Part shown: positions 1-64,000 of the stretch, piece after piece
Layout: every line of letters starts with the position of its first letter
How positions within the stretch are numbered: position 1 is the first letter of the stretch
From: Candidatus Chazhemtobacterium aquaticus
GTDB lineage: Bacteria > Patescibacteriota > Microgenomatia > UBA1400 > Chazhemtobacteraceae
NCBI RefSeq assembly: GCF_009936135.1
Contig: NZ_CP047901.1
Coordinates: 60,181-124,180, forward strand
Length of the DNA: 64,000 bases
Direction: 5' to 3'
Position numbers and translations under genes: made by a program
The notes under the pieces: generated by a model
What the model saw: the letters and a program-made list of their open reading frames with translations, nothing else
Database searches by the model: none
Told to the model about the DNA's origin: nothing

Positions 1-122
1 TCTACTCAGAACTACACTTCGAGAAATGTTTCTTCCCAGACTTTAACTCACAAAAACTTGAATCAGCCATAAAAACCTTCAACAAAAGAAAAAGAAGGTT
101 TGGAGGTGGACATAAAGTATGA
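1..122 (+). CDS. 3' end (C-terminal ~40 aa) of a second cis-prenyltransferase (UppS-like) paralog, truncated by window start
   Basis: Translation of nt 3-119 gives YSELHFEKCFFPDFNSQKLESAIKTFNKRKRRFGGGHKV*. This parallels the C-terminus of the UppS at 1195-1893 (YAELYFEKKLFPDLTPRDIDKAIREYSTRNRRFGRS*). Stop TGA 120-122 overlaps the next ATG 119-121. Confidence 0.5.
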   Translation, partial: YSELHFEKCFFPDFNSQKLESAIKTFNKRKRRFGGGHKV

Positions 123-1198
123 ACATCTCACAAAAAATTTTACATCACAGGGACACCTTCAATCCCCGCTTCAAGGAGTATTTTGAAAATCTAAATAATC
201 GGTTATCCTTCCCTAATAAATCTATCTATCCCAAAATCTGCGTTGATTTAATTAAAGATCTTTCGTTAGTTGGAGGAAAAAGACAAAGGGTAGCCTATTT
301 ATATGAAGCCTTTAGTCTGGGTCAAGGCACAAAGATTACCTCATCAACTGAAAAACATCTAACTGCATGCGCCATAAGTATCGAGCTGTTGCAAACCCAT
401 TTACTTATTCATGATGACATCATCGACAACTCTCCCATCAGAAGAGGTAGTCCAACAACCTTACAACATCTAATCAAAAAGACAAAGTTAGATAATAACA
501 TCCCGTTAGGTATGGCTATCATGGCTGGAGATATTGCGGCATATCTTGCTCTCGATGTACTTCATAGCTGCAACCTACCTCCAAAATTACTTTCCAAAAT
601 CGTCAACATACAAACAACTGCCGGAATCGATACCTTTCTTGGCCAAATATTCGATTTGGAACGAGATATGCCCAACACGCTCTTTAACGAGGATAGCATA
701 ATCGAGCTTGCTGACTTCAAAGCGTCAAGATCGTCCACACTAGCCCCTATGCTAATTGGAATCTCGCTTTCAAGCCAAGACACAACTAACAACATAAATA
801 TAATCAGAAAATACGCCACAAGCGTTGGAATAGCAGGACAACTACAAGACGATTATCTTGGCATGTTCGGTGACCCCGAAAAAACCGGAAAATCAAATAT
901 CTCTGACCTTAAAGAGGGAAAAAGGACTCTCTTAATTACAAAAACATTAGAAACATGCAACAACCAAGAAAAAAAGATTATTAGCCAAGTACTAGGCAAC
1001 CCAACAATCAACCACAAACAAGCAAATATGGTAAAAGAAATTATCAAGAAATACCATGTCGACATTTTATTAAAGAAAACCGCACAAAAATATGCGCAAT
1101 TAGCATACAGTGAAGCTAAAAGTTGGTCTCACTGGAATAAAGAAGCAGTAGATTTCTTCGCTGAATCAGCTAAGTGGTTTATAAATAGAACGGTATGA
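119..1198 (+). CDS. trans-polyprenyl diphosphate synthase (polyprenyl synthetase family)
   Basis: First Asp-rich motif LLIHDDIIDNSPIRRG and second Asp-rich motif GQLQDDYLGMFGD. SD-like GGAGGTGG upstream. ATGA-coupled to the upstream gene fragment. Confidence 0.85.
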   Translation: MNISQKILHHRDTFNPRFKEYFENLNNRLSFPNKSIYPKICVDLIKDLSLVGGKRQRVAYLYEAFSLGQGTKITSSTEKHLTACAISIELLQTHLLIHDDIIDNSPIRRGSPTTLQHLIKKTKLDNNIPLGMAIMAGDIAAYLALDVLHSCNLPPKLLSKIVNIQTTAGIDTFLGQIFDLERDMPNTLFNEDSIIELADFKASRSSTLAPMLIGISLSSQDTTNNINIIRKYATSVGIAGQLQDDYLGMFGDPEKTGKSNISDLKEGKRTLLITKTLETCNNQEKKIISQVLGNPTINHKQANMVKEIIKKYHVDILLKKTAQKYAQLAYSEAKSWSHWNKEAVDFFAESAKWFINRTV

Positions 1199-1893
1199 AA
1201 AACCTAAACACCCAACAACTTAATCACATCGCTATCATCGTAGACGGAAATAGAAGGTGGGCTAAAAGTCGTAACTTGCCCACCTTCAAAGGACACAAAA
1301 AAGGCTTCTCCAATACTATAAAGATAGCGAATCATATACATTCTAGAGGCATCCACACAGTAACATTTTGGTTATTTTCAACAGAAAACTGGAACCGATC
1401 ACAGGAAGAGGTGACATATTTAATGGACTTATACCCAAGTGTTATAGAAAACCATCTAAAAAACTCCCTAAAACACAAAACTAAAATCATCCACTTAGGA
1501 AGAAAGGATAGACTCTCACAAAAAATAATTAATTGCATTAACAAAGCAGAAAAAAATACAGAAAAATTTAAGGATAGAGTCACGTGTATTGCGCTAGATT
1601 ATGGTGGCAAAGATGAAATATCTCGAGCAAGCAAGCTCGTTCAAACAAAAAAACAAGATATGAATCCCGAAAACATTGAGGCCCATCTCGACACCTCAGT
1701 TTTAAAACACCCAAACCCCGACTTAATTTATAGGACCTCGGGAGAACTCAGACTTTCAGGATTTATGACCTGGCAATCAGCATATGCAGAACTATATTTC
1801 GAAAAAAAGCTTTTTCCTGATCTAACCCCTAGAGATATTGACAAAGCTATACGAGAATATTCAACGCGTAACCGACGCTTTGGTCGCTCTTAA
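1195..1893 (+). CDS. uppS: undecaprenyl diphosphate synthase (cis-prenyltransferase)
   Basis: HIAIIVDGNRRWAK, FSTENWNRS, RTSGELRLSGFMTWQSAYAELYF. Start overlaps the preceding stop by 4 nt. Confidence 0.9.
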   Translation: MKNLNTQQLNHIAIIVDGNRRWAKSRNLPTFKGHKKGFSNTIKIANHIHSRGIHTVTFWLFSTENWNRSQEEVTYLMDLYPSVIENHLKNSLKHKTKIIHLGRKDRLSQKIINCINKAEKNTEKFKDRVTCIALDYGGKDEISRASKLVQTKKQDMNPENIEAHLDTSVLKHPNPDLIYRTSGELRLSGFMTWQSAYAELYFEKKLFPDLTPRDIDKAIREYSTRNRRFGRS

Positions 1894-1906
1894 ACAATAA
1901 GCACCT

Positions 1907-2479
1907 CTACAAACCCCAACCAATCAACACAAACAAAATTACAAAACCCCAAACCACCGTTCTCACCTCAGGCTCGCTAAGCTCTCTCCTAATCTGCCAA
2001 AACCACAACCTCACATCTCGACCCCGATCAAAATAATCTGCCAACAAATCAAAAACTAAGTGAAGCCCCATTCCCAACATAAATCCCCTACCAAATGGTG
2101 CTCCCACACTGGTTAAGGCAAATATCCCCAACACCACCCAAGCGCCTAAAAATAACACGCTTCTCATCGCCAATTTAGTCTGATCAGTCCTTTCTTCTAA
2201 AACACTCACCAACCCTTTAACCAACTCACCCCTAGCAATCAAATCCTTCATCTTAATCGACAGAGTCTCCTCTGGATGTTGCCAGAAGGCATAATATAGC
2301 CGATCCAAAAAAATAAAGGAAAAACCCAATAATGCCCCTAGCCACCACCACAACAAATACAAATCTATCTCCCACCTACCCATCAATAATCTTGCCCCAG
2401 TCAGTATTAGCAGTACTCCAAATAACACTACTTGATGCAATAACAACTTGCCTTGCCTTAACCTATCCATTAATACCAA
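1907..2479 (-). CDS. hypothetical polytopic membrane protein
   Basis: Long ORF with several hydrophobic helices. No recognisable motif. Confidence 0.35.
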   Translation of the reverse strand: MVLMDRLRQGKLLLHQVVLFGVLLILTGARLLMGRWEIDLYLLWWWLGALLGFSFIFLDRLYYAFWQHPEETLSIKMKDLIARGELVKGLVSVLEERTDQTKLAMRSVLFLGAWVVLGIFALTSVGAPFGRGFMLGMGLHLVFDLLADYFDRGRDVRLWFWQIRRELSEPEVRTVVWGFVILFVLIGWGL

Positions 2480-2519
2480 TCTATCACATCTCTGTTAAAT
2501 TAACCGCCAGACTTGAATT

Positions 2520-3419
2520 CTACAACTCCAGCTTCCGCAAGAACTCCCGAAACTCACCATTAATATCTGGATGCTTCAGTCCAAACTCCACTACTGTCTT
2601 TAAATACTGCAGCTTATTCCCAGTATCATGAAACCTCCCTCCTTTTATCTCTACCGCCAACACTCTTTTTCCATCCTCCAACATTAAGCGTAATGCATCG
2701 TTGTAATACAACTCTCCACCCTCATCCATCTGCGCCAACGCCTCGTCCAAGTAATTAAATATGTCAGGTGTAAACAAAAAACTACTTACATTACCCAAAT
2801 CAGAAGGAGACTTGTCTTTTCCCGGCTTCTCAATAATCACCTCAGCATCAATTACCCCATCCTCAATCTCTCTTCCTCCCGCAAAACCCCACCGTTTATA
2901 CTCCTCATCTTTAGTCGCCCGAACCGCCGCCAAACAACTCACTCCATACTTTTCATAAGCCGCAATCAACTGCCGAAAATCACTTGGAGTCGCCTCAATG
3001 AAATCATCGCTCCATGTATATATAAATGGCTCATCTCCAACCAAATGCCGAACATTAAGCAAGGGCGTTCCGTTTCCATATGGCCCCTTTTGCCTAACGT
3101 ATGCAAAGTTTGCTAAATTCCCAATCGCTCTCACCTCATCTAACAAGTGCTTCTTACTCTCCCCACCCATCTTCAGGTTCTTAACCAAATCACTACTCGG
3201 AGCGTCGAAATGGTCCTCAATACTTCGCTTATGAAAACCAGTCACAATAATAATGTCCTTAATTCCTGCCTCAACCAAACTCTCAACCACAATCTGAATC
3301 ACCGGCTTATCTACAATCGGCAACATTTCCTTAGGCATTGCCTTTGTTTGTGGCAAAAACCTAGTCCCAAAACCGGCCGCTGGTATCACTGCTTTACGCA
3401 CTTTTTGCGCCATGTTCAC
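2520..3419 (-). CDS. galU: UTP--glucose-1-phosphate uridylyltransferase
   Basis: N-terminal KAVIPAAGFGTRFLPQTKAMPKEMLPIVDKPVIQ nucleotidyltransferase signature. Confidence 0.9.
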   Translation of the reverse strand: MNMAQKVRKAVIPAAGFGTRFLPQTKAMPKEMLPIVDKPVIQIVVESLVEAGIKDIIIVTGFHKRSIEDHFDAPSSDLVKNLKMGGESKKHLLDEVRAIGNLANFAYVRQKGPYGNGTPLLNVRHLVGDEPFIYTWSDDFIEATPSDFRQLIAAYEKYGVSCLAAVRATKDEEYKRWGFAGGREIEDGVIDAEVIIEKPGKDKSPSDLGNVSSFLFTPDIFNYLDEALAQMDEGGELYYNDALRLMLEDGKRVLAVEIKGGRFHDTGNKLQYLKTVVEFGLKHPDINGEFREFLRKLEL

Positions 3420-3424
3420 CTAGT

Positions 3425-3718
3425 TTACCACTTCTTAACTCCACCATCCTTCTTCTTCTCCCTCAGCTGTTTCAATTTCCACATAAACAAACCTCCCTTA
3501 TTTTTTGCATTAGCACCTCTCACAAATATTCTTACCTCTTCAAGTAAAGACCTATCTTCATTCTTTGCCAATCTCATATAGATTGCTTTATGCTCCAAAT
3601 CCTCAAGCTCTAAAGCCAATCGATAAGCATAATCCTGCCACTCCCGACTTATTCTCCTCTGCTTATCCTCATCAATCTGATAACTCTTTAGTATTCTCTT
3701 TAAACTTTGCATACTCAA
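3425..3718 (-). CDS. hypothetical small charged protein
   Basis: ORF only. K/E/R-rich. Lies between galU and a membrane protein in the same orientation. Confidence 0.3.
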   Translation of the reverse strand: MSMQSLKRILKSYQIDEDKQRRISREWQDYAYRLALELEDLEHKAIYMRLAKNEDRSLLEEVRIFVRGANAKNKGGLFMWKLKQLREKKKDGGVKKW

Positions 3719-3723
3719 AAAAA

Positions 3724-4932
3724 TTATTGATTACTCTCTTTTCTCATCGGTAAGGTCATCAACCCCCCCAGAGCTCCTATTCCAAATACAATCTGCCACC
3801 CCCCCGGCCACATTAACACCACCACTCCCACAACAGCTACCAAAACTACTCCTAACGAGTAAAAAATTTCTCGATAACTTATTACCCGAACCACCCCTTT
3901 ACGTTCCGCTAAAGTGTATATATAGCCATACAAAGGCACCGACATCCAAGGCAGTGCTGCTTGGTACAATAAGTCCAGCCCAAACACTGACCAGACGCCT
4001 CTAGCCAAACCTCTCACCACCATCATTACCGCTGTTATCACATTACCCGTCACAAACAACCTCTCATCTTCATCTCCGCCAAAAGACCTCAACCAATCAA
4101 AGCTCTTGCTTGCTAAAAACACTCCCAACATTGATACACCCAACGCCGCACTTGTCACTGCTCCCAACTCTTCCAAGCTCCCAATCACAATAAAAACAAA
4201 CAATGGCCATATCCAGGCAGACACACCATCCATGATCCCCTGACCCCAAAACGACACCAAACTTTGTTTCTCATCTTTCCAAAACGAAACCAGATCACCA
4301 AAACCCACCCCATCCTCGTGTTTATGCTTTTCCATAAAATAGATTGGTATCAACGACATTACCAACACACTCACACCTACTCCAAACAAAATATCAAATC
4401 CCCACATACCAGCAATTACTCCTCCCGCAAACGGACCTAAAACCGAGCTGCCTCGGTTTATCATGTTCCGCACCCCTATCTCCTTCCCCATCCTCTCCTT
4501 GTGACCAAAATCAACATTCATTGATAACCTAGGAATCCAATACAACACTATCTCAAACCCCAAAACCACGGAAGCAGGTACTAACCACCAAACTGACCTC
4601 TCAGCCATTACTAGCAACCCATAATAAACAACACCTAAAAAACCAGCTACTGTTATGCTCCAACGAAACCCTTTCACCTCGATAAGTCTCGCCGTCACCC
4701 AAACAGCCACTATCACTGTCAACCTTGTTAATGCCAAAAAAAACATCAAAAACACCACCCCCGTCTTCCAACCACTCCCCCACTCCACTCCAATCAAATA
4801 CACATAAATTGGCACAAAAATCCCCAACAAGCCAATCGCCATTGCTCTAAAAAAAGTGTTCCAATAACTTGCCTGTAAATTAGATTCACTCCTATTCTTT
4901 CTCCTCCACCACCATCTTCTGATCATATCCAT
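3724..4932 (-). CDS. polytopic membrane protein, possibly MFS-type transporter
   Basis: About 10-12 predicted hydrophobic helices over 402 aa. No specific motif verified. Confidence 0.45.
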   Translation of the reverse strand: MDMIRRWWWRRKNRSESNLQASYWNTFFRAMAIGLLGIFVPIYVYLIGVEWGSGWKTGVVFLMFFLALTRLTVIVAVWVTARLIEVKGFRWSITVAGFLGVVYYGLLVMAERSVWWLVPASVVLGFEIVLYWIPRLSMNVDFGHKERMGKEIGVRNMINRGSSVLGPFAGGVIAGMWGFDILFGVGVSVLVMSLIPIYFMEKHKHEDGVGFGDLVSFWKDEKQSLVSFWGQGIMDGVSAWIWPLFVFIVIGSLEELGAVTSAALGVSMLGVFLASKSFDWLRSFGGDEDERLFVTGNVITAVMMVVRGLARGVWSVFGLDLLYQAALPWMSVPLYGYIYTLAERKGVVRVISYREIFYSLGVVLVAVVGVVVLMWPGGWQIVFGIGALGGLMTLPMRKESNQ

Positions 4933-4937
4933 CCACT

Positions 4938-5501
4938 TTACCTTGTTATCTCTAGCCTCTCAACCAACTCATTAGTTACTTTACCAATCACCTCCTCAAT
5001 TATAACTATCTCATTCTTCATAAACCTGTTTAGAACATACTCCTCGCCAATAATCCTCCTATCCTCCCGATTATCAACTCCAACTCTAACTCGCCAATAC
5101 TCATCACTACCCAACATCAAAGTTATGTTATTCAAGCCGTTGTGATCTTTAGGTCCTCGTCCTTTTTGAATCTTGTACTCTCCCAATCGAATGTCTAAAT
5201 CATCATGAATCACATAAATATCTTCACTCTCAACTTTATAAAAACTTGCAACCCTTTGCACCGACTCACCCGATCTATTCATATATGTTTCCGGCTTAAT
5301 CCATATCACCTCGTTCTCCCGACAAACCATAGCCTTCATCTTCTCTTCTCGCTTAAACTCACCACCCACCATTTTATCCACCACCATATAACCAACGTTA
5401 TGTCGTGTCATAAGATACTTTTCTCCCGGATTACCCAACCCAACCACCAATCTCATTGCTATAATACTGACTAGTAATACTCTGATTATAGCTTTACCCA
5501 C
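4938..5501 (-). CDS. pth: peptidyl-tRNA hydrolase
   Basis: MRLVVGLGNPGEKYLMTRHNVGYMVVD matches the Pth N-terminal signature. True start may be the internal Met at about 5456. Confidence 0.85.
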   Translation of the reverse strand: MGKAIIRVLLVSIIAMRLVVGLGNPGEKYLMTRHNVGYMVVDKMVGGEFKREEKMKAMVCRENEVIWIKPETYMNRSGESVQRVASFYKVESEDIYVIHDDLDIRLGEYKIQKGRGPKDHNGLNNITLMLGSDEYWRVRVGVDNREDRRIIGEEYVLNRFMKNEIVIIEEVIGKVTNELVERLEITR

Positions 5502-5520
5502 TCACTACTCCAAACTCTCA

Positions 5521-6414
5521 ATGATCAAACCAAAATCCAATCAACAACCAATCTTCTCAATCATTATTCCTTCGCTCAACGAAGAAACAGCCCTCCCTCG
5601 TCTTCTCGAAGATTTAACCCAACAAACTAATCAAAAGTTTGAAGTTATTCACGTCGATGGACAATCAGAAGACAATACATGCAAACTTGCCCAAAAATTT
5701 GCCTCAAAATTACCCTCATTCAAACAGATCATCTCCCCTATTCGCCACGTCAGCCATCAAAGAAACTTAGGAGCCAAAGTCGCCACTGGCACTTACCTTC
5801 TTTTCCTTGACGCCGATAGTCAAATCCCTCCCTATTTCCTCGAAGGCATTTCCTACCAAATCCACCGCCAACCAGTTGACCTCTTTACCACTTGGCTTAA
5901 AGCCGACAGTGATCGAACCGCTGATAAAGCCATTGTCACCTCAATTAATCTAAGCCTTGATATCTCCAACTCTCTCGACGCACCCTTTGCCCTTGGCACT
6001 ATTATCGGAGCCTCTCCCAAAGCTTTTAAAAAAATTGGCGGCTTCCGAGAAGATGTCAAATTTGCCGAAGATGAAGACTTCATCAGAACCGGACATAAAC
6101 TCAACCTCTCCTTCGCTATCTACCGTCATCCCAGACTAATCATGGATCTACGCCGCTTCCGCCACGAAGGCAGCCTTACAACACTTCAACAAATCGCCAC
6201 TAAAAGACTCTCAATTATTACCTCCAAGTCGCACCAAATCCTAAAACCTCGAGACTACGCTATGGGGGGGCACGTATTTAGGGATAACTCCGCAGGCAAA
6301 ACCGCCTTCATCCGCCTAGACAATGTCATTCGCCAGTTCGCCAGGAAACCAAAACTCAAACAAACCCTCAAGGATCTTATCACCTTCCAAGAACTCGAAG
6401 ATCCTAACCAATAA
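5521..6414 (+). CDS. family 2 glycosyltransferase
   Basis: N-terminal FSIIIPSLNEE and a DxD-like LFLDADS, typical of GT-A fold GT2 enzymes. Confidence 0.8.
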   Translation: MIKPKSNQQPIFSIIIPSLNEETALPRLLEDLTQQTNQKFEVIHVDGQSEDNTCKLAQKFASKLPSFKQIISPIRHVSHQRNLGAKVATGTYLLFLDADSQIPPYFLEGISYQIHRQPVDLFTTWLKADSDRTADKAIVTSINLSLDISNSLDAPFALGTIIGASPKAFKKIGGFREDVKFAEDEDFIRTGHKLNLSFAIYRHPRLIMDLRRFRHEGSLTTLQQIATKRLSIITSKSHQILKPRDYAMGGHVFRDNSAGKTAFIRLDNVIRQFARKPKLKQTLKDLITFQELEDPNQ

Positions 6415-7444
6415 TCCAACTCATCAGTCCTCTCCAAACCTCAATCCCGTAACCACTCTTTGTCAACTCCACCACCAGCAAAATTAGATAAACTAAGATC
6501 AATGCCACCCCTTCCCACCGATCCAACCTCCTCTTAGTTTTTGTCAACAACCAGAACAACCAGAAAACAATAATATATGCCAACGTGGCCACTAAATACG
6601 AATCTATTGCTTGGACTTTGATAGGTGAAACCAAGGCAGTCACCCCTATTACCAAAGTTGAGTTCGTCACCACGCTACCCAATAAACTTCCAAAAATCAA
6701 CACTGCATCCCCCTTCATAGCTGCTTTCAACCATAATACCAACTCGGGCAAACTTGAACCTACTGCTAAACCAAAAATACCTACCAGTAAGATCGGTATC
6801 CCAAAGCCTTGAGCCAAAACCAAACCCATATCTACCACCACCTCAGAAGCTGCTACCACCACCACCATCCCCACCAGCACCCAAGCCAGTGGCCTTGTCG
6901 TTTCCCGACTCCCTATCCTACGCAAAGCCGATCTAGTCATTTCTCTTACATCCCACTCAAGCACCTTTCTTGGCTTACCCTTACTTACCAACCACAAATA
7001 AACCCCATAGACCACCAGCAACAACAAACCCTCAACTCGACCCAAACTCTTGTCCATTAATAGCAATAAAGGTAGAGAACCAACCAAAAAAGTATAAACC
7101 AAGTCCTCTCGTGCATAATTACCTACAACAGCCACTGACCCCCCCACTAACACCGCGCCACCAATCACCAGCGACAAGTTAGCAATATTGCTCCCTATCA
7201 CATTTCCCAAAGACAAAGATGAAGCTCCTTCCAATGCAGAGCTTATACCTACAAATAACTCGGGCAAACTCGTCGTTACCGCCATTAAACCAACTGCTAC
7301 TCCAAACCTGCCCCACTTAGTCACTCTGATCAATTCATCCAATCCCCTTACCACAGCATCAGTTGCCTTGACTAACACTCCAACCGCCAACAACATCACC
7401 ACCACCTGCCATGCCATGCTAGATGCCAACATGCTCCCATTCAA
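6404..7444 (-). CDS. Ca2+/cation antiporter (CaCA / YrbG-like sodium-calcium exchanger family)
   Basis: Two alpha-repeat motifs: GNVIGSNIANLSLVIG and SSLPELVLWL...GSLLGSVVTNSTLVIG. About 10 TM helices. Confidence 0.85.
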   Translation of the reverse strand: MNGSMLASSMAWQVVVMLLAVGVLVKATDAVVRGLDELIRVTKWGRFGVAVGLMAVTTSLPELFVGISSALEGASSLSLGNVIGSNIANLSLVIGGAVLVGGSVAVVGNYAREDLVYTFLVGSLPLLLLMDKSLGRVEGLLLLVVYGVYLWLVSKGKPRKVLEWDVREMTRSALRRIGSRETTRPLAWVLVGMVVVVAASEVVVDMGLVLAQGFGIPILLVGIFGLAVGSSLPELVLWLKAAMKGDAVLIFGSLLGSVVTNSTLVIGVTALVSPIKVQAIDSYLVATLAYIIVFWLFWLLTKTKRRLDRWEGVALILVYLILLVVELTKSGYGIEVWRGLMSWIIG

Positions 7445-10006
7445 TCATGAGCTCCTTGAATAAGCAAACTTAACTCCCTCAACCATCGCCACCAATACCA
7501 TCGAAGCCATCACTACAATCAACCAATCCAAGATATCAAGCTCCACAGTTTGGAAAATTTCCTGTAAAAAAGGCACATAAACTACTATCACTTGAAGAAC
7601 GAATCCCATACCAACACCTAACAATAACCACGGGTTCCGCTTCCATCCCACCCTCCAAATCGGTTCCGACAAGGACCGCGAAGAAAATACATAAAACAAG
7701 CTATTTACCCCCAACATTACAAATGCCACCGTCCGAGCATGTTCCAAACTATATTCCAAAATATTGTAAACATAACCAAAAGCCATCAAGGTCATCGCCG
7801 CAGCAACAGAAGATATCATCACAATCAGTGTTACCACCTCACCATCAATTAAACTACCTGACCTACCCCTAGGGGGGTCTTTCAAGACATCACCCTCTCT
7901 GGGTTCCACCGTCAAAGCCATACTCGGAAAACCATCACTAATCAAGTTTATCCATAAAATCTGAGTCGCCAAAATCGGCAAAGGCCAACCCAATAACATT
8001 CCTCCTACTACTACCACAATTTCCGCAAACGCATCAGCCAACAAATACACAATAATTTTCTTCAAGTTATCATATACTCCCCGCCCCTCCTCAATTGCCA
8101 TCACAATCGTCTTAAAGTTACTATCAAGCAACACCACATCCGCCGTCTCTTTACTCACCTCACTCGCCTCATTAACTACGATTCCAATATCCGCCCGCTT
8201 CAACGCCGGCGCATCATTGACTCCATCCCCAGTCATCGCCACTACATTACCACGTCGTTTTAACGCTTCAACTATCCGAAGTTTTTGCTCAGGATTCGTT
8301 CTAGCAAATAATATCACTCGATCAATAACCTCATCTAACCTTGTATCTGAAATCTCCTCTAGCTCATCTCCCTCCATCACCAAGCCATCCACCTCATCAC
8401 CTAACAACTCTAGCTGTTTCAAGATTGCTACCGCCGTTTCTCGATAATCTCCAGTAATCACCTTAACTCCAATCCCCGCCCGTTTAACCTTATTCAAAAC
8501 AGATCTCACCCCCTTACGTACCGGATCCTCGTACACCAAAATTCCTATCCAATCAATATCTCCAATGTCCTCTCGCTTGATCTTCAACTTACCAGAGACT
8601 GTCTTCTGACCAAAACCTACTAACCGATAACCCTTACTTCCCATTTCCTCAAATTTACTCTTCCACGCATCTGCCTCTCTCTTACTCATCCCCTTTGCCA
8701 TAGACAGCACCACCTCCGGCGCTCCAGACACCAACAATTTTTGTTTCACGCCATCCTTATGTAAAGTCGCAATATACTTATCCCTCGAGTTAAATGGCAG
8801 ACTATATACTCGCTCATACTTCTTCTTTAACTCCTCACCACTCTTTACACCTTCACCCAACTTGCCCACTTTCGATCTAGCCCAATCACTCATCCCGTAC
8901 TCCAACGGATCCCTCATATCGTTACATAACACCGCCGTCATCACCATATCTTTCTCTTTCTTTTTACTAGGCTTACCATCTATATCAAGCACCGCTCCTG
9001 TCACTCTCATCTTCCCTTCCGTTAAGGTACCCGTCTTATCTGCACAAATCACATTCACACTTCCCAAGGTCTCCGCCGCCGTCAATCTTCTTACCACCGC
9101 CTTTTGCTTCAAAATTCGCTGCATTCCAATAGCCAAAATCACCGTTAAACTCACCACCAAACCCTCAGGAATAGAGGCGACTGCCAAGGCCACCGCTGTT
9201 GGAAAAATCTCCTCAAAACTGTCTCCCACCGCCAAACCAGCTAATAACACCAATAGTGATACCACTCCCACTAAAACAGCCAGCTGTTTTGACAATCTTT
9301 CCACCTTAATCTGCAGTGGTGTCTGTTCTGCCGGCGCATCCTTCAGTGACTTAGCTACCTTACCCACTGCTGTCTCACCTCCAATCCGAATTACAATCAT
9401 CCTACCCACACCCATTTTTACCTCAGTCCCCATAAAAGCCTTATGCTTGTTATCAACCTTATCAAAAACACTCCTAACCTCTTCCACGCTCTCACATTTC
9501 AACACTCGCCCACTCTCACAATCATACTTTTCAACTGGCGCACTCTCTCCCGTTAAAATTGCCTCATTTGTAAACAACCCTTCCTCGCCTACCAAAATTC
9601 CATCAGCCGGAACTTTATGCTCATCTGCTAAATAAACTAAGTCACCAGGCACCAATTCTCTTGCCAAAACCATCTTCCACTCTCCATCTCGATACACCTT
9701 CGCCCGCGGAGCCAACACACCTTTTAAGGCCTCCAAACTTTTTTCTGCTCTATACTCCTGAAAAAATCCTAACAAAGTATTTATCGCCACCGCAAACAAA
9801 ATCACCCCAGTATCAACATAATCCCCCAGCCAAAACGTCACCACTGACGCTAACAACAAAACATATATCAAAGGCGACTTGAGCTGTAACCAAAATATTT
9901 TTATAGCCGTCAACTTTCTCTCCTGAGCAATTACATTCTCCCCATAAACACTCCTTATTTTTTCCACCTCCTGCGTCTTTAAACCATTTCTCCAATCTCG
10001 ACCCAT
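7445..10006 (-). CDS. P-type (P2) cation-transporting ATPase, Ca2+-ATPase-like
   Basis: Phosphorylation motif ICADKTGTLT. Hinge motif MTGDGVNDAPALKRADIGIV. PEGL motif in M4 (SIPEGLVV). 853 aa. Confidence 0.9.
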   Translation of the reverse strand: MGRDWRNGLKTQEVEKIRSVYGENVIAQERKLTAIKIFWLQLKSPLIYVLLLASVVTFWLGDYVDTGVILFAVAINTLLGFFQEYRAEKSLEALKGVLAPRAKVYRDGEWKMVLARELVPGDLVYLADEHKVPADGILVGEEGLFTNEAILTGESAPVEKYDCESGRVLKCESVEEVRSVFDKVDNKHKAFMGTEVKMGVGRMIVIRIGGETAVGKVAKSLKDAPAEQTPLQIKVERLSKQLAVLVGVVSLLVLLAGLAVGDSFEEIFPTAVALAVASIPEGLVVSLTVILAIGMQRILKQKAVVRRLTAAETLGSVNVICADKTGTLTEGKMRVTGAVLDIDGKPSKKKEKDMVMTAVLCNDMRDPLEYGMSDWARSKVGKLGEGVKSGEELKKKYERVYSLPFNSRDKYIATLHKDGVKQKLLVSGAPEVVLSMAKGMSKREADAWKSKFEEMGSKGYRLVGFGQKTVSGKLKIKREDIGDIDWIGILVYEDPVRKGVRSVLNKVKRAGIGVKVITGDYRETAVAILKQLELLGDEVDGLVMEGDELEEISDTRLDEVIDRVILFARTNPEQKLRIVEALKRRGNVVAMTGDGVNDAPALKRADIGIVVNEASEVSKETADVVLLDSNFKTIVMAIEEGRGVYDNLKKIIVYLLADAFAEIVVVVGGMLLGWPLPILATQILWINLISDGFPSMALTVEPREGDVLKDPPRGRSGSLIDGEVVTLIVMISSVAAAMTLMAFGYVYNILEYSLEHARTVAFVMLGVNSLFYVFSSRSLSEPIWRVGWKRNPWLLLGVGMGFVLQVIVVYVPFLQEIFQTVELDILDWLIVVMASMVLVAMVEGVKFAYSRSS

Positions 10007-10025
10007 ACCCTACAATATACACCAC

Positions 10026-11087
10026 ATGAAGCTAACCAATTTTGACTACCATCTTCCTCCTTCTCTTATTGCTCACCATCCAAACAATCCTCGTGATCGA
10101 AGTCGACTCCTCTTCCTCAATAAAACTACCGGGCAAACAAGACACTACCACTTTTCGGATCTTACCAAACTTCTCACTCCCAATGACGTGCTAGTCCTCA
10201 ACCAAACCAAAGTCTTTCCTGCCCGACTCCACCTCCACAAATCAACTGGGGGTAAAGTCGAGATTCTGCTCACCAAACGCCTATCACCAAACTCTTTTGA
10301 AGCCATATCCAAACCAGGTCTTAAACCTAACCAACCACTCTTCCACAACCACAAACACATCGCTACCACCACTCCCAACTCTAATCCAGAACTACCCATC
10401 ATTAACTTTACAATCTCCGCCTCAAAACTTGATCAATTCATTAACTCAACTGGTGCCACTCCCATTCCTCCATATATTCACCCTCATTCGACCGAAAATA
10501 AACTCAGGCACTATTATCAAACTGTATTTGCCAAAGAATCTGGCTCGGTCGCAGCCCCAACCGCAGGACTCCACTTCACCTCTAGATTACTAAAAAACTT
10601 ATCCAATCACGGCGTTAACATCCAATACCTTACCCTTCATGTTGGTCTAGGTACCTTTAAACCAGTTACCTCAAAACAACTCTCAACCAACACTCTTCAC
10701 CCGGAAAGCTATAACCTCAACTCTGCCACAGCTCACAATCTTAACCAAGCAAAACAATCAGGTAAAAGAATTATCGCCGTTGGTACAACCACCACCCGCG
10801 TCCTTGAAAGTTGTCTTGATCAAAATAATCACCTCACACCCAGTAATGGTCAAACCCAACTCTTTATCAAACCGTCCTACCATTTTCGCTTTATTGACGG
10901 CCTAATTACCAACTTCCATTTACCCCAAAGCAGCCTCCTTATGCTCACCTCCGCCTTCATCTCTCATCCCAATACCCCCCACCACTTCAGCTCTTTTTCC
11001 AAATCACACCTCGGCCAAGCCTACCAAGCCGCCATCGAACAACGTTACCGCTTCTACTCCTTCGGAGACGCCATGATCATCATCTAA
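10026..11087 (+). CDS. queA: S-adenosylmethionine:tRNA ribosyltransferase-isomerase
   Basis: N-terminus MKLTNFDYHLPPSLIAHHPNNPRDRSRLL...LVLNQTKVFPARL matches the QueA hallmark. Confidence 0.9.
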   Translation: MKLTNFDYHLPPSLIAHHPNNPRDRSRLLFLNKTTGQTRHYHFSDLTKLLTPNDVLVLNQTKVFPARLHLHKSTGGKVEILLTKRLSPNSFEAISKPGLKPNQPLFHNHKHIATTTPNSNPELPIINFTISASKLDQFINSTGATPIPPYIHPHSTENKLRHYYQTVFAKESGSVAAPTAGLHFTSRLLKNLSNHGVNIQYLTLHVGLGTFKPVTSKQLSTNTLHPESYNLNSATAHNLNQAKQSGKRIIAVGTTTTRVLESCLDQNNHLTPSNGQTQLFIKPSYHFRFIDGLITNFHLPQSSLLMLTSAFISHPNTPHHFSSFSKSHLGQAYQAAIEQRYRFYSFGDAMIII

Positions 11088-12790
11088 ATCCTCATTTCTT
11101 TAAGCTCTCTTAGACTCGTAATCTGATCAACACTTTTATCGTCTCTCAGTTTTACTAGCCGTGGAAATCGCAACGCCAATCCAGCCGTGTGGGTCGGACT
11201 CTCTGTTACCTCATCTGCCGCCAGCTCCACCACCAACTCTGGTTCCACATACACATCAGGCTCTAAAGCCTTATCAATAACATACTCACTTGGTCGCTCT
11301 CTAACCACCAAACGATCAAGCCTATTCTTTAATTCCCTAAATAACTCATCCGTTAATCCTGTTCCTACCTTTGTCACGGTCACATAACCACTTCCACCCT
11401 TAATCCCAACCAAAAAAGCCCCAATCCCAAACTGAGCCCGCTTACCCCTACCTCGATAGTACCCCATCACCACACAATCAACCGTATCTGACAGCTTCGC
11501 GTGCGACTCCTCAACCTCCTTCATCTTCACCCACCTCCATCCGGTCCTCCCTGGAACATACTCACTTCCTAGCTTTTTTACAATCACCCCTTCTAAACCC
11601 TCGCCAAGTAACCGCTCATGCATTTGGCGAATCTTTTTCGGATCATCTGTCTCCCAATAATCGTCAACCACTAATAAATCCTTATCCTTAATCACATCTT
11701 TTAAGATCGCTCTTCTTTCCTCATAAGTTTTATCGATTAAACTCTTTCCATCCAAATACATTACGTCAAACACAAAAAACTTTAACGGCACCTTTCCTGC
11801 CTGATTTGCTACTCCATGTTTTCTCTTTCGCGTAATTGTCATCTGAAACGACATCATCTTCCCTGTTTTAGGATCTATTCCGACAGCCTCACTATCCAAC
11901 ACCAACTCATCTGCCTTTACGTGTAGAACCATCTCTTTTAACTCGGGAAACATCTTGGAAGTTTCTTCCAAATTTCTTGTAAACGTTCTCACCTCCCAAT
12001 CTTTACCACCCCTCCTGAAATGAATCTGCACTCTTGTTCCATCAAATTTTGGCTCAACCGCAACCCTCCCCATTTTTTTTATCATTGCCTTACTTGACTT
12101 CAACCTCTGACACAACATCGGTGAAATCGGAACCCCCAGCTCCATCTCAATCTTATTTGCCACTTCATCAATTCCCTTCTCCTTAACCGACTTTACCAAC
12201 CACCCAATATCCGGACGCATCTGGTACACTCTTTCCAATTTTGACTTAGCGGACTTATCTCCCCTATATGCCCAACTAACCGCATCCAACAAAGTTTTAT
12301 CTGAAAAACCTAAGCGCAGCTTACCCAACACTATTCTGACTACATATTTTGCTGACAATCCATCCAGGTCACCCAAAAGTGAAGCCAGACCAACCAACTT
12401 TCTCTCTTGTGAACCCGCTCCACTCTCTTTAGCAATTCTTTCCAAAATCTTATGTACCTCAACCACTGTTAATCTACTTGGTCCGCTTTTTAACAAACCC
12501 TCAACCACCTCACCCAAGTCTCCTTCTTTCTTATACACGCTGACAACCTCCCCCAAATCTTTCTCGGTCACCCTCGCTACTGCTTTCTGAACCTGCTTCT
12601 CTGCCAAACCAAATTCCAAACTATCATATAATGGCCTTAATCTCCCTAATATCAAATATGCCACCACATCAGCCTCATTCACCTCTACCTCTCTCACCAA
12701 CTCAGCCAACAACTCAGTCATTCGATTCCTCGAACTCACCCGCTCCAACTCACTCAACTTTTGTCCCAACCTTTCAAACTTCATCATCAC
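11084..12790 (-). CDS. ATP-dependent DNA ligase
   Basis: Adenylation motif I KFDGTRVQIH. Motif III VLDSEAV. Motif IV EGVIVKKL. Motif V WVKMK. Confidence 0.9.
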   Translation of the reverse strand: MMMKFERLGQKLSELERVSSRNRMTELLAELVREVEVNEADVVAYLILGRLRPLYDSLEFGLAEKQVQKAVARVTEKDLGEVVSVYKKEGDLGEVVEGLLKSGPSRLTVVEVHKILERIAKESGAGSQERKLVGLASLLGDLDGLSAKYVVRIVLGKLRLGFSDKTLLDAVSWAYRGDKSAKSKLERVYQMRPDIGWLVKSVKEKGIDEVANKIEMELGVPISPMLCQRLKSSKAMIKKMGRVAVEPKFDGTRVQIHFRRGGKDWEVRTFTRNLEETSKMFPELKEMVLHVKADELVLDSEAVGIDPKTGKMMSFQMTITRKRKHGVANQAGKVPLKFFVFDVMYLDGKSLIDKTYEERRAILKDVIKDKDLLVVDDYWETDDPKKIRQMHERLLGEGLEGVIVKKLGSEYVPGRTGWRWVKMKEVEESHAKLSDTVDCVVMGYYRGRGKRAQFGIGAFLVGIKGGSGYVTVTKVGTGLTDELFRELKNRLDRLVVRERPSEYVIDKALEPDVYVEPELVVELAADEVTESPTHTAGLALRFPRLVKLRDDKSVDQITSLRELKEMRI

Positions 12791-12813
12791 TAACTTTCTA
12801 ATAACAACTCCTC

Positions 12814-13926
12814 CTATCTTAAAACCTTTAGAGAATATTTTGCACCCTTAGTTTTTCCTCGCTTTTTTACCAAACTTTTTTTCATCAAATCTTTTAAATC
12901 TCGCAAAATCGTGTCATCACTCACCATGGGCAACAACTTTCTTGCCTCTGTCATCGTCATCCATTCATGAGTCTCCAAATACTCTATCAACCTAATTTGT
13001 CTCTCTTTCAAGGCTACCTGCTTACCCATTCTACCCCGCAACCTGTTATCCACTGACAATTTCTTTACCTTTTCCTTAACTTTATCCATCTCTATCGCCA
13101 TTGCCTCAGCAAAAAACTCGAGCCAACTAGTCATATCTCCTCCTGACTCAAACACTTTGACAAAAGCATCATAGTAAGTCTCCACATTCCGATCAAAATG
13201 TTCTTCGATGCTAAAGAACCTTCTCGCATCTATTCCTTCTACTGCTAGCACTAATAAGGCCATGGCTCTAGCCACCCGCCCATTACCCTCTATAAACGGA
13301 TGGATTCTCGACAACTCGAAATGTACTACACCCGCCCTAATAACTGGATGCATCTCACCAGCCTTTGCGCTATTCAACCATACGAAAAAGTCCTCAATCT
13401 GATATGGAACCTCCACTGCATTAGGTGGTCGATAAACCACCTCTCCATCTTTCACCCCTCTTATTACCACCTGATCTTGTCGATATACTCCCACCTTGTG
13501 TGGCTCAATTACTCTCTCCATCGTCAAAGCGTGTATCTGCAATAATTGTTTCTGAGAATACTCAAACTTTCCACCCCTACTTAAATAATCTTCAACCAAA
13601 TCATCAAGATAACTCAAAACATTTCGATAGTTAATCACTTCCTGAACATCTCTATCTCTAGCCGTAATACCCGCTTTCTCTGCCACCTCAGCAGCCAACG
13701 CACCTCTTTCAGTCTCCTGTCTTACCACCTGCTCTGCCTGCTCCAAAGTTAAATCATTCCCCTCAACATGAGTCCCAAAATGTACTGTTCGCACCACCGC
13801 TTCCTCCTTAAATTTTGCCTCCCATGCCGGTACCAGAGGAGCATTATTAACTACTTCTTTTGCCGCCTCAACCAAACCAACAAACCTCAACAAGTTATTA
13901 GAAATCGTATACTTAGGCTCAAACAT
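12814..13926 (-). CDS. Fic family protein (AMPylase-type) with C-terminal winged-helix region
   Basis: Canonical Fic motif HPFIEGNGRVARAMA. Confidence 0.9.
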   Translation of the reverse strand: MFEPKYTISNNLLRFVGLVEAAKEVVNNAPLVPAWEAKFKEEAVVRTVHFGTHVEGNDLTLEQAEQVVRQETERGALAAEVAEKAGITARDRDVQEVINYRNVLSYLDDLVEDYLSRGGKFEYSQKQLLQIHALTMERVIEPHKVGVYRQDQVVIRGVKDGEVVYRPPNAVEVPYQIEDFFVWLNSAKAGEMHPVIRAGVVHFELSRIHPFIEGNGRVARAMALLVLAVEGIDARRFFSIEEHFDRNVETYYDAFVKVFESGGDMTSWLEFFAEAMAIEMDKVKEKVKKLSVDNRLRGRMGKQVALKERQIRLIEYLETHEWMTMTEARKLLPMVSDDTILRDLKDLMKKSLVKKRGKTKGAKYSLKVLR

Positions 13927-13988
13927 TCACCACAATTGTTGCAAATTATGCAGGAAAAATCAAGTACAATCCTGTTAAAATACCTTAT

Positions 13989-14297
13989 ATGGCCAAAAAG
14001 ATAGAACCACCCAACTCGTTCCGCGACCTTCCTCTAGCTACGATTAAACAGATGCTCACCCTTGCTACCTCAGGTTTTGGTCTTGTTGCAGCTCTTGCTT
14101 GGAATGAAGTTATCAAAGAGACTGTTAATCTCTATATCCGACCATACTTCGCCAAAGGATCAGGCCTCATCTCTCTATTTATCTACGCTATCGCTATTAC
14201 CGCGCTCGCCGTCATCGTTACTCTCCAGTTAACCAAACTCCAAACCCAACTCGAATCCTCCTCCCAACCTAAAAAAACCAAAAAACGTTCTAACTAG
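13989..14297 (+). CDS. small membrane protein (two hydrophobic helices)
   Basis: ORF with two TM-like segments. No motif. Confidence 0.35.
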   Translation: MAKKIEPPNSFRDLPLATIKQMLTLATSGFGLVAALAWNEVIKETVNLYIRPYFAKGSGLISLFIYAIAITALAVIVTLQLTKLQTQLESSSQPKKTKKRSN

Positions 14298-15168
14298 TCT
14301 CCATCAAGCTTCTCTTATAAACAACTGGAACTCTCTCTACCAAATCATCTGCATTAAACATCTCCCCTCTCTCACTATCTAACTCCTCAGCCGTTTTCTT
14401 TACTAAGAAGTTTGCCGCTGCCGCTGCCAACACAGGAGGGTTTTTAACCAATAATCCAGCCGTCAAACCAGCTACCACATCACCCGTTCCCCCTTTACTC
14501 AAACCCGGACTCCCACCTTCAACCAAATATGTACTATTACCATCACTCACCACGCTCACCACTCCCTTAAGAGCAATTACACACCCATGCTTAACCGCCT
14601 GCCTCTCAACCTTCTCTACTACACCATCAAAATCTCGCCAGTTTATCCTCTCTCTAAAAAGCATCTCGTACTCCTTCGTATTAGGTGTCACTACTGCTCC
14701 CAATGGAATCAACCCATCATCCATCACCTGCAAGCTCCCACCATCTAATGCCCACTTTTTTAACGGAAACTCACTAACTAGTCGTTCAGTTAAAGCTTTG
14801 GTCTCACGACCCTCTCCGTCACACACCTGACCATTATGCCCCCCTTTCTCACTCACATACCTCATCAACCCGGGCCCGATCAGTACCACGTCGGATTTCT
14901 TAATATACTCATCCAATTCATCCCTAGGTATCCAGATAAACGCACTCAAACTCGTCTTAATCTTCTCGGCTATATCTCGATTTTCTTCACCAGAGGCAAA
15001 ATAAACCATATCAACCAACCGACTAGCAGCCTTAAGCGCCAACACCGGCGCACCATGAAACAGACTCGAACCTCCAACAATTACCACCTGGCCTCCATCA
15101 AACTTAGTCATTGTCGCTTCTGGGCGCCACAAACTAATCAAATCACCACTCTCAAACTTTTTTCTCAT
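14290..15168 (-). CDS. nnrD: ADP-dependent NAD(P)H-hydrate dehydratase (YjeF C-terminal / carbohydrate kinase-like domain)
   Basis: VVIVGGSSLFHGAPVLALKAA, GPG, and GGTGDVVAGLTAGLL signatures. Confidence 0.8.
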   Translation of the reverse strand: MRKKFESGDLISLWRPEATMTKFDGGQVVIVGGSSLFHGAPVLALKAASRLVDMVYFASGEENRDIAEKIKTSLSAFIWIPRDELDEYIKKSDVVLIGPGLMRYVSEKGGHNGQVCDGEGRETKALTERLVSEFPLKKWALDGGSLQVMDDGLIPLGAVVTPNTKEYEMLFRERINWRDFDGVVEKVERQAVKHGCVIALKGVVSVVSDGNSTYLVEGGSPGLSKGGTGDVVAGLTAGLLVKNPPVLAAAAANFLVKKTAEELDSERGEMFNADDLVERVPVVYKRSLMETS

Positions 15169-16226
15169 TCTTCCAATTTAATCACCTTTACATTCTCCAA
15201 ACCACTCAAGTCATCCTCATTGGTAGTCGTAACTACTACCTGCCTTTCCAACATCACCCTATGTACTTCCACTGCATGTTCCTCATCAAACTCAGAAAAA
15301 ACATCATCCAACAACAATACCACCTTCTTCTTCAATGCTTCCTCCAAATACAACAACTCCCCCATTTTCAGTCCCAATACAGCCATTCGTTGTTCACCCC
15401 TCGAACCATACACCGACAAATCTCTCTCTCCACCATCAACCGAAATGACCACAAAATCATCCTTGTGAGGACCAACTAAAGTGTGACCAGCCATTATCTC
15501 CTCGCGCTCGTACTGTTTTATTCTTCTCTCATTAATCAAACTCTTGTCATACTCAATTCTTAATCCATCAAACAAATCACTTCTCGAAAAAACATCATTA
15601 ATATACCCCACTAATCTTTCTCGCATCTCTGTAATAACCTGACCGTGTTTTATCACCAATCCGTCCCAAAAAGTCAATTGATACTTACTCACTTCTCCTT
15701 CTCTCACCGCCTCCAAGACTCTATTTCTCCTCCTTAAAGCCTTCTCATATGCCATCAAACTTCTTCGATATTCACCCCTCTCTTGAACCAACACTCCATC
15801 AAACCACTTTCTTCTCAACGATGGTGATCCATCCATTAACTCCAAATCCTCTGGTCTAAACACCACTGTCGGCAACATGCCAACAAAATCTTCTTTTTTC
15901 TTGCCAACATCATTAATCAAATATCTTCTCTTTGCCACTCGCTTTCCACCCATCTCCCCTCTAGTTAAGATCACTGAAAGCTTCGTCTCCTCGCCTTCAT
16001 CCTCTACCACTACCTCTACCCTCCCCATCTCCTCGCCAAAACGAACCATCTCTTCTATTCTGCCAGCCCGAAAACTTTCACCCACAGATATCAACCTCAA
16101 ACCCTCTAATACATTCGTCTTTCCAATAGCATTAGGCCCCACTACCACCGTCACCGCCTCACCAAACTCAATTCGTTTTTTTTCATAGCTTCTATACCCC
16201 TCCAAACTTAAAGTTGCCAACCTCAT
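15165..16226 (-). CDS. recF: DNA replication and repair protein RecF
   Basis: N-terminal Walker A VVVGPNAIGKTNVLEGL and C-terminal signature/Walker B LLLDDVFSEFD (SMC-like ABC ATPase). Confidence 0.85.
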   Translation of the reverse strand: MRLATLSLEGYRSYEKKRIEFGEAVTVVVGPNAIGKTNVLEGLRLISVGESFRAGRIEEMVRFGEEMGRVEVVVEDEGEETKLSVILTRGEMGGKRVAKRRYLINDVGKKKEDFVGMLPTVVFRPEDLELMDGSPSLRRKWFDGVLVQERGEYRRSLMAYEKALRRRNRVLEAVREGEVSKYQLTFWDGLVIKHGQVITEMRERLVGYINDVFSRSDLFDGLRIEYDKSLINERRIKQYEREEIMAGHTLVGPHKDDFVVISVDGGERDLSVYGSRGEQRMAVLGLKMGELLYLEEALKKKVVLLLDDVFSEFDEEHAVEVHRVMLERQVVVTTTNEDDLSGLENVKVIKLEE

Positions 16227-16260
16227 GCCTAGATTTTACCGCATTACCTAAGGACCCTTA

Positions 16261-16809
16261 TCAACCCCTACTACGCCATCGGCCACCACCAAAAAATAAA
16301 TCAGAAATATCAAGCTTAGCCACGTGTAACCACCACTCCTTAAACAAGGCATAAATCATTAATATACTCAAAATTGGCCACGGTGCCGATACTAGCAAAT
16401 CTATTTCCAAAAAGCTTGGCAACACCATTTTTAACAAAAACAGTCCAGTCACCATATTGGGAAATATCAACAATAACCACTCTTTTTTCGTCAACCCATA
16501 CAACACTTGACCAAACATTCTCCACCCAAATACAAGCATAAATATATACCACACGGTGTCCCTCTGCCAGTACCATACTACATATGTAGCTATCGATACC
16601 AAGAAAACTAAATCCATCCACTTATCCCATTTCTCATAAGAATCCCTCTTCCAGCCCATTCGCTCAAACATATCTCCATCAACTGTATCCAACAATGTAT
16701 TAACTATTATTCCAACTAAGGGGTTTATCCATACCCATCCCACGGCCAATAATCTAAGTAAAGACCACCACTTCCACAATGTACTTTTCTTTTTGATAGA
16801 CTTTTTCAT
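16261..16809 (-). CDS. hypothetical membrane protein
   Basis: Hydrophobic helices. Weak DxxDG-like segment. No confident family. Confidence 0.3.
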   Translation of the reverse strand: MKKSIKKKSTLWKWWSLLRLLAVGWVWINPLVGIIVNTLLDTVDGDMFERMGWKRDSYEKWDKWMDLVFLVSIATYVVWYWQRDTVWYIFMLVFGWRMFGQVLYGLTKKEWLLLIFPNMVTGLFLLKMVLPSFLEIDLLVSAPWPILSILMIYALFKEWWLHVAKLDISDLFFGGGRWRSRG

Positions 16810-16837
16810 ATTGGTCTAACCTCATTTAACCATACCC

Positions 16838-18811
16838 GTGAATAAAACAATCAACATCGCATTAGTATCTCACGTTGACTGGACTTCTCATGGAGGAGTT
16901 CAAAAACACACCCTAGCTCTAGGAGAAGCCCTCAAAAAACTTGGTGTTTCCGTTACCTATATCTCACCTACTCCTCAAAAAACCGATCCGCCCCAACCTC
17001 ATATCCAAATCGGTCAACTCATTCGTGTACCCACACCAAATGGGTCTTGGGGAAGTATTAGTCGTACCATCAAAACTCCCAACCAAATCCGCGACATTAT
17101 TACTAAAAACAAATTTGATCTGCTCCATTTTCAGGAACTAATTGCCCCCTCTATCAGCTGGCAAATCATCAAGGTTTCCTCGGTTCCCAACTTAGCCACT
17201 TTTCACACTGGCTGGAATAAAGACGCCCCCCAAGAAAATCTCCAACCACTTATCAATCAAATTGGCCAAAACCTTAAACCGTACCTAACCGCCAGTATTG
17301 CCGTCTCACCCACCGCCGCCCAAACCAATAGACAAATTATCCAACCTCCCCTCCACATCATTCCCAACGCTGTAGACCTAAGCCTCTTTACTGCCAGACA
17401 TCCAAAACCAAAACATATCGACTCCAACAAATTAAACCTTCTCTTCATTGGCCGTTTTGAAGAACGCAAAGGTCTCCCTCATCTTCTTCAAGCTCTCAAA
17501 TATCTACCCTCAAATCTCAAAACCCAAATTAATCTCAATATAATCGGCTCCGGTCCCCAAATCCAACTTGTCAAAAAACAAATTAAAGAACTTAACAACA
17601 AACCAACTATCAATCTCTTAGGTTACGTATCAGATTCTCAAAAAGCCGCCTATCTTCAACACTCAGACCTTTTCATAGCTCCCTCAACAGGTGGAGAAAG
17701 TTTCGGCATTGTTCTCATCGAGTCTTTAGCAGCTGGCACCCCTGTCATTGCTGGCAACAATGATGGCTATTCGTATCTCCTTCGCCATTATCCATACAAA
17801 GACGGTATTGTTGACGTCACCAACCACCATCTCTTTGCTCAAATCATAACCCACCTTGCCACCCATCCAAGACTTAGACGCCAACTCTCGCGCTGGGGTA
17901 AAACCTTCGCCAACCAATACTCCGCTGACAAAATTGCCCTAAAGCATCTAAATCTCTACCAAAAAATACTTTCAAACTATCAACCCCTCATCTACTCACC
18001 CCCTCGCTCACCTCACAATATCGGATTCTACAAAACTCAATCTAAGCCTAAAAAAATTCTCCTCCTCCATGGCCAAAAAGGCGGAGCTCTTCGCTTCAAA
18101 TCCATCATCACTTATCTAAGTCGAGATTACCAAGTCATCGCTCCCGATCTCCCTGGCTATGGCAATTCACCAACCAATCAACCTCACACTACCGACCACT
18201 ATACAAACATCCTAAAACACTGGATCTCTGACCAAAAACTATCCAACTTCTCAATTATTGGCTTATCTATGGGGGGTATCATTGCCATTAAACTCCTCAA
18301 AAAACTCAAGTTCCAGCCTGAAAAACTAATTCTCTTGGCCACTCCAGTCAGTCACAAACATCTTACTCTAAACACCAAACAAAACCTGATTAAGTTTCTC
18401 ACTCACCCATACTTACTAAAGTACCCCCAAATATATCAAGGCATAGATCGCATTATCAAATCTGACCGACTAATGACCACCCTCTATCAACTCATTCAGC
18501 CCAACATCATTGATCCAAAGACTCTTGCTTATGAAATCGACCAGTGGCGCCAACAACCTTCCCGAGTTATGGCCGAAACAGCCCACGATCTACTTCAAAC
18601 AGACCTTACTCAAGAGCCACCAAATAACGTCCCCACGATTTACCTCTACACACCCAAAGACAACTACGTTAATATGAAACAAACCATTCCTGCTATCAAA
18701 GCTATTCTCCCCAACACTAGATTTGTATCCCTGAATCTAGACAAGCATGTCCCCCAAGGAGAAATTAGCCTCCAATTAGTCAAACAACTAACCAAGTCTA
18801 TAAAACTATGA
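16838..18811 (+). CDS. fusion protein: N-terminal GT4 (group 1) glycosyltransferase, C-terminal alpha/beta-hydrolase fold
   Basis: GT4 motif region GGESFGIVLIESLAAGTPVIA. C-terminal LLHGQKGGALRF...APDLPGYGNS and nucleophile elbow GLSMGG. Confidence 0.75.
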   Translation: MNKTINIALVSHVDWTSHGGVQKHTLALGEALKKLGVSVTYISPTPQKTDPPQPHIQIGQLIRVPTPNGSWGSISRTIKTPNQIRDIITKNKFDLLHFQELIAPSISWQIIKVSSVPNLATFHTGWNKDAPQENLQPLINQIGQNLKPYLTASIAVSPTAAQTNRQIIQPPLHIIPNAVDLSLFTARHPKPKHIDSNKLNLLFIGRFEERKGLPHLLQALKYLPSNLKTQINLNIIGSGPQIQLVKKQIKELNNKPTINLLGYVSDSQKAAYLQHSDLFIAPSTGGESFGIVLIESLAAGTPVIAGNNDGYSYLLRHYPYKDGIVDVTNHHLFAQIITHLATHPRLRRQLSRWGKTFANQYSADKIALKHLNLYQKILSNYQPLIYSPPRSPHNIGFYKTQSKPKKILLLHGQKGGALRFKSIITYLSRDYQVIAPDLPGYGNSPTNQPHTTDHYTNILKHWISDQKLSNFSIIGLSMGGIIAIKLLKKLKFQPEKLILLATPVSHKHLTLNTKQNLIKFLTHPYLLKYPQIYQGIDRIIKSDRLMTTLYQLIQPNIIDPKTLAYEIDQWRQQPSRVMAETAHDLLQTDLTQEPPNNVPTIYLYTPKDNYVNMKQTIPAIKAILPNTRFVSLNLDKHVPQGEISLQLVKQLTKSIKL

Positions 18812-19284
18812 ACCTCATCAACCGCTTCAAACCCAAACCAGACAAAGGTCTCCCCTTTCTTATTTTCCTCTCATTCCTAGGCACATTTATTAGCTCACGC
18901 CTTCTTGTTTACTTCCTCCCCAACCTTTTTCTTACCGTTAGAGGTAACCACATTCACCATTTCGCCTATGGCATATTTCTCCTTAGTATCCTAGGTTTCA
19001 TCACCCTCACTCACGACCTCAGCAACAAAATGCGTCTCCGTTTAGCTATTTTTTATGGAATCGCGCTAGGTCTTGCTTATGATGAATTTGCTATGTGGCT
19101 TGAACTAGAAGACATCTATCATTCACGCACCAACTATGATGCCATCATCACCATTTCTCTAATCCTACTTAATATCATCTACTTTGCCGATTTCTGGAAA
19201 CGTTGGGGCAATCGACTAAACAAACTTCTCCTCATCCTCCTCTGGCAAACCCCCAAAAACACCCTTAAGCTTTTTCGACGCTAA
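18808..19284 (+). CDS. hypothetical membrane protein
   Basis: ORF with 3-4 hydrophobic helices. Start overlaps the preceding stop. Confidence 0.35.
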   Translation: MNLINRFKPKPDKGLPFLIFLSFLGTFISSRLLVYFLPNLFLTVRGNHIHHFAYGIFLLSILGFITLTHDLSNKMRLRLAIFYGIALGLAYDEFAMWLELEDIYHSRTNYDAIITISLILLNIIYFADFWKRWGNRLNKLLLILLWQTPKNTLKLFRR

Positions 19285-20154
19285 TCACACTTGGCACTCA
19301 GGACAATAATATGTTCCTCTTCCTCCGATTTTGGTTTTAACAATTTCTCCACCACAGTTTAAACAAGTCTCACCCTCCCGTTTGTACACCAAAAAATGCT
19401 CCTGATATTTCCCACCCAATCCTTGAGTGTCTCGAAAATCAGAATATGTCGCACCACCATATCTTATTCCCCGCCTCATCACTTCTTTTAAGGCCGCGTG
19501 TAATAACCCAACCTCTTTCTTGGTTAAACTGTTAGCTATTCGACTGGGGCAAATTTTTGCTAAGTTTAAAGCATCATTTGCATAGATGTTTCCTACCCCA
19601 CCGATTTTCGCGCTATCCATAATCACCAGTTTCACCGACCTAGCTGATTTAGATAACACTCGCGTTAAATACCCAAGACTAAAGCTTTCGTCTACCACAT
19701 CAGGTGGCAACTCATTCTCCATCTTTCTCCAGTCATCCCCAGACAACACTCTAATCCACCCAAAAATCCGCATATCATTAAAAAACAATTTCGACCCATC
19801 AACTAAATTAAATATCACTCGAGTATGCTTGTTTGGCAATTCACCCACCCAATCCCTAGTTGGATGTCCCCCTACCACCCCTCGCTTCAAATGATTAACA
19901 TTCCAGGACTTCAAGCGCCACACCAACTGACCAGTCATTTTCAGATGTACTAATAACACCATCTCCCACCTATCAAACTCCAAAACAACCATCTTTGCCC
20001 TCCTGAAAACCCTAGCGATCTTTCTACCACACAAGTCTTTGGCATCACCCTGGAATGACTTTTTATTCAACACCTCAACCCTATCAATCACCCTTCCCTT
20101 TATTTTTTCATCCAATTGCCGAGCAGTTATCTCCACCTCAGGTAACTCAGGCAT
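19285..20154 (-). CDS. mutM: formamidopyrimidine-DNA glycosylase
   Basis: N-terminal PELPEVE catalytic motif and C-terminal zinc finger CLNCGGEIVKTKIGGRGTYYCPECQ. Confidence 0.9.
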   Translation of the reverse strand: MPELPEVEITARQLDEKIKGRVIDRVEVLNKKSFQGDAKDLCGRKIARVFRRAKMVVLEFDRWEMVLLVHLKMTGQLVWRLKSWNVNHLKRGVVGGHPTRDWVGELPNKHTRVIFNLVDGSKLFFNDMRIFGWIRVLSGDDWRKMENELPPDVVDESFSLGYLTRVLSKSARSVKLVIMDSAKIGGVGNIYANDALNLAKICPSRIANSLTKKEVGLLHAALKEVMRRGIRYGGATYSDFRDTQGLGGKYQEHFLVYKREGETCLNCGGEIVKTKIGGRGTYYCPECQV

Positions 20155-21262
20155 TTTTAACCACCTCCTTAATTACACCTTCAAACTCCTTATCAAACCT
20201 CGCTCGCGAGAATCTTTTCGCCCATTTCTTAATCCTACCCTCATCCCACTTTATTTTATTAAACTTATCCATTCCTTTCCGAATTGAGTTCACATCAGTA
20301 CCGTTAATTAATACTCCAGTCACGCCTTCCTTAACTGTCTCTCTAAAACCACCTCCATTAAATGCTATCACCGGAGTTCCGACCGCCATTGACTCAACCA
20401 CTGTCATTCCAAAATCCTCATCCTTAGCCAAGGCAATAAATCCCTTTGCTTTTGCATACAAACTCACCAACTCCTCATCACTCACCCTCCCCAACATCTC
20501 CACCCTCATCTCCTTTAATCTCTGCTCCACTTTGGTATAACCAGCTGATCCACCAGCAATCTTTAACTCAAAACCCAACTCACTGGCAGCTCTCGCCGCC
20601 TCCTCCAAACCTTTAGCTCCAACTAATCTTGATACAATCAAAAAATAATCCTCTCTACTCAAATCATCAGACTTCCCCACAAACTTATCTATCTCAATTG
20701 GTGGATATATTATCACCGAATCTTTCCGATAAAACTTCTTGACCCTGTTCTGCACATTTCTACTATTTACCACCCACTTATCCACTCGACTTGCTGCCTC
20801 AAAATCAAACTTTCTCAAAAAATGATTCACCACGTAAGCATAGATCTTTACCGGCCAGTATTTCTGTAAATCAATCGATGTTTCATAACCGTACAAAAAT
20901 CTCGGCGGTGTATGACAATACGCAACTACTTTAGTTTTATCACCAACCCTAAAACCTCGAGCAATATATCCAGAACAAGAAGTAATCACCAAATCATAAT
21001 CACTTAAGTCAATCGACCCCCAAATCCAGGGCAACAAAAATCGCAACGGCGAATACAATCTCCAACGCCGAATCAGCCAAGCCCACCTACTTTCTACAAT
21101 CTTTCTATCCGCAAATTCCTTATCACACGCCGATCCCTTAACCCTAAAGGCAGTATAAATTGGTGCCTCTGGATACATATCTGCCAATACCCGAAGCACC
21201 CTTTCAGCACCACCAAACTCCTTAATAAAATCATGAACTATTGCCACTTTCATCAACCTCAT
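20147..21262 (-). CDS. GT4 (group 1) glycosyltransferase
   Basis: C-terminal GT-B motif EDFGMTVVESMAVGTPVIAFNGGGFRETV. Confidence 0.8.
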   Translation of the reverse strand: MRLMKVAIVHDFIKEFGGAERVLRVLADMYPEAPIYTAFRVKGSACDKEFADRKIVESRWAWLIRRWRLYSPLRFLLPWIWGSIDLSDYDLVITSCSGYIARGFRVGDKTKVVAYCHTPPRFLYGYETSIDLQKYWPVKIYAYVVNHFLRKFDFEAASRVDKWVVNSRNVQNRVKKFYRKDSVIIYPPIEIDKFVGKSDDLSREDYFLIVSRLVGAKGLEEAARAASELGFELKIAGGSAGYTKVEQRLKEMRVEMLGRVSDEELVSLYAKAKGFIALAKDEDFGMTVVESMAVGTPVIAFNGGGFRETVKEGVTGVLINGTDVNSIRKGMDKFNKIKWDEGRIKKWAKRFSRARFDKEFEGVIKEVVKNA

Positions 21263-21511
21263 TCTATCAGGATCTTAAACCTCAAATCTAATGATATACT
21301 TTGCAGTATGGCTACCAATAAAAAACCTAATGACACGAACCCCAATTGTCACGCAACAGCCAACACAATATACGGCCTTGGATTAGTTGGCGCTCTTGTC
21401 TACTACCTCCAACAGTCCTCAACCATCGTTGAAGGCTTAATCGGTATTCTCAAATCCATTGTATGGCCGGCTATCCTTATCTATCGCGTTTTCTCCAATC
21501 TGCAACTCTAG
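21233..21511 (+). CDS. small hydrophobic protein, likely starting at an internal Met (~21308)
   Basis: ORF only. One or two TM-like segments. Convergent with the 21559-22059 gene. Confidence 0.3.
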   Translation: MNYCHFHQPHSIRILNLKSNDILCSMATNKKPNDTNPNCHATANTIYGLGLVGALVYYLQQSSTIVEGLIGILKSIVWPAILIYRVFSNLQL

Positions 21512-21558
21512 ACACCAAAGCACCCTCTCTCGAGGGTGCTAGTCGACCAAAAAAGGGC

Positions 21559-22059
21559 CTACCAATCCGCTCCAAACTCTCCACTCATGCCATGCATCCT
21601 TAAACCACGTCCAATTCCCATACTAAAATATGACAGATCAATACCATTCTCCTCTGCCCAAGACTTTAGCTCTTCATGACGAGCCATAATCTCATCTCGA
21701 CGCTCGTCAGGAGACATCTCTCTTAAAGCCGTCCAATTACTCTCCTGCTCAGCCCTCATCTCCTCATGTTTCTGCAAAATCATTTCTCTCTGATCTTCAG
21801 TTAACTTGCCATCAAGCACCGCCTGAGTCAATCGATTCTCGAACTGAACCCCCACCTGCTCATAACGTTGTTCTTGAAAATCCTCCATTGCCGTCAACAC
21901 CTCTTCTTCATCCAAATCAAATCTCTCGGCAATAAACTGAACCAACGGATGGTTTTTAAATTGTTCATCAGCCTTCACCTGGCCCACTCCATACGCCAAC
22001 ATGGCCATTAAAGCTAATGCCGCCACTGGCAACACAATTGTCTTTTTCATTCTATTCAT
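21559..22059 (-). CDS. secreted hypothetical protein
   Basis: N-terminal signal-peptide-like MNRMKKTIVLPVAALALMAMLAYG. Acidic helical remainder. Confidence 0.4.
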   Translation of the reverse strand: MNRMKKTIVLPVAALALMAMLAYGVGQVKADEQFKNHPLVQFIAERFDLDEEEVLTAMEDFQEQRYEQVGVQFENRLTQAVLDGKLTEDQREMILQKHEEMRAEQESNWTALREMSPDERRDEIMARHEELKSWAEENGIDLSYFSMGIGRGLRMHGMSGEFGADW

Positions 22060-22150
22060 TCCAAACTCACCTCCCTTCCTTCACCCCTTAACTTATATCC
22101 AAACTCTTACGGGTGACTACCTATACTACGCCCAACTCTCAAGAAATATT

Positions 22151-22711
22151 TCACAAATGTCTAAATTGCTTTATCCCTCTCACCTTTCCAGAACCAGGTG
22201 TTCCTGGCCCAAGATATCTTTCTCTCCACTCATCCAATCCTCTAGGGTGCTCCTGATACATATATAGCTGTTTTAACAAAGGTTTCTGCCTAAAAAAACC
22301 ACCTAACCCGATCCAATTCATCAATATCGTTAATACTACTATCACCAACACCATTACCACCAGAGCTAAACCCAACCCTCGTTTATACACAAACTCATAC
22401 TCCCTCAATAAATATCCGCCCACCAATATCATTAACATCGCCACAATTAACATTTCCCATGGGAAGAACCTCATCCACATTAAGCACCATCCCAAACTCA
22501 CATTTTCAAATCCCATTCGAGCCAACACCACAAACCGGATATAGAACGCATGCGTTACCAAAGCGCCCAATCCCACCAACAACACCAATCCCACCCCCAC
22601 CATTACCGACCCGAGTACAAAATAAATTCTTGGCCGCATCCGTATCTGACCCTTATGAATTTTCTTCATCACCTCCTCCTCAAACTTTTGTTTATCCTTA
22701 TCTTTCTCCAT
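22151..22711 (-). CDS. membrane protein, putative anti-sigma factor
   Basis: Immediately downstream of, and overlapping, the ECF sigma gene. Short cytoplasmic N-terminus followed by TM helices. Confidence 0.4.
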   Translation of the reverse strand: MEKDKDKQKFEEEVMKKIHKGQIRMRPRIYFVLGSVMVGVGLVLLVGLGALVTHAFYIRFVVLARMGFENVSLGWCLMWMRFFPWEMLIVAMLMILVGGYLLREYEFVYKRGLGLALVVMVLVIVVLTILMNWIGLGGFFRQKPLLKQLYMYQEHPRGLDEWRERYLGPGTPGSGKVRGIKQFRHL

Positions 22712-23273
22712 TATTTCGCTTACATAATTTTTTTACCAAAGCCTTACCCCGGCTTAATCTAGTTCCCACCGTCCCCATACTAATACGCAAAATCTCACTA
22801 ATTTCTTCATAACTCTTCTCCTCAAGATAATACAATACTAATACAGCCCGATATTTCTCACTCAACTCCGCCATACAACTGTCCAACCACTCCTTCATCA
22901 GTTTATCATCAAGTTTATCCTCAGGACTCTGCTCCCTACTCTCAAACACCCCCCACAAATCAGCATCCAGTGGCCAATATAAAATTTTCTTTCTACCCCT
23001 CATCTCACTAATCGTTTCATTATGAGCAATCCGATATATCCACGAGCTAAACTTTCTCCTTACATCAAAACTGTTTAAATTCTCATATCCCTTAACCATA
23101 GCTCTCTGCACTATCTCAGCCGCCAAATCTCCATCTCGTATCATATACTGAACATACCTCCACAGCTTATCACCATACCTCCTCACCACCTCACTATATG
23201 CCTCCTTATCCTTCTCTCTCACATAAACAACCAACTTTTCGTCACTCAAAGAAGCCAACACATCTCGCTTCAT
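22698..23273 (-). CDS. ECF-type RNA polymerase sigma-70 family factor
   Basis: Region 2 (AAEIVQRAMVKGYENLNSFD...FSSWIYRIAHNE) and region 4 HTH (SYEEISEILRISMGTVGTRLSRGK). Confidence 0.85.
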   Translation of the reverse strand: MKRDVLASLSDEKLVVYVREKDKEAYSEVVRRYGDKLWRYVQYMIRDGDLAAEIVQRAMVKGYENLNSFDVRRKFSSWIYRIAHNETISEMRGRKKILYWPLDADLWGVFESREQSPEDKLDDKLMKEWLDSCMAELSEKYRAVLVLYYLEEKSYEEISEILRISMGTVGTRLSRGKALVKKLCKRNNGER

Positions 23274-23430
23274 AGTTTAATATCAATTGCTTATTAAAAA
23301 CCCATTCCAGATGGACTAAGCGGGGTCACCTCCACCTGACCAGCTACAATACCCAGCCCAGCCAATACCGCCAAACCTAAGGCCAAAAGAACATATACCC
23401 AACTTTTATCAATCATCATCATAATATAAC

Positions 23431-24375
23431 CTAACTAAACAACCCTTCCAAATTTTCATCCCACTCATCATTAGGCAGTTTATCTATCAAACTTCTAAAC
23501 GCCAATTTCTCAAACAACTCAACCACTCTTTTACGATCATAGTTTGACAGCTTACACTTCTTCCAAGACAACTGAACCGGCACCTCCAACACAATCTTTC
23601 CCAATTTTCTCGACATATACGCATCTTTCTCGCCTTCTTCCAACATTCGAGTGAATCTTTCACCTACCAACTCTACTACCCTGCTTCTATCTTTCCTCAA
23701 AACTTGATACAACTCATCCAATCCACCAAACTCAATTATTAACTTACTAGCCGTCTTCTCACCAATCCCCTTAATCCCGGGAATATCATCACTGATATCA
23801 CCCATTAACGCTTTTAAATCTACCAACTGCTCTGGTCTCATCCCGTACTTTGCCACTACTGCCTCTCTGTCATACAACATCGACCCCCTTGACTGACCTT
23901 GCCGACTTGGAGCCGCCGGCATCCAAACTCTTACCTTCTCGTCTCTAACTAATTGTAAAGCGTCCCTATCCCCAGTTACGATAATTACTTCACTCTCTAC
24001 ATCCTTAATGGCTTGCCTTGATAAAGTACCCACCACGTCATCCGCTTCATACCCTTCTACTCCAAACTGTGGAATATTCAGCATCTCAACCACTTCCTGA
24101 GTCCTGCCGATCTGTCCTATCAGCTCATCATCAGGCTTTTCTCTTTTAGCCTTATATCCCTCATACTCTTTATGTCTAAAAGTCGGCTTTCCCACATCCC
24201 AAGCTACCACCACGTGACTCGGCTTCAGTTTCTCAATCACCGTCATCAGTATTGTCGTAAAACCGTAAACCGCATTAGTCAACTCACCATCGGGTGCAGT
24301 TAAACTCAATGGATAAGCATGATACGCCCGATGCAAAATGGCCATTCCATCAACTAAAACTAATCTTTTACTCAT
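23431..24375 (-). CDS. 5'-3' exonuclease (FEN/PIN-like, Pol I N-terminal-domain type) without polymerase domain
   Basis: LVLVDGMAILHRAYHA N-terminal motif and H3TH region (GIKGIGEKTASKLI). Confidence 0.85.
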   Translation of the reverse strand: MSKRLVLVDGMAILHRAYHAYPLSLTAPDGELTNAVYGFTTILMTVIEKLKPSHVVVAWDVGKPTFRHKEYEGYKAKREKPDDELIGQIGRTQEVVEMLNIPQFGVEGYEADDVVGTLSRQAIKDVESEVIIVTGDRDALQLVRDEKVRVWMPAAPSRQGQSRGSMLYDREAVVAKYGMRPEQLVDLKALMGDISDDIPGIKGIGEKTASKLIIEFGGLDELYQVLRKDRSRVVELVGERFTRMLEEGEKDAYMSRKLGKIVLEVPVQLSWKKCKLSNYDRKRVVELFEKLAFRSLIDKLPNDEWDENLEGLFS

Positions 24376-24854
24376 ACCCCTTTCCGATTTCTCACTGATA
24401 TATCACCTGTCTCACCATTCAAAAATACAAAAACCTCATCCTCGGGATTAAACTGCTCATCTCTCTCCCAGCGCCATCCTCGAGTAAACCTCCTATCCTT
24501 AACTCTTTTCCAAGACACCACTTCACCTCTCTCTTTTGTTAATAAAACTGGTTTACAACGAGATTGTTTACCAGAATCAATCAGCATCAGCTCGTCCGCC
24601 TCAACCTCCATCAACAATAACTCTAATCTCTTAACCGTCCATGTTATCTCGATATCTTGATCTACCTCACCCAAATCTACACTCTCAACCACATCCCCAT
24701 TATCATTGTCCATTCTCACTACCACCACCGGACCATCCAACTTCCGAGCTGCCACAATTATCTCATGACCACTCCAATCTAACCTTACCCAATTAGCTTC
24801 ACTTTCAGCCACCTCGATACCGACAGTTCTATACTCAATTCTCTGGCCTGTCAT
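24372..24854 (-). CDS. hypothetical protein
   Basis: ORF, ATGA-coupled to the downstream exonuclease gene. Confidence 0.3.
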   Translation of the reverse strand: MTGQRIEYRTVGIEVAESEANWVRLDWSGHEIIVAARKLDGPVVVVRMDNDNGDVVESVDLGEVDQDIEITWTVKRLELLLMEVEADELMLIDSGKQSRCKPVLLTKERGEVVSWKRVKDRRFTRGWRWERDEQFNPEDEVFVFLNGETGDISVRNRKGV

Positions 24855-24869
24855 ACGGCCTATTCTACC

Positions 24870-26765
24870 TTATTCATTACTAGCCTTCTTAACACCCATT
24901 ATCTTTTCAAACTCCTCTCCTTCTACTGTTTCTTGAGCTAACAAAACCTCAACTAGCTTATCCACTTTCTTCATATTCTTACGCAATACAGCTTCAGCTG
25001 TCTTCATTGCATCATCAACCAACCTCTTCACCTCCTTATCAATTTTTGCCTTCATCTCTTCCGACACTTGATCCGGCTCCACAAAACTCCTTCCCCACTC
25101 CGATGTTTCCCACATCGGCCCTAAAGCTACTGGGCCCAAATCACTCATGCCAAAATCCACCACCATTTTTCGAGCCACTCGAGTCACTTTCTCAATATCA
25201 TTAGCTGCTCCGGCTGTCAGTTCCTTAAATACCAACCTTTCAGCCGCCCTACCACCTAACATCATTGCCATCATATCAATCAGCTCAGACTTAGTTTGTT
25301 GATACTTATCTCGCTCTGGTAAAGCCAAGGTTTGCCCCAAACTCATCAACCTGCTCACTATACTCACCCGGTGCACTGGATCTGCTCCCGGCAGCATATG
25401 GCCAACCACAGCATGACCAGCTTCATGATAAGCTGTCATCTTCCTTTCTAAATCACTTTGCAATCTCCTTTTTTCAGGACCCAACTTCACCTTCGTTGCC
25501 GCTTCCTCGATATCTTTAGCACTAATTGCCTTTTTTGCCGACCGAGCTGCCTGAATCGCTGCCTCATTAAGCACGTTTTCCAAATCAGCTCCAGAAAAAC
25601 CAACCGTCCTCTTTGCTACCCTGTTCCAATCAAGCCCTTTATCAAACGGCTTACCCTTGGCATGAATCGCCAATATCGCCTTTCTCCCCTCAATATCTGG
25701 CATATCTAACGACACTCTTCTATCAAATCTTCCCGGACGCACCAAAGCTGGATCAAGCACATCTGGTCTATTTGTCGCTGCCAGCACTATTACATTGTCA
25801 TTTGGCGTAAACCCATCCATCTCCACCAAAATTTGATTCAAAGTTTGTTCTCTTTCATCATGTCCCCCCACCGATCCAGCCATACCTCGCACTCTACCAA
25901 TCGCATCCAGTTCATCAATAAAAATAATTGCTGGTGCAGCCTTTTTAGCCGTGTTAAACAAATCTCTCACCCTTGAAGCTCCCACCCCCACCAACATCTC
26001 CATAAACTCACTTCCAGCCATTGAGAAAAATGGCACTCCAGCCTCGCCCGCCACCGCCTTAGCTAGCAGCGTTTTACCTACCCCAGCCGGACCAATCAAC
26101 AACACCCCTTTAGGTGTCCGCGCTCCCAATGCTCGATATTTCTTAGGACGTTTCAAGAAATCCACCACCTCCTCTAACTCTCTCTTAGCCTCATCTACTC
26201 CAGCTACATCCTTAAAAGTCACATTTTGTTTACCCTTAGCAAAAACCTTCGCCGTACTTTTGCCAAATCCAAAAATATTACTCTGAGCCCCTTTAGCTTG
26301 CTTCAGCATCATATACAACAAGAATCCCATCACCAGAAGAATTGGTAAGTTTAACAACAACGAAGCCATCAATCTTCCCATTGCCTGTGATTGAACCGAT
26401 ATCTCAACCTGATCAGGATTAACACCCTCTTGTTGAAGGGTATCAATAAAACTCGACCCTTCTTCCTTTCTTGAAATCTTAATCTCCTCACTTACATACT
26501 CCATCAAAATCTCATCACCGTTCAAACTGACCTTTCTCACCCTATTTTCCTTAATATCACTAATTGCTTGTGAAATCGGTACCTCATCCAATAACATTGA
26601 TGGATCCATCAAAGACAAAGCAAACGGCAAGAAAAGCAAACCTATCAATAGCCACATCAGCCACCTTCTCGGCCTCATCTTGAAACCCAACTCTATCTTT
26701 CTAATTCTTTCCTCGGGCAAACGTTTATCCCTATTTTCCATCTCGCTCATTGTACCAGCTCTCAA
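24870..26765 (-). CDS. ftsH: ATP-dependent zinc metalloprotease FtsH
   Basis: AAA Walker [24 protein letters not shown], second region of homology, and HEAGHAVV zinc-binding motif. Confidence 0.95.
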
Positions 26766-26781
26766 AGCCTCAAACCATCAC

Positions 26782-27207
26782 CTACTTATATCCCAACTCA
26801 AACAAAAACTGCTTCTGATAACCAATCACCTTCTCCGGCAAGGTCGTAAAAAAATGTTTCCTAGAATCAGTTTCCACCTTAATATCTTCTACTTTAACCA
26901 CATAATGAATCAAATGACCTCGTGGATCACCATCTGGATTCTCAAATAACCCAACAAACTGCCATACACCTGAGTCCACTCCTTGGCCACACTCATCCTC
27001 CAATACTCTCCTAACACACTCACTTATACTTTCTCCCTTCATCAGAAAACTGCCAGGCAAATGCCAACTTCCCTTAAAAGGATCCCCTTGCCTTCTCAGC
27101 ATCAATAATCCACCTTCTTTGTTCTCAACAACCACCTCCACCACCATCCGCGGAGCCAGCTTCAAACTCAAAAGAAACTCATCCAAACTCAATCTTAATC
27201 CGGTCAT
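26782..27207 (-). CDS. NUDIX hydrolase
   Basis: Nudix box GSFLMKGESISECVRRVLEDECG. Confidence 0.75.
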   Translation of the reverse strand: MTGLRLSLDEFLLSLKLAPRMVVEVVVENKEGGLLMLRRQGDPFKGSWHLPGSFLMKGESISECVRRVLEDECGQGVDSGVWQFVGLFENPDGDPRGHLIHYVVKVEDIKVETDSRKHFFTTLPEKVIGYQKQFLFELGYK

Positions 27208-27209
27208 AT

Positions 27210-27545
27210 CTACCTCACCTCACTACCATTTACAACTCTCCCATCAACTGGCATCAGTACTGGCCTACCTTCTTGCTCCACCATTATCATCATCCCCTGA
27301 CTTTCCTCCGGACCCATTTTTTTGTACTTCATATTAACCACAAACACATACTTTTTACCAATTAACTCCCCAGGTCCATACCACTCTCGAATACCAGAAA
27401 ACATCACCCTCTTTCCTATTTCTTCTCCAAAATCCACCTCATACCTAACCAGTTTTTCACTCCAATCAGGCAAACTTGCCGCCACCACCTCACCTACCCG
27501 TAGATCAAGCTCCCCAAACTGGTCATAACTTATTTCACTCTTCAT
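27210..27545 (-). CDS. tRNA-binding protein (CsaA/Trbp111-like OB-fold domain)
   Basis: DLRVGEVVAA...VDFGEE...RVMFSGIREWY...GKKYVFVVNMK matches the Myf/EMAP tRNA-binding domain pattern. Confidence 0.8.
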   Translation of the reverse strand: MKSEISYDQFGELDLRVGEVVAASLPDWSEKLVRYEVDFGEEIGKRVMFSGIREWYGPGELIGKKYVFVVNMKYKKMGPEESQGMMIMVEQEGRPVLMPVDGRVVNGSEVR

Positions 27546-27546
27546 T

Positions 27547-28542
27547 CTAAAACTTAATTTTCATAGCCTCCTTCATCTCTCCAACTACCTCATCGGCAAT
27601 CTCCCTCACCTTTTTACTTCCCTCTAAAGCTTTCTCCAACAATTCCTGCTTTCTCTCTTCAGCCTCACGCCTCTTCTCCCTAATCGGACTCAAAAACTCA
27701 TCCATCACTTCAAACAACCTCTCCTTCACCACAACATCTCCCACCTTCCCTGCCCGATATCTTGATTTCAAGTCCTCAACCTCGCTTTTATCACTATTAA
27801 ATAAGTCGTGATAAGTGAAGGCAATGTTTCCCTCCACCGAACCCGGATCATCTGCATGAATCCTATTAGGATCTGTATATACTAAGAAAACCTTCTTTCG
27901 CAACTCATCTCGGGAATCACCCAAATATATCGCATTATTAAGCGACTTACCCATCTTCTCATTTCCATCAACCCCAGGCACATTCTTCTCCACACCGTAC
28001 ACCGCCTCAGGTTCAGTCAACACCGCCTTACCATACATCTCATTAAACTTTTTCGCCAAATCCCTTGTACCCTCAACCATTGGCGCCTGATCCTTACCCA
28101 CCGGCACCAGATCAGCCCTCACACACAATATATCCGCCGCTTGGTGTACCGGGTACATAAAAAAGCCCAACGGCGTACTTTTCTCCATCCTTTTTTGTTT
28201 TAACTCAGTCTTTATAGTCGGATTGTGTGATACCTGCTGTATTGTCACAAAATTTGCCAAGTAAACAAAAATCTCATGAATCTGTGGCACCTCACTCTGG
28301 ATAAACACCGTTGTCTTATCAAAATCTATACCTACTGCGTAATAATCACACAGTAACTCTAAAATCGAATCTTTAACTCTTCCTGGATCATCAAAGTTAT
28401 CTGTCAACGCCTGCACATTGGCTATCAATACAAACTGATCATGGGTTTCCTGCATCTCTACTCTATTTCTCAAAGACCCCAAAAAATGACCAATATGCAA
28501 TCTTCCCGTCGGCCTGTCTCCTGTCAAAACTCGCTTCTTCAT
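27547..28542 (-). CDS. trpS: tryptophan--tRNA ligase
   Basis: HIGH-type motif TGRLHIGHFLGS and KMSKS-type motif KMGKS. Class I aaRS, 331 aa. Confidence 0.9.
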   Translation of the reverse strand: MKKRVLTGDRPTGRLHIGHFLGSLRNRVEMQETHDQFVLIANVQALTDNFDDPGRVKDSILELLCDYYAVGIDFDKTTVFIQSEVPQIHEIFVYLANFVTIQQVSHNPTIKTELKQKRMEKSTPLGFFMYPVHQAADILCVRADLVPVGKDQAPMVEGTRDLAKKFNEMYGKAVLTEPEAVYGVEKNVPGVDGNEKMGKSLNNAIYLGDSRDELRKKVFLVYTDPNRIHADDPGSVEGNIAFTYHDLFNSDKSEVEDLKSRYRAGKVGDVVVKERLFEVMDEFLSPIREKRREAEERKQELLEKALEGSKKVREIADEVVGEMKEAMKIKF

Positions 28543-28592
28543 GGCAACATTCTAACCTGTTTCACAACAACTGTGAACCAACTCAAATTATG

Positions 28593-28666
28593 TAGCAGGG
28601 GCGAGGATCGAACTCGCGACCTTGGGTTTATGAATCCCATGCTCTAACCAACTGAGCTACCCTGCC
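28593..28666 (-). tRNA. tRNA with CAT anticodon (Met; could be initiator or lysidine-modified Ile2)
   Basis: Reverse complement folds as GGCAGGG-TA-GCTC-AGTTGGTTA-GAGC-A-TGGGA-TTCATAA-ACCCA-AGGTC-GCGAG-TTCGATC-CTCGC-CCCTGCT-A. 74 nt. CCA not encoded. G1-U72 wobble. One A-A mismatch at the base of the anticodon stem. Confidence 0.8.
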
Positions 28667-28821
28667 AGATCTACCTTATATATTCTATCATTCCATGGCT
28701 AAACCAGCCATCCAACCCCTCATTCTTCTCAATAAATTCTTACTCTTTCGCACATGAACTATGACTACCTATCCAACCAAGACCTTATCCATATCTCAAT
28801 TACCCCAAAATAACCCGAATT

Positions 28822-28850
28822 TGTCAATCCCAAGTTAGCCTTGTATAATA
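28822..28850 (+). promoter_or_regulatory. sigma70-like promoter (TTGTCA - 17 nt - TATAAT) upstream of the tmRNA candidate
   Basis: ttgtca at 28822-28827, a 17-nt spacer, and tataat at 28845-28850, about 30 nt upstream of the predicted mature RNA 5' end. Confidence 0.4.
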
Positions 28851-28878
28851 CACACAAGCTCATTTTATGTGCTTAACA

Positions 28879-29134
28879 TGCGGGCGGAAGGTCGGTATCT
28901 TGAGAGGCTCAAATGGGCCCTTTTGTGAGTAATCGCAATCGAAAACCTGGCTATATCGGTGAAACCCACGAAATAAGTGGGCAACCCCGAGGGAAGTCGT
29001 AATTGACCCCGTAGAGACTACACGCCGGGCTCCCCAATAAATAAGGGATGATGATATAGTCCGACACTCCAAGCAATTGGAGATAACCGTGCATAATCTC
29101 TCTTAACCGGGGTTCAACTCCCCGGGCCCGCAAC
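28879..29134 (+). ncRNA. ssrA: probable tmRNA (ssrA); structured RNA with tRNA-like 3' domain
   Basis: 3' end CCGGGG-TTCAACT-CCCCGG-GCCCGCA-A-CCA resembles the tmRNA T-arm, acceptor strand and encoded CCA (E. coli ssrA ends GGGTTCAACTCCC...CCACCA). 5' TGCGGGC at 28879-28885 pairs perfectly with GCCCGCA. Local G+C is higher than the surrounding intergenic DNA. No full tRNA cloverleaf is present. No G3-U70 pair or tag frame could be verified. Confidence 0.4.
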
Positions 29135-29143
29135 CAAAATCAT

Positions 29144-29500
29144 CTATTCTCCAAAGAACAGATCCCACCATTTTTGCCAATTTGGCCTCTTTTCTTCGTT
29201 TTTCTCTCTCAATCCCCTTTCTACCAACTCAACCTCAGGCACTAACACCACCGTTTCACCTGGCAACCTTCGCGTCAATTTATCACGTACTTCCTTCTCT
29301 TTAAACTCATCACTTCTAACTTCTTCTAAACGTGCAGACAACAACTCCTGCTCAGCCTTAACCTCTTCCAAATTTACCTCTGCTTCAACAAGACGATCCT
29401 TAGCCTGATATAAATCCCACAGGCTCCTACCCAAAACCCAACTCAAATACACCAACACCATCAACAAGATTACTTTTACTATCTGCCTTCTCTTAGCCAT
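29144..29500 (-). CDS. septum formation initiator family protein (FtsB/DivIC-like)
   Basis: N-terminal TM anchor followed by a coiled-coil region LWDLYQAKDRLVEAEVNLEEVKAEQELLSARLEEV. Confidence 0.55.
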   Translation of the reverse strand: MAKRRQIVKVILLMVLVYLSWVLGRSLWDLYQAKDRLVEAEVNLEEVKAEQELLSARLEEVRSDEFKEKEVRDKLTRRLPGETVVLVPEVELVERGLREKNEEKRPNWQKWWDLFFGE

Positions 29501-29627
29501 ATCTTATCTATAATTTAAGCACAATCCAATACCCCCTAAGTTCTTGACGTTGTAAAACCAGCGTGATATCATTATATCCGATAATCTTTTTTAGGAAGAT
29601 ATATAACTAATCATCTAAAAATAACTC

Positions 29628-30500
29628 ATGGATCAAACCAATCCCTTTCGCTCTGCTCAAAACGAGTTCCAAAAAAGCCTCGAGTCTACAGGCAGGGCCA
29701 CTGCCACCATTTTAGCCTACACTAAAGATATCGAACAACTTCTCGATTTCGTGGCAAAAACCGGCAAAACTAGCCCCGAACAAGTAGATACACAGGACAT
29801 CAATGACTTCAAGGCCTACTTAGCCGATAAAAACTATACTGCTAAATCAATTTCCCGCAAAATTAACTCCATCAAATCTTTCTTTCGCTATCTTCAGTCT
29901 CAAAAAAAGATTGACTCAAACCCAGCCACGACCGTAACTCATCCCAAATATCAACTTAAGCCACCTCGAATTCTTACTAGAATCGAATATCGCGCACTTC
30001 GAGACGCTTGTCGCGATGATGTTCGTATCAGCGCTATTGTCGAACTTCTTCTTCAAACAGGTATGCGTATTGGTGAACTTGCCAATCTTGAATTAGAAGA
30101 TCTTGATCTAAACGAAGATAAAATCACTATCCGTGCCTACGAGTCCCACCCTTCCCGCACTATTCCCCTTAATTCCTCTGCCAAAGAAGCCCTCAAACTC
30201 TACCTCGAAGACCGCCCTAAAACCGATACAAAAAATGTCTTTGTCACCAAAACGGGTAATTCCTTTTTAGTTCGCAACATCAGGAGTAGTATTGACCGCT
30301 ACTTCCGCCTAGCCGGCATTGAAGACGCCAAAGTAAACGACCTTAGACATACTTTTATCGCCCACCAACTCACCTCAGGCACCCCTCTTGTTTATGTCAG
30401 CAAACTTGTCGGCCACAAACGTCTTTCTACTACCGAAAAATATCTCGAATTCATCAAAGAAAAAACCGCCAAAGACAAGCCAAAACTCGAGGAGCTTTAA
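29628..30500 (+). CDS. tyrosine site-specific recombinase, XerC/XerD family
   Basis: Catalytic residues in context: R in TGMRIGEL, H-x-x-R in LRHTFIAHQL, and H...Y in LVGHKRLSTTEKY. 290 aa, Xer-sized. Confidence 0.85.
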   Translation: MDQTNPFRSAQNEFQKSLESTGRATATILAYTKDIEQLLDFVAKTGKTSPEQVDTQDINDFKAYLADKNYTAKSISRKINSIKSFFRYLQSQKKIDSNPATTVTHPKYQLKPPRILTRIEYRALRDACRDDVRISAIVELLLQTGMRIGELANLELEDLDLNEDKITIRAYESHPSRTIPLNSSAKEALKLYLEDRPKTDTKNVFVTKTGNSFLVRNIRSSIDRYFRLAGIEDAKVNDLRHTFIAHQLTSGTPLVYVSKLVGHKRLSTTEKYLEFIKEKTAKDKPKLEEL

Positions 30501-30501
30501 T

Positions 30502-30900
30502 CTACCCCCTCTTTCTTCCCGACAATCTTCTTAACTCATCAACTGTTGCCCGCGCAATAAATCTCAACACTCCGGCCAACTTATTGATATCCCCGACCAC
30601 CATAGACAACCACCCAGCTGTTGACTTTCTCTCATCCTCAATTATCAGCAAAGCGCTTTTAACATGTGCCATCTCCATCTCCATACCACTTACCTCGTCA
30701 GTAATTTTAATCGTCACCGGATGATTATTGTTTCCCACCTCCATCTCTCCTGAAACCACCATCGACTCATCCTCACTTCCCGCCTCATCAATCCAATCAT
30801 CCCCACCATCCTCCTGCCACCAACCCTCATTAAGAGGCGATTCTCCCAACACTAAAATACGATCTTGCTTACTTTTCTTTTTACTCACCGAAGAAGACAT
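30502..30900 (-). CDS. hypothetical protein
   Basis: ORF only. Acidic N-terminal half. Confidence 0.3.
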   Translation of the reverse strand: MSSSVSKKKSKQDRILVLGESPLNEGWWQEDGGDDWIDEAGSEDESMVVSGEMEVGNNNHPVTIKITDEVSGMEMEMAHVKSALLIIEDERKSTAGWLSMVVGDINKLAGVLRFIARATVDELRRLSGRKRG

Positions 30901-30951
30901 CCACTAATTATAACCCCCCCCAATTCAACTCTCCAGCTTAATTATCAACCA

Positions 30952-33294
30952 CTATAACTGTCCTCGTCTCTCTATCTCATTCTCAACCTCTTCCCTATCC
31001 TTACCGTATTTCAACCTAGACAACTCCTTAATCATCTCAGCCACTCGTCTATCCCCCATTCTTTTCTCCGCCTCAAGGTCCCTCCACACATTCATCGAAA
31101 ACGGTGGTACCGGTGTTCCCTCCACGATCGTCTTAACATAAGTAGTCTGAGCCGGGATATTAGTCAAATCAGACTCATTAAACACCGGCGCAAACTCCTG
31201 AGCCATAATGTTGGCATCAGAAACACCCATCCTAAACACCACCATGGTTCCCACATTACCAAAAATTGCATTCCTTACTTCCTCATCAATCTGGCTCACA
31301 AACTGGTTAGCCACCGTCAAAGAAAGGGCGTACTTTCTAGCCTCTGACAAAATCTGAGCAAAATCTGGTGTGGCAAAATTCTGAAACTCGTCCACATAGA
31401 AGAAAAAAGGCTTTCTTTCTTCTCTTGGCATATCTTGTCTTGATAAAGCTGCCGCCAAAATCTTTGGCACCAACACCAATCCCAAAAAGTTGGCATCCTC
31501 TTCACCTAACAATCCTTTTGATAACTTGAGAAACACAATCTTACCCTCATCCATTGCTTTGCGGAAATTCAAAGTAGACTGACTCTGGCCAATAATGTTT
31601 CTGATCATCTTATTGGTAATAAATCGGCCAAACTTACTCACGATATAGTCAAGAGTCTCACTCTTGTGAAACTCACTTGTCTGAGCAATCTGTTCAGTCC
31701 AGTACCTCTTCACAATCGGATCTTTAATTTTAGGCAACAGCTCCTGAACATATTTTTCGTTTTGCAATATCCTAGTTACCTCAATAAAGGTCGCCCCTGG
31801 TACCACGGCCGCAGTTAACATCGCATTTCTGATCGCATGCTCGAATCGAGGACCAACCATCCCCGTCTTATGCGGATCATACAGCTTATACATCAAATTA
31901 ATGATCGAGCTAGCCACAAAATGCATCTCCTCTTCATGATTTACTTCCAGCAAATTAAACCCCATCGGTCTCTCCGTATCTGCAGGATCAAAAACAATAA
32001 CATCCTCGGCTCTCTCCGGCGGCACCAACTCCAACAGCTCGTCAATACCCTCACCATGCGGCTCTAAAAAACAAACTCCATGACCAGCTTTAATATCCTG
32101 CAAAATCATCGATTTTAACAACTCAGTCTTTCCTGTTCCAGTCCTTCCCAGAACATACATATGTCTCATTCGATCTTTCTCGGTAATATGTATTGCCCTC
32201 TCCTGGCCGCGATAAACACTTTTACCTAAATACAAACCTGAAGTTGGAATACCACCAGTCGCCGGAGCCATTCTCGCTGGTAACCACACAATATGTGGCG
32301 TCTCAATCGTTTTATTCGGCAAGTGCCAGAGTGTTGCTAACTCATCGCTCGATAAAATTGAGTTCTGACCAAACATTGATTGATAGCGATAAATAAAATC
32401 AACCATAAACTGACTCTTCCACCCAATCGACTTCCCACTCAAACCATTCATCTCTGAATTAAACTGAGAAAAAGCCCCCTTAACGTTATTTAAGTTAGCC
32501 CTAGCTTGCTCTTGAGTCGGAGCCACACTCACCAGCCTAATTGTTGTTAAGAAACCAGGTTTACCCACCTTAGTATCCACAGCCTGCATATCTTCGGGTG
32601 ACATCTTAAAACTGGCCTTCTCAGGATCAGCCTCCGCTTTTTTCAAACCACTCAAATACTCCTTACCCGCTTTACTCCAATTCGAATCTGCTGGGGAAAT
32701 TAATACCTGAATTGCCGCCGCTTCACCTTCTCCCATCTTTGCCAGTGTTGCTGTTACCAAACTTAAAGGATCAGTCGCCAGCTCTTTATATGTTTTCAAA
32801 GGCATGTAGCTTTTATCCCTTACTACCAACTCAGCAAACTCAACCTTTCCCTCTTCACTAAAAATATTAGGTTCCTCAACCACTTTCACCTCGGCTCCTG
32901 GATACGCTCCCGAGATTTGCTTCTCTACTAATGAGACCAAACTCTCATGACATGACACATAAAACGCTATCGCTTCTTTCTTTGCCACAATTTCAAAACT
33001 CAGGTGCTGCTGAGCCTTAAATCTCTGCCAAAACCCACCTCTCTTGATTGAATACAGCGCTGCAAACATCTGTTCTGCCGCCTCAATTTTCACCTCATTA
33101 TCTCTTGGCACCAAAATCTGCATCACCACAAATCGTAAGCTTACCTCCTCTCGATTCTTATATTTAAACCACTGCATCATTGCCACTCCCAAACCAGCCG
33201 TTACTATCACCACTACCGACAATACTGCCACTATCCCAAAAACCATACTCACCCACTCCGTCATATTTGTTAACAAATCTATACCACTATTCAT
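30952..33294 (-). CDS. VirD4/TraG/TraD-like type IV secretion coupling-protein-type ATPase
   Basis: N-terminal TM helices. Walker [11 protein letters not shown]. Walker [12 protein letters not shown]. 780 aa. Architecture matches the T4CP / TrwB family. Confidence 0.55.
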
Positions 33295-33649
33295 TGCCTA
33301 CCTGTCTATAAAACACCCTACCGGGGTATTTTTTAATAATCATGACGCTCCACTCAGCCAACCAACGCAAACTATTTGACACCTTACTTTTCAAACCTGT
33401 TTTCATCTCACCCTCCGTCAACGGCAATACTATCTCCGCCTCATCAGGTACAGACTGAGCCACTACCTGACCATGATCATCAACAATTTGTTTAGGCAGA
33501 CTCACCTGACCACTAACAACCGGCTTTACCCCCCCTCCATCATTGTCTACCTCCACCTGTTTTTCCACTCTCTCCAAATAACTGTCTACTTCCTCCGCAG
33601 CTATTTCCTCAGCAGTCTTCTGTCGCACTTCTCTCTCTAGGGCAGTCAT
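33287..33649 (-). CDS. hypothetical protein
   Basis: ORF overlapping the T4CP-like gene start by 8 nt. Confidence 0.3.
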
Positions 33650-33694
33650 AATCCTATCTTATCATTGATCTCACCTCATCCCAACCTAAAATCC

Positions 33695-34264
33695 TTAGTA
33701 ATCCAAACCACGTACCGCTTTAATCCCCCGATCAAATGGATGCTTTATTTTCTTCATCTCTGTTACCAAATCAGCCAGCTCAATCAATCTCTTACCCGCC
33801 CCCCTCCCTGTTAATATCAAGTGTGTCTTACCCCTCGACTCAAGCAACCCAACAATTTCATCCTCATTCACCAAACCATCTCCTATAGCATTAACCACCT
33901 CGTCCAACACCAATAGATCCACTTTTCTTAATTTTTCTCTTGCTAATTCTAAAGCCATCTTTGCCGCTTCCTTATGATCACTGACACTTGCATGATCAGT
34001 CGGTAACTGATAAAAACCCCTTCCCATCAGAAAAATCTCCATATTCTCAAAGTTTTCCCCAATCTCCTGGTCCACAGTTGGCCACCTAGCTTCCTTGTAC
34101 CACATAATTACTACCACTCTCATTCCAGTTTTTGCTGCCCTCACCGCAGTCCACAAAGCAGCCGAGGTTTTGCCTTTACCCTCACCAGTAAACACATATA
34201 CCATCCCTTGTTTACCCACGCTACTCTTAACCATCTCTAAATTATTAACACTTACTCGCCCCAC
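33695..34264 (-). CDS. ATP:cob(I)alamin adenosyltransferase (CobA/CobO/BtuR family)
   Basis: P-loop VFTGEGKGKTSAALWTAVRAAKTGMRVVVIMW and C-terminal HLILTGRGA match the CobA-family layout. Confidence 0.85.
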   Translation of the reverse strand: MGRVSVNNLEMVKSSVGKQGMVYVFTGEGKGKTSAALWTAVRAAKTGMRVVVIMWYKEARWPTVDQEIGENFENMEIFLMGRGFYQLPTDHASVSDHKEAAKMALELAREKLRKVDLLVLDEVVNAIGDGLVNEDEIVGLLESRGKTHLILTGRGAGKRLIELADLVTEMKKIKHPFDRGIKAVRGLDY

Positions 34265-36782
34265 ATGAGTAGCACTTTGAACAACCCTCCTCTATTACCA
34301 AAGTCGCTTGCCCACACTCGGGACACAAATCCCGCCTCTCTTTGGTTAAAGGCAGCGCTTCCTGCTGCACCACCTCACCCAGATCTCCACTACTCACACT
34401 ATCCAATAGTGGTGATTTACTCGCAAAACCGTTACTCCCACCCTTCACTTCCTGCTCAACTTCTGGTTGCATATGCTCTCGCAAAACCTTTGCCACTCCA
34501 TCCGCCAAACTTCGCACCTTACCATTACCAAAACCCACACTCTCTGCCCCCCCAATTCCAGCTAATTGTTCAACCACAGCCTCAGCCACAGAACGTGCTG
34601 GTAACACGGAAGGTACTCTCAGGGAAAGCGACACCAGTCTACCAATCGCCTCAGCATCGGCTGTAACATGTGTCCCCGCCTTACCCACATTTACAAACAC
34701 CTCAAAAGGGTTACCCAAATCATCACTATTAACTACCACAAACGCCGTCCCCACCGGAGTCTTGATCTTATATGTACTTCCAACTAACTTCTTCGGCCTT
34801 ACTCGTAACTCCGCCACCTCAGACCGAGTTTCACTCTTCTCCTCGATAACCATCCCCTTATCATCAGTCTTTTTATCAGTCTTGCTTCCCACGTTTAAGA
34901 CCTGCCAATCTTTTGAACCATCTCGATATACCGTAATTCCCATACAACCCTCCGACCAGGCTTGCAGATATGCCTGAGCTACATCATCGACCTTTGCCTC
35001 ATTCGGTAAGTTAATCGTCTTGCTTACTGCGTTATCGGTATACCTCTGCCATGCCGCTTGCATCATTACATGATCAGCCGGCTTGATCTCGTGACTGGTT
35101 ACCAAAACCTTTCTCCATTTATCAGGCACTCCTTTCACATCGTGCACATTACCCGTTTCTGCAATTTTTTCCTCCAATTCTTTACTCCACCAACCCTCTT
35201 TCTCTCCAATCTCTCTCAAAACCGGATTTACAAACACCAACTCTCTATTAATATGCTCATCCTTAACTGTATGTCGATATGCCAATGCAAAAATCGGCTC
35301 TACTCCACTGCTTGAATTAGCAATAATCGAAATCGTCCCAGTTGGCGCTATCGTTGTCACCGTCGAATTACGAAGCGGCCTACCTTCTTTGTATATACTC
35401 TCACTCCATAAAGGAAATGGGCCCCGATCCTCCGCCAGCGCTTCACTAGCCTTATGCCCCTCATCACTAATAAATCTCATGATTTTCTCAGCCAAATCAA
35501 AAGCCTCTTTAGAATCATAAGGAATTCCCAACAAAAACAGCATGTCTGCCCAACCACCAATCCCCAAACCAATCCTCCTAATCTTTCTAACCGTCTCCCA
35601 AATTTGCGGTAAAGGATACGGATTAACCTCGATCACATCATCCAAAAACCTAACTGATTGCCAAACCGCTTCTTTCAATCCATCCCAATCAACCCCTCTA
35701 CCTTCCTTTCCGTCCTTAACAAAATATCTTAAGAAAATACTTCCCAAATTACACGCGTCAAAACCATACAGCGGTTGTTCTCCACATGGATTAGTGCTCT
35801 CTATTGGCCCCAAACTCGGCACTGGATTAGCCTTACTCGCATTAACCCGATCAATAAACACCATTCCGGGATCCCCCGACCTCCAAGCTGAGTCACAAAT
35901 TAAATCAAAAATCTCTCTTGCTCGCTCCTTACCAACTACCTCTTTTGTATGTGGAGCCACCAACTCATACTCACCATCTTCCTCCAAAGCCTTCATAAAA
36001 TCGTCGGTAGCCAACACTGAAATATTAAAGTTTGTTATCCCCCCCTCAAGCTTACAAGTAATAAACTCTTTAATATCTGGGTGATCCACTCTAAGCATTC
36101 CCATATTAGCCCCTCTTCTTGTTCCACCTTGCTTGACTTGCTGTGTTGCCGCGTCAAATATCTTCATAAACGACACAGGACCGCTGGCAACCCCTCTCGA
36201 GGTTTTCACAAACGCTCCCTGCGGTCTCAACCTACTAAACCCAAAACCAGTGCCTCCTCCGCTCTGATGAATAATTGCCTGCCATTTAATTGCATCAAAT
36301 ATACCAACCAAAGAATCCTCCACTGGCAACACAAAACAAGCCGAATACTGCAATCCGTTACCCTTACCCGCATTCATTAGAGTTGGTGAGTTAGGTAAAA
36401 ACTTAAGCGACACCATTAGTTTGTAATAACTTTTAGCTAGCTCAATTACTGCTTTCCTATCAGCCCCCCAAACCACTTCAGCACTCGCAATCGCGAAAGC
36501 CACTCTCCACACCATCTCCTCCGGCGTCTCTTTCACCTCACCTTGAGCATCTTTATCCAAGTATCTTTCTCTTAAAACCTTCAGTGCTTGCTCAGACCAC
36601 TGTCCGACTGGTAAATCATCCGGTAATTCTGGCCTATCTCCCGCCTTAGCAGAAACTAGTTTCATCACCTCCCCGTAATCCTTCATCTCTTGTTTTACTT
36701 TCCTATACTCAATATCATCTCCTTCTCTCTCTTTTTCTTTTTCTTCTTTTTTAATCTCGTAAATTGTTGCTGAAACTGCCAT
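34245..36782 (-). CDS. nrdJ: adenosylcobalamin-dependent (class II) ribonucleotide reductase
   Basis: LNSPTLMNAG...YSACFVL and NPCGEQPL catalytic-Cys motifs. 845 aa with C-terminal Cys4 zinc ribbon CPECG...CSKCYSCG. Confidence 0.9.
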   Translation of the reverse strand: MAVSATIYEIKKEEKEKEREGDDIEYRKVKQEMKDYGEVMKLVSAKAGDRPELPDDLPVGQWSEQALKVLRERYLDKDAQGEVKETPEEMVWRVAFAIASAEVVWGADRKAVIELAKSYYKLMVSLKFLPNSPTLMNAGKGNGLQYSACFVLPVEDSLVGIFDAIKWQAIIHQSGGGTGFGFSRLRPQGAFVKTSRGVASGPVSFMKIFDAATQQVKQGGTRRGANMGMLRVDHPDIKEFITCKLEGGITNFNISVLATDDFMKALEEDGEYELVAPHTKEVVGKERAREIFDLICDSAWRSGDPGMVFIDRVNASKANPVPSLGPIESTNPCGEQPLYGFDACNLGSIFLRYFVKDGKEGRGVDWDGLKEAVWQSVRFLDDVIEVNPYPLPQIWETVRKIRRIGLGIGGWADMLFLLGIPYDSKEAFDLAEKIMRFISDEGHKASEALAEDRGPFPLWSESIYKEGRPLRNSTVTTIAPTGTISIIANSSSGVEPIFALAYRHTVKDEHINRELVFVNPVLREIGEKEGWWSKELEEKIAETGNVHDVKGVPDKWRKVLVTSHEIKPADHVMMQAAWQRYTDNAVSKTINLPNEAKVDDVAQAYLQAWSEGCMGITVYRDGSKDWQVLNVGSKTDKKTDDKGMVIEEKSETRSEVAELRVRPKKLVGSTYKIKTPVGTAFVVVNSDDLGNPFEVFVNVGKAGTHVTADAEAIGRLVSLSLRVPSVLPARSVAEAVVEQLAGIGGAESVGFGNGKVRSLADGVAKVLREHMQPEVEQEVKGGSNGFASKSPLLDSVSSGDLGEVVQQEALPLTKERRDLCPECGQATLVIEEGCSKCYSCGASKC

Positions 36783-36801
36783 TTTTTTAACAAAATAAAT
36801 A

Positions 36802-37302
36802 CTAATTAGCTTTTTTAATCTCCAACTCCTCCATCACCGCCTTAAAATCCCTTAAATTATCCACATCCAGATACACACTAGCAAATCTTAAATAAGCCAC
36901 ACCGTCAATCTTTCTAAGCCTCGTTAGCACTAACTTACCAATATCCGTGCTCTTTACCGTGGTCGATTTTCGATTCAATAGCTTCATCTCGATCTCATCA
37001 ACCACACTCTCGATCTCTTCCTCACTTATTCCTCTTTTCCAACACGCCTTCTGTATCCCTCTTTCCAACTTATCCCGACTAAATTCTTCTAACTCACCCG
37101 AACGTTTCTCCACCTTTAAATCAATATTTCCTACCTTCTCATAAGTAGTAAACCGCTTTTTACATTTCAAACACTCTCGTCTCCGCCTCACCTCTCCACT
37201 GTCACCTGTAGACCGGCTTTCCAACACTGTTGAATTCTCATTTCCGCAATACGGACACCGCATATTCTTTAATTCAAATTCATATTCGCAAGCACCACCC
37301 AT
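36802..37302 (-). CDS. nrdR: transcriptional repressor NrdR
   Basis: MRCPYCGNENSTVLESR...RRRECLKCKKRFTTYEKV zinc ribbon followed by an ATP-cone. True start probably the internal Met at about 37263. Confidence 0.9.
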   Translation of the reverse strand: MGGACEYEFELKNMRCPYCGNENSTVLESRSTGDSGEVRRRRECLKCKKRFTTYEKVGNIDLKVEKRSGELEEFSRDKLERGIQKACWKRGISEEEIESVVDEIEMKLLNRKSTTVKSTDIGKLVLTRLRKIDGVAYLRFASVYLDVDNLRDFKAVMEELEIKKAN

Positions 37303-37558
37303 AGTGGCAAGAAATACCCTAAAACACTACCGTTAACCTGTCAACCCTATCCATATATACCAAAACATATCACCCAGCTCAAATACCGCATAAATTACTC
37401 TAATCAGTCCCAAAGCTCAAATCCCACCACCACTGCGTAAAAACAACCAATAACAACACCACCACCTCTTACTCATTCCTATAAAATGTACCGTTTAATC
37501 CAGACAACAACCCTTTCTTTTTTCCAATTGAAACCACTAATTCTTAAACCTATAAACA

Positions 37559-38140
37559 CTACTCTCTCTCCAAGACTCTCTGCAATCTCTTGTTATGTTC
37601 ATTGGCTCTATCCTTATACTCATCCATTCTCGGTCTCGTTTTCTCGCTCACCTTTTCTACTAAACCACGCCAAGTCTCCCTATACTTAGCTGTTCCTCGC
37701 TCTAAACTATTAGCCCAAACCCCCACATTCTCCCCCTCAACTTTAATTTCCTCTATCATCGATATTGCCCTTTCTTGATACATCATTGCTTTCAAACCAG
37801 TTTCCACTCCTAAATCCTCCTCCCCTCTCTCCAACAGCACCTTAGCAGCAGCCATTCTCTTGTCGGCATACAAAACCATTAACTCTATTTTCTTACCACG
37901 ATCAAAAGTCAACCACTCAACCACCCTATCCCTCATCATTTTAAGAGGATACAAATAATGCCCGGGCAATAACCCTGGATAGGGCAACTCATACATCACC
38001 TCACCCTCCTCAATCATCTCGCTGACTCCCATGCCAACTCCTGGTTCACTCACGCTCACAGTCTCCTCTCGAGCTCTCACCATGGACACACCCAGTATTA
38101 ACACAGCCATCACCACCGCCATTAACCTCAACAATTTCAT
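37559..38140 (-). CDS. secreted hypothetical protein
   Basis: Signal-peptide-like MKLLRLMAVVMAVLILGVSMVRA. No motif. Confidence 0.4.
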   Translation of the reverse strand: MKLLRLMAVVMAVLILGVSMVRAREETVSVSEPGVGMGVSEMIEEGEVMYELPYPGLLPGHYLYPLKMMRDRVVEWLTFDRGKKIELMVLYADKRMAAAKVLLERGEEDLGVETGLKAMMYQERAISMIEEIKVEGENVGVWANSLERGTAKYRETWRGLVEKVSEKTRPRMDEYKDRANEHNKRLQRVLERE

Positions 38141-38175
38141 TCTCCCTCCATTCTACTCCAATTACACAAGCTCTA

Positions 38176-39420
38176 CTACTTAACCCCTACCTTTCTCTCT
38201 CCCAAATACTCCAATATGGTCCTTGCATAAATCTCAGTCACTTTCCTTAAACTCTCTAAGTCAACCCACTCACCTTCCGCTCCCTCACCCCCATCTGGAC
38301 CAAAACCAGCAATACAAGGGACATCTCTACTTGTTAACATCCAAGCATCGTTCCAGGGCCCACACCCTTCAAGTTTAGGTTGTTTACCCAACACTTCCTT
38401 AGCCTGCTCAGCCAGCACCTGTACCAACCCCTCACTTCTCTCAATCTCCATCGATGGCACAAACAATAAATCCTCCAGATCCCACTCCAAATCAGTCAAT
38501 CCAGACAACCGGTCCTCGATCCATAAACGAACCTGCACATCCGTATTCCCAGGCATTAATCTAACATCCCCCCACGCCTCACACTTGTCAGGTACAACAT
38601 TAACACTTGTTCCACCTTTAATTTTTGTTGGAAAAGTGAACACCGGCAACCTTCCTGGAAAAGCCCTAGCCGGCTTGAAAGGAAGATCAAAACCAGACAA
38701 AACTCTCATCACCCTATCCATTTGTAATATGGCATTCTTTCCTTTCTTGCCTCTTTCCCACGCCCTTCTCCCTGTATTTACCGCTTCTCCATAAGTCTTG
38801 AGTAAAAACCTATAACCACCTCTGTGTCCAATAGCAATCTTATCAGTTCCTGGTTTACCCAATATTGCCGCCTTAGCTTTAATCCCCTTATTAATCAAAT
38901 ATGCCAAACCAATCTTACTCGCCCCCTCCCCCATACCATCAGCTACAAACGCCATTCTCAACTTCCCATCCAATCTAACCCCTAAATCAGCCAATGCCTT
39001 ATACGCAAACATATAAGCCGACAATGTTGCCTTCATGTCCAAAGCTCCTACTCCATACAACCTTCCGTCTCTAACAATTCCAGAAAATGGTGTATTAATC
39101 AACTCGCTTCCAACCCCACCCGTATCCATATGTCCAACCAACAAGATACTTTTTCTTGATCTTGCCGGACCCCAAGTAGTCACCAAATTTGGTCTACCAC
39201 TTCTGGCCCTCAAATACCTTGGCCGCAACCCCCAATCACGAAACTTACCTCTAATCAACTTGGCTACCTTAACCTCAACCTGCGCGCTTCTCATTGCCCC
39301 ATCTCCAGGATTAACACTCTTTGCCCTTACCAACTCCGCTAATAACTTAGATTGCTCTTCAAAGTTACTCTCAACCTGTTTAGCAATATCCCGACCCAGT
39401 TTTTTTGTCAATTGATACAT
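38176..39420 (-). CDS. M20 family metallopeptidase (ArgE/DapE-like)
   Basis: HxD metal site LLVGHMDTGG, GALDMKATLS, and acidic dimetal ligands. Confidence 0.8.
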   Translation of the reverse strand: MYQLTKKLGRDIAKQVESNFEEQSKLLAELVRAKSVNPGDGAMRSAQVEVKVAKLIRGKFRDWGLRPRYLRARSGRPNLVTTWGPARSRKSILLVGHMDTGGVGSELINTPFSGIVRDGRLYGVGALDMKATLSAYMFAYKALADLGVRLDGKLRMAFVADGMGEGASKIGLAYLINKGIKAKAAILGKPGTDKIAIGHRGGYRFLLKTYGEAVNTGRRAWERGKKGKNAILQMDRVMRVLSGFDLPFKPARAFPGRLPVFTFPTKIKGGTSVNVVPDKCEAWGDVRLMPGNTDVQVRLWIEDRLSGLTDLEWDLEDLLFVPSMEIERSEGLVQVLAEQAKEVLGKQPKLEGCGPWNDAWMLTSRDVPCIAGFGPDGGEGAEGEWVDLESLRKVTEIYARTILEYLGERKVGVK

Positions 39421-39472
39421 AGCTTGGCCATCATCCTAACACCCACTCTCAAGTTTTGTAAAGCTTTCCTGG

Positions 39473-40114
39473 TTAACCAAACATATAAATCGCCACCCCC
39501 CACCACCAATGACTCAGTATCGGCGCAATCACGTTTCTTGTTCTCATCATCACCCAATAATTACCCATTGCCATCAACATAATAACTACCAAAAAACCCA
39601 ACATCTCCCCGCCACCATACCCATATACGAATATCGCAATTGGTAAATGTAACAAAGCAAAACCCAATCCGGTAAGAGTAATAGCCACCCATTCACTTAC
39701 CACAAAACCCTTAATCTTCTGCAACAAATAACCCGAAAAAACTACCTCCTCAGTAACTGCCGTCACCAATCCTATTCCCACTACATCCAACCACCCCATC
39801 GCCTCACCATCCAGTTTTATCTCTCCATACTTACTCCAACCAGCCAACCACGCCACCAAACCATATAGCAAACCTAAAGACATTCCCCAAACTAACGCTC
39901 CTTTAACAGATCCTTTAAACAGATTGACTCTCCTCTTTTCCCTTGACCACAGCCACCACAAAGGTAACATCCACACCACTGGCTTAAACCACAGCTCCTC
40001 AATTACCTCCGGCAATCTTATCAACAATCTAAACAAACCCCAAGCTGCCAACAAATAGACGTAATACATCAACACCTTCAAAAAACTCCCATCCTTCTTA
40101 CTTCTCATCTTCAA
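39473..40114 (-). CDS. CPBP family intramembrane metalloprotease (CAAX protease-like)
   Basis: EExxxR-type motif TAVTEEVVFSGYLLQ and FxxxH motif FALLHL. Confidence 0.8.
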   Translation of the reverse strand: MKMRSKKDGSFLKVLMYYVYLLAAWGLFRLLIRLPEVIEELWFKPVVWMLPLWWLWSREKRRVNLFKGSVKGALVWGMSLGLLYGLVAWLAGWSKYGEIKLDGEAMGWLDVVGIGLVTAVTEEVVFSGYLLQKIKGFVVSEWVAITLTGLGFALLHLPIAIFVYGYGGGEMLGFLVVIMLMAMGNYWVMMRTRNVIAPILSHWWWGVAIYMFG

Positions 40115-40142
40115 CCATTCTAGAACGCCTAAACCAACAGGG

Positions 40143-40664
40143 TCAATCTTTAGGCGACTTGAGCATGACCCGGCACTTTACAGACATTTCCATTACTTCT
40201 CGAAAACCATCCACCAACTTTCGCGCCTCCTCCAGACTAACTAGCCTCTCTCTACCAGCAAAATAATGAAAAATCATGTTTCTTCCTTCTCTCCACGCCT
40301 TCCACATTAATCTAGGAAACTTCTTATACTCAGCATCATCTGTTTTTTCACACATCCTTTGTAAATCATCAAACAACCACCAACCATTCCTATACTTAGC
40401 CGGCAAACTCGGGTTCAAACTTCTCCCAATTCTAAAGTGCTTACTCAGGTAAGTTTTCTCACTGATTAAGCCAATATTATGCAAGAACTTCTTCACAAAA
40501 CCTTCATATGCTTTCGCCATCGGAAAAACCACAAACGAATAATCCACCAGCTCTTCAGCGCCCATCTCTTCACGGTCGAGCAAATAATAAGCCTCCTCAA
40601 CCAAATCACGCATTGTCGGCTCTAAGTACTCAAACCAATCTTGCTCTTTAAACATACCCCCCAT
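40143..40664 (-). CDS. hypothetical protein
   Basis: ORF only. Confidence 0.3.
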   Translation of the reverse strand: MGGMFKEQDWFEYLEPTMRDLVEEAYYLLDREEMGAEELVDYSFVVFPMAKAYEGFVKKFLHNIGLISEKTYLSKHFRIGRSLNPSLPAKYRNGWWLFDDLQRMCEKTDDAEYKKFPRLMWKAWREGRNMIFHYFAGRERLVSLEEARKLVDGFREVMEMSVKCRVMLKSPKD

Positions 40665-40713
40665 AATAACATGACCCCTCCATTATCAATCCATCAAACT
40701 ATATAATGTCCCC

Positions 40714-43299
40714 ATGGCTTCAAAATCTCGATCAAAAAAAACTACCCCTCCCTCTCCGACACCAAAAACCAAGCAATCTCGAAAGATAAAGTTGTCTCAT
40801 TTTCTTTCCCTATCACGCCTCCGGCTTCCTCATCCTCAACTCCATCTCCCCCACCTCCAGCGTAAACACATAATAATCATCAGTATTCTGATAGCTACCT
40901 TACTCTTCACAATTGGCTTTATCCTCTTTAAAGATGTCCCCAATCCCACTTCTCTATCCAAACGTCCTGCTCCCGTATCAACTCAAATTCTTGATCGCCA
41001 TGGCCAACTTCTCTACGAGATTTACACCGACCAAAACCGTACTCCAGTCTCCATCAAAGACTTACCCGATCATCTCACCCAAGCTACCATCTCCATCGAA
41101 GACAAAAACTTCTACTCCCACCATGGCCTGGACTTAAGAGGCATTGCCCGAGCCGCTTTCAAAACCCTCACTGGCCAGCGTCTCGAAGGCGGATCCACCA
41201 TCACTCAACAATTGGTCAAAACTGCTCTGCTTAATGATCCGTCCCGCACCATCTCACGTAAAATCAAAGAGGCAGCTCTTGCCATTCTCACCGAAATTAT
41301 CTACTCCAAAGACCAAATTCTAGAGATGTACCTCAACAACGTACCCTACGGTGGCACTGCTTACGGCATCGAAACAGCAGCCCGTCAATACTTCAATAAA
41401 TCAGCCAAAGACCTCACTCTTGCAGAAGCCACCCTACTTGCCGGACTTCCCCAAGCCCCCACCCGTTACTCGCCCTTTGGTGCTCACCCCGAACTAGCCA
41501 AACAACGCCAAGAACAAGTCCTTCGCCGTCTCCACGAAGATGGATATATCACCTCAGAAGAACTCGAGACTGCCAAGAATGAATCACTAAATTATGCCAG
41601 CGTTAAATCAACCATCAAAGCTCCCCACTTCGTCCTTTGGATCAAAGACCTTCTCGTCGACCGCTACGGCGAAGATTTAGTCAACCTTGGTGGACTTAGA
41701 GTTACCACTACCCTAGACCTTAATCTGCAAGAATACGCCCAAGCCTCCCTATCAGCCGAAGTTGACAAGTTAGAACGTCTCAAGGTCGGTAATGGAGCCG
41801 CCCTAGTCACCAAGCCAAAAACCGGAGAAGTGCTTGCTATGATCGGCTCAAGAGACTACTTCGACAAAGAACATGACGGAGCTGTCAATATCACCCTCCG
41901 TTACCGCCAACCAGGATCCTCAATCAAACCCCTCAATTACGCCGTCGGACTCCTTAAGGGTTGGCCAACCTCCACCATGTATCTTGATATACCCACTTGT
42001 TTCACTCAGTCTGGCCAAAAAGCATATTGCCCAAAAAACTATGACAACACCTGGCACGGGCCGACCCAAATGCGCTTCGCTCTTGGTAACTCCTACAACA
42101 TCCCTGCAGTTAAACAACTTGCCCTCAACGGTCTTGACGCTATGATCGCCACTGCCTCAGCCATGGGCATCACTGGCTGGGACAATCCCGATCGCTTTGG
42201 TCTCTCACTCACTCTAGGCGGTGGAGAAGTCCGCATGATTGACATGGCAGTCGCCTTCGGCGTCTTCGCCAACTCGGGCGTCAAAGTACCCCTTAATCCA
42301 ATTCTAAAAGTTGAAACATATACCGGACAAGTTCTTGAAGAAACCAATCTTGAAACCATCGCCGACCTCGCCTCAACCTCGCCCCTCAACTGGGATGATT
42401 TCTGGAGCAAACCACGCTCATCCAACAACCCAACCACTCAAACCACCTCCGTTGATCTGGGAATTGCCTCACCCTATTCCAGTTTCTTTGATCGCTTACT
42501 TGGCAAAAAACCCGGCAACCAAACTCTTAACATCACCATTCCCGAAACTCAGGTTACCACCGTCCTCCCTGAAGAAGTAGCCTACATCATCTCCCATATC
42601 CTCCTCGACAACAATGCCAGGGTTGGCGCCTTTGGATCAAGCAGCGAGCTCGTCATTCCTGGACATACTGTCTCCGTCAAAACCGGAACCACCAACGATC
42701 TACGTGACAACTGGACCATTGGCTTTACTCCCGACTATCTCGTCACCACCTGGGTCGGCAACAACGATAACACCTCCATGAGCTACGTTGCCTCAGGTGT
42801 TACCGGCGCCTCGCCCATCTGGAACGATATCATGCGTTTTGTCCTAAAAGACGAAAAAGACCGCTTTCCCACTCGCCCCCAAGGTATCGCCGATGCCCAA
42901 GTCTGTACCCTAACTGGTCTGCTTGCCTCTCCCGACGCCCCTTGTGACACCCGAAACGAAATCTTCATTAAAGATCACCTCCCTCTCCCCTCCACCACTT
43001 TACCCACTCGCAAGCAAATCTGGATCAGGCGGGACACCAACCAACCCCTTCTTCCAGGCGAAGAGGTTATTGACCTCAATCTTGAAGAACACACCGTTGT
43101 CTCAGACCCCTTCACTCAAGAATTCTGCCTTGACTGCGCCTATCCCCAAGAAACCAAGCCCAACCCTGACAATCCCGATGAACAAATTCCCACGGGCAAA
43201 ATCTCCTACCCCACCTTCATCATCAACTACGATCTCTTCAAAGCTAAAAACATCACTCCCACCTCCTGGATCAATACCACTCAACCACCCATAAACTAA
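40714..43299 (+). CDS. class A penicillin-binding protein (bifunctional transglycosylase/transpeptidase)
   Basis: GT51 motifs EDKNFYSHHG and GGSTITQQLVK. Transpeptidase motifs SSIK, SYN and KTGTTND. N-terminal TM anchor. Confidence 0.9.
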   Translation: MASKSRSKKTTPPSPTPKTKQSRKIKLSHFLSLSRLRLPHPQLHLPHLQRKHIIIISILIATLLFTIGFILFKDVPNPTSLSKRPAPVSTQILDRHGQLLYEIYTDQNRTPVSIKDLPDHLTQATISIEDKNFYSHHGLDLRGIARAAFKTLTGQRLEGGSTITQQLVKTALLNDPSRTISRKIKEAALAILTEIIYSKDQILEMYLNNVPYGGTAYGIETAARQYFNKSAKDLTLAEATLLAGLPQAPTRYSPFGAHPELAKQRQEQVLRRLHEDGYITSEELETAKNESLNYASVKSTIKAPHFVLWIKDLLVDRYGEDLVNLGGLRVTTTLDLNLQEYAQASLSAEVDKLERLKVGNGAALVTKPKTGEVLAMIGSRDYFDKEHDGAVNITLRYRQPGSSIKPLNYAVGLLKGWPTSTMYLDIPTCFTQSGQKAYCPKNYDNTWHGPTQMRFALGNSYNIPAVKQLALNGLDAMIATASAMGITGWDNPDRFGLSLTLGGGEVRMIDMAVAFGVFANSGVKVPLNPILKVETYTGQVLEETNLETIADLASTSPLNWDDFWSKPRSSNNPTTQTTSVDLGIASPYSSFFDRLLGKKPGNQTLNITIPETQVTTVLPEEVAYIISHILLDNNARVGAFGSSSELVIPGHTVSVKTGTTNDLRDNWTIGFTPDYLVTTWVGNNDNTSMSYVASGVTGASPIWNDIMRFVLKDEKDRFPTRPQGIADAQVCTLTGLLASPDAPCDTRNEIFIKDHLPLPSTTLPTRKQIWIRRDTNQPLLPGEEVIDLNLEEHTVVSDPFTQEFCLDCAYPQETKPNPDNPDEQIPTGKISYPTFIINYDLFKAKNITPTSWINTTQPPIN

Positions 43300-43386
43300 C
43301 CACAAACGAACCCATAATATTGACATTTATCCTCCACTCCCCTAAACTATCCCCATCGTTCTTTCTGCTTTACAGGAGAAAACGGC

Positions 43387-43566
43387 ATGTCAACGATTGA
43401 TTACTCCAACATGTCATCCCAAGAGCTAGAACACCTTGCTCCAGATGATCCGGATGCGGCATGGGAGCTGTTTAACCGAATCCTTGATCAAGGTGAACCA
43501 CTAGGAGACCTGGAACCCGACGAGGCTCAGTCCCCTTCTTCTCCAGCAGTCGTTGTGAACGACTAA
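43387..43566 (+). CDS. small acidic hypothetical protein (59 aa), not in the supplied ORF track
   Basis: ATG preceded by AGGAG 7 nt upstream. Translates as MSTIDYSNMSSQELEHLAPDDPDAAWELFNRILDQGEPLGDLEPDEAQSPSSPAVVVND. Followed by a hairpin plus T-tract. Confidence 0.4.
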   Translation: MSTIDYSNMSSQELEHLAPDDPDAAWELFNRILDQGEPLGDLEPDEAQSPSSPAVVVND

Positions 43567-43584
43567 CCCGGAACAGTAAGAACA

Positions 43585-43623
43585 ACACCCCTGTGCCTAC
43601 CCGCCCAGGGGTGTCTTTTTTCT
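43585..43623 (+). terminator. rho-independent terminator-like hairpin plus T-tract
   Basis: acacccctg / caggggtgt 9-bp stem with a 12-nt loop, followed by cttttttct. Confidence 0.55.
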
Positions 43624-43642
43624 ACAAGGTACAATTATCACC

Positions 43643-44935
43643 ATGGAAATCACTCCCCCATCACCATCTCCAAAACCTTCTCGTGTTCATATTGGCCCTA
43701 TCATCCTTGTCATTCTCTCTCTCACAGCCTTCATTCTTGCCGGTATCATCTATCTAACTCGCTCCACTCCTCCACCCCTTCTCTCACCACTAGCCCAAAT
43801 TGCTAATCCAGTCGCCGATATATTAGGAATTAACCCAAAACATCCAGAAAAAATCATCTACGGCTTTCTACCTTTCTGGAACATGAATGAATCCGACAAT
43901 TTCAACTATCACCTACTCACCCATGTCGCCTATTTTGGTCTAGACTACAACCCAGACGGAACTATCCACAAAATCAGTGATGACAACACCCTTGAACCAG
44001 GTTGGAATCAACTCAACTCAAGCCAAGCCAATCAGGTTTTCCGTTCAACCAAATCCGCCCGAGGTAAGACTATCATTGTCATGCGAGCCATGACCCAAAA
44101 ACTAATTGAGTCACTTGTCAATAATCCCGATCACCGCCAACAGGTCATCGACTCAACCATGGAGATTCTTGATCAAAAAAACTTTGACGGGATCAATATT
44201 GATTTCGAATATGTTGGCACTCCAGACACTCAAACTAAAAATAACTTTTCTCTTCTTGTAAAACAATTAAGCTCTGTCTGCAAACAAACGCGTCCTGGCT
44301 GTGAAGTTAGTATAGATGTTTTCGCAGACTCAGCCGTTAAAAACCGAATTTGGGATTACGCCAGCATCACTCCTCACATTGACTACGTTATTATTATGGC
44401 CTACGACTTCTTCCGCTCATCCTCATCCCAAGCCGGACCCGTCGCCCCATTAAGAGGGGCATGCTCAGAATCATCATCAGACCAATCGACTTGTCTCGAA
44501 TATGACGTAGCCCAAACTATCGCCGACTTTTCCAAAATAATCCCTGCTGAAAAAATTATTCTTGGAGTTCCTTACTACGGCTATCAATGGCAAACCACCA
44601 CGTCTGAGTTCTTAAGCAACACCTATCAAAAAACCGGTGCCACAGCCACTTATAAACGCATCCAGGAACTCCTAACATCATCAAACCAAGAAGACAGATC
44701 AGCTATTCTCGGCCTCTCAACTCACTGGAACGACACCACCCTTACTCCTTGGATTACCTACACCGACACTGAAGGCAATATCCAACAAATCCACTACGAA
44801 GACGAACATTCCCTTTCTCTAAAATATGATCTGGTCAACCAAAGCAATATTGCCGGAATCGCTATCTGGGCTCTTGGATATGATGGACACTGGCCACAAC
44901 TATGGCAGCTTCTTCAACACAAATTTCTCAAATAA
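43643..44935 (+). CDS. glycoside hydrolase family 18 domain protein (chitinase/peptidoglycan hydrolase-like), membrane-anchored
   Basis: GH18 catalytic motif FDGINIDFEY (DxxDxDxE). N-terminal TM helix. Confidence 0.8.
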   Translation: MEITPPSPSPKPSRVHIGPIILVILSLTAFILAGIIYLTRSTPPPLLSPLAQIANPVADILGINPKHPEKIIYGFLPFWNMNESDNFNYHLLTHVAYFGLDYNPDGTIHKISDDNTLEPGWNQLNSSQANQVFRSTKSARGKTIIVMRAMTQKLIESLVNNPDHRQQVIDSTMEILDQKNFDGINIDFEYVGTPDTQTKNNFSLLVKQLSSVCKQTRPGCEVSIDVFADSAVKNRIWDYASITPHIDYVIIMAYDFFRSSSSQAGPVAPLRGACSESSSDQSTCLEYDVAQTIADFSKIIPAEKIILGVPYYGYQWQTTTSEFLSNTYQKTGATATYKRIQELLTSSNQEDRSAILGLSTHWNDTTLTPWITYTDTEGNIQQIHYEDEHSLSLKYDLVNQSNIAGIAIWALGYDGHWPQLWQLLQHKFLK

Positions 44936-45017
44936 CCAATCAAAAGAGATCAAAACACATCATCTCTAATATTTTCTCTCTTTATTTTCATCCCCTAACC
45001 TTGCTAAAATTGTCCCA

Positions 45018-47603
45018 ATGCGCCACACCGGACAGGGGTCATTGATAAACAGATCTCTATACCAACTCACCCATAAAATCACAAAATACTTTAATACCCT
45101 AAATCATCTATCAAACAAGCAACACAAAAATAAGCTGCCAATCAATCACAATCCTATAAATCGAGTCACTCAATTCCTCAAATATCTTGGTCGTCCTGTT
45201 TTCAACATTCTTCTCCTCCTCATCCTCTTCTCCAACTTTACAATCACCCAAACTCTCAACTTACTTGGTTTAATCGGTCGTGCCACCCTCAACCTCCCTC
45301 CTGCAATTTTAAACCTCTTTAAACACGTAAGCTTACCCCGTCTTTCCAAACCATCTATACCAAAGATTGGTCTTCCACACCTGCCTAATCTGAAGCTTCA
45401 TTTTTCTCAAAAAACTCATCACCCCATCCAATTCTCAATTCCTCAATTACCCCATTTACAACCACCCCACTTTCCCAAACTCCCTTCGCCTCGCATAAAA
45501 CTACGCCCATCTCTCCTCAATCTCTCCGTCCTCACGCTTATTTTCATCTCCACCTTTCTTTATTACTGGATTCTTAAAGATCTACCCTCGCCACGAAAAC
45601 TTTCAAATCTACAGCCGGAACTAACTACCCAAATCTTTGATCGACACGGTCGACTTCTTTACAAGATATATGACCAAGAAAAACGCACTCTAGTCTCTCT
45701 GGAAGATATCCCCCTCCATACTCGCCAAGCCACCATCGCTATTGAAGACAAGCACTTCTACTCTCATCAAGGCCTTTCGCTAAAAGGCATAATCCGTGCC
45801 ATTCAAAGAAACCTTACTACTCAAGAGATCCAGGGCGGTTCCACCATCACCCAACAACTCATTAAAAATACCTTACTTACAAACGAAAAAACCCTACAAC
45901 GCAAAATCAAAGAAGTTATTCTTGCTATTCACACCGAACTGATCTTCAGTAAAGACCAGATTCTCCAGATGTACTTCAACCAAGTTGGCTACGGTGGCCC
46001 AGCATATGGGATTCAGGAAGCCGCTCAACAATACTTTGCCAAAAATGTCTCAGATCTAAATCTAGCCGAGTCAGCCCTACTTGCTGGCCTACCGCAATCA
46101 CCCACTCGCTACTCACCTTTTGGTGCCCACCCAGAACTCGCCAAGCAACGTCAAATCCAAGTACTAGATCGCATGCTTGAAGATGAGTATATTACCCTTC
46201 AACAATATCAAGACGCGCTTAATACCCCCCTTACTTTCGCCCCACCCCAAACCAGTATTCTTGCTCCTCATTTCGTCATGTATATCAAAGACCTCCTCGT
46301 CTCATACTTCGGCGAAGAACTTGTCACCCACGGAGGTCTCCAAGTCCACACCACTCTAGACCTAGATATCCAAAACCTTGCCCAATCCATCCTCAATCAA
46401 GAGCTTGATCAACTTAAAAATCTCCATGTCAACAACGGAGCCGTACTTATCACCAACCCTCCTTCCGGCGAAATCCTAGCTATGATTGGATCAAAAGACT
46501 ACTTTGATATTGCTCACGATGGTCAGGTAAACCTAACTACCAGTCTTCGCCAACCAGGCTCAGCCATTAAGCCTATCAACTATGCTCTTGCTTTTGAAAC
46601 CGGACTGACTCCCTCAACCATTATCCACGACACTCCCATAACCTTTAATCTCCCCGGATCCAAACCCTACACTCCCAACAACTATGACGGACGTTTCCAC
46701 GGAGCCGTTACGCTCAGAACCGCTCTTGCCTCATCATATAATGTTCCAGCCATCAAGCTCCTAAATAGAAACGGGGTTATCCAAATGGCCAGATTAGCAT
46801 CACAAATGGGTATCACCACCTGGGACAACCCTGCTCGCTACGGCCTTTCTCTTACCCTGGGAAGTAATGAGGTCAAAATGACCGACATGGCTGAAGTCTA
46901 CGGTACCTTCGCCAATTTAGGTGTTCACGTACCCCTTAATCCCATCCTCTCCATCAAAGACTCCTCCGGTCAACCTCTTAAATTCAATCTCTGCAACCTA
47001 CCCCAAACCGATACCAATCAATCCACCTTCACTGTTCAAGCTGCCACTACAAATACCAACTGCCAACCACATCAAGTCATCTCACCAGAAACCGCTTATT
47101 TAATCTCCGACATACTCTCTGACAACCAAGCCAGAACTCCTGCATTTGGCTCTCGTTCAGTTCTCCACATCCCTGATTACCAAGTCGCCGTTAAAACCGG
47201 TACTAGCAATGATCTGCGTGACAACTGGACCATTGGCTATACACCTGAACTCCTAGTTGCTACCTGGGTTGGCAACAACGATAACTCACCCATGAGTCGC
47301 ATTGCTTCAGGCATCACCGGAGCCTCACCCATCTGGAGTCAAATTACCTCACAAATCCTTAAAAACACCGTTCCAACTACCTTCCCCACCCCATCCAACA
47401 TTGTCAAGGTTCCCATTTGCACTCTCACCAACACTCTTACCTGTTCTGCTTGCCCCTCAACTAGGTTAGAAACCTTCATCCAAGGCACCCAGCCCACTAT
47501 TTCCTGTACCACCGAACAAATCAACCAAGCTCTTGAAAAGAACACATCCTCACCTTTAGCCCAATCTTCTTTAGATCAAAACGATAACGCCTCCTCAGAT
47601 TAA
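45018..47603 (+). CDS. class A penicillin-binding protein paralog with long Pro/Leu-rich N-terminal extension
   Basis: EDKHFYSHQG, GGSTITQQLIK, SAIK, SYN and KTGTSND. The RYSPFGAHPELAKQRQ block is identical to the first PBP. True start uncertain. Confidence 0.85.
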   Translation: MRHTGQGSLINRSLYQLTHKITKYFNTLNHLSNKQHKNKLPINHNPINRVTQFLKYLGRPVFNILLLLILFSNFTITQTLNLLGLIGRATLNLPPAILNLFKHVSLPRLSKPSIPKIGLPHLPNLKLHFSQKTHHPIQFSIPQLPHLQPPHFPKLPSPRIKLRPSLLNLSVLTLIFISTFLYYWILKDLPSPRKLSNLQPELTTQIFDRHGRLLYKIYDQEKRTLVSLEDIPLHTRQATIAIEDKHFYSHQGLSLKGIIRAIQRNLTTQEIQGGSTITQQLIKNTLLTNEKTLQRKIKEVILAIHTELIFSKDQILQMYFNQVGYGGPAYGIQEAAQQYFAKNVSDLNLAESALLAGLPQSPTRYSPFGAHPELAKQRQIQVLDRMLEDEYITLQQYQDALNTPLTFAPPQTSILAPHFVMYIKDLLVSYFGEELVTHGGLQVHTTLDLDIQNLAQSILNQELDQLKNLHVNNGAVLITNPPSGEILAMIGSKDYFDIAHDGQVNLTTSLRQPGSAIKPINYALAFETGLTPSTIIHDTPITFNLPGSKPYTPNNYDGRFHGAVTLRTALASSYNVPAIKLLNRNGVIQMARLASQMGITTWDNPARYGLSLTLGSNEVKMTDMAEVYGTFANLGVHVPLNPILSIKDSSGQPLKFNLCNLPQTDTNQSTFTVQAATTNTNCQPHQVISPETAYLISDILSDNQARTPAFGSRSVLHIPDYQVAVKTGTSNDLRDNWTIGYTPELLVATWVGNNDNSPMSRIASGITGASPIWSQITSQILKNTVPTTFPTPSNIVKVPICTLTNTLTCSACPSTRLETFIQGTQPTISCTTEQINQALEKNTSSPLAQSSLDQNDNASSD

Positions 47604-47609
47604 ATACTC

Positions 47610-47918
47610 TTAATCCAGTTCGTACACCGCAGGACCAAACCAACCAACCCCTCCCTCTCTCACTGACTCTACCTCAACAGACCGACTCGTCTCACTCCTC
47701 CCTTCTCGACTAACCAACCTCCCCCACCAACTGGCCCCTCCTGCCTTTAAAGAAAACAACAAACTGATCAACACACTCACTGCCAATATCACCAGCACCC
47801 AAACTTTGCTCTCATTCTCCTTGCTCTCCTTCTTTGCCTCTCTATCTTCCCCAGCATCCTCTTCATTCATTCCCCTAATCTTTAACTGTCTACCCGTTGT
47901 CTCTTTTTCCTCTGCCAT
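47610..47918 (-). CDS. hypothetical protein
   Basis: ORF only. Charged N-terminus and one hydrophobic helix. Confidence 0.25.
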   Translation of the reverse strand: MAEEKETTGRQLKIRGMNEEDAGEDREAKKESKENESKVWVLVILAVSVLISLLFSLKAGGASWWGRLVSREGRSETSRSVEVESVREGGVGWFGPAVYELD

Positions 47919-47937
47919 ATATCCATTCTAACCCACT

Positions 47938-48927
47938 CTAACACTTGTGTACCCTTGCCCTACACCAAACCTCTTCATTTACCAAACCTTCTGGCTCTTC
48001 ACCAGCCAGAGTTCTAAGTATATTGTTCACCGCCATCTCCGCCATTAACTCTCTTGCTTCATTAGTTGCTGATGCAATATGTGGTGTTAATACCACATTA
48101 TCAAGTTTAAATAGTCCAGTATTAACTCTACTCTCATCCTCAAACACATCCAAACCAGCACCAGCGATCCTCCCCTCCTTTAACATCTCTATCAACTCAT
48201 TCTCTTTTACAACCGCCCCACGAGCTGTATTAATCAACACCGCCGTCTTTTTCATCATCATTAATTCCCTTTTACCTATCATTCCTTCAGTCTCTTTATT
48301 CAATGGCACGTTAAGACTAATCACATCCGCCTCCTTGAGTAACTCATCCAGTTTCTCTTTGTACTCACCCTTACACTCCTTCTCGACATCAACACTTCTT
48401 GATCTGGAATAATATATCACCTTCATCCCCAGCCCATAGCCCAACCTAGCCGTCCATTCACCTATCCTCCCCATACCCACTACTCCCAACACCTTTCGTC
48501 TCACTGTCATACCCACCATCAAATCAGGCTCCCAACCCTTAAACTTACCTGACCTTACATACTTGTCTCCTTCCACAATCCTTCTCATCACCGTCAACAT
48601 TAATGCTATTGCATGCTCAGCCACTGACTCTGATAACGCCGCTGGTGTATTTGTTACCACTATTCCTCGTCTAGTTGCCTCACTCACCTCTACGTTATCA
48701 AAACCAACCGCACAGTTACTTATTATTTTCAAATTCTCTCCCGCCTTCTCCATTACTTCAGCATCAATTCTCTCTGTTAACAATGATAAGATCGCGTCCA
48801 CTCCTCTAACCTTTCTTAACAAATCTTTTCTTGAAATCTCTCTTCCCGGCCAAACAACAACCTCATATTTCTCAGCCAGCCTATCAACAAAATCCCCCGC
48901 CAATTTCTGTGTTACAAAAACCTTCAT
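47938..48927 (-). CDS. D-isomer-specific 2-hydroxyacid dehydrogenase (glycerate/phosphoglycerate dehydrogenase family)
   Basis: NAD-binding VLGVVGMGRIGEWTARL, ARGAVV, LDVFEDE and TPHIASAT motifs. Confidence 0.85.
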   Translation of the reverse strand: MKVFVTQKLAGDFVDRLAEKYEVVVWPGREISRKDLLRKVRGVDAILSLLTERIDAEVMEKAGENLKIISNCAVGFDNVEVSEATRRGIVVTNTPAALSESVAEHAIALMLTVMRRIVEGDKYVRSGKFKGWEPDLMVGMTVRRKVLGVVGMGRIGEWTARLGYGLGMKVIYYSRSRSVDVEKECKGEYKEKLDELLKEADVISLNVPLNKETEGMIGKRELMMMKKTAVLINTARGAVVKENELIEMLKEGRIAGAGLDVFEDESRVNTGLFKLDNVVLTPHIASATNEARELMAEMAVNNILRTLAGEEPEGLVNEEVWCRARVHKC

Positions 48928-48976
48928 ATTCCAATTCTAAATATACTCATTAATAATGATCCCTAACTAATATAAC

Positions 48977-49972
48977 CTATGTTCTCACTTTTTCCTCAAC
49001 TAATCTCAATTCTTTCTTCATCCACTTGTCTAACTCACTCTCACTCAATAATCCTTCCTTAACTCCTATTTTCATCACCTCACTTGCTCCATTCGCCGCC
49101 CCAGCTTTCAAGCTATCCGCCAAACTCCAACCCTTGATCCTTCCATATACAAAACCACTACCAAATGCATCACCTGCTCCCGTATCATCTACACTCTTAA
49201 CTCTATACGCTCCTGCCCGAACCCTTATCTCTCCATCAAACGCAACCGACCCCTTTTTACCCTCTGTCATGACTACCAACCCTCGACTCGCTAACCGACC
49301 AGCTCCTTTCATCAGCTCAACATCATCATCAAAACTAACTCCCAATAATCCAGCCAGTTCCAATCTATTCAACAACAACACATCTATCTTACCCAACACT
49401 CTCTCCAACCTACTCTTATCTTTCAGCTCCGCCTTTCCTGGATTAAACGCTACCTTTATCTCCTGCTTATTAGCAAACGCCACAATATCCTCAAGCAAAC
49501 TCATCTTGCCACCCAAACTGGACACATAAAACCATTTTGACCCCTTCACCTTTTCCCAATCAATCTCTCTTGATAACAACTCCTTACTTACTCCTCGATA
49601 AGTCAGTATTGACCTCCCCCCCTCCTTATCCACCAATATCACCGACAAAGCCGACTCTCCCCCCTTTTCCTCGACCATTAACTCACTTCCCAAGTTATAT
49701 TTTTCCAATGCTCGTTTAATCATCCCTCCAATTTCATCATCTCCCAACTTCACCACCGCACCCGCCTTCAACCCCTTCTTTATAAAGCTCACCGCCGAAT
49801 TGGTTCCTCCTCCTCCCACATCAACATTGATCCCATCAACCTCAGTTTTTCCACCATATACCTGACACAAACCCACCCCACCAGCTATCTGGTGACCCTT
49901 CATCACCCTAAACTCACTCGATCTAATTGTCACATCAAGTACTACTGACCCAAAACTAACCACATCATACAT
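48977..49972 (-). CDS. PfkB family carbohydrate kinase (ribokinase-like)
   Basis: C-terminal anion-hole motif DTGAGDAFGSGFV. N-terminal GG motif region. Confidence 0.8.
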   Translation of the reverse strand: MYDVVSFGSVVLDVTIRSSEFRVMKGHQIAGGVGLCQVYGGKTEVDGINVDVGGGGTNSAVSFIKKGLKAGAVVKLGDDEIGGMIKRALEKYNLGSELMVEEKGGESALSVILVDKEGGRSILTYRGVSKELLSREIDWEKVKGSKWFYVSSLGGKMSLLEDIVAFANKQEIKVAFNPGKAELKDKSRLERVLGKIDVLLLNRLELAGLLGVSFDDDVELMKGAGRLASRGLVVMTEGKKGSVAFDGEIRVRAGAYRVKSVDDTGAGDAFGSGFVYGRIKGWSLADSLKAGAANGASEVMKIGVKEGLLSESELDKWMKKELRLVEEKVRT

Positions 49973-49995
49973 AGACCCATGTTAACATACCCTCA

Positions 49996-50658
49996 ATGAA
50001 TGTCCGCATCGAACCCTCCTGGAAAAAGGTTCTCCAAACAGAATTTAACCAACCCTACTTCAAAAAACTTACTGAGTTTGTCAAAAAAGAATATATCTCC
50101 ACCACCGTCTATCCACCCCCAAAATTCATCTTTAATGCTTTTAACTCCACTCCATTTAACCAAGTCAAGGTTGTTATTTTAGGCCAAGACCCCTATCACG
50201 GCCCCAACCAAGCCCACGGCCTCTGTTTCTCAGTTCTCCCCCCTACTCCTCCGCCACCCTCACTCCAGAATATCTACAAAGAGATAAAAAGCGACATCGG
50301 CCATATTACCAACACCTCAGGTGATCTCACTCATTGGACCAAACAAGGCATTCTTTTACTTAATGCCACTCTCACTGTCAGGGCCCACCAAGCCGGCTCC
50401 CATCAAAACAAAGGTTGGGAACAATTTACTGACGCTGTAATTAAGGTCCTCAATCAACAAAAAACCGGTCTCGTCTTTATTCTTTGGGGTGCTTACGCCC
50501 GCAAAAAAGGTGCCAACATCGATCGCCAACGCCATTTAGTTATTGAGTCAACTCATCCATCACCCCTCTCTGCCCATGCGGGTTTTTTTGGCAGTAAACC
50601 CTTCTCCCAAACTAACACCTATCTCCTCCTCAATGGACATCAACCCATCAACTGGTAA
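49996..50658 (+). CDS. ung: uracil-DNA glycosylase (family 1)
   Basis: VKVVILGQDPYHGPNQAHGLCFSV water-activating loop and HPSPLSA motif. Confidence 0.95.
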   Translation: MNVRIEPSWKKVLQTEFNQPYFKKLTEFVKKEYISTTVYPPPKFIFNAFNSTPFNQVKVVILGQDPYHGPNQAHGLCFSVLPPTPPPPSLQNIYKEIKSDIGHITNTSGDLTHWTKQGILLLNATLTVRAHQAGSHQNKGWEQFTDAVIKVLNQQKTGLVFILWGAYARKKGANIDRQRHLVIESTHPSPLSAHAGFFGSKPFSQTNTYLLLNGHQPINW

Positions 50659-51406
50659 ACACCAGTTTACCCAACTTCTCTGCCACCTCAACCGGCCTCT
50701 CGGCTTGCCACACGTTTCTACCGATCGCCAATCCCTTAGCCCCCGCCGCCATAATACCCCTTACCTCACTCTCAAGTCTTTCCCATCCAATCTTTCCTCC
50801 TCCTTGCGCCAACACCCCCGTCTTACCAGCAGATTTAACCACCCACTTAAAACTTTCCTCATCACCAGTGTAATATGTTTTAACATAATCAGCATTAAGC
50901 TCCATTCCCAGTCTTGCCGCATATGCCACCGTCTCTTTGTCATGCTCCTTACCCACCACCTTACTTCCCCTAGGATACATCCAAGCAATCACCGCTAAAC
51001 CAGCTTTATGCGCCTCATCCTCAATTAGACTAAACTCACGCATCATCTCCCCTTCATGCTCACTACCAACATAAATGGTATATCCCACTCCCTTTGCCCC
51101 CAACTCAATCGCCTTTTTCACTGTGCATAATTGTGGACTATATGGCTCCTTTCCCTTACTATATGAACTCGCTCCATTCAACTTCACTACCAACGGCACT
51201 TTTGCCTTTTTTTGATCATAATATTTTGCCGCCACTCCTTCCTGAAAAATTACTCCTGTAAAAAACCCGCTCTCCGCGATCTCCATGATATAAGAAGGAT
51301 CCACATTCTTCCCATTAAAATCAATCGGACCATGCTCAAATCCTTGATCATAAGCTAACAACATCACCCTTCCATCTCTTTCAAAAACACTCATATTATT
51401 TTCCAA
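50648..51406 (-). CDS. class I aldolase, DhnA/FbaB (archaeal-type fructose-bisphosphate aldolase) family
   Basis: LLAYDQGFEHG, VKLNG, and YVKTYYTG conserved-Lys contexts. 252 aa. Confidence 0.7.
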   Translation of the reverse strand: MENNMSVFERDGRVMLLAYDQGFEHGPIDFNGKNVDPSYIMEIAESGFFTGVIFQEGVAAKYYDQKKAKVPLVVKLNGASSYSKGKEPYSPQLCTVKKAIELGAKGVGYTIYVGSEHEGEMMREFSLIEDEAHKAGLAVIAWMYPRGSKVVGKEHDKETVAYAARLGMELNADYVKTYYTGDEESFKWVVKSAGKTGVLAQGGGKIGWERLESEVRGIMAAGAKGLAIGRNVWQAERPVEVAEKLGKLVFTS

Positions 51407-52367
51407 CTAATTCTCTAATCGCCTTGATTATAACCTCTTTACTCATTCCATACTTTACTAATAACTCCTCCGGCTTACCACTCTCTCCAAACACATCACT
51501 CATCCCCACCATTCTCATTTTCACCCCCACACCTTCCTTAACTAATACCTCTGCCACCGCGCTCCCCAAACCACCAATAATCTGATGCTCCTCCGCCACC
51601 ACTACTCGTTTGCATTTCTGTGCCACCCGAATAATCTCACTCTCGTCTATCGGTTTAATTGTATGAATATTAATCACCTCGACATCCACCTTGCCCGACA
51701 ACTCCTCAGCCGCTCGTAATCCCTCATACACCATTGCTCCGCTCACAATCAACCCCACCTCTCCCCCTCTTCTTAATACCTGAGCTTTACCTAACACAAA
51801 AGGAGTCATCTTGCTTGTTACCACTGGCCTTGCTGGAGCAGTCATCCGCATATACACCGGCCCCTCATGTACTACTATTGCCCTTGTCGCCCTTTTAACC
51901 TGTTCATAATCTGCCGGTGACACCACCACCAGATTTGGTAACGACCGGACCATACCCACATCCTCAAAGCTTTGTTGATTGGCTCCATCCTCACCATTGC
52001 CCGCCCCGGCATGTCCTCCCACCACTTTGACATTCGCTTTTCCTACACAAACACTCACCCGTAACTGATCATAGTTTCTTCCTGGTGAAAAACACGCAAA
52101 CGAATTTACAAAAGGAATCTTTCCTTCCAAAGCCATTCCCGCCGCCACCCCCATCATATTCTGCTCCGCTATTCCCATCTCCACAAATCTGTCTGGATAA
52201 TGCTTGGCAAAATCCTTGACTCTAGTACTCTCCATCAAATCCGCCACTACTACCCACATACGCTCATCTTTACCCAACTCCAACAACACCTCGCCATATC
52301 CATCTCGCATCGCCTTCACCTCCACCCTATCTAAATCCTCCACCAACTGCATCTCTGGATTAATCAT
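51396..52367 (-). CDS. transketolase, C-terminal (pyrimidine-binding) subunit
   Basis: Pyr and C-terminal domains, GHAGAGNGEDGANQQSFEDV. Overlaps the N-terminal subunit gene by 8 nt. Confidence 0.85.
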   Translation of the reverse strand: MINPEMQLVEDLDRVEVKAMRDGYGEVLLELGKDERMWVVVADLMESTRVKDFAKHYPDRFVEMGIAEQNMMGVAAGMALEGKIPFVNSFACFSPGRNYDQLRVSVCVGKANVKVVGGHAGAGNGEDGANQQSFEDVGMVRSLPNLVVVSPADYEQVKRATRAIVVHEGPVYMRMTAPARPVVTSKMTPFVLGKAQVLRRGGEVGLIVSGAMVYEGLRAAEELSGKVDVEVINIHTIKPIDESEIIRVAQKCKRVVVAEEHQIIGGLGSAVAEVLVKEGVGVKMRMVGMSDVFGESGKPEELLVKYGMSKEVIIKAIRELVGK

Positions 52368-53193
52368 CTTTTGTTTTTCCTAATTCCGACAATGCCTCAA
52401 CCGCCTCTGCTGCACTTGGCGCCTTACCATGCCACTCAACCAAGCCCTCCATGAACCCAACCCCCTTACCCGGTATTGTATGAAGCAGTATCACCGACGG
52501 CCTCTCATAAACCATTCTTACCTTTGCAAAAACCTCCATAATCGATCCAATATTATGTCCATCCACCTCAAACACCTCCATCCCAAACGCCTCAAGCTTT
52601 GTTCTCAATGGTTCCAGTGGCATCACCTCCTCAGTTCGCCCATCAATCTGCATATTATTCCTATCAATCACCACCGTTAAATTCGCTAATTTTTCCTTGT
52701 TTGCCAGCATATACGCTTCCCACACCTGACCCTCTTGTTGCTCACCATCTCCCATAAAACAGACCACTCGCCATTGTTTTCTCTCTCGCTTCCCCACTAT
52801 AGCCATTCCCACCGCCTGAGAAATCCCCTGACCCAACGGACCACTCGTATTCTCAATCCCCGGCAAACATCTTACTACCGGATGCCCCTGCAATCTCGAG
52901 TTAATCTGACGCAAACTCATCAGCTCTTTCTTTTCAAAAAAACCCATCTCCGCCAACACTGCGTACTGAGCTGGACAATAATGACCAGCCGAAAGCACCA
53001 CTCGATCCCTCTCCTCATCCCAAGGATTATTAGGATCAACTCTTACCAACCCTCCCAAATACAGCGCCGTCCAGAAATCAGCCGCTCCCAAAGCTCCCCC
53101 CGTATGTCCACTTCCCACATTAACCAACATCTTGATTATCTCCTCCCTTATCTCATCTGCCTTTTCCTGCAACTCACTCACCGTATACCTCAT
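52360..53193 (-). CDS. transketolase, N-terminal (thiamine diphosphate-binding) subunit
   Basis: GHTGGALGAADFWTALY and the GDGEQQEG ThDP-binding motif. Confidence 0.85.
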   Translation of the reverse strand: MRYTVSELQEKADEIREEIIKMLVNVGSGHTGGALGAADFWTALYLGGLVRVDPNNPWDEERDRVVLSAGHYCPAQYAVLAEMGFFEKKELMSLRQINSRLQGHPVVRCLPGIENTSGPLGQGISQAVGMAIVGKRERKQWRVVCFMGDGEQQEGQVWEAYMLANKEKLANLTVVIDRNNMQIDGRTEEVMPLEPLRTKLEAFGMEVFEVDGHNIGSIMEVFAKVRMVYERPSVILLHTIPGKGVGFMEGLVEWHGKAPSAAEAVEALSELGKTKDD

Positions 53194-53233
53194 ATCTTCA
53201 CTTTATCCCAAAACCACCCCCCTTACAAAACTC

Positions 53234-53884
53234 TCAATTAATAAAAGCCTTCTCAATATTCTCACCATTACCCATCTCTACCTCCTCTCCATGCTCACCC
53301 TTTAGCAACTCCATCTCATACTTCCACAATGCCTCCATCGCCGCCTCAGGTGTTGTCACTATCCTATATACCCTTAGCGCCTCTGGCCTAATCCTCATAT
53401 TAGCCGCAAACGCCTCCATGATTGTATGCCAAAAAGAACCGTAAAGAATCAGTGGTTTATGTCTTCCTAAATACAACTTAGCCAAACCCCATGCCATCCC
53501 AAACTCACTCACCGTTCCCGTTCCTCCGTTAAATAAAATATAAGCGTTCCCTAACTCCAACAACTTCAAGGTTCGATCCAAATAATTATTCATGATGATT
53601 TCCTTATCTGCCTTGTTTAACGGATCCTTACCCTCAAAGTTCTCCATGTGTTTAGGATAAAAAGTAGCCACATATGCTTTACCACCCCCTTCATGAGCCC
53701 CTTCAGTCGAAGCTCTCATCACCCCTGGACCCCCTCCGTTTACTACTACCAAACCATGTTCCGCCACCATCCTCGCCACCTCCTTTGCTGAGTCATATAA
53801 ACCATCTCCCTCATGAGCATCGGCATAACCCAAAAATGACACCGCCCTAATTCTCCTAAATGGTCCAATCTTATCCGCTGGCAT
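53234..53884 (-). CDS. LOG family protein (TIGR00730 Rossmann-fold nucleotide phosphoribohydrolase-like)
   Basis: VVNGGGPGVMRA and PGGTGT-like FNGGTGTVSEF motifs. Confidence 0.75.
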   Translation of the reverse strand: MPADKIGPFRRIRAVSFLGYADAHEGDGLYDSAKEVARMVAEHGLVVVNGGGPGVMRASTEGAHEGGGKAYVATFYPKHMENFEGKDPLNKADKEIIMNNYLDRTLKLLELGNAYILFNGGTGTVSEFGMAWGLAKLYLGRHKPLILYGSFWHTIMEAFAANMRIRPEALRVYRIVTTPEAAMEALWKYEMELLKGEHGEEVEMGNGENIEKAFIN

Positions 53885-53885
53885 A

Positions 53886-54563
53886 TTATTCCTCCAAATT
53901 CCTTAACTGCTCAAGTTTAGCTACCACATCTCCAGCCCGCAAGAGCTCTCCACCAACCGCAAACTCCATATCCAAAAAATTACGGTCCAACTCCTCCTCA
54001 CGAATTTGCTCCGCCCACTCAGCCGCCACACACCTCTTTATCTCACTTACTCCCAAACCTCCATCAACCACAATAGGTATATCACTCCTCATCTTTCTCA
54101 CCGACGCAATTTTACTTAGAACCCTTTCATCAAACTCCTGACCCTGAAAACCTGCCTTAACTGACATCAACAGCACCGCATCCAAGTCATAGACATATTC
54201 CTCCAATCTATCCACCTCTGTTTCTAAATCTAACGCCAATCCTACCCCCATTCCCGCCACTTGTGTCTCTGCAATATATCCAGCTACATCATTCATTCTT
54301 TCTATGTGAGCAAACACCCTTCCAGTTCCACCCCTAACACACCTCTTCACCCACTTTTCGGGCCTATCCACCATCAAATGCCAATCCCATTCCACCACCG
54401 TATCAATCACCTCCAAATCCTCCGGATTAACTGTCTTATTATCTGCAAACACCCCATCAATTACATCCACCTGGACTCTCCCAACCAACCCCTTTACCTT
54501 ATCAAAATCCTCCTGAAACTCCCTTAAATTCGGCCTCAAAATAGCTGGAATAATCTTCACCAT
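53886..54563 (-). CDS. rpe: ribulose-phosphate 3-epimerase
   Basis: IIPAIL...VQVDVIDGVF, DWHLMV, MSVKAGFQGQEF and VDGG motifs. Confidence 0.85.
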   Translation of the reverse strand: MVKIIPAILRPNLREFQEDFDKVKGLVGRVQVDVIDGVFADNKTVNPEDLEVIDTVVEWDWHLMVDRPEKWVKRCVRGGTGRVFAHIERMNDVAGYIAETQVAGMGVGLALDLETEVDRLEEYVYDLDAVLLMSVKAGFQGQEFDERVLSKIASVRKMRSDIPIVVDGGLGVSEIKRCVAAEWAEQIREEELDRNFLDMEFAVGGELLRAGDVVAKLEQLRNLEE

Positions 54564-54586
54564 CGTAGCAACTATCTTACCACTTT

Positions 54587-55078
54587 CTAATCACTCTCAA
54601 ATCGTAATTTATCCAACTTAACCAAACGTCTAACAAACCTCTCCTCACCACTAAACTCCGTCTTCATAAAAACCTCAACCATCTCCTTTATCACCTTCTC
54701 ACTACTGTAATCCGCCGCAATCGCCAAACAATTAACATCATCATCAGTTCTCGCCTTTCTTACCTGCTCCACATCAAAACCCAGAGCACATCTCACCCCA
54801 TCAAACCGATTCGCCACAATACTTACCCCCACCCCATTTCTACAAAAAACTACACCTCTCACTTCCTTATCTCCACCAACCTCCCTAGCTACTTGCTTAG
54901 CATAATCAACAAAATCATCCTCGGCCATATAATTGACTGCTCCTACATCAATTACATCAATACCCCGATCAACCAACCAATCCTTCACTACTTCCTTAAC
55001 TTGATACCCTCCATGATCCGCCCCTATCACCACTTTCATACCCATTATCTTATCATCCTCCAACCCCAAACTCCTCAC
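54587..55078 (-). CDS. rpiB: ribose-5-phosphate isomerase B
   Basis: MKVVIGADHGGYQVK and GVVFCRNGVGVSIVANRFDGVRCAL. Probable true start at the internal Met (~55039). Confidence 0.9.
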   Translation of the reverse strand: MRSLGLEDDKIMGMKVVIGADHGGYQVKEVVKDWLVDRGIDVIDVGAVNYMAEDDFVDYAKQVAREVGGDKEVRGVVFCRNGVGVSIVANRFDGVRCALGFDVEQVRKARTDDDVNCLAIAADYSSEKVIKEMVEVFMKTEFSGEERFVRRLVKLDKLRFESD

Positions 55079-55355
55079 GTACTTCCTCGCTCATCATCGC
55101 CGGTATCCAAAGAGGATCCCATACCAACTCTAACTCAACTCTTTCCACTCCTTCCAATTTACCCACAGCACTCTTCACCATTTGATCAATCAACCCCGCC
55201 AAAGGACATCCTGGACTCGTTAGAGTCATCTCCACCCTAACCACTTCCTCATTTATCTCCACCCCATACACTAATCCCAAATCAACTACATTAATACCCA
55301 ACTCAGGATCAATCACTCCCTTTAAAGCATTAAAAACATCTTGATCTTTCAGCAT
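55053..55355 (-). CDS. DUF59/MIP18-family Fe-S cluster assembly protein (SufT-like)
   Basis: VIDPELGINVVDLGLVYGV and a conserved Cys in TLTSPGCPLAG. Confidence 0.8.
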   Translation of the reverse strand: MLKDQDVFNALKGVIDPELGINVVDLGLVYGVEINEEVVRVEMTLTSPGCPLAGLIDQMVKSAVGKLEGVERVELELVWDPLWIPAMMSEEVREEFGVGG

Positions 55356-55373
55356 CCACTCATCATACCAACT

Positions 55374-55586
55374 TTATCTCTTTAGCTGAAACTGAGCCTC
55401 AGCCAAACAATAAACTGACCAAGCTGCCAACAAGACTGCCACCAGCATCCACTGAGTACTGGCCAGATAAATATCGTATCCAACTGATCCTAATCCAGCC
55501 AAAATCGCCGCCGAAATGCTCAGCAACATCATCCCCTTGGCTAAAGCCAACTTATCCTTATCACGACTAAACATAAACCCACTCAC
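55374..55586 (-). CDS. small membrane protein
   Basis: 70-aa ORF with two hydrophobic helices. Confidence 0.3.
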   Translation of the reverse strand: MSGFMFSRDKDKLALAKGMMLLSISAAILAGLGSVGYDIYLASTQWMLVAVLLAAWSVYCLAEAQFQLKR

Positions 55587-55618
55587 CTCCCTTCACCAAC
55601 AGCCCACCAGGGCAACTA

Positions 55619-56119
55619 CTACTTAAAAGTACCTTTAAGTACTTCTTTCTCGGGAGACTTGTCATCCCTTACCTCCAATGTAATCACAACTAAATCATAT
55701 TCCACAAGCCCTTCATCGCCCACAAACTCAAGTAACCAACCACCTTTCTCTTTTATTAGCTTTCCCACATTCACTCTCCTCTCTCCGCCTATCAACCACC
55801 CTTCATAGAACTCGCCGTTACCCAACTCCGGCAAATCAGCCATCACTGAATGATACAACCGCCCACCCGTTACCTCTCGAGTTGCAACTCCAAAACCTGA
55901 CTCCCCCTCCACTGGCCTCAACTCCACTCGTTCAGCCGTATCAGACACCGCACCCATTCCTCTAAATCTCTCAAGCACCTCCTCACTAATCTCCAAGTTG
56001 TCCCCCACCTCAATTACATCTTCTGGCTCAACTCGATTTGTCATCCAATACCAACCCCCAACTGCCACCAAACCCAAAAAAACCAAACCCCAAACCAACC
56101 CATATCTTTTCATACCCAT
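55619..56119 (-). CDS. membrane-anchored hypothetical protein
   Basis: N-terminal TM, then a soluble domain. No motif. Confidence 0.3.
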   Translation of the reverse strand: MGMKRYGLVWGLVFLGLVAVGGWYWMTNRVEPEDVIEVGDNLEISEEVLERFRGMGAVSDTAERVELRPVEGESGFGVATREVTGGRLYHSVMADLPELGNGEFYEGWLIGGERRVNVGKLIKEKGGWLLEFVGDEGLVEYDLVVITLEVRDDKSPEKEVLKGTFK

Positions 56120-56127
56120 ATTCTATC

Positions 56128-56751
56128 CTATTCTGCCAACTCTGCTTCCACCGCTCGCAGTAAATCTCCAACTGCAGTCTGCTTACCGTTAACAAAAAAT
56201 GTCGGTGTCCCTCTCACTCCCAATCTCATAGCTTCCCCGTAATCATTCATCACTAGCTCCTTATGCCTTCCCTCTTCAAGTGACTCAACAAACATCTCCC
56301 GATCCAAGCCCAATTCTTCAGCATAATCAGATAGCTTAACCTCAATCTCTTTTTCTTCCGCCCATTCTCCTTGCCGTTCAAACAACAAGTCATGATACTC
56401 CCAAAACTTGCCTTGATCGTGTGCCGCTTCCGCTGCCTCAGCTGCAATCAAAGCATTCTTGTGAATACTTGACAGTGGCATATGTCTAAACACAAATCTC
56501 ACTCCCTCTCTATTCTGTACTTGTTTCACTAATCCCTGTGCCGCCTTACAAGCAGGACACTGAAAATCACTAAACTCCACCACCTCTACCTTAGCATCCT
56601 CCGCTCCCATTACCAACCTCTCCTCACCCGAAATCTCTTTGACCTCTCCACCCATCTGATCTCCAGTCATCCTACTCATCCCCAAGGCTACTACAATCAA
56701 CAGCAACAAACTTCCTCCTATCACTCCAAAAATCAACTTAGCATCGTTCAT
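56128..56751 (-). CDS. thioredoxin-fold DsbA-family thiol:disulfide oxidoreductase, membrane-anchored
   Basis: CxxC active site in EFSDFQCPACKAA. N-terminal TM helix. Confidence 0.8.
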   Translation of the reverse strand: MNDAKLIFGVIGGSLLLLIVVALGMSRMTGDQMGGEVKEISGEERLVMGAEDAKVEVVEFSDFQCPACKAAQGLVKQVQNREGVRFVFRHMPLSSIHKNALIAAEAAEAAHDQGKFWEYHDLLFERQGEWAEEKEIEVKLSDYAEELGLDREMFVESLEEGRHKELVMNDYGEAMRLGVRGTPTFFVNGKQTAVGDLLRAVEAELAE

Positions 56752-56791
56752 AAGTCCCTATCTTGCACTAAACTAATCCAAGATTCAAGTC

Positions 56792-57052
56792 TTACTTCGG
56801 CCAAATCTTCTCTCCTGTCTCAATATTGATTACCTCAATCGCCATCGTCGGACAAGACTGAGCTGCCAGCAACTTCTCCTCATCTACATTGCCATCCTGG
56901 TCAATAATATCCGCAATATTCTGCTCGTTTAGCTTAAAAGTAGCCGACGCGATTGCCTCACATGACGCTGCTCCAATACACTTATCATTAATTACCTTTA
57001 CCTGATACTTAGTCTTAACCGGCTTATCTTCTGATCCTTTTGAATAACTCAT
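56792..57052 (-). CDS. small ferredoxin, probably [3Fe-4S] type
   Basis: CIGAASC ... SCP pattern. This is CxxAxxC...CP, with the second Cys of a 4Fe ferredoxin replaced by Ala. Confidence 0.7.
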   Translation of the reverse strand: MSYSKGSEDKPVKTKYQVKVINDKCIGAASCEAIASATFKLNEQNIADIIDQDGNVDEEKLLAAQSCPTMAIEVINIETGEKIWPK

Positions 57053-57128
57053 TCTATTTATAAAACTTAAATTGTAACGCTACCCCATATCCTAATAAAA
57101 CTTAAGCGAGTCCACAATCCCCTTGTTC

Positions 57129-57851
57129 CTAAAAAAACTTCTCAAAATTAACCTCACTCTCACCCACTCCCAACGACATCAACAATTTACTAGTCTCCTC
57201 AACCATCTCTCTGCTTCCACATACATAAGCCTGCCAACTCTTTAGATCTCCACCATGATTCTTCAAGCAATCACCCACATGCCCATTACATCCTTTCCAA
57301 TTATCACCCCCCCTGCTTAAAACCACATCGATCTTAAAGTTTTCATACTCTTTTTCCAAATCCATCCATTCTTTCATCCAAAATAAATCCTCCTCATGCC
57401 TCATCCCCCAATATAGTCTCACTGGCCGAACCTCTCTCTTAATTTTTAACAAATCATTAATCATTGGCCGAAGTGGTACCACCCCACTGCCTGTTCCCAC
57501 CATCAAAAAACCCTTTGTGTCTTGCCTTAAATGCCCATCACTAACCACAAACTCACCCATTGGTCCCAGCACCTCAACCTCATCACCCACCTCCAAATCC
57601 AACACATAACGACTCCCCACACCCATCGGGGCCGTATCAACTACCAACTGTAACTCCTCTTCACCCGGATAACTTGCCAAGCTATAACTCCTTCTTTCCC
57701 CTTCTTCATTTACTTTAATGCTTACATACTGACCCGCCCTATACTCCAACCCTCCTCTTTCCAACCACAAAGACCAATAACTATTGGGCCACTTCTCTTT
57801 CCGTTTTACTCTCACTCGAACCTGTTTCATCTCCTTTGTATTTTCCATCAC
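57129..57851 (-). CDS. ferredoxin-NADP reductase-type FAD/NAD(P)-binding oxidoreductase
   Basis: FAD motif RSYSLAS and NAD(P) motif GTGSGVVPLRPMI. Confidence 0.8.
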   Translation of the reverse strand: MMENTKEMKQVRVRVKRKEKWPNSYWSLWLERGGLEYRAGQYVSIKVNEEGERRSYSLASYPGEEELQLVVDTAPMGVGSRYVLDLEVGDEVEVLGPMGEFVVSDGHLRQDTKGFLMVGTGSGVVPLRPMINDLLKIKREVRPVRLYWGMRHEEDLFWMKEWMDLEKEYENFKIDVVLSRGGDNWKGCNGHVGDCLKNHGGDLKSWQAYVCGSREMVEETSKLLMSLGVGESEVNFEKFF

Positions 57852-57853
57852 TT

Positions 57854-58381
57854 CTAACGCATACTATTCAAAATACTCATAAAAGTCTGCTCATATCCAT
57901 TCTGTGGCTTTAGGTCAAACTTTGTAAAAAACATCTGTACAATCAACAACCTATCCCCCTTAATCGTATATGCAAAATTACCTACTCTTTCCCATTTTAA
58001 ACTCTCCGTCGTTACCGCCCCCCTCATCTCCTTACCTATTACATCTCCTCCAAAAAACTGCTCAAATGAATATTTGCTCGCATCATAACAAAAAAGGGAA
58101 AACAAAGACCTTTTTTCCACTACCCCACCCACCATCTCGTCAAAAACCACCTGAGCCAAAGGCTCCTGCGACAATGACAGCTTAATATCCGACCTCACCC
58201 AATTCTTCGGATACTCAAACTCCACTCCACACTCACTACTCACATATCGATTAGACCCCAAGCCGCCACCCACACCTTTACTCCTCGCCACAATCACCAC
58301 CGCCAACCCCACCATTGCCACCAACGCCACCACCAAACCGGCGTAAGCCATCACCTTTGAACTACCTTTCATGACTACCAC
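57854..58381 (-). CDS. membrane-anchored/secreted hypothetical protein
   Basis: ORF with a GTG start and an N-terminal hydrophobic segment. Confidence 0.3.
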   Translation of the reverse strand: MVVMKGSSKVMAYAGLVVALVAMVGLAVVIVARSKGVGGGLGSNRYVSSECGVEFEYPKNWVRSDIKLSLSQEPLAQVVFDEMVGGVVEKRSLFSLFCYDASKYSFEQFFGGDVIGKEMRGAVTTESLKWERVGNFAYTIKGDRLLIVQMFFTKFDLKPQNGYEQTFMSILNSMR

Positions 58382-58397
58382 TCTATCATACTAACTC

Positions 58398-58406
58398 TGT
58401 TATACT
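58398..58406 (+). promoter_or_regulatory. extended -10 promoter element (TGtTATACT) upstream of the DGR template repeat
   Basis: tgttatact lies 17 nt upstream of the first TR base. No clear -35 element. Confidence 0.3.
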
Positions 58407-58422
58407 CCTACTAGTTTTAGGC

Positions 58423-58557
58423 TTACGCCTTCCTACGGGGAGCCAATTGGAACAACGGATCCAATGCCGGTGTCTTCACCCTCAACCTGAACAATACGCC
58501 CGACAACTCTGGAAACAACAATATTGGCTTTCGTTGCGCCGTCTCCCCCTAAGTAAT
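58423..58557 (+). repeat. DGR template repeat (TR), 135 bp
   Basis: Matches the reverse complement of 60272-60406 at 127 of 135 positions. All 8 mismatches fall on TR adenines. TR carries AAC codons in the target reading frame. Confidence 0.9.
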
Positions 58558-58672
58558 CAAACCTGCGAGATCTCCAGATCATTGATCCACCCATCAATCA
58601 CTGGAGCCGGGCACCATCCAATTACCAGCCTAAGACTCGTCATCCACTTTAAGGAGACAGAGATAGTAAAAG

Positions 58673-58709
58673 AGTAACCAGTCTCGGGATTAATCAACGG
58701 TTACTCTTT
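58673..58709 (+). promoter_or_regulatory. perfect 9-bp hairpin in the TR-RT spacer (DGR RNA structural element candidate)
   Basis: agagtaacc - 19-nt loop - ggttactct, between the TR 3' end and the RT start codon. Confidence 0.4.
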
Positions 58710-58721
58710 TACACTTCTATC

Positions 58722-59855
58722 ATGTTTGACCGCATCATCTCTTTTAACAACCTGCTTTCCGCCTATTACAAAGCCAGAAGACACAAACGTTTCCAAAAAC
58801 CTCTCCAAATCTTCGAGTTTAATCTCGAAAAAAACCTCATCAACCTCCAAACCAATCTCGCCACCAATCAATACCGCCCCAGAAAATACCACCGCTTCAT
58901 CACCTTTGAACCCAAAAAACGTCAGATCTCAGCCCCTGTTTTTATCGACCGCATCCTCCATCACGCCATCATCACCGTTATTGAACCCATCTTTGAAAAC
59001 GTTTTCATTAACCACTCCTTCGCCTGCCGCAAGGGTAAGGGCACCCACTTTGGTATGCTCCAAGTCTCCCAAGTCTATCACCAGATCCGTCAGCATCACC
59101 CCCGCTTCTACTGCCTTAAATGCGACATCAAAAGCTATTTCGCCAGTATTAATCATCAGATTCTTCTCCGCCTGCTATCAAAACACATCTCCTGCCCCAA
59201 AACCATCAAATTACTCACCACTATCATCACCAGCTACCACGACACACCCGGCTGTGGCATCCCCATCGGCAATCTTACCTCGCAGCTATTCGCCAATATC
59301 TACCTCCACCCTCTCGACCTGTACTTAACCAAAACCCTTAAACTCAAAAACTACTTTCGTTACATGGATGACTTTCTTGTCATCTCTCCCGACAAAGAAT
59401 ATCTCCTTGCCCTCCGTCGTCAAATCAACACCTTTTTAACCACCAATCTCAAACTCACCCTCCACCCCAAGAAAAACAATATCTTTAGGGCTGATCGTGG
59501 CCTGGACTTCCTAGGCTATCTCATCAAACCCCATCAAACCACCATCAGAAAAAAGACCCTCCGCCGTTACAAAAAACGTCACAAAAAACGCCTCAAGAAA
59601 CTAAAAACCTTAAAACACCTCCTAAAAAACCACAACCAGCCCCAGCAACTCTCCCTCTTCGCTCCCCCACAAAATCTAACCGACCCGGATCTATCAAACC
59701 AAATTACCGCTCTCCAACAAAAACTTCGCTCCTCCCGTAATTCCTTCAAAGGCTTCCTCCGTTACTCCACCCACCAACGTCTATCTTCTGGTGGTGTAAC
59801 TATCAACAACATCACCATCCCCAACATCTTCCCCAAGAAACCCAACAAGCCCTAG
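58722..59855 (+). CDS. DGR-type reverse transcriptase
   Basis: RT motifs, including YMDD in FRYMDDFLVIS. DGR-specific IGxxxSQ motif (IPIGNLTSQLFANIYL) in place of the group II intron QG. 377 aa with no maturase or endonuclease domains. TR lies immediately upstream. Confidence 0.9.
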   Translation: MFDRIISFNNLLSAYYKARRHKRFQKPLQIFEFNLEKNLINLQTNLATNQYRPRKYHRFITFEPKKRQISAPVFIDRILHHAIITVIEPIFENVFINHSFACRKGKGTHFGMLQVSQVYHQIRQHHPRFYCLKCDIKSYFASINHQILLRLLSKHISCPKTIKLLTTIITSYHDTPGCGIPIGNLTSQLFANIYLHPLDLYLTKTLKLKNYFRYMDDFLVISPDKEYLLALRRQINTFLTTNLKLTLHPKKNNIFRADRGLDFLGYLIKPHQTTIRKKTLRRYKKRHKKRLKKLKTLKHLLKNHNQPQQLSLFAPPQNLTDPDLSNQITALQQKLRSSRNSFKGFLRYSTHQRLSSGGVTINNITIPNIFPKKPNKP

Positions 59856-60190
59856 AGCCTACTCACCCTCATCCACGCATTTAGCAATCTCCCAATCTCA
59901 TTTATTTTCTCCGCTACTACCCCGTATTTCTTAATCGACAAAAACCCTACATCCTTGGCTACTCTCACATATACCCGAAACAAATCAAGATTTACTGAAA
60001 TCTTCTTCTGTTCCGCTCTCCGATCAGGTTTACTGTTAGCAATAACCGTTAGTCTAATCATTTCCATATTAGTTTTTAGCAAAGCATTTGATAACAAAAA
60101 CCGTTGCGCTTTAGGAAACCTCGCCACCATCCGATGGGTATACAAGTACAGGTCATATATTTTCTGAAAGATTATCAGCTGATCAATCAT
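59852..60190 (-). CDS. avd: Avd-like accessory variability determinant (four-helix-bundle, TIGR02436-like)
   Basis: 112 aa from the internal Met, with GGGGGTGAG SD-like sequence 6 nt upstream. IYDLYLYTHRMVARFPKAQRF...L pattern is typical of Avd / 23S-IVS four-helix-bundle proteins. Directly downstream of the VR-bearing gene. Converges on the RT with a 4-nt overlap. Confidence 0.65.
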   Translation of the reverse strand: MIDQLIIFQKIYDLYLYTHRMVARFPKAQRFLLSNALLKTNMEMIRLTVIANSKPDRRAEQKKISVNLDLFRVYVRVAKDVGFLSIKKYGVVAEKINEIGRLLNAWMRVSRL

Positions 60191-60215
60191 ATTTTTCTCA
60201 CCCCCCCAAACCGAA

Positions 60216-60238
60216 GGCTCCGACTCAAGGTCGGAGCC
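60216..60238 (-). promoter_or_regulatory. perfect 9-bp hairpin (ggctccgac-tcaag-gtcggagcc) downstream of the VR; candidate DGR homing hairpin and/or transcript terminator
   Basis: Located 34 nt after the VR end, between the target stop and the avd start. No U-tract follows on the transcribed strand. Confidence 0.5.
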
Positions 60239-60271
60239 AGATAACAAGATTTTAAAAGATAGCTACGCCAA

Positions 60272-60406
60272 ATTACTTAGGGGGAGACGGCGCAACGAAA
60301 GCCAATATTGCTGCGCCCAGAGTTGCCGGGCGTATTGTTCAGGCTGAGGGTGAAGACACCGGCATTGGAACCGTTGTTCCAATTGGCCCCCCGTAGGAAG
60401 GCGTAA
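60272..60406 (-). repeat. DGR variable repeat (VR), 135 bp, at the 3' end of the target gene
   Basis: See TR. Encodes ...FLRGANWNNGSNAGVFTLSLNNTPGNSGRSNIGFRCAVSP*. Differences from TR give N->S, D->G, N->R and N->S, plus 3 silent changes. Confidence 0.9.
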
Positions 60407-62667
60407 TCAATATTACTCGACCCTCCCTGATAATATCTACCCACCCTCTTATTCAAATCCCAACTACTATCACTCGGTTTCAGTACGTCATAACTTAAAA
60501 CACCATAATCACTCACACTCGACCAATCAACCCAACTTGTACCCCCTCCCACCGGCTTATTAGGCCCCCTCACCACATCATCCGTCCATTCCCATACATT
60601 ACCCGCCAGGTCCCAGATCACCTCGCCATTAGATAAATAATGAGTTCGTCTTTGGGTGGCACCATTGCCACAGGTTGGATCAACATCTTTAGTGACCGTG
60701 CCATAGCAGCCTTGGGAATCGTCAGTCGAAGCTTGAAGCGCCAGAGCCGGGCCGTTATCATTATGACCCGCCACCAAATACTGACTTCCCGGACTATTAC
60801 CACACCCTGTCCCGTTTAAAGCACACCAGTTACTCCCCAACCTCTCCAGATTTCTCGCTATCGTCATCCACTCGTTATTAGTCACCAAATGCCACCCCTG
60901 CGTCTGGCAATAAGTCCTGGCATCTACCCCCGATCCGCCAGCATTCTGAGCAATTCTGGCAATCGGTGCCCCTTGAGGCGTTGACACTACATCTCCTCCC
61001 ATATCCTCTATACATCTACACCCCGACAAAATATTTCCCCACGTATCATAACCAGTGTTGCATGACGCATAAGCACCGCTTGCCGTATCCCCCACCCCGT
61101 CACCATCAGCATCACACTTAGCCTGATACTTCATCACACAAAAATCACTCGTTCCATATAGCGGATCACCTGGTACATGAACAAAACCACTAGGACACGC
61201 CACCTGAGCATTAGCAGGCTCTAAAGACTGTGTTTTACCAAACTTAACCGCCGCACCAATTACATCCACATACACCTCGAACAAAGTACGATCATAAGCA
61301 TAAATCAGCACATCATCCATCTTACCGTTAAAGTAATTAGGCGTCGCCCCTGCTCGACCAACAAACACCGACCCCCCCGTTACCGACCATAAAGACAAAG
61401 CCGGCGATGACACCAGTCGGCCGTCTACATAAAAACTGGCATTGACCCCATCATATGACACCGCCACATTAGTCCACTCTCCCGCCGATATACCAGCCCC
61501 GCTGCTCGTCACCACCGACCCTCCCACTGGCCCGAAGCTCAACTCCCCTCCGCTCGTCATCTGGAAGGTATAACCGTTCGTGTGAGGCTGCGACACAATC
61601 GCATAATTACCCAAGGAAGACACATAAACCCAAGCCGAGATCGTCATCGCCCCGCCTAACTGAAACCGTCCGTGATTACCCAGATCAACATAGTCATCAC
61701 TTCCGTCAAAAAGTAAGGCATAATTGTCATTACCCGCTACCCACTGGCTGTTATCACTCGGGAAATTCACCAATGCCGCTCTGGTATAGTTTTCCAGCCT
61801 GTTCATCGTCTGCAAACCAGAACCATCATCAAAACCTAATCTCACTACCGGCCTGCCTCTTTCCATCGCATAAGCCAACGACCCTTCATCTCTCGTCCCT
61901 GAGAATACTCTTACTTCATCAATCGAACCGTCCAGATAACCAGTATAACTGCCAGCCCCCGTTTTTGTTACACCTAAATAAAAATCAGCCGCCGTATCAC
62001 TCAGTGCCGTCCCCACCGACGAAACACTCCCTTCTCTAACCCCATTCACATACAAATATATGGTACCCGGACTGGTTGCGTTATAGTAACCCTGCAACAA
62101 GTACCAAACATTGGGCAGTATCTGCGTCGTTCCTGTTGCTGTCTTAATCGCCGCCGCTGTCCCGTCAGGCGACACCTGGAACTTGGGCCATACCCTGCCG
62201 TCTGCATCAGCCTGAATTATCAACCGATAACTCCTTATATCAAGCGTCTCATCCCACTTGGCCACCACCGTCTGAAACGCACTCTCAGATGCTGATACCG
62301 TATCAAACTTCACCCACGCCTCTACCGAAAAACTCCCTGTCTGGGAAAATACAGCCGTGTCCAGAGCTATCCCGTAATCATCAACACCATCAAACTCAGC
62401 TTTTCTCCCATATTTGGCTTCCGCCCCAATCCCCGTCTTCGTCCCCGTCACCCCACTCCCTGTCGTTGTCAACGTCAAGTCATTAACCCCCACCCGATCC
62501 TTAATCAAAGTCGTTCCATCCCCCTGAACGCTCTCAAAATCGTAATAAACCACCGGCTCGTCCCACACACTCCAATCAGCCCACACTACCCCCGCCCAGC
62601 CCAAAAACCACCAAAAAACCAGCAAACATCCCAACACCTTCCCGATCCTATTTTTCCCACATTCCAT
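60277..62667 (-). CDS. DGR target (variable) protein: signal peptide, two LamG/concanavalin-like domains, C-terminal FGE-sulfatase/C-type-lectin-fold domain carrying the VR
   Basis: N-terminal hydrophobic MECGKNRIGKVLGCLLVFWWFLGWAGVVWA. LamG-like blocks (FSVEAWVKFD..., MTISAWVYVS...). FGE hallmark GNVWEWT, ending in GFRCAVSP with the VR in the last 43 codons. Confidence 0.85.
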   Translation of the reverse strand: MECGKNRIGKVLGCLLVFWWFLGWAGVVWADWSVWDEPVVYYDFESVQGDGTTLIKDRVGVNDLTLTTTGSGVTGTKTGIGAEAKYGRKAEFDGVDDYGIALDTAVFSQTGSFSVEAWVKFDTVSASESAFQTVVAKWDETLDIRSYRLIIQADADGRVWPKFQVSPDGTAAAIKTATGTTQILPNVWYLLQGYYNATSPGTIYLYVNGVREGSVSSVGTALSDTAADFYLGVTKTGAGSYTGYLDGSIDEVRVFSGTRDEGSLAYAMERGRPVVRLGFDDGSGLQTMNRLENYTRAALVNFPSDNSQWVAGNDNYALLFDGSDDYVDLGNHGRFQLGGAMTISAWVYVSSLGNYAIVSQPHTNGYTFQMTSGGELSFGPVGGSVVTSSGAGISAGEWTNVAVSYDGVNASFYVDGRLVSSPALSLWSVTGGSVFVGRAGATPNYFNGKMDDVLIYAYDRTLFEVYVDVIGAAVKFGKTQSLEPANAQVACPSGFVHVPGDPLYGTSDFCVMKYQAKCDADGDGVGDTASGAYASCNTGYDTWGNILSGCRCIEDMGGDVVSTPQGAPIARIAQNAGGSGVDARTYCQTQGWHLVTNNEWMTIARNLERLGSNWCALNGTGCGNSPGSQYLVAGHNDNGPALALQASTDDSQGCYGTVTKDVDPTCGNGATQRRTHYLSNGEVIWDLAGNVWEWTDDVVRGPNKPVGGGTSWVDWSSVSDYGVLSYDVLKPSDSSWDLNKRVGRYYQGGSSNIDYAFLRGANWNNGSNAGVFTLSLNNTPGNSGRSNIGFRCAVSP

Positions 62668-62695
62668 CTCTATTTAAGTATATCACCGCCGACCA

Positions 62696-63046
62696 TCACT
62701 CCACCAACGCCCTAATCGCAGACAAAGGCAACAACACACATTTCATTCTCGCTGGATTTACCTCTCCCATTAACTCAACCACCACCCTCCCATCAAGCTC
62801 TCTCACCTCATCAACCTTCATACCCTTAACCTTATCACTTAACATTGAGGCTGCTGCCGTTGATAATGCACACCCCACCCCTTTAAACCGAATATCTCTG
62901 ATCACTCCTCCATCCACCTTAGCGTAAAACTCAACCATATCTCCACACGTTGCATTACTCTGCTTACTTCTTTTATTAGCCCCTTTAAGATCACCAAAAT
63001 TCCTTGGATTTCTGGCATGATCAATAATTTCTTCTGAGTACTCCAT
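62696..63046 (-). CDS. sufU: SufU/IscU-type Fe-S cluster scaffold (NifU N-terminal domain family)
   Basis: DHARNPRNFG, ATCGDMVEF and GVGCALSTAAASM conserved Cys contexts. Confidence 0.85.
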   Translation of the reverse strand: MEYSEEIIDHARNPRNFGDLKGANKRSKQSNATCGDMVEFYAKVDGGVIRDIRFKGVGCALSTAAASMLSDKVKGMKVDEVRELDGRVVVELMGEVNPARMKCVLLPLSAIRALVE

Positions 63047-64000
63047 TATCTTTTCCGAAATACTTTTTTAACCTCAACCAACTTATCAATCAAGTAATCA
63101 ATCTCAGCCCTAGTGTTATACACATAAACACTCGCCCTTGCTACTGCCATCTCTCCTAGACTCTCAACCACTGGAGCTCCACAATGCTGACCGCTCCTAA
63201 TCGCAATTCCAAAACCATCCAACACCTGCGCCGTATCATGAGCATGTATACCTGGCAAGTTAAAGGTAACCACCCCTGCTCGTTTTTTATAATCCCCCGT
63301 GCCATACACCTCTGCCTTACCCTTTATTTTCTCTAAAGCATAAGCCACCAGATCCTGCTCATGCTTCCATACCTCATTCATTCCCAAATCTTCTAGATAA
63401 TCGACCGCCGCCCCCAGTCCCACCATTCCTGCCATATTAGGAGTCCCCGCCTCAAATTTCCATGGCAACTCGTTCCACTCACTCTTACCAAGCTCAACCT
63501 GTCCAATCATGTCCCCACCATACAAAAACGGTGGCATCTCCTCTAGTATCTCCCGCCTACCCCACAACACCCCTATTCCCGTTGGCCCCAACATTTTATG
63601 TCCAGAAAACACCAACCAATCAACTCCCATTTTCCCAACCTCAGTCTTCATCACTGGCACACTCTGAGAACCGTCTATCAAGATCTTTGCCTTTGTTTTT
63701 GCCCGAACCATCTTAACGATTTTCTCAAGCGGATTTACCGTTCCTAGCACATTTGATACCGCTGTTATCGCCACCAGTTTCGTTTTCCCTCCCAAAGTCT
63801 GCTCTAAACTCATTACTCTCACTCCTTGAAACTCCCTCTTCTCTCCTCCTCTCATCCTTATCTCACCCCCCTCATCTACATCCACCACCCGCAATACTGC
63901 TCCCTTTTTCTGGCACAACATCTGCCAAGTTACTAAGTTAGAATGATGTTCCATCAAAGACACCACCACCTCATCTCCTTTACCAATATTTTTCTCCCCC
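63046..64000 (-). CDS. sufS: cysteine desulfurase (SufS/NifS class V aminotransferase), N-terminus outside the window
   Basis: The reading frame stays open to the window edge (…GEKNIGKGDEVVVSLMEHHSNLVTWQ…). PLP-Lys context FSGHKMLGPTGIG and active-site Cys loop RSGQHCGAP. Stop overlaps the sufU start. Confidence 0.85.
   Translation of the reverse strand, partial: GEKNIGKGDEVVVSLMEHHSNLVTWQMLCQKKGAVLRVVDVDEGGEIRMRGGEKREFQGVRVMSLEQTLGGKTKLVAITAVSNVLGTVNPLEKIVKMVRAKTKAKILIDGSQSVPVMKTEVGKMGVDWLVFSGHKMLGPTGIGVLWGRREILEEMPPFLYGGDMIGQVELGKSEWNELPWKFEAGTPNMAGMVGLGAAVDYLEDLGMNEVWKHEQDLVAYALEKIKGKAEVYGTGDYKKRAGVVTFNLPGIHAHDTAQVLDGFGIAIRSGQHCGAPVVESLGEMAVARASVYVYNTRAEIDYLIDKLVEVKKVFRKR

Follow-up and report, generated by a model that had tools for sequence, protein, structure and literature searches.

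How the cDNA of a DGR replaces the VR but never the TR is an open step of the mechanism, and the integration step “remains unknown” (PMC12875486). In the phage BPP-1 (Guo et al. 2011, PMC3240598) the target gene, the VR, the GC-rich (GC)14-IMH segment, a GC-rich hairpin/cruciform and avd follow one another, with avd-TR-brt arranged on one strand. Transfer ends, on the 3' side, within the GC-rich segment or upstream of it, IMH and IMH* differ at five positions, and the hairpin is needed for efficient homing, for which the structure of the stem matters and its sequence does not (PMC3240598). Hairpins of the BPP-1 type have stems of 7–10 bp located 4–34 bp after the VR, and the 4-nt GRNA loop (sense strand) of BPP-1 is sequence-critical (PMC3240598). 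A GC-rich inverted repeat after the VR is documented in about a third of DGRs. Some DGRs have an IMH identical to IMH*, and in these the recognized stretch has to reach further downstream (Wu et al. 2018, PMC5758913). Wu et al. explicitly noted this identity in the cellular DGRs of CPR/Patescibacteria (‘CPR set’, PMC5758913; clade 2 of Roux et al. 2021, PMC8144416), 90% of which have the ‘B3’ order TR-(avd)-RT. Also comparable are nanoarchaeal DGRs, with GRA triloop hairpins inside the target ORF (Paul et al. 2015, PMC4372165), and group IIC introns, which target terminator stem-loops (PMC3240598).

Here, we describe a DGR of Candidatus Chazhemtobacterium aquaticus (Microgenomates), a groundwater bacterium of tiny size, within a 64-kb stretch of its chromosome (hereafter the window). 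The genome paper makes no mention of it. The DGR of the window is canonical, recently active, chromosomal and of the CPR type, and the region considered here is likely to be its 3' target-site module, with a box, short repeats and a hairpin that would act in homing. As a DGR it is ordinary, and the sole new item is a short invariant box beside the VR, which may mark the copy that is to be rewritten. Sixteen related clade loci (L-numbered) served as the comparison set, and the wider RT family was used for the periodicity and hairpin surveys.

The TR (135 nt; 58423..58557, + strand) is followed on the same strand by a spacer (58558..58721), presumably the structured 3' part of the DGR RNA, and by the gene for the DGR reverse transcriptase (58722..59855; 377 aa; GenBank QHO63095.1; Pfam RVT_1, E = 4e-24). 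RNA folding places a hairpin at 58572–58606 of the spacer, and an alignment of nine clade loci revealed an invariant ATTAC-AGC-T box (ATTACCAGCCT at 58621–58631 in the window) with two covarying stems downstream of it. The motifs (I/L)GxxxSQ and YxDD characterize DGR-type RTs, and IGNLTSQ and YMDD are present in the translation; the NCBIfam group II RT model matches below its cut-off. The target gene (60277..62667, − strand; 796 aa; GenBank QHO63097.1) encodes a signal-like N-terminus, two LamG/ConA-like domains (Pfam Laminin_G_3, E = 5e-44) and a C-terminal FGE-sulfatase domain of the C-type-lectin fold (27.3 bits against a cut-off of 23.3, residues 582–793 of 796), which contains the VR. With a TR/VR pair whose differences are restricted to A, an RT with the expected motifs next to the TR, and a VR at the 3' end of a C-type-lectin/FGE-sulfatase target, the locus is a DGR. 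It shares with the CPR cellular DGRs the Microgenomates host, the cellular context, the type of VR domain and an Avd encoded on the strand opposite to the RT, but its order is TR-RT-(avd)-(target) and not B3. The order from target gene to avd is that of BPP-1, whereas the TR-RT unit has the inverse orientation and runs towards avd, and the element is carried by the chromosome of a CPR bacterium and not by a phage.

The TR aligns to the VR (60272..60406, − strand) without gaps over 135 nt, and all eight mismatches fall on TR adenines (8 of 35 changed). The TR ends in an A-free GC-rich segment and then TAAGTAAT, and the VR correspondingly in an IMH-like A-free segment (60280–60305) and TAAGTAAT (60272–60279); there are no further TR-like copies in the 64-kb window. 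The final 39 nt are identical in TR and VR, as the preliminary description had reported, but 26 of them (60280–60305, − strand, including the GC-rich GCGCCGTCTCCCCC at 60280–60293) contain no A, so that identity there is weak evidence of anything. Just upstream of this segment, the three A's of AATATT are mutated in relatives. No IMH that differs from IMH* was found within the repeat, divergence between TR and VR starting only after AGTAAT. The preliminary description had seen this too and contrasted it with the phage paradigm; the observation stands but does not set the element apart from DGRs in general, some of which likewise show no difference between IMH and IMH* (PMC5758913). The absence of a difference, as opposed to the five positions in BPP-1, is hence no bar to DGR membership.

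Evidence for activity comes from locus L028, in which the RT is 93% identical to that of the window. The two TRs differ at non-A positions and each VR carries the variant of its own TR, while the A positions have diverged independently. Because the cognate VRs mirror lineage-specific variants of the TRs in this way, the sequences of the two loci show directional transfer of information from TR to VR and recent activity. The TR of L028 also has an extra T immediately before TAAGTAAT that is missing from its VR, which places the 3' boundary of transfer upstream of that position; as in BPP-1, it would lie inside or upstream of the GC-rich segment.

Convergent with the RT gene, which it overlaps by 4 nt (CTAG), lies a gene for a small protein of 112 aa (59852..60190, − strand). 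Its suspected likeness to Avd is borne out by two curated models, Pfam PF22296 bAvd (E = 8.9e-21, 74.8 bits against a cut-off of 40) and NCBIfam NF033474 DivGenRetAVD (89.8 bits against 80, residues 5–108 of 112 and model positions 1–104 of 104), and the related 23S_rRNA_IVP family gives a sub-threshold match only (19.8 against 33.8). TIGR02436, which had been named beside Avd as a family to compare, has no match at E ≤ 0.01, where only NF033474 appeared. Avd proteins are four-helix bundles that assemble into a basic, RT-binding pentamer; PDB sequence and profile searches with the protein returned no match. The gene starts at the internal ATG at 60190 and not at 60247, from where a longer frame, already doubted in the preliminary description, would run through the hairpin. 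All 17 clade homologues begin with M[IT]D[QH]LI[IV]FQK at the aligned ATG, 13 of the 17 show an in-frame stop codon no more than 20 codons before it (a TAA two codons before it in L028), and the GenBank annotation likewise gives 112 aa. The G-rich Shine-Dalgarno-like sequence noted 6 nt before this ATG can be read as GGGGGGGTGAG (60197..60207, − strand), although it is limited to the window and L028 (there AGGGAG) and is lacking in the AT-rich relatives.

Between the VR and avd, the perfect GC-rich hairpin GGCTCCGAC-CTTGA-GTCGGAGCC (60216..60238, − strand; arms 60216–60224 and 60230–60238, loop 60225–60229) has nine pairs, seven of them G-C. From the end of homology (60272) to the stem (60238) the gap is 33 nt and the hairpin begins at the 34th nucleotide, where it had first been placed. 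The proposed fold is stable (DNA dG −11.5 kcal/mol; z = −5.2 on a 46-nt stretch), and in 12 of the 16 clade loci a hairpin at this position follows directly on the last ATCT repeat, with four different stem sequences among them. Of the cells of the clade alignment, 93% pair, compared with 21–48% in slid controls, and three pairs changed on both sides, among only 3–4 independent stem types. This indicates that pairing has been kept through compensatory changes in most relatives, much as stem pairing is kept while stem sequence varies among hairpins of the BPP-1 type. The preliminary description held that absence of the hairpin from otherwise conserved loci would speak against it, and this is in part what we find, given that the hairpin is weak or absent in three of the 16 loci (L003, L048 and L033), which retain the box and the repeats. 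The suggested resemblance to the Bordetella phage hairpin is thus upheld for position (9 bp, 33 nt, within the ranges given above) and for conserved pairing, but not for the loop, which is a 5-nt CTTGA and not the GRNA tetraloop typical of phage DGRs. Loops after the VR in relatives measure 3–6 nt and are often GNA triloops (GAA, GGA, GCA, GTA), none of them GRNA. Such triloops recall those of the nanoarchaeal DGRs, from which the window differs in its CTTGA loop and in the intergenic location of its hairpin.

With its T-rich tail the hairpin cannot be told from a terminator, and in relatives it is usually terminator-like. It could do no more than end or attenuate transcription of the target gene as a rho-independent terminator, conserved for transcription control and without a role in retrohoming, an explanation that we regard as unlikely. 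A consensus scan classes it as terminator-like, with a 9-bp stem of seven GC pairs and the tail TTCGGTTT, whose five T in 8 nt just reach the limit of the scan, T6–8 follows the hairpin in most relatives, 12 of 19 VR-flank hairpins in the wider RT family have at least five T in the next 8 nt, and the loops are heterogeneous and not GRNA. However, avd starts 25–45 nt past the hairpin on the same strand, which leaves no space for a promoter of its own, so an efficient terminator would be expected to silence it. After other genes of this genome, strong perfect hairpins hardly occur (five of at least 8 bp in the 64-kb window compared with 3.0 expected from shuffles), and terminators follow the IMH in a minority of DGRs only (Wu et al., PMC5758913). 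Termination and homing can also coexist (PMC3240598, discussion). Group IIC introns, as noted above, likewise pair a retroelement-related RT with a DNA target beside a terminator-like GC hairpin; in the window there is no intron insertion, and cDNA made on a separate template replaces sequence that lies upstream of the hairpin.

The 33 nt that precede the hairpin set the window apart from BPP-1. They contain the box GTAGCTATC (60258..60266, − strand), 5 nt after the shared AGTAAT (60272–60277), and three WATCT repeats between box and hairpin (60257–60261, 60247–60251 and 60239–60243; 60239..60261, − strand) that are found in all clade loci. The box is an exact match in all 16 clade loci, once per locus, even though RT identity drops to 51–63% and the adjoining N5 varies. 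The invariant arrangement AGTAAT-N5-GTAGCTATC occurs in the VR flank only, and the TR flank does not contain GTAGCTATC. In the wider RT family, lag-8 periodicity is confined to VR flanks (z = 7.7), with z = −2.3 for TR flanks and 0.0 for other gene flanks. The preliminary description had argued that cues for directionality must lie in flanking sequence or structure; a box restricted to the VR flank is there, and together with the repeats it is the best candidate for the directional cue that would mark the VR as recipient. The DGR literature searched contains no description of such a box or of 8-nt periodic repeats. A tentative extension, to which we give real but less than even weight, is that the functional IMH of this Microgenomates DGR clade is no mismatched copy of IMH* but the bipartite AGTAAT-N5-GTAGCTATC, with its second half beside the VR only, and that the 2–4 short direct repeats of the RT family (8-nt period, between VR and hairpin) are a candidate cis element that would bring the Avd-RT-cDNA complex, or a host factor, to the recipient and thereby decide in which direction retrohoming runs. 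Against a role of the VR flank in homing counts the sub-clade L034/L035/L042, in which the contig offers no cognate TR for the VR-like copy beside the box.

Several other readings of the box were set aside. Elsewhere in the window GTAGCTATC occurs twice, at 16586 (+) and 40890 (−); both sites lie inside long ORFs without ATCT repeats or a hairpin and are attributed to chance. A scan of IMG/VR viral contigs for GTAGCTATC-N(2-14)-WATCT-N(2-5)-WATCT as a general phage-DGR signal gave 111 matches, about the number expected by chance, with RT or Avd near none of them, so that the motif is no such general signal. GCGTAGC folds as a GNA-triloop mini-hairpin in six loci, but its 5' GC varies, with GTGTAGC and CTGTAGC in other loci. 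The spacer alignment, inspected by eye, showed no conserved segment complementary to the box that would allow base pairing with the RNA of the TR spacer.

The box and the ATCT repeats might instead be a promoter or operator of avd, or another transcription signal, and have nothing to do with homing. In 11 loci the avd ATG follows them at 45–75 nt, and TAGCTA reads as a 6-bp palindrome like many operator half-sites. However, in L033 and L002 the box still follows the VR directly although 2.4 kb and 1.5 kb, respectively, separate it from avd, and the region upstream of avd has no box there. Scanning found no sigma-70-like promoter at the VR flank, and a transcript begun there would at once meet the hairpin and its T-tail. 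We consider a transcription signal very improbable, and the box as avd promoter was dropped. That the hairpin is a functionless chance inverted repeat is hardly credible at all: shuffles do yield the 3.0 perfect hairpins of at least 8 bp per 64 kb given above, but none of 200 shuffled versions of the 46-nt stretch matches its stability, the conserved position, differing stems and compensatory changes in 12 of 16 loci argue against accident, and this is the most GC-rich hairpin of the window on a strongly G-poor strand.

Returning to a role of the VR flank in homing, we envisage the following course. The TR-spacer-RT unit (+ strand) would be transcribed, and RT and the 112-aa Avd would reverse-transcribe the TR RNA, placing random bases opposite adenines in the cDNA. 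The LamG/C-type-lectin target gene would receive this cDNA in place of its 3'-terminal VR, and on the 3' side transfer would end in the A-free GC-rich segment (60280–60305), which would serve as the IMH equivalent. With TR and VR the same up to AGTAAT, the recipient would be marked only by what follows the VR, that is, GTAGCTATC at a fixed distance of 5 nt, the WATCT repeats and the 9-bp GC hairpin. The hairpin may fold when the sense strand is single-stranded and keep the site open for annealing of the cDNA; in RNA it would probably also stop some of the transcripts that run from the target gene towards avd, as a leaky terminator or attenuator. These roles of hairpin, box and repeats are read from comparative sequence.

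Orientation relative to replication would suit such a course. GC skew in the window runs from −0.35 to −0.58, which puts the target on the G-rich strand, and near-unidirectional replication has been inferred for this genome (PMC7143001). The target would thus be co-directional with replication and its sense strand the lagging-strand template, with the direction of replication taken from skew only. Targets co-directional with replication are those best edited (PMC12875486).

An active, unannotated DGR is now recorded in a closed CPR genome, and the extreme strand asymmetry of that genome fixes the orientation of the DGR target relative to replication. For DGRs whose IMH does not differ from IMH*, an invariant box of 9 nt at fixed spacing and phased short repeats provide a testable candidate for the recipient mark, and both are simple to mutate or transplant in existing reconstituted E. 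coli systems.

The end part of the window carries a complete diversity-generating retroelement (DGR) cassette. The template repeat (TR, 58423-58557, + strand) is followed by a 164-nt spacer (58558-58721, +) and a reverse transcriptase (RT) gene of 377 aa (58722-59855, +; RVT_1, E = 4e-24, with IGNLTSQ and YMDD motifs). On the opposite strand lie avd (112 aa, 59852-60190, -), convergent with the RT gene and overlapping its end by the palindrome CTAG, and, upstream of avd, a 796-aa target gene (60277-62667, -), whose product combines two LamG domains with an FGE-sulfatase/C-type-lectin domain at the C-terminus. The 135-nt variable repeat (VR, 60272-60406, -) spans the target's stop codon and aligns to the TR without gaps, with 8 mismatches that all fall at TR adenines (8/35 A); no further TR-like copy was found within the 64-kb window. 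Exact protein look-up places the cassette in Candidatus Chazhemtobacterium aquaticus (Microgenomates), whose closed genome measures 801,504 bp. The RT is labelled 'reverse transcriptase/maturase' there, the 112-aa Avd 'hypothetical protein' and the target 'LamG domain-containing protein', and the genome paper (PMC7143001) nowhere mentions an RT or a DGR. The order TR-RT-(avd)-(target) is one among many DGR architectures reported and differs from B3, the usual order in CPR DGRs; the element is an ordinary, previously unremarked CPR member.

RT scans yielded 27 loci from genomes and 65 from metagenomes. About 20 of them, at 51-63% RT identity, form the clade of the window's element, together with L028 (93%). 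The small gene had been described as Avd-like, and matches to Pfam bAvd (E = 8.9e-21) and to the NCBIfam equivalog DivGenRetAVD (89.8 bits, cut-off 80 bits; the whole model is covered, with the match beginning at residue 5 of the 112-aa protein) bear this out. The 131-aa ORF from TTG 60247, already suspected of being wrong, is an artefact, given that M[IT]D[QH]LI[IV]FQK is the N-terminus at the aligned ATG in 17/17 homologues of related loci and that 13 of these have an in-frame stop at most 20 codons upstream (in L028, a TAA two codons upstream). The G-rich SD-like sequence reported before the internal Met is present as GGGGGGGTGAG, 6 nt ahead of the ATG; at this position L028 carries AGGGAG, and nothing comparable was found before the avd ATG of AT-rich relatives.

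Elsewhere in the window, Rfam detects a group I intron (28900-29083; 79 bits, E = 2e-18), and its flanks resemble tRNA halves (28879-29136, +; intron about 28910-29091). ARAGORN calls no tRNA in the unspliced DNA, but calls one with anticodon CAU after in silico removal of 28910-29091, set with a U before the 5' splice site and a G as the last intron base. The locus probably represents a tRNA-Met/Ile2 gene split by the intron; next to it, on the opposite strand, is an intact tRNA-Met(CAT) (28592-28666).

TR and VR are identical over the last 39 nt, and the IMH/IMH* mismatch (3'-end elements of VR and TR, which differ in the Bordetella phage BPP-1 DGR) is absent, as the preliminary description held. 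However, 26 of these 39 nt (60280-60305) contain no adenine and hence were beyond the reach of mutagenesis; the three adenines of AATATT are mutated in relatives. The near-identical TRs of the window and L028 have a few non-adenine differences (T/C in one alignment column, CC/TT in a second). Each VR matches its own TR at these non-A sites, and the changes at adenine positions (8 and 17) arose independently in the two VRs. TR-to-VR transfer has thus taken place since the two lineages split and, as read from these repeats, the DGR is active. In L028, an extra T just before TAAGTAAT in the TR is missing from the VR; this single case suggests a 3' transfer limit upstream of that site, in or before the GC-rich GCGCCGTCTCCCCC, and in BPP-1 the limit likewise lies in or before the GC-rich segment. 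Inside the VR, a perfect 8-bp palindrome, ATTGGAAC-CGTT-GTTCCAAT (60364-60383), is completed by one A-to-T substitution relative to the TR (GGATCC to GGTTCC) and is probably incidental.

The perfect 9-bp stem reported beyond the VR was also confirmed: GGCTCCGAC-CTTGA-GTCGGAGCC (60238-60216, -, sense) has 7 G-C among its 9 pairs and is separated from the homology end (60272) by 33 nt. Its DNA folding energy is -11.5 kcal/mol, matched by 0/200 shuffles of the local 46 nt. The window holds 5 perfect hairpins of at least 8 bp versus 3.0 expected, and this one is the most GC-rich, despite a strand composition that disfavours G-C self-pairing (GC skew of -0.35 to -0.58, an extreme value, in every 4-kb bin of 1-64000). 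Stem sequence varies among relatives: GGCTCCGAC is shared with L028, and other loci have TTGCTCCGA (L034, L035, L042), TTGCCAC (L030, L031, L038; TGCCAC in L029 and L045) or (C)AGCGC (L002, L037). Pairing on the clade alignment is nevertheless kept in 93% of cells versus 21-48% with slid partners, and three pairs changed on both sides. Conservation thus holds for most relatives but not all, given that no convincing hairpin was found in L003, L048 and L033 among the 16 clade loci with the VR flank on the contig; the structure is therefore under selection, though not indispensable. The stem TTGCTCCGA/TCGGAGCAA is the same in L042 (2680-2705, -), L034 (2720-2745, -) and L035, and its 6-nt loop is exactly inverted in L042 (TGTGAG versus CTCACA), a flip of the kind that extrusion or recombination of the inverted repeat in vivo would produce. 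In BPP-1, a hairpin after the VR is needed for efficient homing, and its stem structure matters rather than its sequence, whereas the GRNA tetraloop is sequence-critical; phage DGR hairpins have 7-10 bp GC-rich stems 4-34 bp from the VR (Guo et al. 2011, PMC3240598). The window's hairpin is like these in stem and distance but not in loop. GNA triloops, reported in nanoarchaeal DGRs (PMC4372165), are often found in its relatives, and GC-rich inverted repeats follow the IMH in 34% of DGRs, terminator-like in a minority (Wu et al., PMC5758913). Wu et al. also note that some DGRs have identical IMH and IMH*, in which case recognition has to reach further downstream. These reports make both points first regarded as unusual, the identical IMH and IMH* and the GC-rich hairpin, documented variation.

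A purely transcriptional hairpin, acting as a terminator with no part in homing, is unlikely. It does pass a simple terminator scan, T6-8 follows the hairpins of relatives and T-rich tails stand behind 12/19 VR-flank hairpins of the wider family, but avd starts 25-45 nt past the hairpin, too close for a promoter in between, and would be silenced by efficient termination, and strong perfect hairpins are, by the window count, hardly used elsewhere in the genome. A homing element could double as a terminator, as Guo et al. (PMC3240598) themselves suggested.

The TR also has a nearby hairpin (58572-58606), in the spacer compared across the window (58558-58721, +), L028, L029, L030, L031, L033, L002, L003 and L037. 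Its sequence differs between loci, while the box that follows, ATTAC-AGC-T (58621-58631), is invariant and two stems after the box show compensatory changes in 10/11 predicted pairs. The segment probably corresponds to the structured spacer of the DGR RNA, which provides the priming site and recruits RT-Avd. L034, L035 and L042 have a VR-like copy beside the VR-flank box GTAGCTATC, the hairpin and avd, and no matching TR was found upstream of their RT. L042 instead has a second, unrelated TR/VR pair (643-756/218-331), and another avd-like gene separates the TR of this pair from the RT; in L042 the copy next to GTAGCTATC still has AAC AAC AAT codons, as an unmutated template typically does.

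The + strand is C-rich across the whole window whatever the gene direction, including in the + strand RT gene. This is the strand disparity known from the whole chromosome, which PMC7143001 explains by near-unidirectional replication. Lying on the G-rich strand, the target gene is therefore co-directional with the inferred fork, which places the cDNA-complementary strand on the lagging-strand template. In a 2026 reconstitution study (PMC12875486) the co-directional orientation was edited best, and a stem-loop was proposed to keep the target open; we infer by analogy that this orientation effect would apply here.

With no mismatch inside the repeat, directionality had been expected to lie in the flank, and comparison reveals candidates there. 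All 16 clade loci share one layout: an A-free GC-rich segment, AGTAAT (also in the TR), a variable stretch of 4-6 nt (most often 5), GTAGCTATC, two or three WATCT repeats, a GC hairpin immediately behind them (in most loci), a T-rich run and often the avd ATG. In the wider RT family (30-60% identity; 34 non-redundant loci), the 45 nt that follow the VR are strongly self-similar at an 8-nt lag (z = 7.7); this signal was not found in TR flanks (z = -2.3) or in 140 flanks of other long ORFs from the same loci (z = 0.0). It reflects two to four direct repeats per locus with an 8-nt period (for example, L015 5153-5200, L053 and L081), within 60239-60271 in the window, and the unit changes by sub-clade, from ATCT in the window's clade to TTTGATTA, CTTGTTCC and ACTTTGTA in others.

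The box GTAGCTATC is exact and occurs once per locus in 16/16 clade loci; the 76 remaining loci contain a single further match, in an unrelated position. It was not found in TR flanks, which are not conserved among themselves. A role in avd expression is very unlikely in view of L033 and L002, where avd lies 2.4 kb and 1.5 kb from the VR and its upstream region has no box, whereas the box still adjoins, and thus belongs to, the VR end. Three exact copies occur in the window versus 0.2 expected by chance; the two others (16586-16594, +; 40890-40898, -) were rejected as functional sites and judged coincidental, lying inside long ORFs without repeat or hairpin context. We found no description of a VR-specific box at fixed spacing, or of 8-nt phased VR-flank repeats, in the searchable literature, and the invariant box together with the family-wide repeats may be the new part. 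Box and repeats offer a plausible physical basis for directionality and a directly testable candidate for this cue.

What the first reader, a model, noticed from the sequence alone, without database searches (positions are those of the whole stretch)
60277..62667. Variable protein: secreted LamG-LamG-FGE/CLec-fold ligand-binding scaffold
The target has an N-terminal hydrophobic leader, then two concanavalin/LamG-like jelly-roll blocks, then a C-terminal FGE-sulfatase-like domain (GNVWEWT ... GFRCAVSP) with the VR in the last 43 codons. Placing the VR at the very C-terminus of an FGE/C-type-lectin fold is the arrangement used by TvpA-like DGR variable proteins. That points to a surface or extracellular binding protein whose ligand-binding face is diversified. 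In a putative episymbiont-like lineage this could mediate host or particle attachment. That last step is inference.
Basis: partly seen in the sequence, partly recalled or inferred. Interest (0 to 1): 0.75.

Follow-up and report, generated by a model that had tools for sequence, protein, structure and literature searches.

The report
Hypervariable secreted lectin of a retroelement
This gene encodes the secreted target protein of a diversity-generating retroelement in the tiny-genome bacterium Candidatus Chazhemtobacterium aquaticus; the retroelement rewrites 16 codons at the protein's tip, a well-known kind of system that simply had not been pointed out in this genome.

Summary
ORF 60277-62667(-) encodes a 796-aa protein: an N-terminal signal-peptide-like leader, two LamG domains and a C-terminal FGE-type C-type-lectin (CLec) domain.

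Its last 42 codons are the variable repeat (VR) of a complete diversity-generating retroelement (DGR). The template repeat (TR) is at 58423-58557(+), the reverse transcriptase (RT) at 58722-59855(+) and Avd at 59852-60190(-). All 8 TR/VR mismatches fall on TR adenines.

The protein is identical to QHO63097.1, annotated only as "LamG domain-containing protein" of Ca. Chazhemtobacterium aquaticus. The genome paper does not mention the DGR.

About 45 full-length homologs, with source names nearly all Patescibacteria (CPR), share the architecture. Every one of the 10 full-length family loci examined carries a TR with mostly adenine-specific mismatches.

Alleles 99% identical elsewhere differ at 11-12 of the 16 codons that TR adenines predict to vary, so the element has been active recently.

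A role in host or particle attachment remains inference.

Verdict: a real and well-supported new member of a known kind.

Side observations: a conserved VR-specific motif and hairpin, and a strand-skew signature of TR-to-VR copying.

The parts
60277..62667 (-). DGR target (variable protein) gene, 796 aa. Identical to QHO63097.1 / WP_161931501.1 of Ca. Chazhemtobacterium aquaticus.
62578..62667 (-). Residues 1-30, a Sec-type signal-peptide-like leader: K5/R7/K10, hydrophobic core 11-29, VWA|DW.
   Evidence: Hydropathy and homolog comparison; AF2 helix 4-23. Heuristic only, no SignalP run.
61864..62562 (-). LamG / concanavalin-like jelly roll 1 (about residues 36-268).
   Evidence: Pfam Laminin_G_3; AF2 strands 40-256; Foldseek hits to laminin LG4-5 and neurexin LNS pairs.
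61258..61854 (-). LamG jelly roll 2 (about residues 272-470).
   Evidence: Pfam best stretch 321-461.
60280..61233 (-). FGE-subtype C-type-lectin-fold domain (residues 479-796) with Cys-rich inserts (12 Cys).
60272..60406 (-). Variable repeat (VR): codons 755-796, the stop codon and 5 nt.
60257..60267 (-). CGTAGCTATCT, a VR-specific flanking motif 4 nt beyond the end of TR/VR homology. Absent next to the TR.
   Evidence: Occurs once per locus, always just 3' of the VR, in 8 related locus entries (7 distinct contigs). A CGTAGATAT variant is present in L015.
60216..60238 (-). GC-rich hairpin GGCTCCGAC-CTTGA-GTCGGAGCC between the target stop and the avd start. Candidate DGR cruciform and/or terminator.
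   Evidence: Hairpins at the equivalent place in L001, L004, L005, L007, L008 and L010.
59852..60190 (-). avd, 112 aa. The likely true start is the ATG at 60190, preceded by GGGGGTGAG; the mechanical ORF list starts it at 60247.
   Evidence: bAvd PF22296 E 8.9e-21. NF033474 89 bits (cut-off 80). PHROG 'Avd protein of DGR'. Homolog avd genes are 111-112 aa.
58722..59855 (+). DGR reverse transcriptase, 377 aa, convergent with avd (4-nt overlap of the 3' ends).
   Evidence: RVT_1. Best solved relative is PDB 8ub7, a 328-aa reverse transcriptase that I recognise as Bordetella phage bRT, at E 2.6e-50 against about 1e-20 for group II intron RTs. GIPIGNLTSQLFANIY and YMDD are conserved. phrog_1423 E 6.5e-106.
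58423..58557 (+). Template repeat (TR): 35 A, 11 AAY codons in the VR frame.
58558..58721 (+). TR-RT spacer, the presumed 3' part of the DGR RNA. Two helices are conserved across loci.
   Evidence: Alignment A7; 15 of 17 predicted pairs keep pairing through changes on both sides.

Best explanation
The gene encodes the single variable protein of a chromosomal DGR in the CPR bacterium Ca. Chazhemtobacterium aquaticus.

Shown here: the RT, Avd, the TR and a structured TR-RT spacer are all present and intact. The VR differs from the TR only at TR adenines.

From established DGR biology: the TR-spacer RNA is reverse-transcribed by RT-Avd with misincorporation opposite adenines, and the cDNA replaces the VR. 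Here the replacement would be bounded 3' by the A-free GC-rich end of the repeat. VR-specific flanking DNA (the CGTAGCTATCT motif and the hairpin) plausibly marks the VR as recipient.

This recodes up to 16 codons, about 9e15 possible proteins, on the ligand-binding face of a C-terminal FGE-type C-type-lectin fold.

The protein is exported through a cleavable Sec leader (predicted). It then presents two LamG jelly rolls and the variable lectin tip outside the cell, where it acts as a diversifiable binding protein.

The ligand is unknown. Candidates are surface structures of a host or partner cell, particles or biomass glycans, or phage. Attachment to host or partner cells is the favoured inference, given the organism's predicted symbiont or scavenger lifestyle.
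For: TR/VR pair: 8 of 8 mismatches at TR adenines.

RT: far closer to PDB 8ub7 (which I recognise as Bordetella phage bRT), E 2.6e-50, than to any other RT class.

Avd: equivalog hit above its cut-off.

Not an enzyme: the FGE catalytic cysteines align to N764 and A769.

Family-wide hypervariability: positions encoded by AAY in the TR have 3.11 bits of entropy, against 1.12 for the rest of the protein and 0.84 for the VR framework; Mann-Whitney p = 1e-8.

Recent activity:
- Allele P0096 differs at 11 of 16 predicted variable codons but at only 8 of 753 other residues. P0094 differs at 12 of 16 versus 6 of 620.
- In a sister cluster of 84 members, 27 of 35 variable columns lie in the last 45 residues.

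Conserved linkage: all 10 full-length family loci examined carry a TR with mostly A-specific mismatches. RT and avd were confirmed in the three loci with gene tables (L001-L003), in three different gene orders.

Spacer RNA helices show covariation.

Strand signature: the VR sense-strand GC skew (-0.16) follows the TR on the opposite, C-rich strand (-0.25), not the rest of its own gene (+0.38). It lies in the top 0.15% of windows.

Export: the signal-peptide pattern is conserved in 26 of the 27 homologs scored, and the CLec domain has 12 Cys.

Context: chromosomal housekeeping neighbours and no phage DNA match.

Lifestyle: predicted symbiont, parasite or scavenger (PMC7143001).

Literature: CPR-restricted DGR clade 2, and cellular DGR targets that mostly carry a signal peptide or TM segment plus binding domains (PMC8144416).
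Against: No ligand, localisation or expression data exist.

After predicted cleavage there is no recognisable anchor (no TM segment, lipobox or sortase motif). Whether the protein stays on the cell is therefore unknown.

In this assembled allele only 8 of 31 coding TR adenines are changed and 7 of 11 AAY codons are still Asn. The assembly is a metagenome consensus, so this says little about present activity in this exact population.

The hairpin could be just a terminator, and the conserved motif could be an avd promoter or operator.
Confidence: 0.87

Rival explanations
1. It is a catalytic formylglycine-generating (sulfatase-modifying) or related sulfoxide-synthase-type enzyme with LamG substrate-binding modules, and the repeat is incidental.
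Against: The two catalytic cysteines of FGE align to N764 (a diversified AAC codon) and A769. The best structural match is a DGR variable protein. The putative active-site region is exactly the hypervariable region. The Pfam match covers only profile positions 100-254.
Confidence: 0.02
2. It is a phage or prophage receptor-binding protein (Mtd-like tropism determinant), and the DGR belongs to a mobile virus rather than to the cell.
Against: The flanks are housekeeping genes: NifU, cysteine desulfurase, FNR-like reductase, ferredoxin, DsbA and RpiB. There is no DNA match in 50,697 phage records. A Sec leader is conserved across the family. Related loci also sit among cellular genes such as NAD synthase, aspartyl-tRNA synthetase and UvrB. 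CPR DGRs form a cellular clade (PMC8144416).
Confidence: 0.04
3. The DGR is a decaying fossil: the TR/VR differences are old, and the protein now works as a fixed LamG/lectin adhesin.
For: Only 8 of 31 coding adenines differ in this allele. Several homologs in the databases have frameshifted C-termini (P0007, P0008, P0023, P0033, P0035), and some VRs have indels relative to their TR (L004, L007, L008).
Against: The RT, Avd, TR and spacer helices are intact and under purifying or covarying selection. Alleles 99% identical elsewhere differ at 11-12 of 16 variable codons. The VR composition tracks the TR on the other strand despite extreme strand bias. The frameshifts could equally be assembly artefacts of a polymorphic VR.
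Confidence: 0.07

Closest known systems
TaqVP, Thermus aquaticus DGR variable protein (PDB 5VF4)
   Different: TaqVP is 381 aa and matched only the C-terminal domain, so nothing in it was aligned to the tandem LamG half. The protein here also has Cys-rich inserts (12 Cys) and a Sec leader, and comes from a CPR bacterium.
TvpA, Treponema denticola variable protein 1 (PDB 2Y3C)
   Different: It is a more distant structural match than TaqVP. From my own knowledge TvpA is a lipoprotein; no lipobox is present here (C14 lies before the hydrophobic core and is not conserved). TvpA matched only the C-terminal domain.
Mtd, Bordetella phage BPP-1 major tropism determinant (PDB 1YU0), and its DGR (bRT-Avd)
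   Different: Mtd is a phage tail-fibre protein (trimeric, from my own knowledge). Here the gene is chromosomal, the protein carries a Sec leader and LamG domains, and the TR-RT unit is inverted relative to target-avd.
CPR/Patescibacteria-restricted DGR lineage (Roux et al. 2021, clade 2; Paul et al. 2017)
   Same: A cellular DGR in a CPR genome, with a target that has an N-terminal signal peptide and binding domains, as described generally for cellular targets (PMC8144416).
   Different: I found no description of the specific SP-LamG-LamG-CLec family in the papers I could search. Wu et al. 2018 mention Laminin_G_3 only in phage-linked CotH targets of about 2000 aa. Paul et al. 2017 was not available to read.
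Formylglycine-generating enzyme / pFGE (PDB 1Y1E, 1Y4J; Pfam PF03781)
   Different: The catalytic Cys pair is missing and its region is hypervariable, so this is not an enzyme of the family.

Membership tests
DGR variable (target) protein | A VR/TR near-repeat whose differences are confined to adenines of the TR | tested here: met
   135 nt, 8 of 8 mismatches at TR A; chance about 2e-5
DGR variable (target) protein | An adjacent DGR-clade reverse transcriptase | tested here: met
   Best PDB hit is 8ub7 (recognised as Bordetella phage bRT), E 2.6e-50, against group II intron RTs at about 1e-20. IGxxxSQ and YMDD motifs are present.
DGR variable (target) protein | An accessory variability determinant (Avd) | tested here: met
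   NF033474 DivGenRetAVD, 89 bits against a cut-off of 80; PF22296
DGR variable (target) protein | [quoted passage not shown] | tested here: met
   11 AAY codons and 5 other recodable codons; no stop codon is reachable
DGR variable (target) protein | A GC-rich IMH-like 3' boundary and a downstream inverted repeat | tested here: inconclusive
   The 3' end of the repeat is A-free and GC-rich (GGCTTTCGTTGCGCCGTCTCCCCC). TR and VR diverge only after TAAGTAAT. A VR-specific CGTAGCTATCT motif and a 9-bp hairpin follow. Their function was not tested.
DGR variable (target) protein | Evidence of actual diversification between closely related alleles | tested here: met
   11-12 of 16 predicted codons differ, against about 1% of residues elsewhere. 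Sister cluster: 27 of 35 variable columns lie in the last 45 aa.
DGR variable (target) protein | Variable residues solvent-exposed on one face of the CLec fold | not testable with these tools
Indirect support only: invariant F772, L774 and L776 alternate with variable 773, 775 and 777 in a predicted strand, plus homology to TaqVP, TvpA and Mtd.
C-type lectin fold, FGE subtype (Pfam PF03781) | Sequence and fold match | tested here: met
Formylglycine-generating enzyme (catalytic FGE) | The pair of catalytic cysteines in the C-terminal segment | tested here: not met
   In the profile alignment to bacterial FGE, the two Cys of CHDSYC align to N764 and A769.
LamG / Laminin_G_3 (concanavalin-like) domain | Two jelly-roll domains matching the family profile and fold | tested here: met
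   PF13385 150.6 bits in 2 stretches. The whole-protein model's top hits are laminin LG4-5 and neurexin LNS pairs.
Sec (type I) signal peptide | Positive n-region, hydrophobic core, and small residues at -3 and -1 before a conserved mature N-terminus | tested here: inconclusive
   Heuristic only: K5/R7/K10, core 11-29, V-W-A|D. The same pattern occurs in 26 of the 27 homologs scored. No dedicated predictor and no experiment.
Bacterial lipoprotein (as I recall for TvpA) | A lipobox [LVI][ASTVI][GAS]C at the end of the hydrophobic core | tested here: not met
   The only N-terminal Cys residues (C3, C14) precede the core and are not conserved in homologs.

The most novel reading that the evidence does not exclude
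Two readings go beyond a routine DGR.

(a) The VR-specific CGTAG[A/C]TAT(CT) motif and the following GC-rich hairpin are conserved next to every VR of this CPR DGR lineage, even beside a target with a different N-terminal architecture, and are absent next to TRs. They could be the lineage's target-site recognition signal, telling the retrohoming machinery which copy is the recipient.

(b) After signal-peptide cleavage the protein has no anchor. It may therefore be a released, antibody-like soluble lectin. Alternatively it may be held on the cell through its LamG pair, letting an ultra-small symbiont track changing host-surface glycans.
Probability: 0.3. Interest if true: 0.55.

Novelty: new member of a known kind. 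Interest (0 to 1): 0.3.

Why it matters
It gives a closed, complete CPR genome a clearly defined hypervariable surface or secreted protein. The published genome analysis did not notice it. In an organism inferred to live as a symbiont, parasite or scavenger, it is the most obvious candidate for partner recognition.

The family is compact and well conserved (45-92% identity across CPR lineages) and has a confident structural model. That makes it a practical entry point for expressing a CPR DGR target and looking for ligands.

The genome's extreme G/C strand disparity also offers an unusual natural control. The VR carries the compositional signature of the strand on which the TR lies, which is independent evidence for one-way TR-to-VR information flow.

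None of this changes what is known about how DGRs work.

Tried and rejected
- Rfam scan of the cassette with permissive thresholds: only sub-threshold chance hits.
- Promoter and terminator consensus scan: counts no higher than in shuffles. Only the 60238-60216 hairpin was notable.
- blastn of the cassette against phage records: no match.
- Search for a second VR or TR in the window: none.
- Solvent exposure of the variable residues: attempted, but the model files are not exposed to the scripting tool.
- Paul et al. 2017, the key CPR DGR paper, is not held. The supplements of Roux et al. 2021 contain no Laminin or PF13385 strings.
- A CLec paralog (P0154, locus L016) has no TR or RT within 4 kb, so not every member of this CLec subfamily is DGR-linked.
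- I tested whether the inverted TR-RT arrangement goes with strongly skewed genomes. It does not: relatives with the same arrangement have skews near 0.05-0.1.
- I considered a metagenome-wide scan for the VR-flank motif and dropped it, because the expected number of chance matches was too high for a short gapped pattern.
Full report
**1. The observation**

The ORF at 60277-62667 on the minus strand encodes 796 aa. Pfam-A finds Laminin_G_3 in two stretches (E 4.9e-44) and FGE-sulfatase over residues 582-793, at 27.3 bits against a gathering score of 23.3.

A 135-nt inverted repeat joins 58423-58557(+) to 60272-60406(-) at 94% identity. Read in the sense of the target gene, the two copies differ at 8 positions. 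All 8 are adenines in the plus-strand copy. That copy has 35 A in 135 nt, so this would happen by chance about 2e-5 of the time.

The plus-strand copy is therefore a template repeat (TR). The copy at the 3' end of the ORF is a variable repeat (VR) covering codons 755-796, the stop codon and 5 nt. The differences give N775S, D781G, N785R and N786S plus three silent codons.

**2. The surrounding element**

- Immediately 3' of the TR is a 377-aa reverse transcriptase, 58722-59855(+). Its best solved relative is PDB 8ub7, a 328-aa reverse transcriptase that I recognise as the Bordetella phage DGR enzyme bRT. The match is E 2.6e-50, against about 1e-20 for group II intron RTs. The DGR-typical GIPIGNLTSQLFANIY segment and YMDD are conserved.
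- Converging on it is avd, matching NF033474 at 89 bits against a cut-off of 80, and PF22296. Its real start is most likely the ATG at 60190, which follows GGGGGTGAG. This gives 112 aa, as in homologous loci.
- There is only one VR and one TR in the 64-kb window.
- The flanking genes are housekeeping: NifU, cysteine desulfurase, an FNR-like reductase, ferredoxin, a DsbA-like oxidoreductase and RpiB.
- The cassette has no DNA match among 50,697 phage records.

**3. Source organism**

The protein is identical to QHO63097.1 / WP_161931501.1, "LamG domain-containing protein" of Candidatus Chazhemtobacterium aquaticus, from an 801,504-bp contig.

The genome paper (PMC7143001) describes the organism as a Microgenomates (CPR) bacterium from a deep thermal aquifer. 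It predicts a symbiont, parasite or scavenger with a non-Gram-negative envelope and type IV pili. The paper's headline is the extreme G/C disparity between the strands. It contains no mention of reverse transcriptase, retroelements or LamG. The window shows that disparity, with a GC skew of about -0.5 throughout.

**4. Structure**

- An AlphaFold2 model of residues 479-796, built on 26 homologs, has mean pLDDT 83.5 and pTM 0.88.
- The whole-protein model has pLDDT 84.3 and pTM 0.85. It shows an N-terminal helix (4-23), two jelly rolls (about 40-266 and 275-470) and the CLec domain. Its best matches are laminin LG4-5 and neurexin LNS pairs.
- In a profile alignment to bacterial FGE, the two catalytic cysteines align to N764 and A769. 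The domain is therefore a non-catalytic scaffold, and the former active-site region is the variable region.

**5. Which residues can vary, and do they?**

In the VR frame the TR carries 11 AAY codons: 762, 764, 765, 768, 775, 777, 778, 782, 785, 786 and 787. Five other recodable codons are Y755, T773, T779, D781 and I788. None can mutate to a stop codon. The theoretical repertoire is about 9e15 proteins.

Across 40 full-length homologs, the AAY positions have 3.11 bits of entropy. The rest of the protein has 1.12 and the VR framework 0.84 (Mann-Whitney p = 1e-8).

The closest alleles are the sharpest test:
- P0096 differs from the window protein at 11 of the 16 predicted codons but at only 8 of 753 other residues.
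- P0094 differs at 12 of 16 versus 6 of 620.
- In a sister cluster (Roizmanbacteria, 84 members at 90% identity or more), 27 of 35 variable columns fall in the last 45 residues.

So the element has been active on a within-species timescale in this lineage. Whether it is active in this exact population cannot be read from a consensus assembly.

**6. The family**

A search of 5.8 billion proteins found about 45 full-length homologs at 45-92% identity. Where a source names them, the names are nearly all CPR lineages: Levybacteria, Roizmanbacteria, Pacebacteria, Parcubacteria and "Patescibacteria group". Loci fetched later add Shapirobacteria.

All 10 full-length family loci examined (L001-L008, L010 and the window) carry a TR with mostly adenine-specific mismatches, for example 15/15, 14/14, 18/18 and 13/15. 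RT and avd were confirmed from gene tables in L001-L003, where the gene order varies:
- target-avd with an inverted TR-RT, as in the window;
- target-avd-TR-RT;
- target-RT-avd-TR.

At 50% identity the full architecture collapses to two clusters. The same CLec module, at 40-52% identity, ends many other proteins of 368-3761 aa with different N-termini. One of these, L015, is again a DGR target followed by avd and a TR. Another, L016, has no DGR nearby. This is the modular pattern expected of DGR targets.

**7. Export**

The leader has K5, R7 and K10, then a 19-residue hydrophobic core, then V-W-A followed by D31. In 26 of the 27 homologs scored (those with the WxVW mature-start motif) the same layout recurs with divergent leader sequences. 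Position -3 is usually V or A, position -1 is A or S, and the mature start D/N-W-S-V-W-E-T-P is conserved. This is what a cleaved type I signal peptide looks like, but no dedicated predictor was available.

There is no lipobox, no second hydrophobic segment and no C-terminal sorting motif (the VR is the C-terminus). The mode of retention on the cell, if any, is therefore unknown. The 12 cysteines of the CLec domain, four of them invariant in the family, are consistent with an extracytoplasmic protein.

**8. Cis elements (side findings)**

TR and VR are identical through TAAGTAAT and then diverge. On the VR side only, CGTAGCTATCT follows 4 nt later, at 60257-60267.

- The 11-mer CGTAGMTATCT occurs exactly once in each of 8 related locus entries (7 distinct contigs, since L009 duplicates L002), always immediately 3' of the VR.
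- L007 has GTAGCTATC. L015, which has a different target architecture, has CGTAGATAT beside its VR but not beside its TR.
- One or two further ATCT repeats follow, then a GC-rich hairpin. In the window this is a 9-bp stem at 60238-60216. Relatives often have a GCGAAGC-type hairpin.
- These could be the VR-specific part of the homing signal and the cruciform known from the Bordetella element (as summarised in PMC5758913). They could equally be an avd promoter or operator plus a terminator. In every locus where the motif occurs and the downstream gene is known, avd follows the target, so I could not separate the two readings.
- The TR-RT spacer is also conserved. It has two helices in which 15 of 17 predicted pairs are kept through changes on both sides. 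This fits a structured DGR RNA.

**9. A strand-bias signature**

In this genome, minus-strand genes have sense-strand GC skews of +0.36 to +0.77, and the RT on the plus strand has -0.54.

The body of the target gene has +0.38 to +0.40. Its VR has -0.16, close to the TR's -0.25 on the opposite strand. Only 0.15% of 135-nt windows in the 64 kb reach the VR's value, in four regions.

Relatives in unskewed genomes show no such contrast. The simplest reading is inference: the TR has drifted with the mutational bias of its own strand, and the VR keeps being overwritten from it.

**10. Function and verdict**

Established DGR biology, together with the evidence above, makes this a diversifiable extracellular binding protein. 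The nature of the ligand is not addressed by any result here. Attachment to a host or partner cell is plausible, given the predicted lifestyle and the general picture for cellular DGR targets (PMC8144416). Binding to particles, polysaccharides or phage is not excluded.

- TaqVP, not TvpA, is the nearest known structure.
- 16 codons are diversifiable, not 4.
- The protein is not a lipoprotein.

This is a new, previously unremarked member of a well-known kind of system, so the interest is modest.

Noticed in passing
window 60257-60267 (-); L001 2713-2723, L002 3756-3766, L004 6304-6314, L005 6324-6334, L006 6325-6335, L008 6241-6251, L010 4823-4833; L015 about 3352-3360: The motif CGTAG[A/C]TATCT lies 2-6 nt beyond the end of TR/VR homology. 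It is present next to every VR of this DGR lineage and absent next to the TRs. More ATCT repeats follow it. It could be a recipient-site signal or an avd promoter/operator.
   Followed up: partly
window 60216-60238 (-); the equivalent positions in L001, L004, L005, L007, L008 and L010: A GC-rich hairpin lies about 35-45 nt downstream of the VR in most loci, often of the GCGAAGC type. Its sequence is not conserved but its position is. It is a candidate DGR cruciform and/or terminator.
   Followed up: partly
window 58558-58721 (+); alignment A7: The TR-RT spacer has two helices with compensatory changes in 15 of 17 pairs across 9 locus entries, plus invariant ATTAC and GGATAAAGAAAG-like blocks. 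This is probably the structured 3' part of the DGR RNA. There is no Rfam family for it.
   Followed up: partly
window 60272-60406 compared with 60407-62667 and 58423-58557: The VR has a sense-strand GC skew of -0.16, while the rest of its gene has +0.38 and the TR on the other strand has -0.25. The VR is one of only four regions in 64 kb with so reversed a skew. This is a compositional footprint of TR-to-VR copying in a genome with extreme strand disparity.
   Followed up: yes
whole window: GC skew is about -0.5 on the plus strand throughout, including genes encoded on the plus strand such as the RT. This is the published peculiarity of this genome (PMC7143001).
   Followed up: yes
window 28900-29083 (+), with a tRNA at 28593-28666 (-) and an ORF at 29628-30500 (+): A group I catalytic intron (RF00028, 79.2 bits) lies on the plus strand and coincides with another island of reversed GC skew (28805-29093). 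Its host gene, and whether the downstream ORF is a homing endonuclease, were not examined.
   Followed up: no
window 56128-56751 (-): A DsbA-like thiol:disulfide oxidoreductase with an N-terminal hydrophobic segment lies 3.5 kb from the target gene, whose CLec domain has 12 cysteines. A possible functional link was not tested.
   Followed up: no
L004, L007, L008 (VR regions); proteins P0007, P0008, P0023, P0033, P0035: Several homologs have indels in the VR relative to the TR, or frameshifted C-termini. These could be real non-canonical DGR events, pseudogenes or assembly artefacts of a polymorphic VR.
   Followed up: no
L016 4001-5107: A 368-aa paralog of the CLec module (45% identity) has no TR or RT within 4 kb. 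It is followed by a PT-HINT/intein-like gene, so the module also exists outside DGRs.
   Followed up: partly
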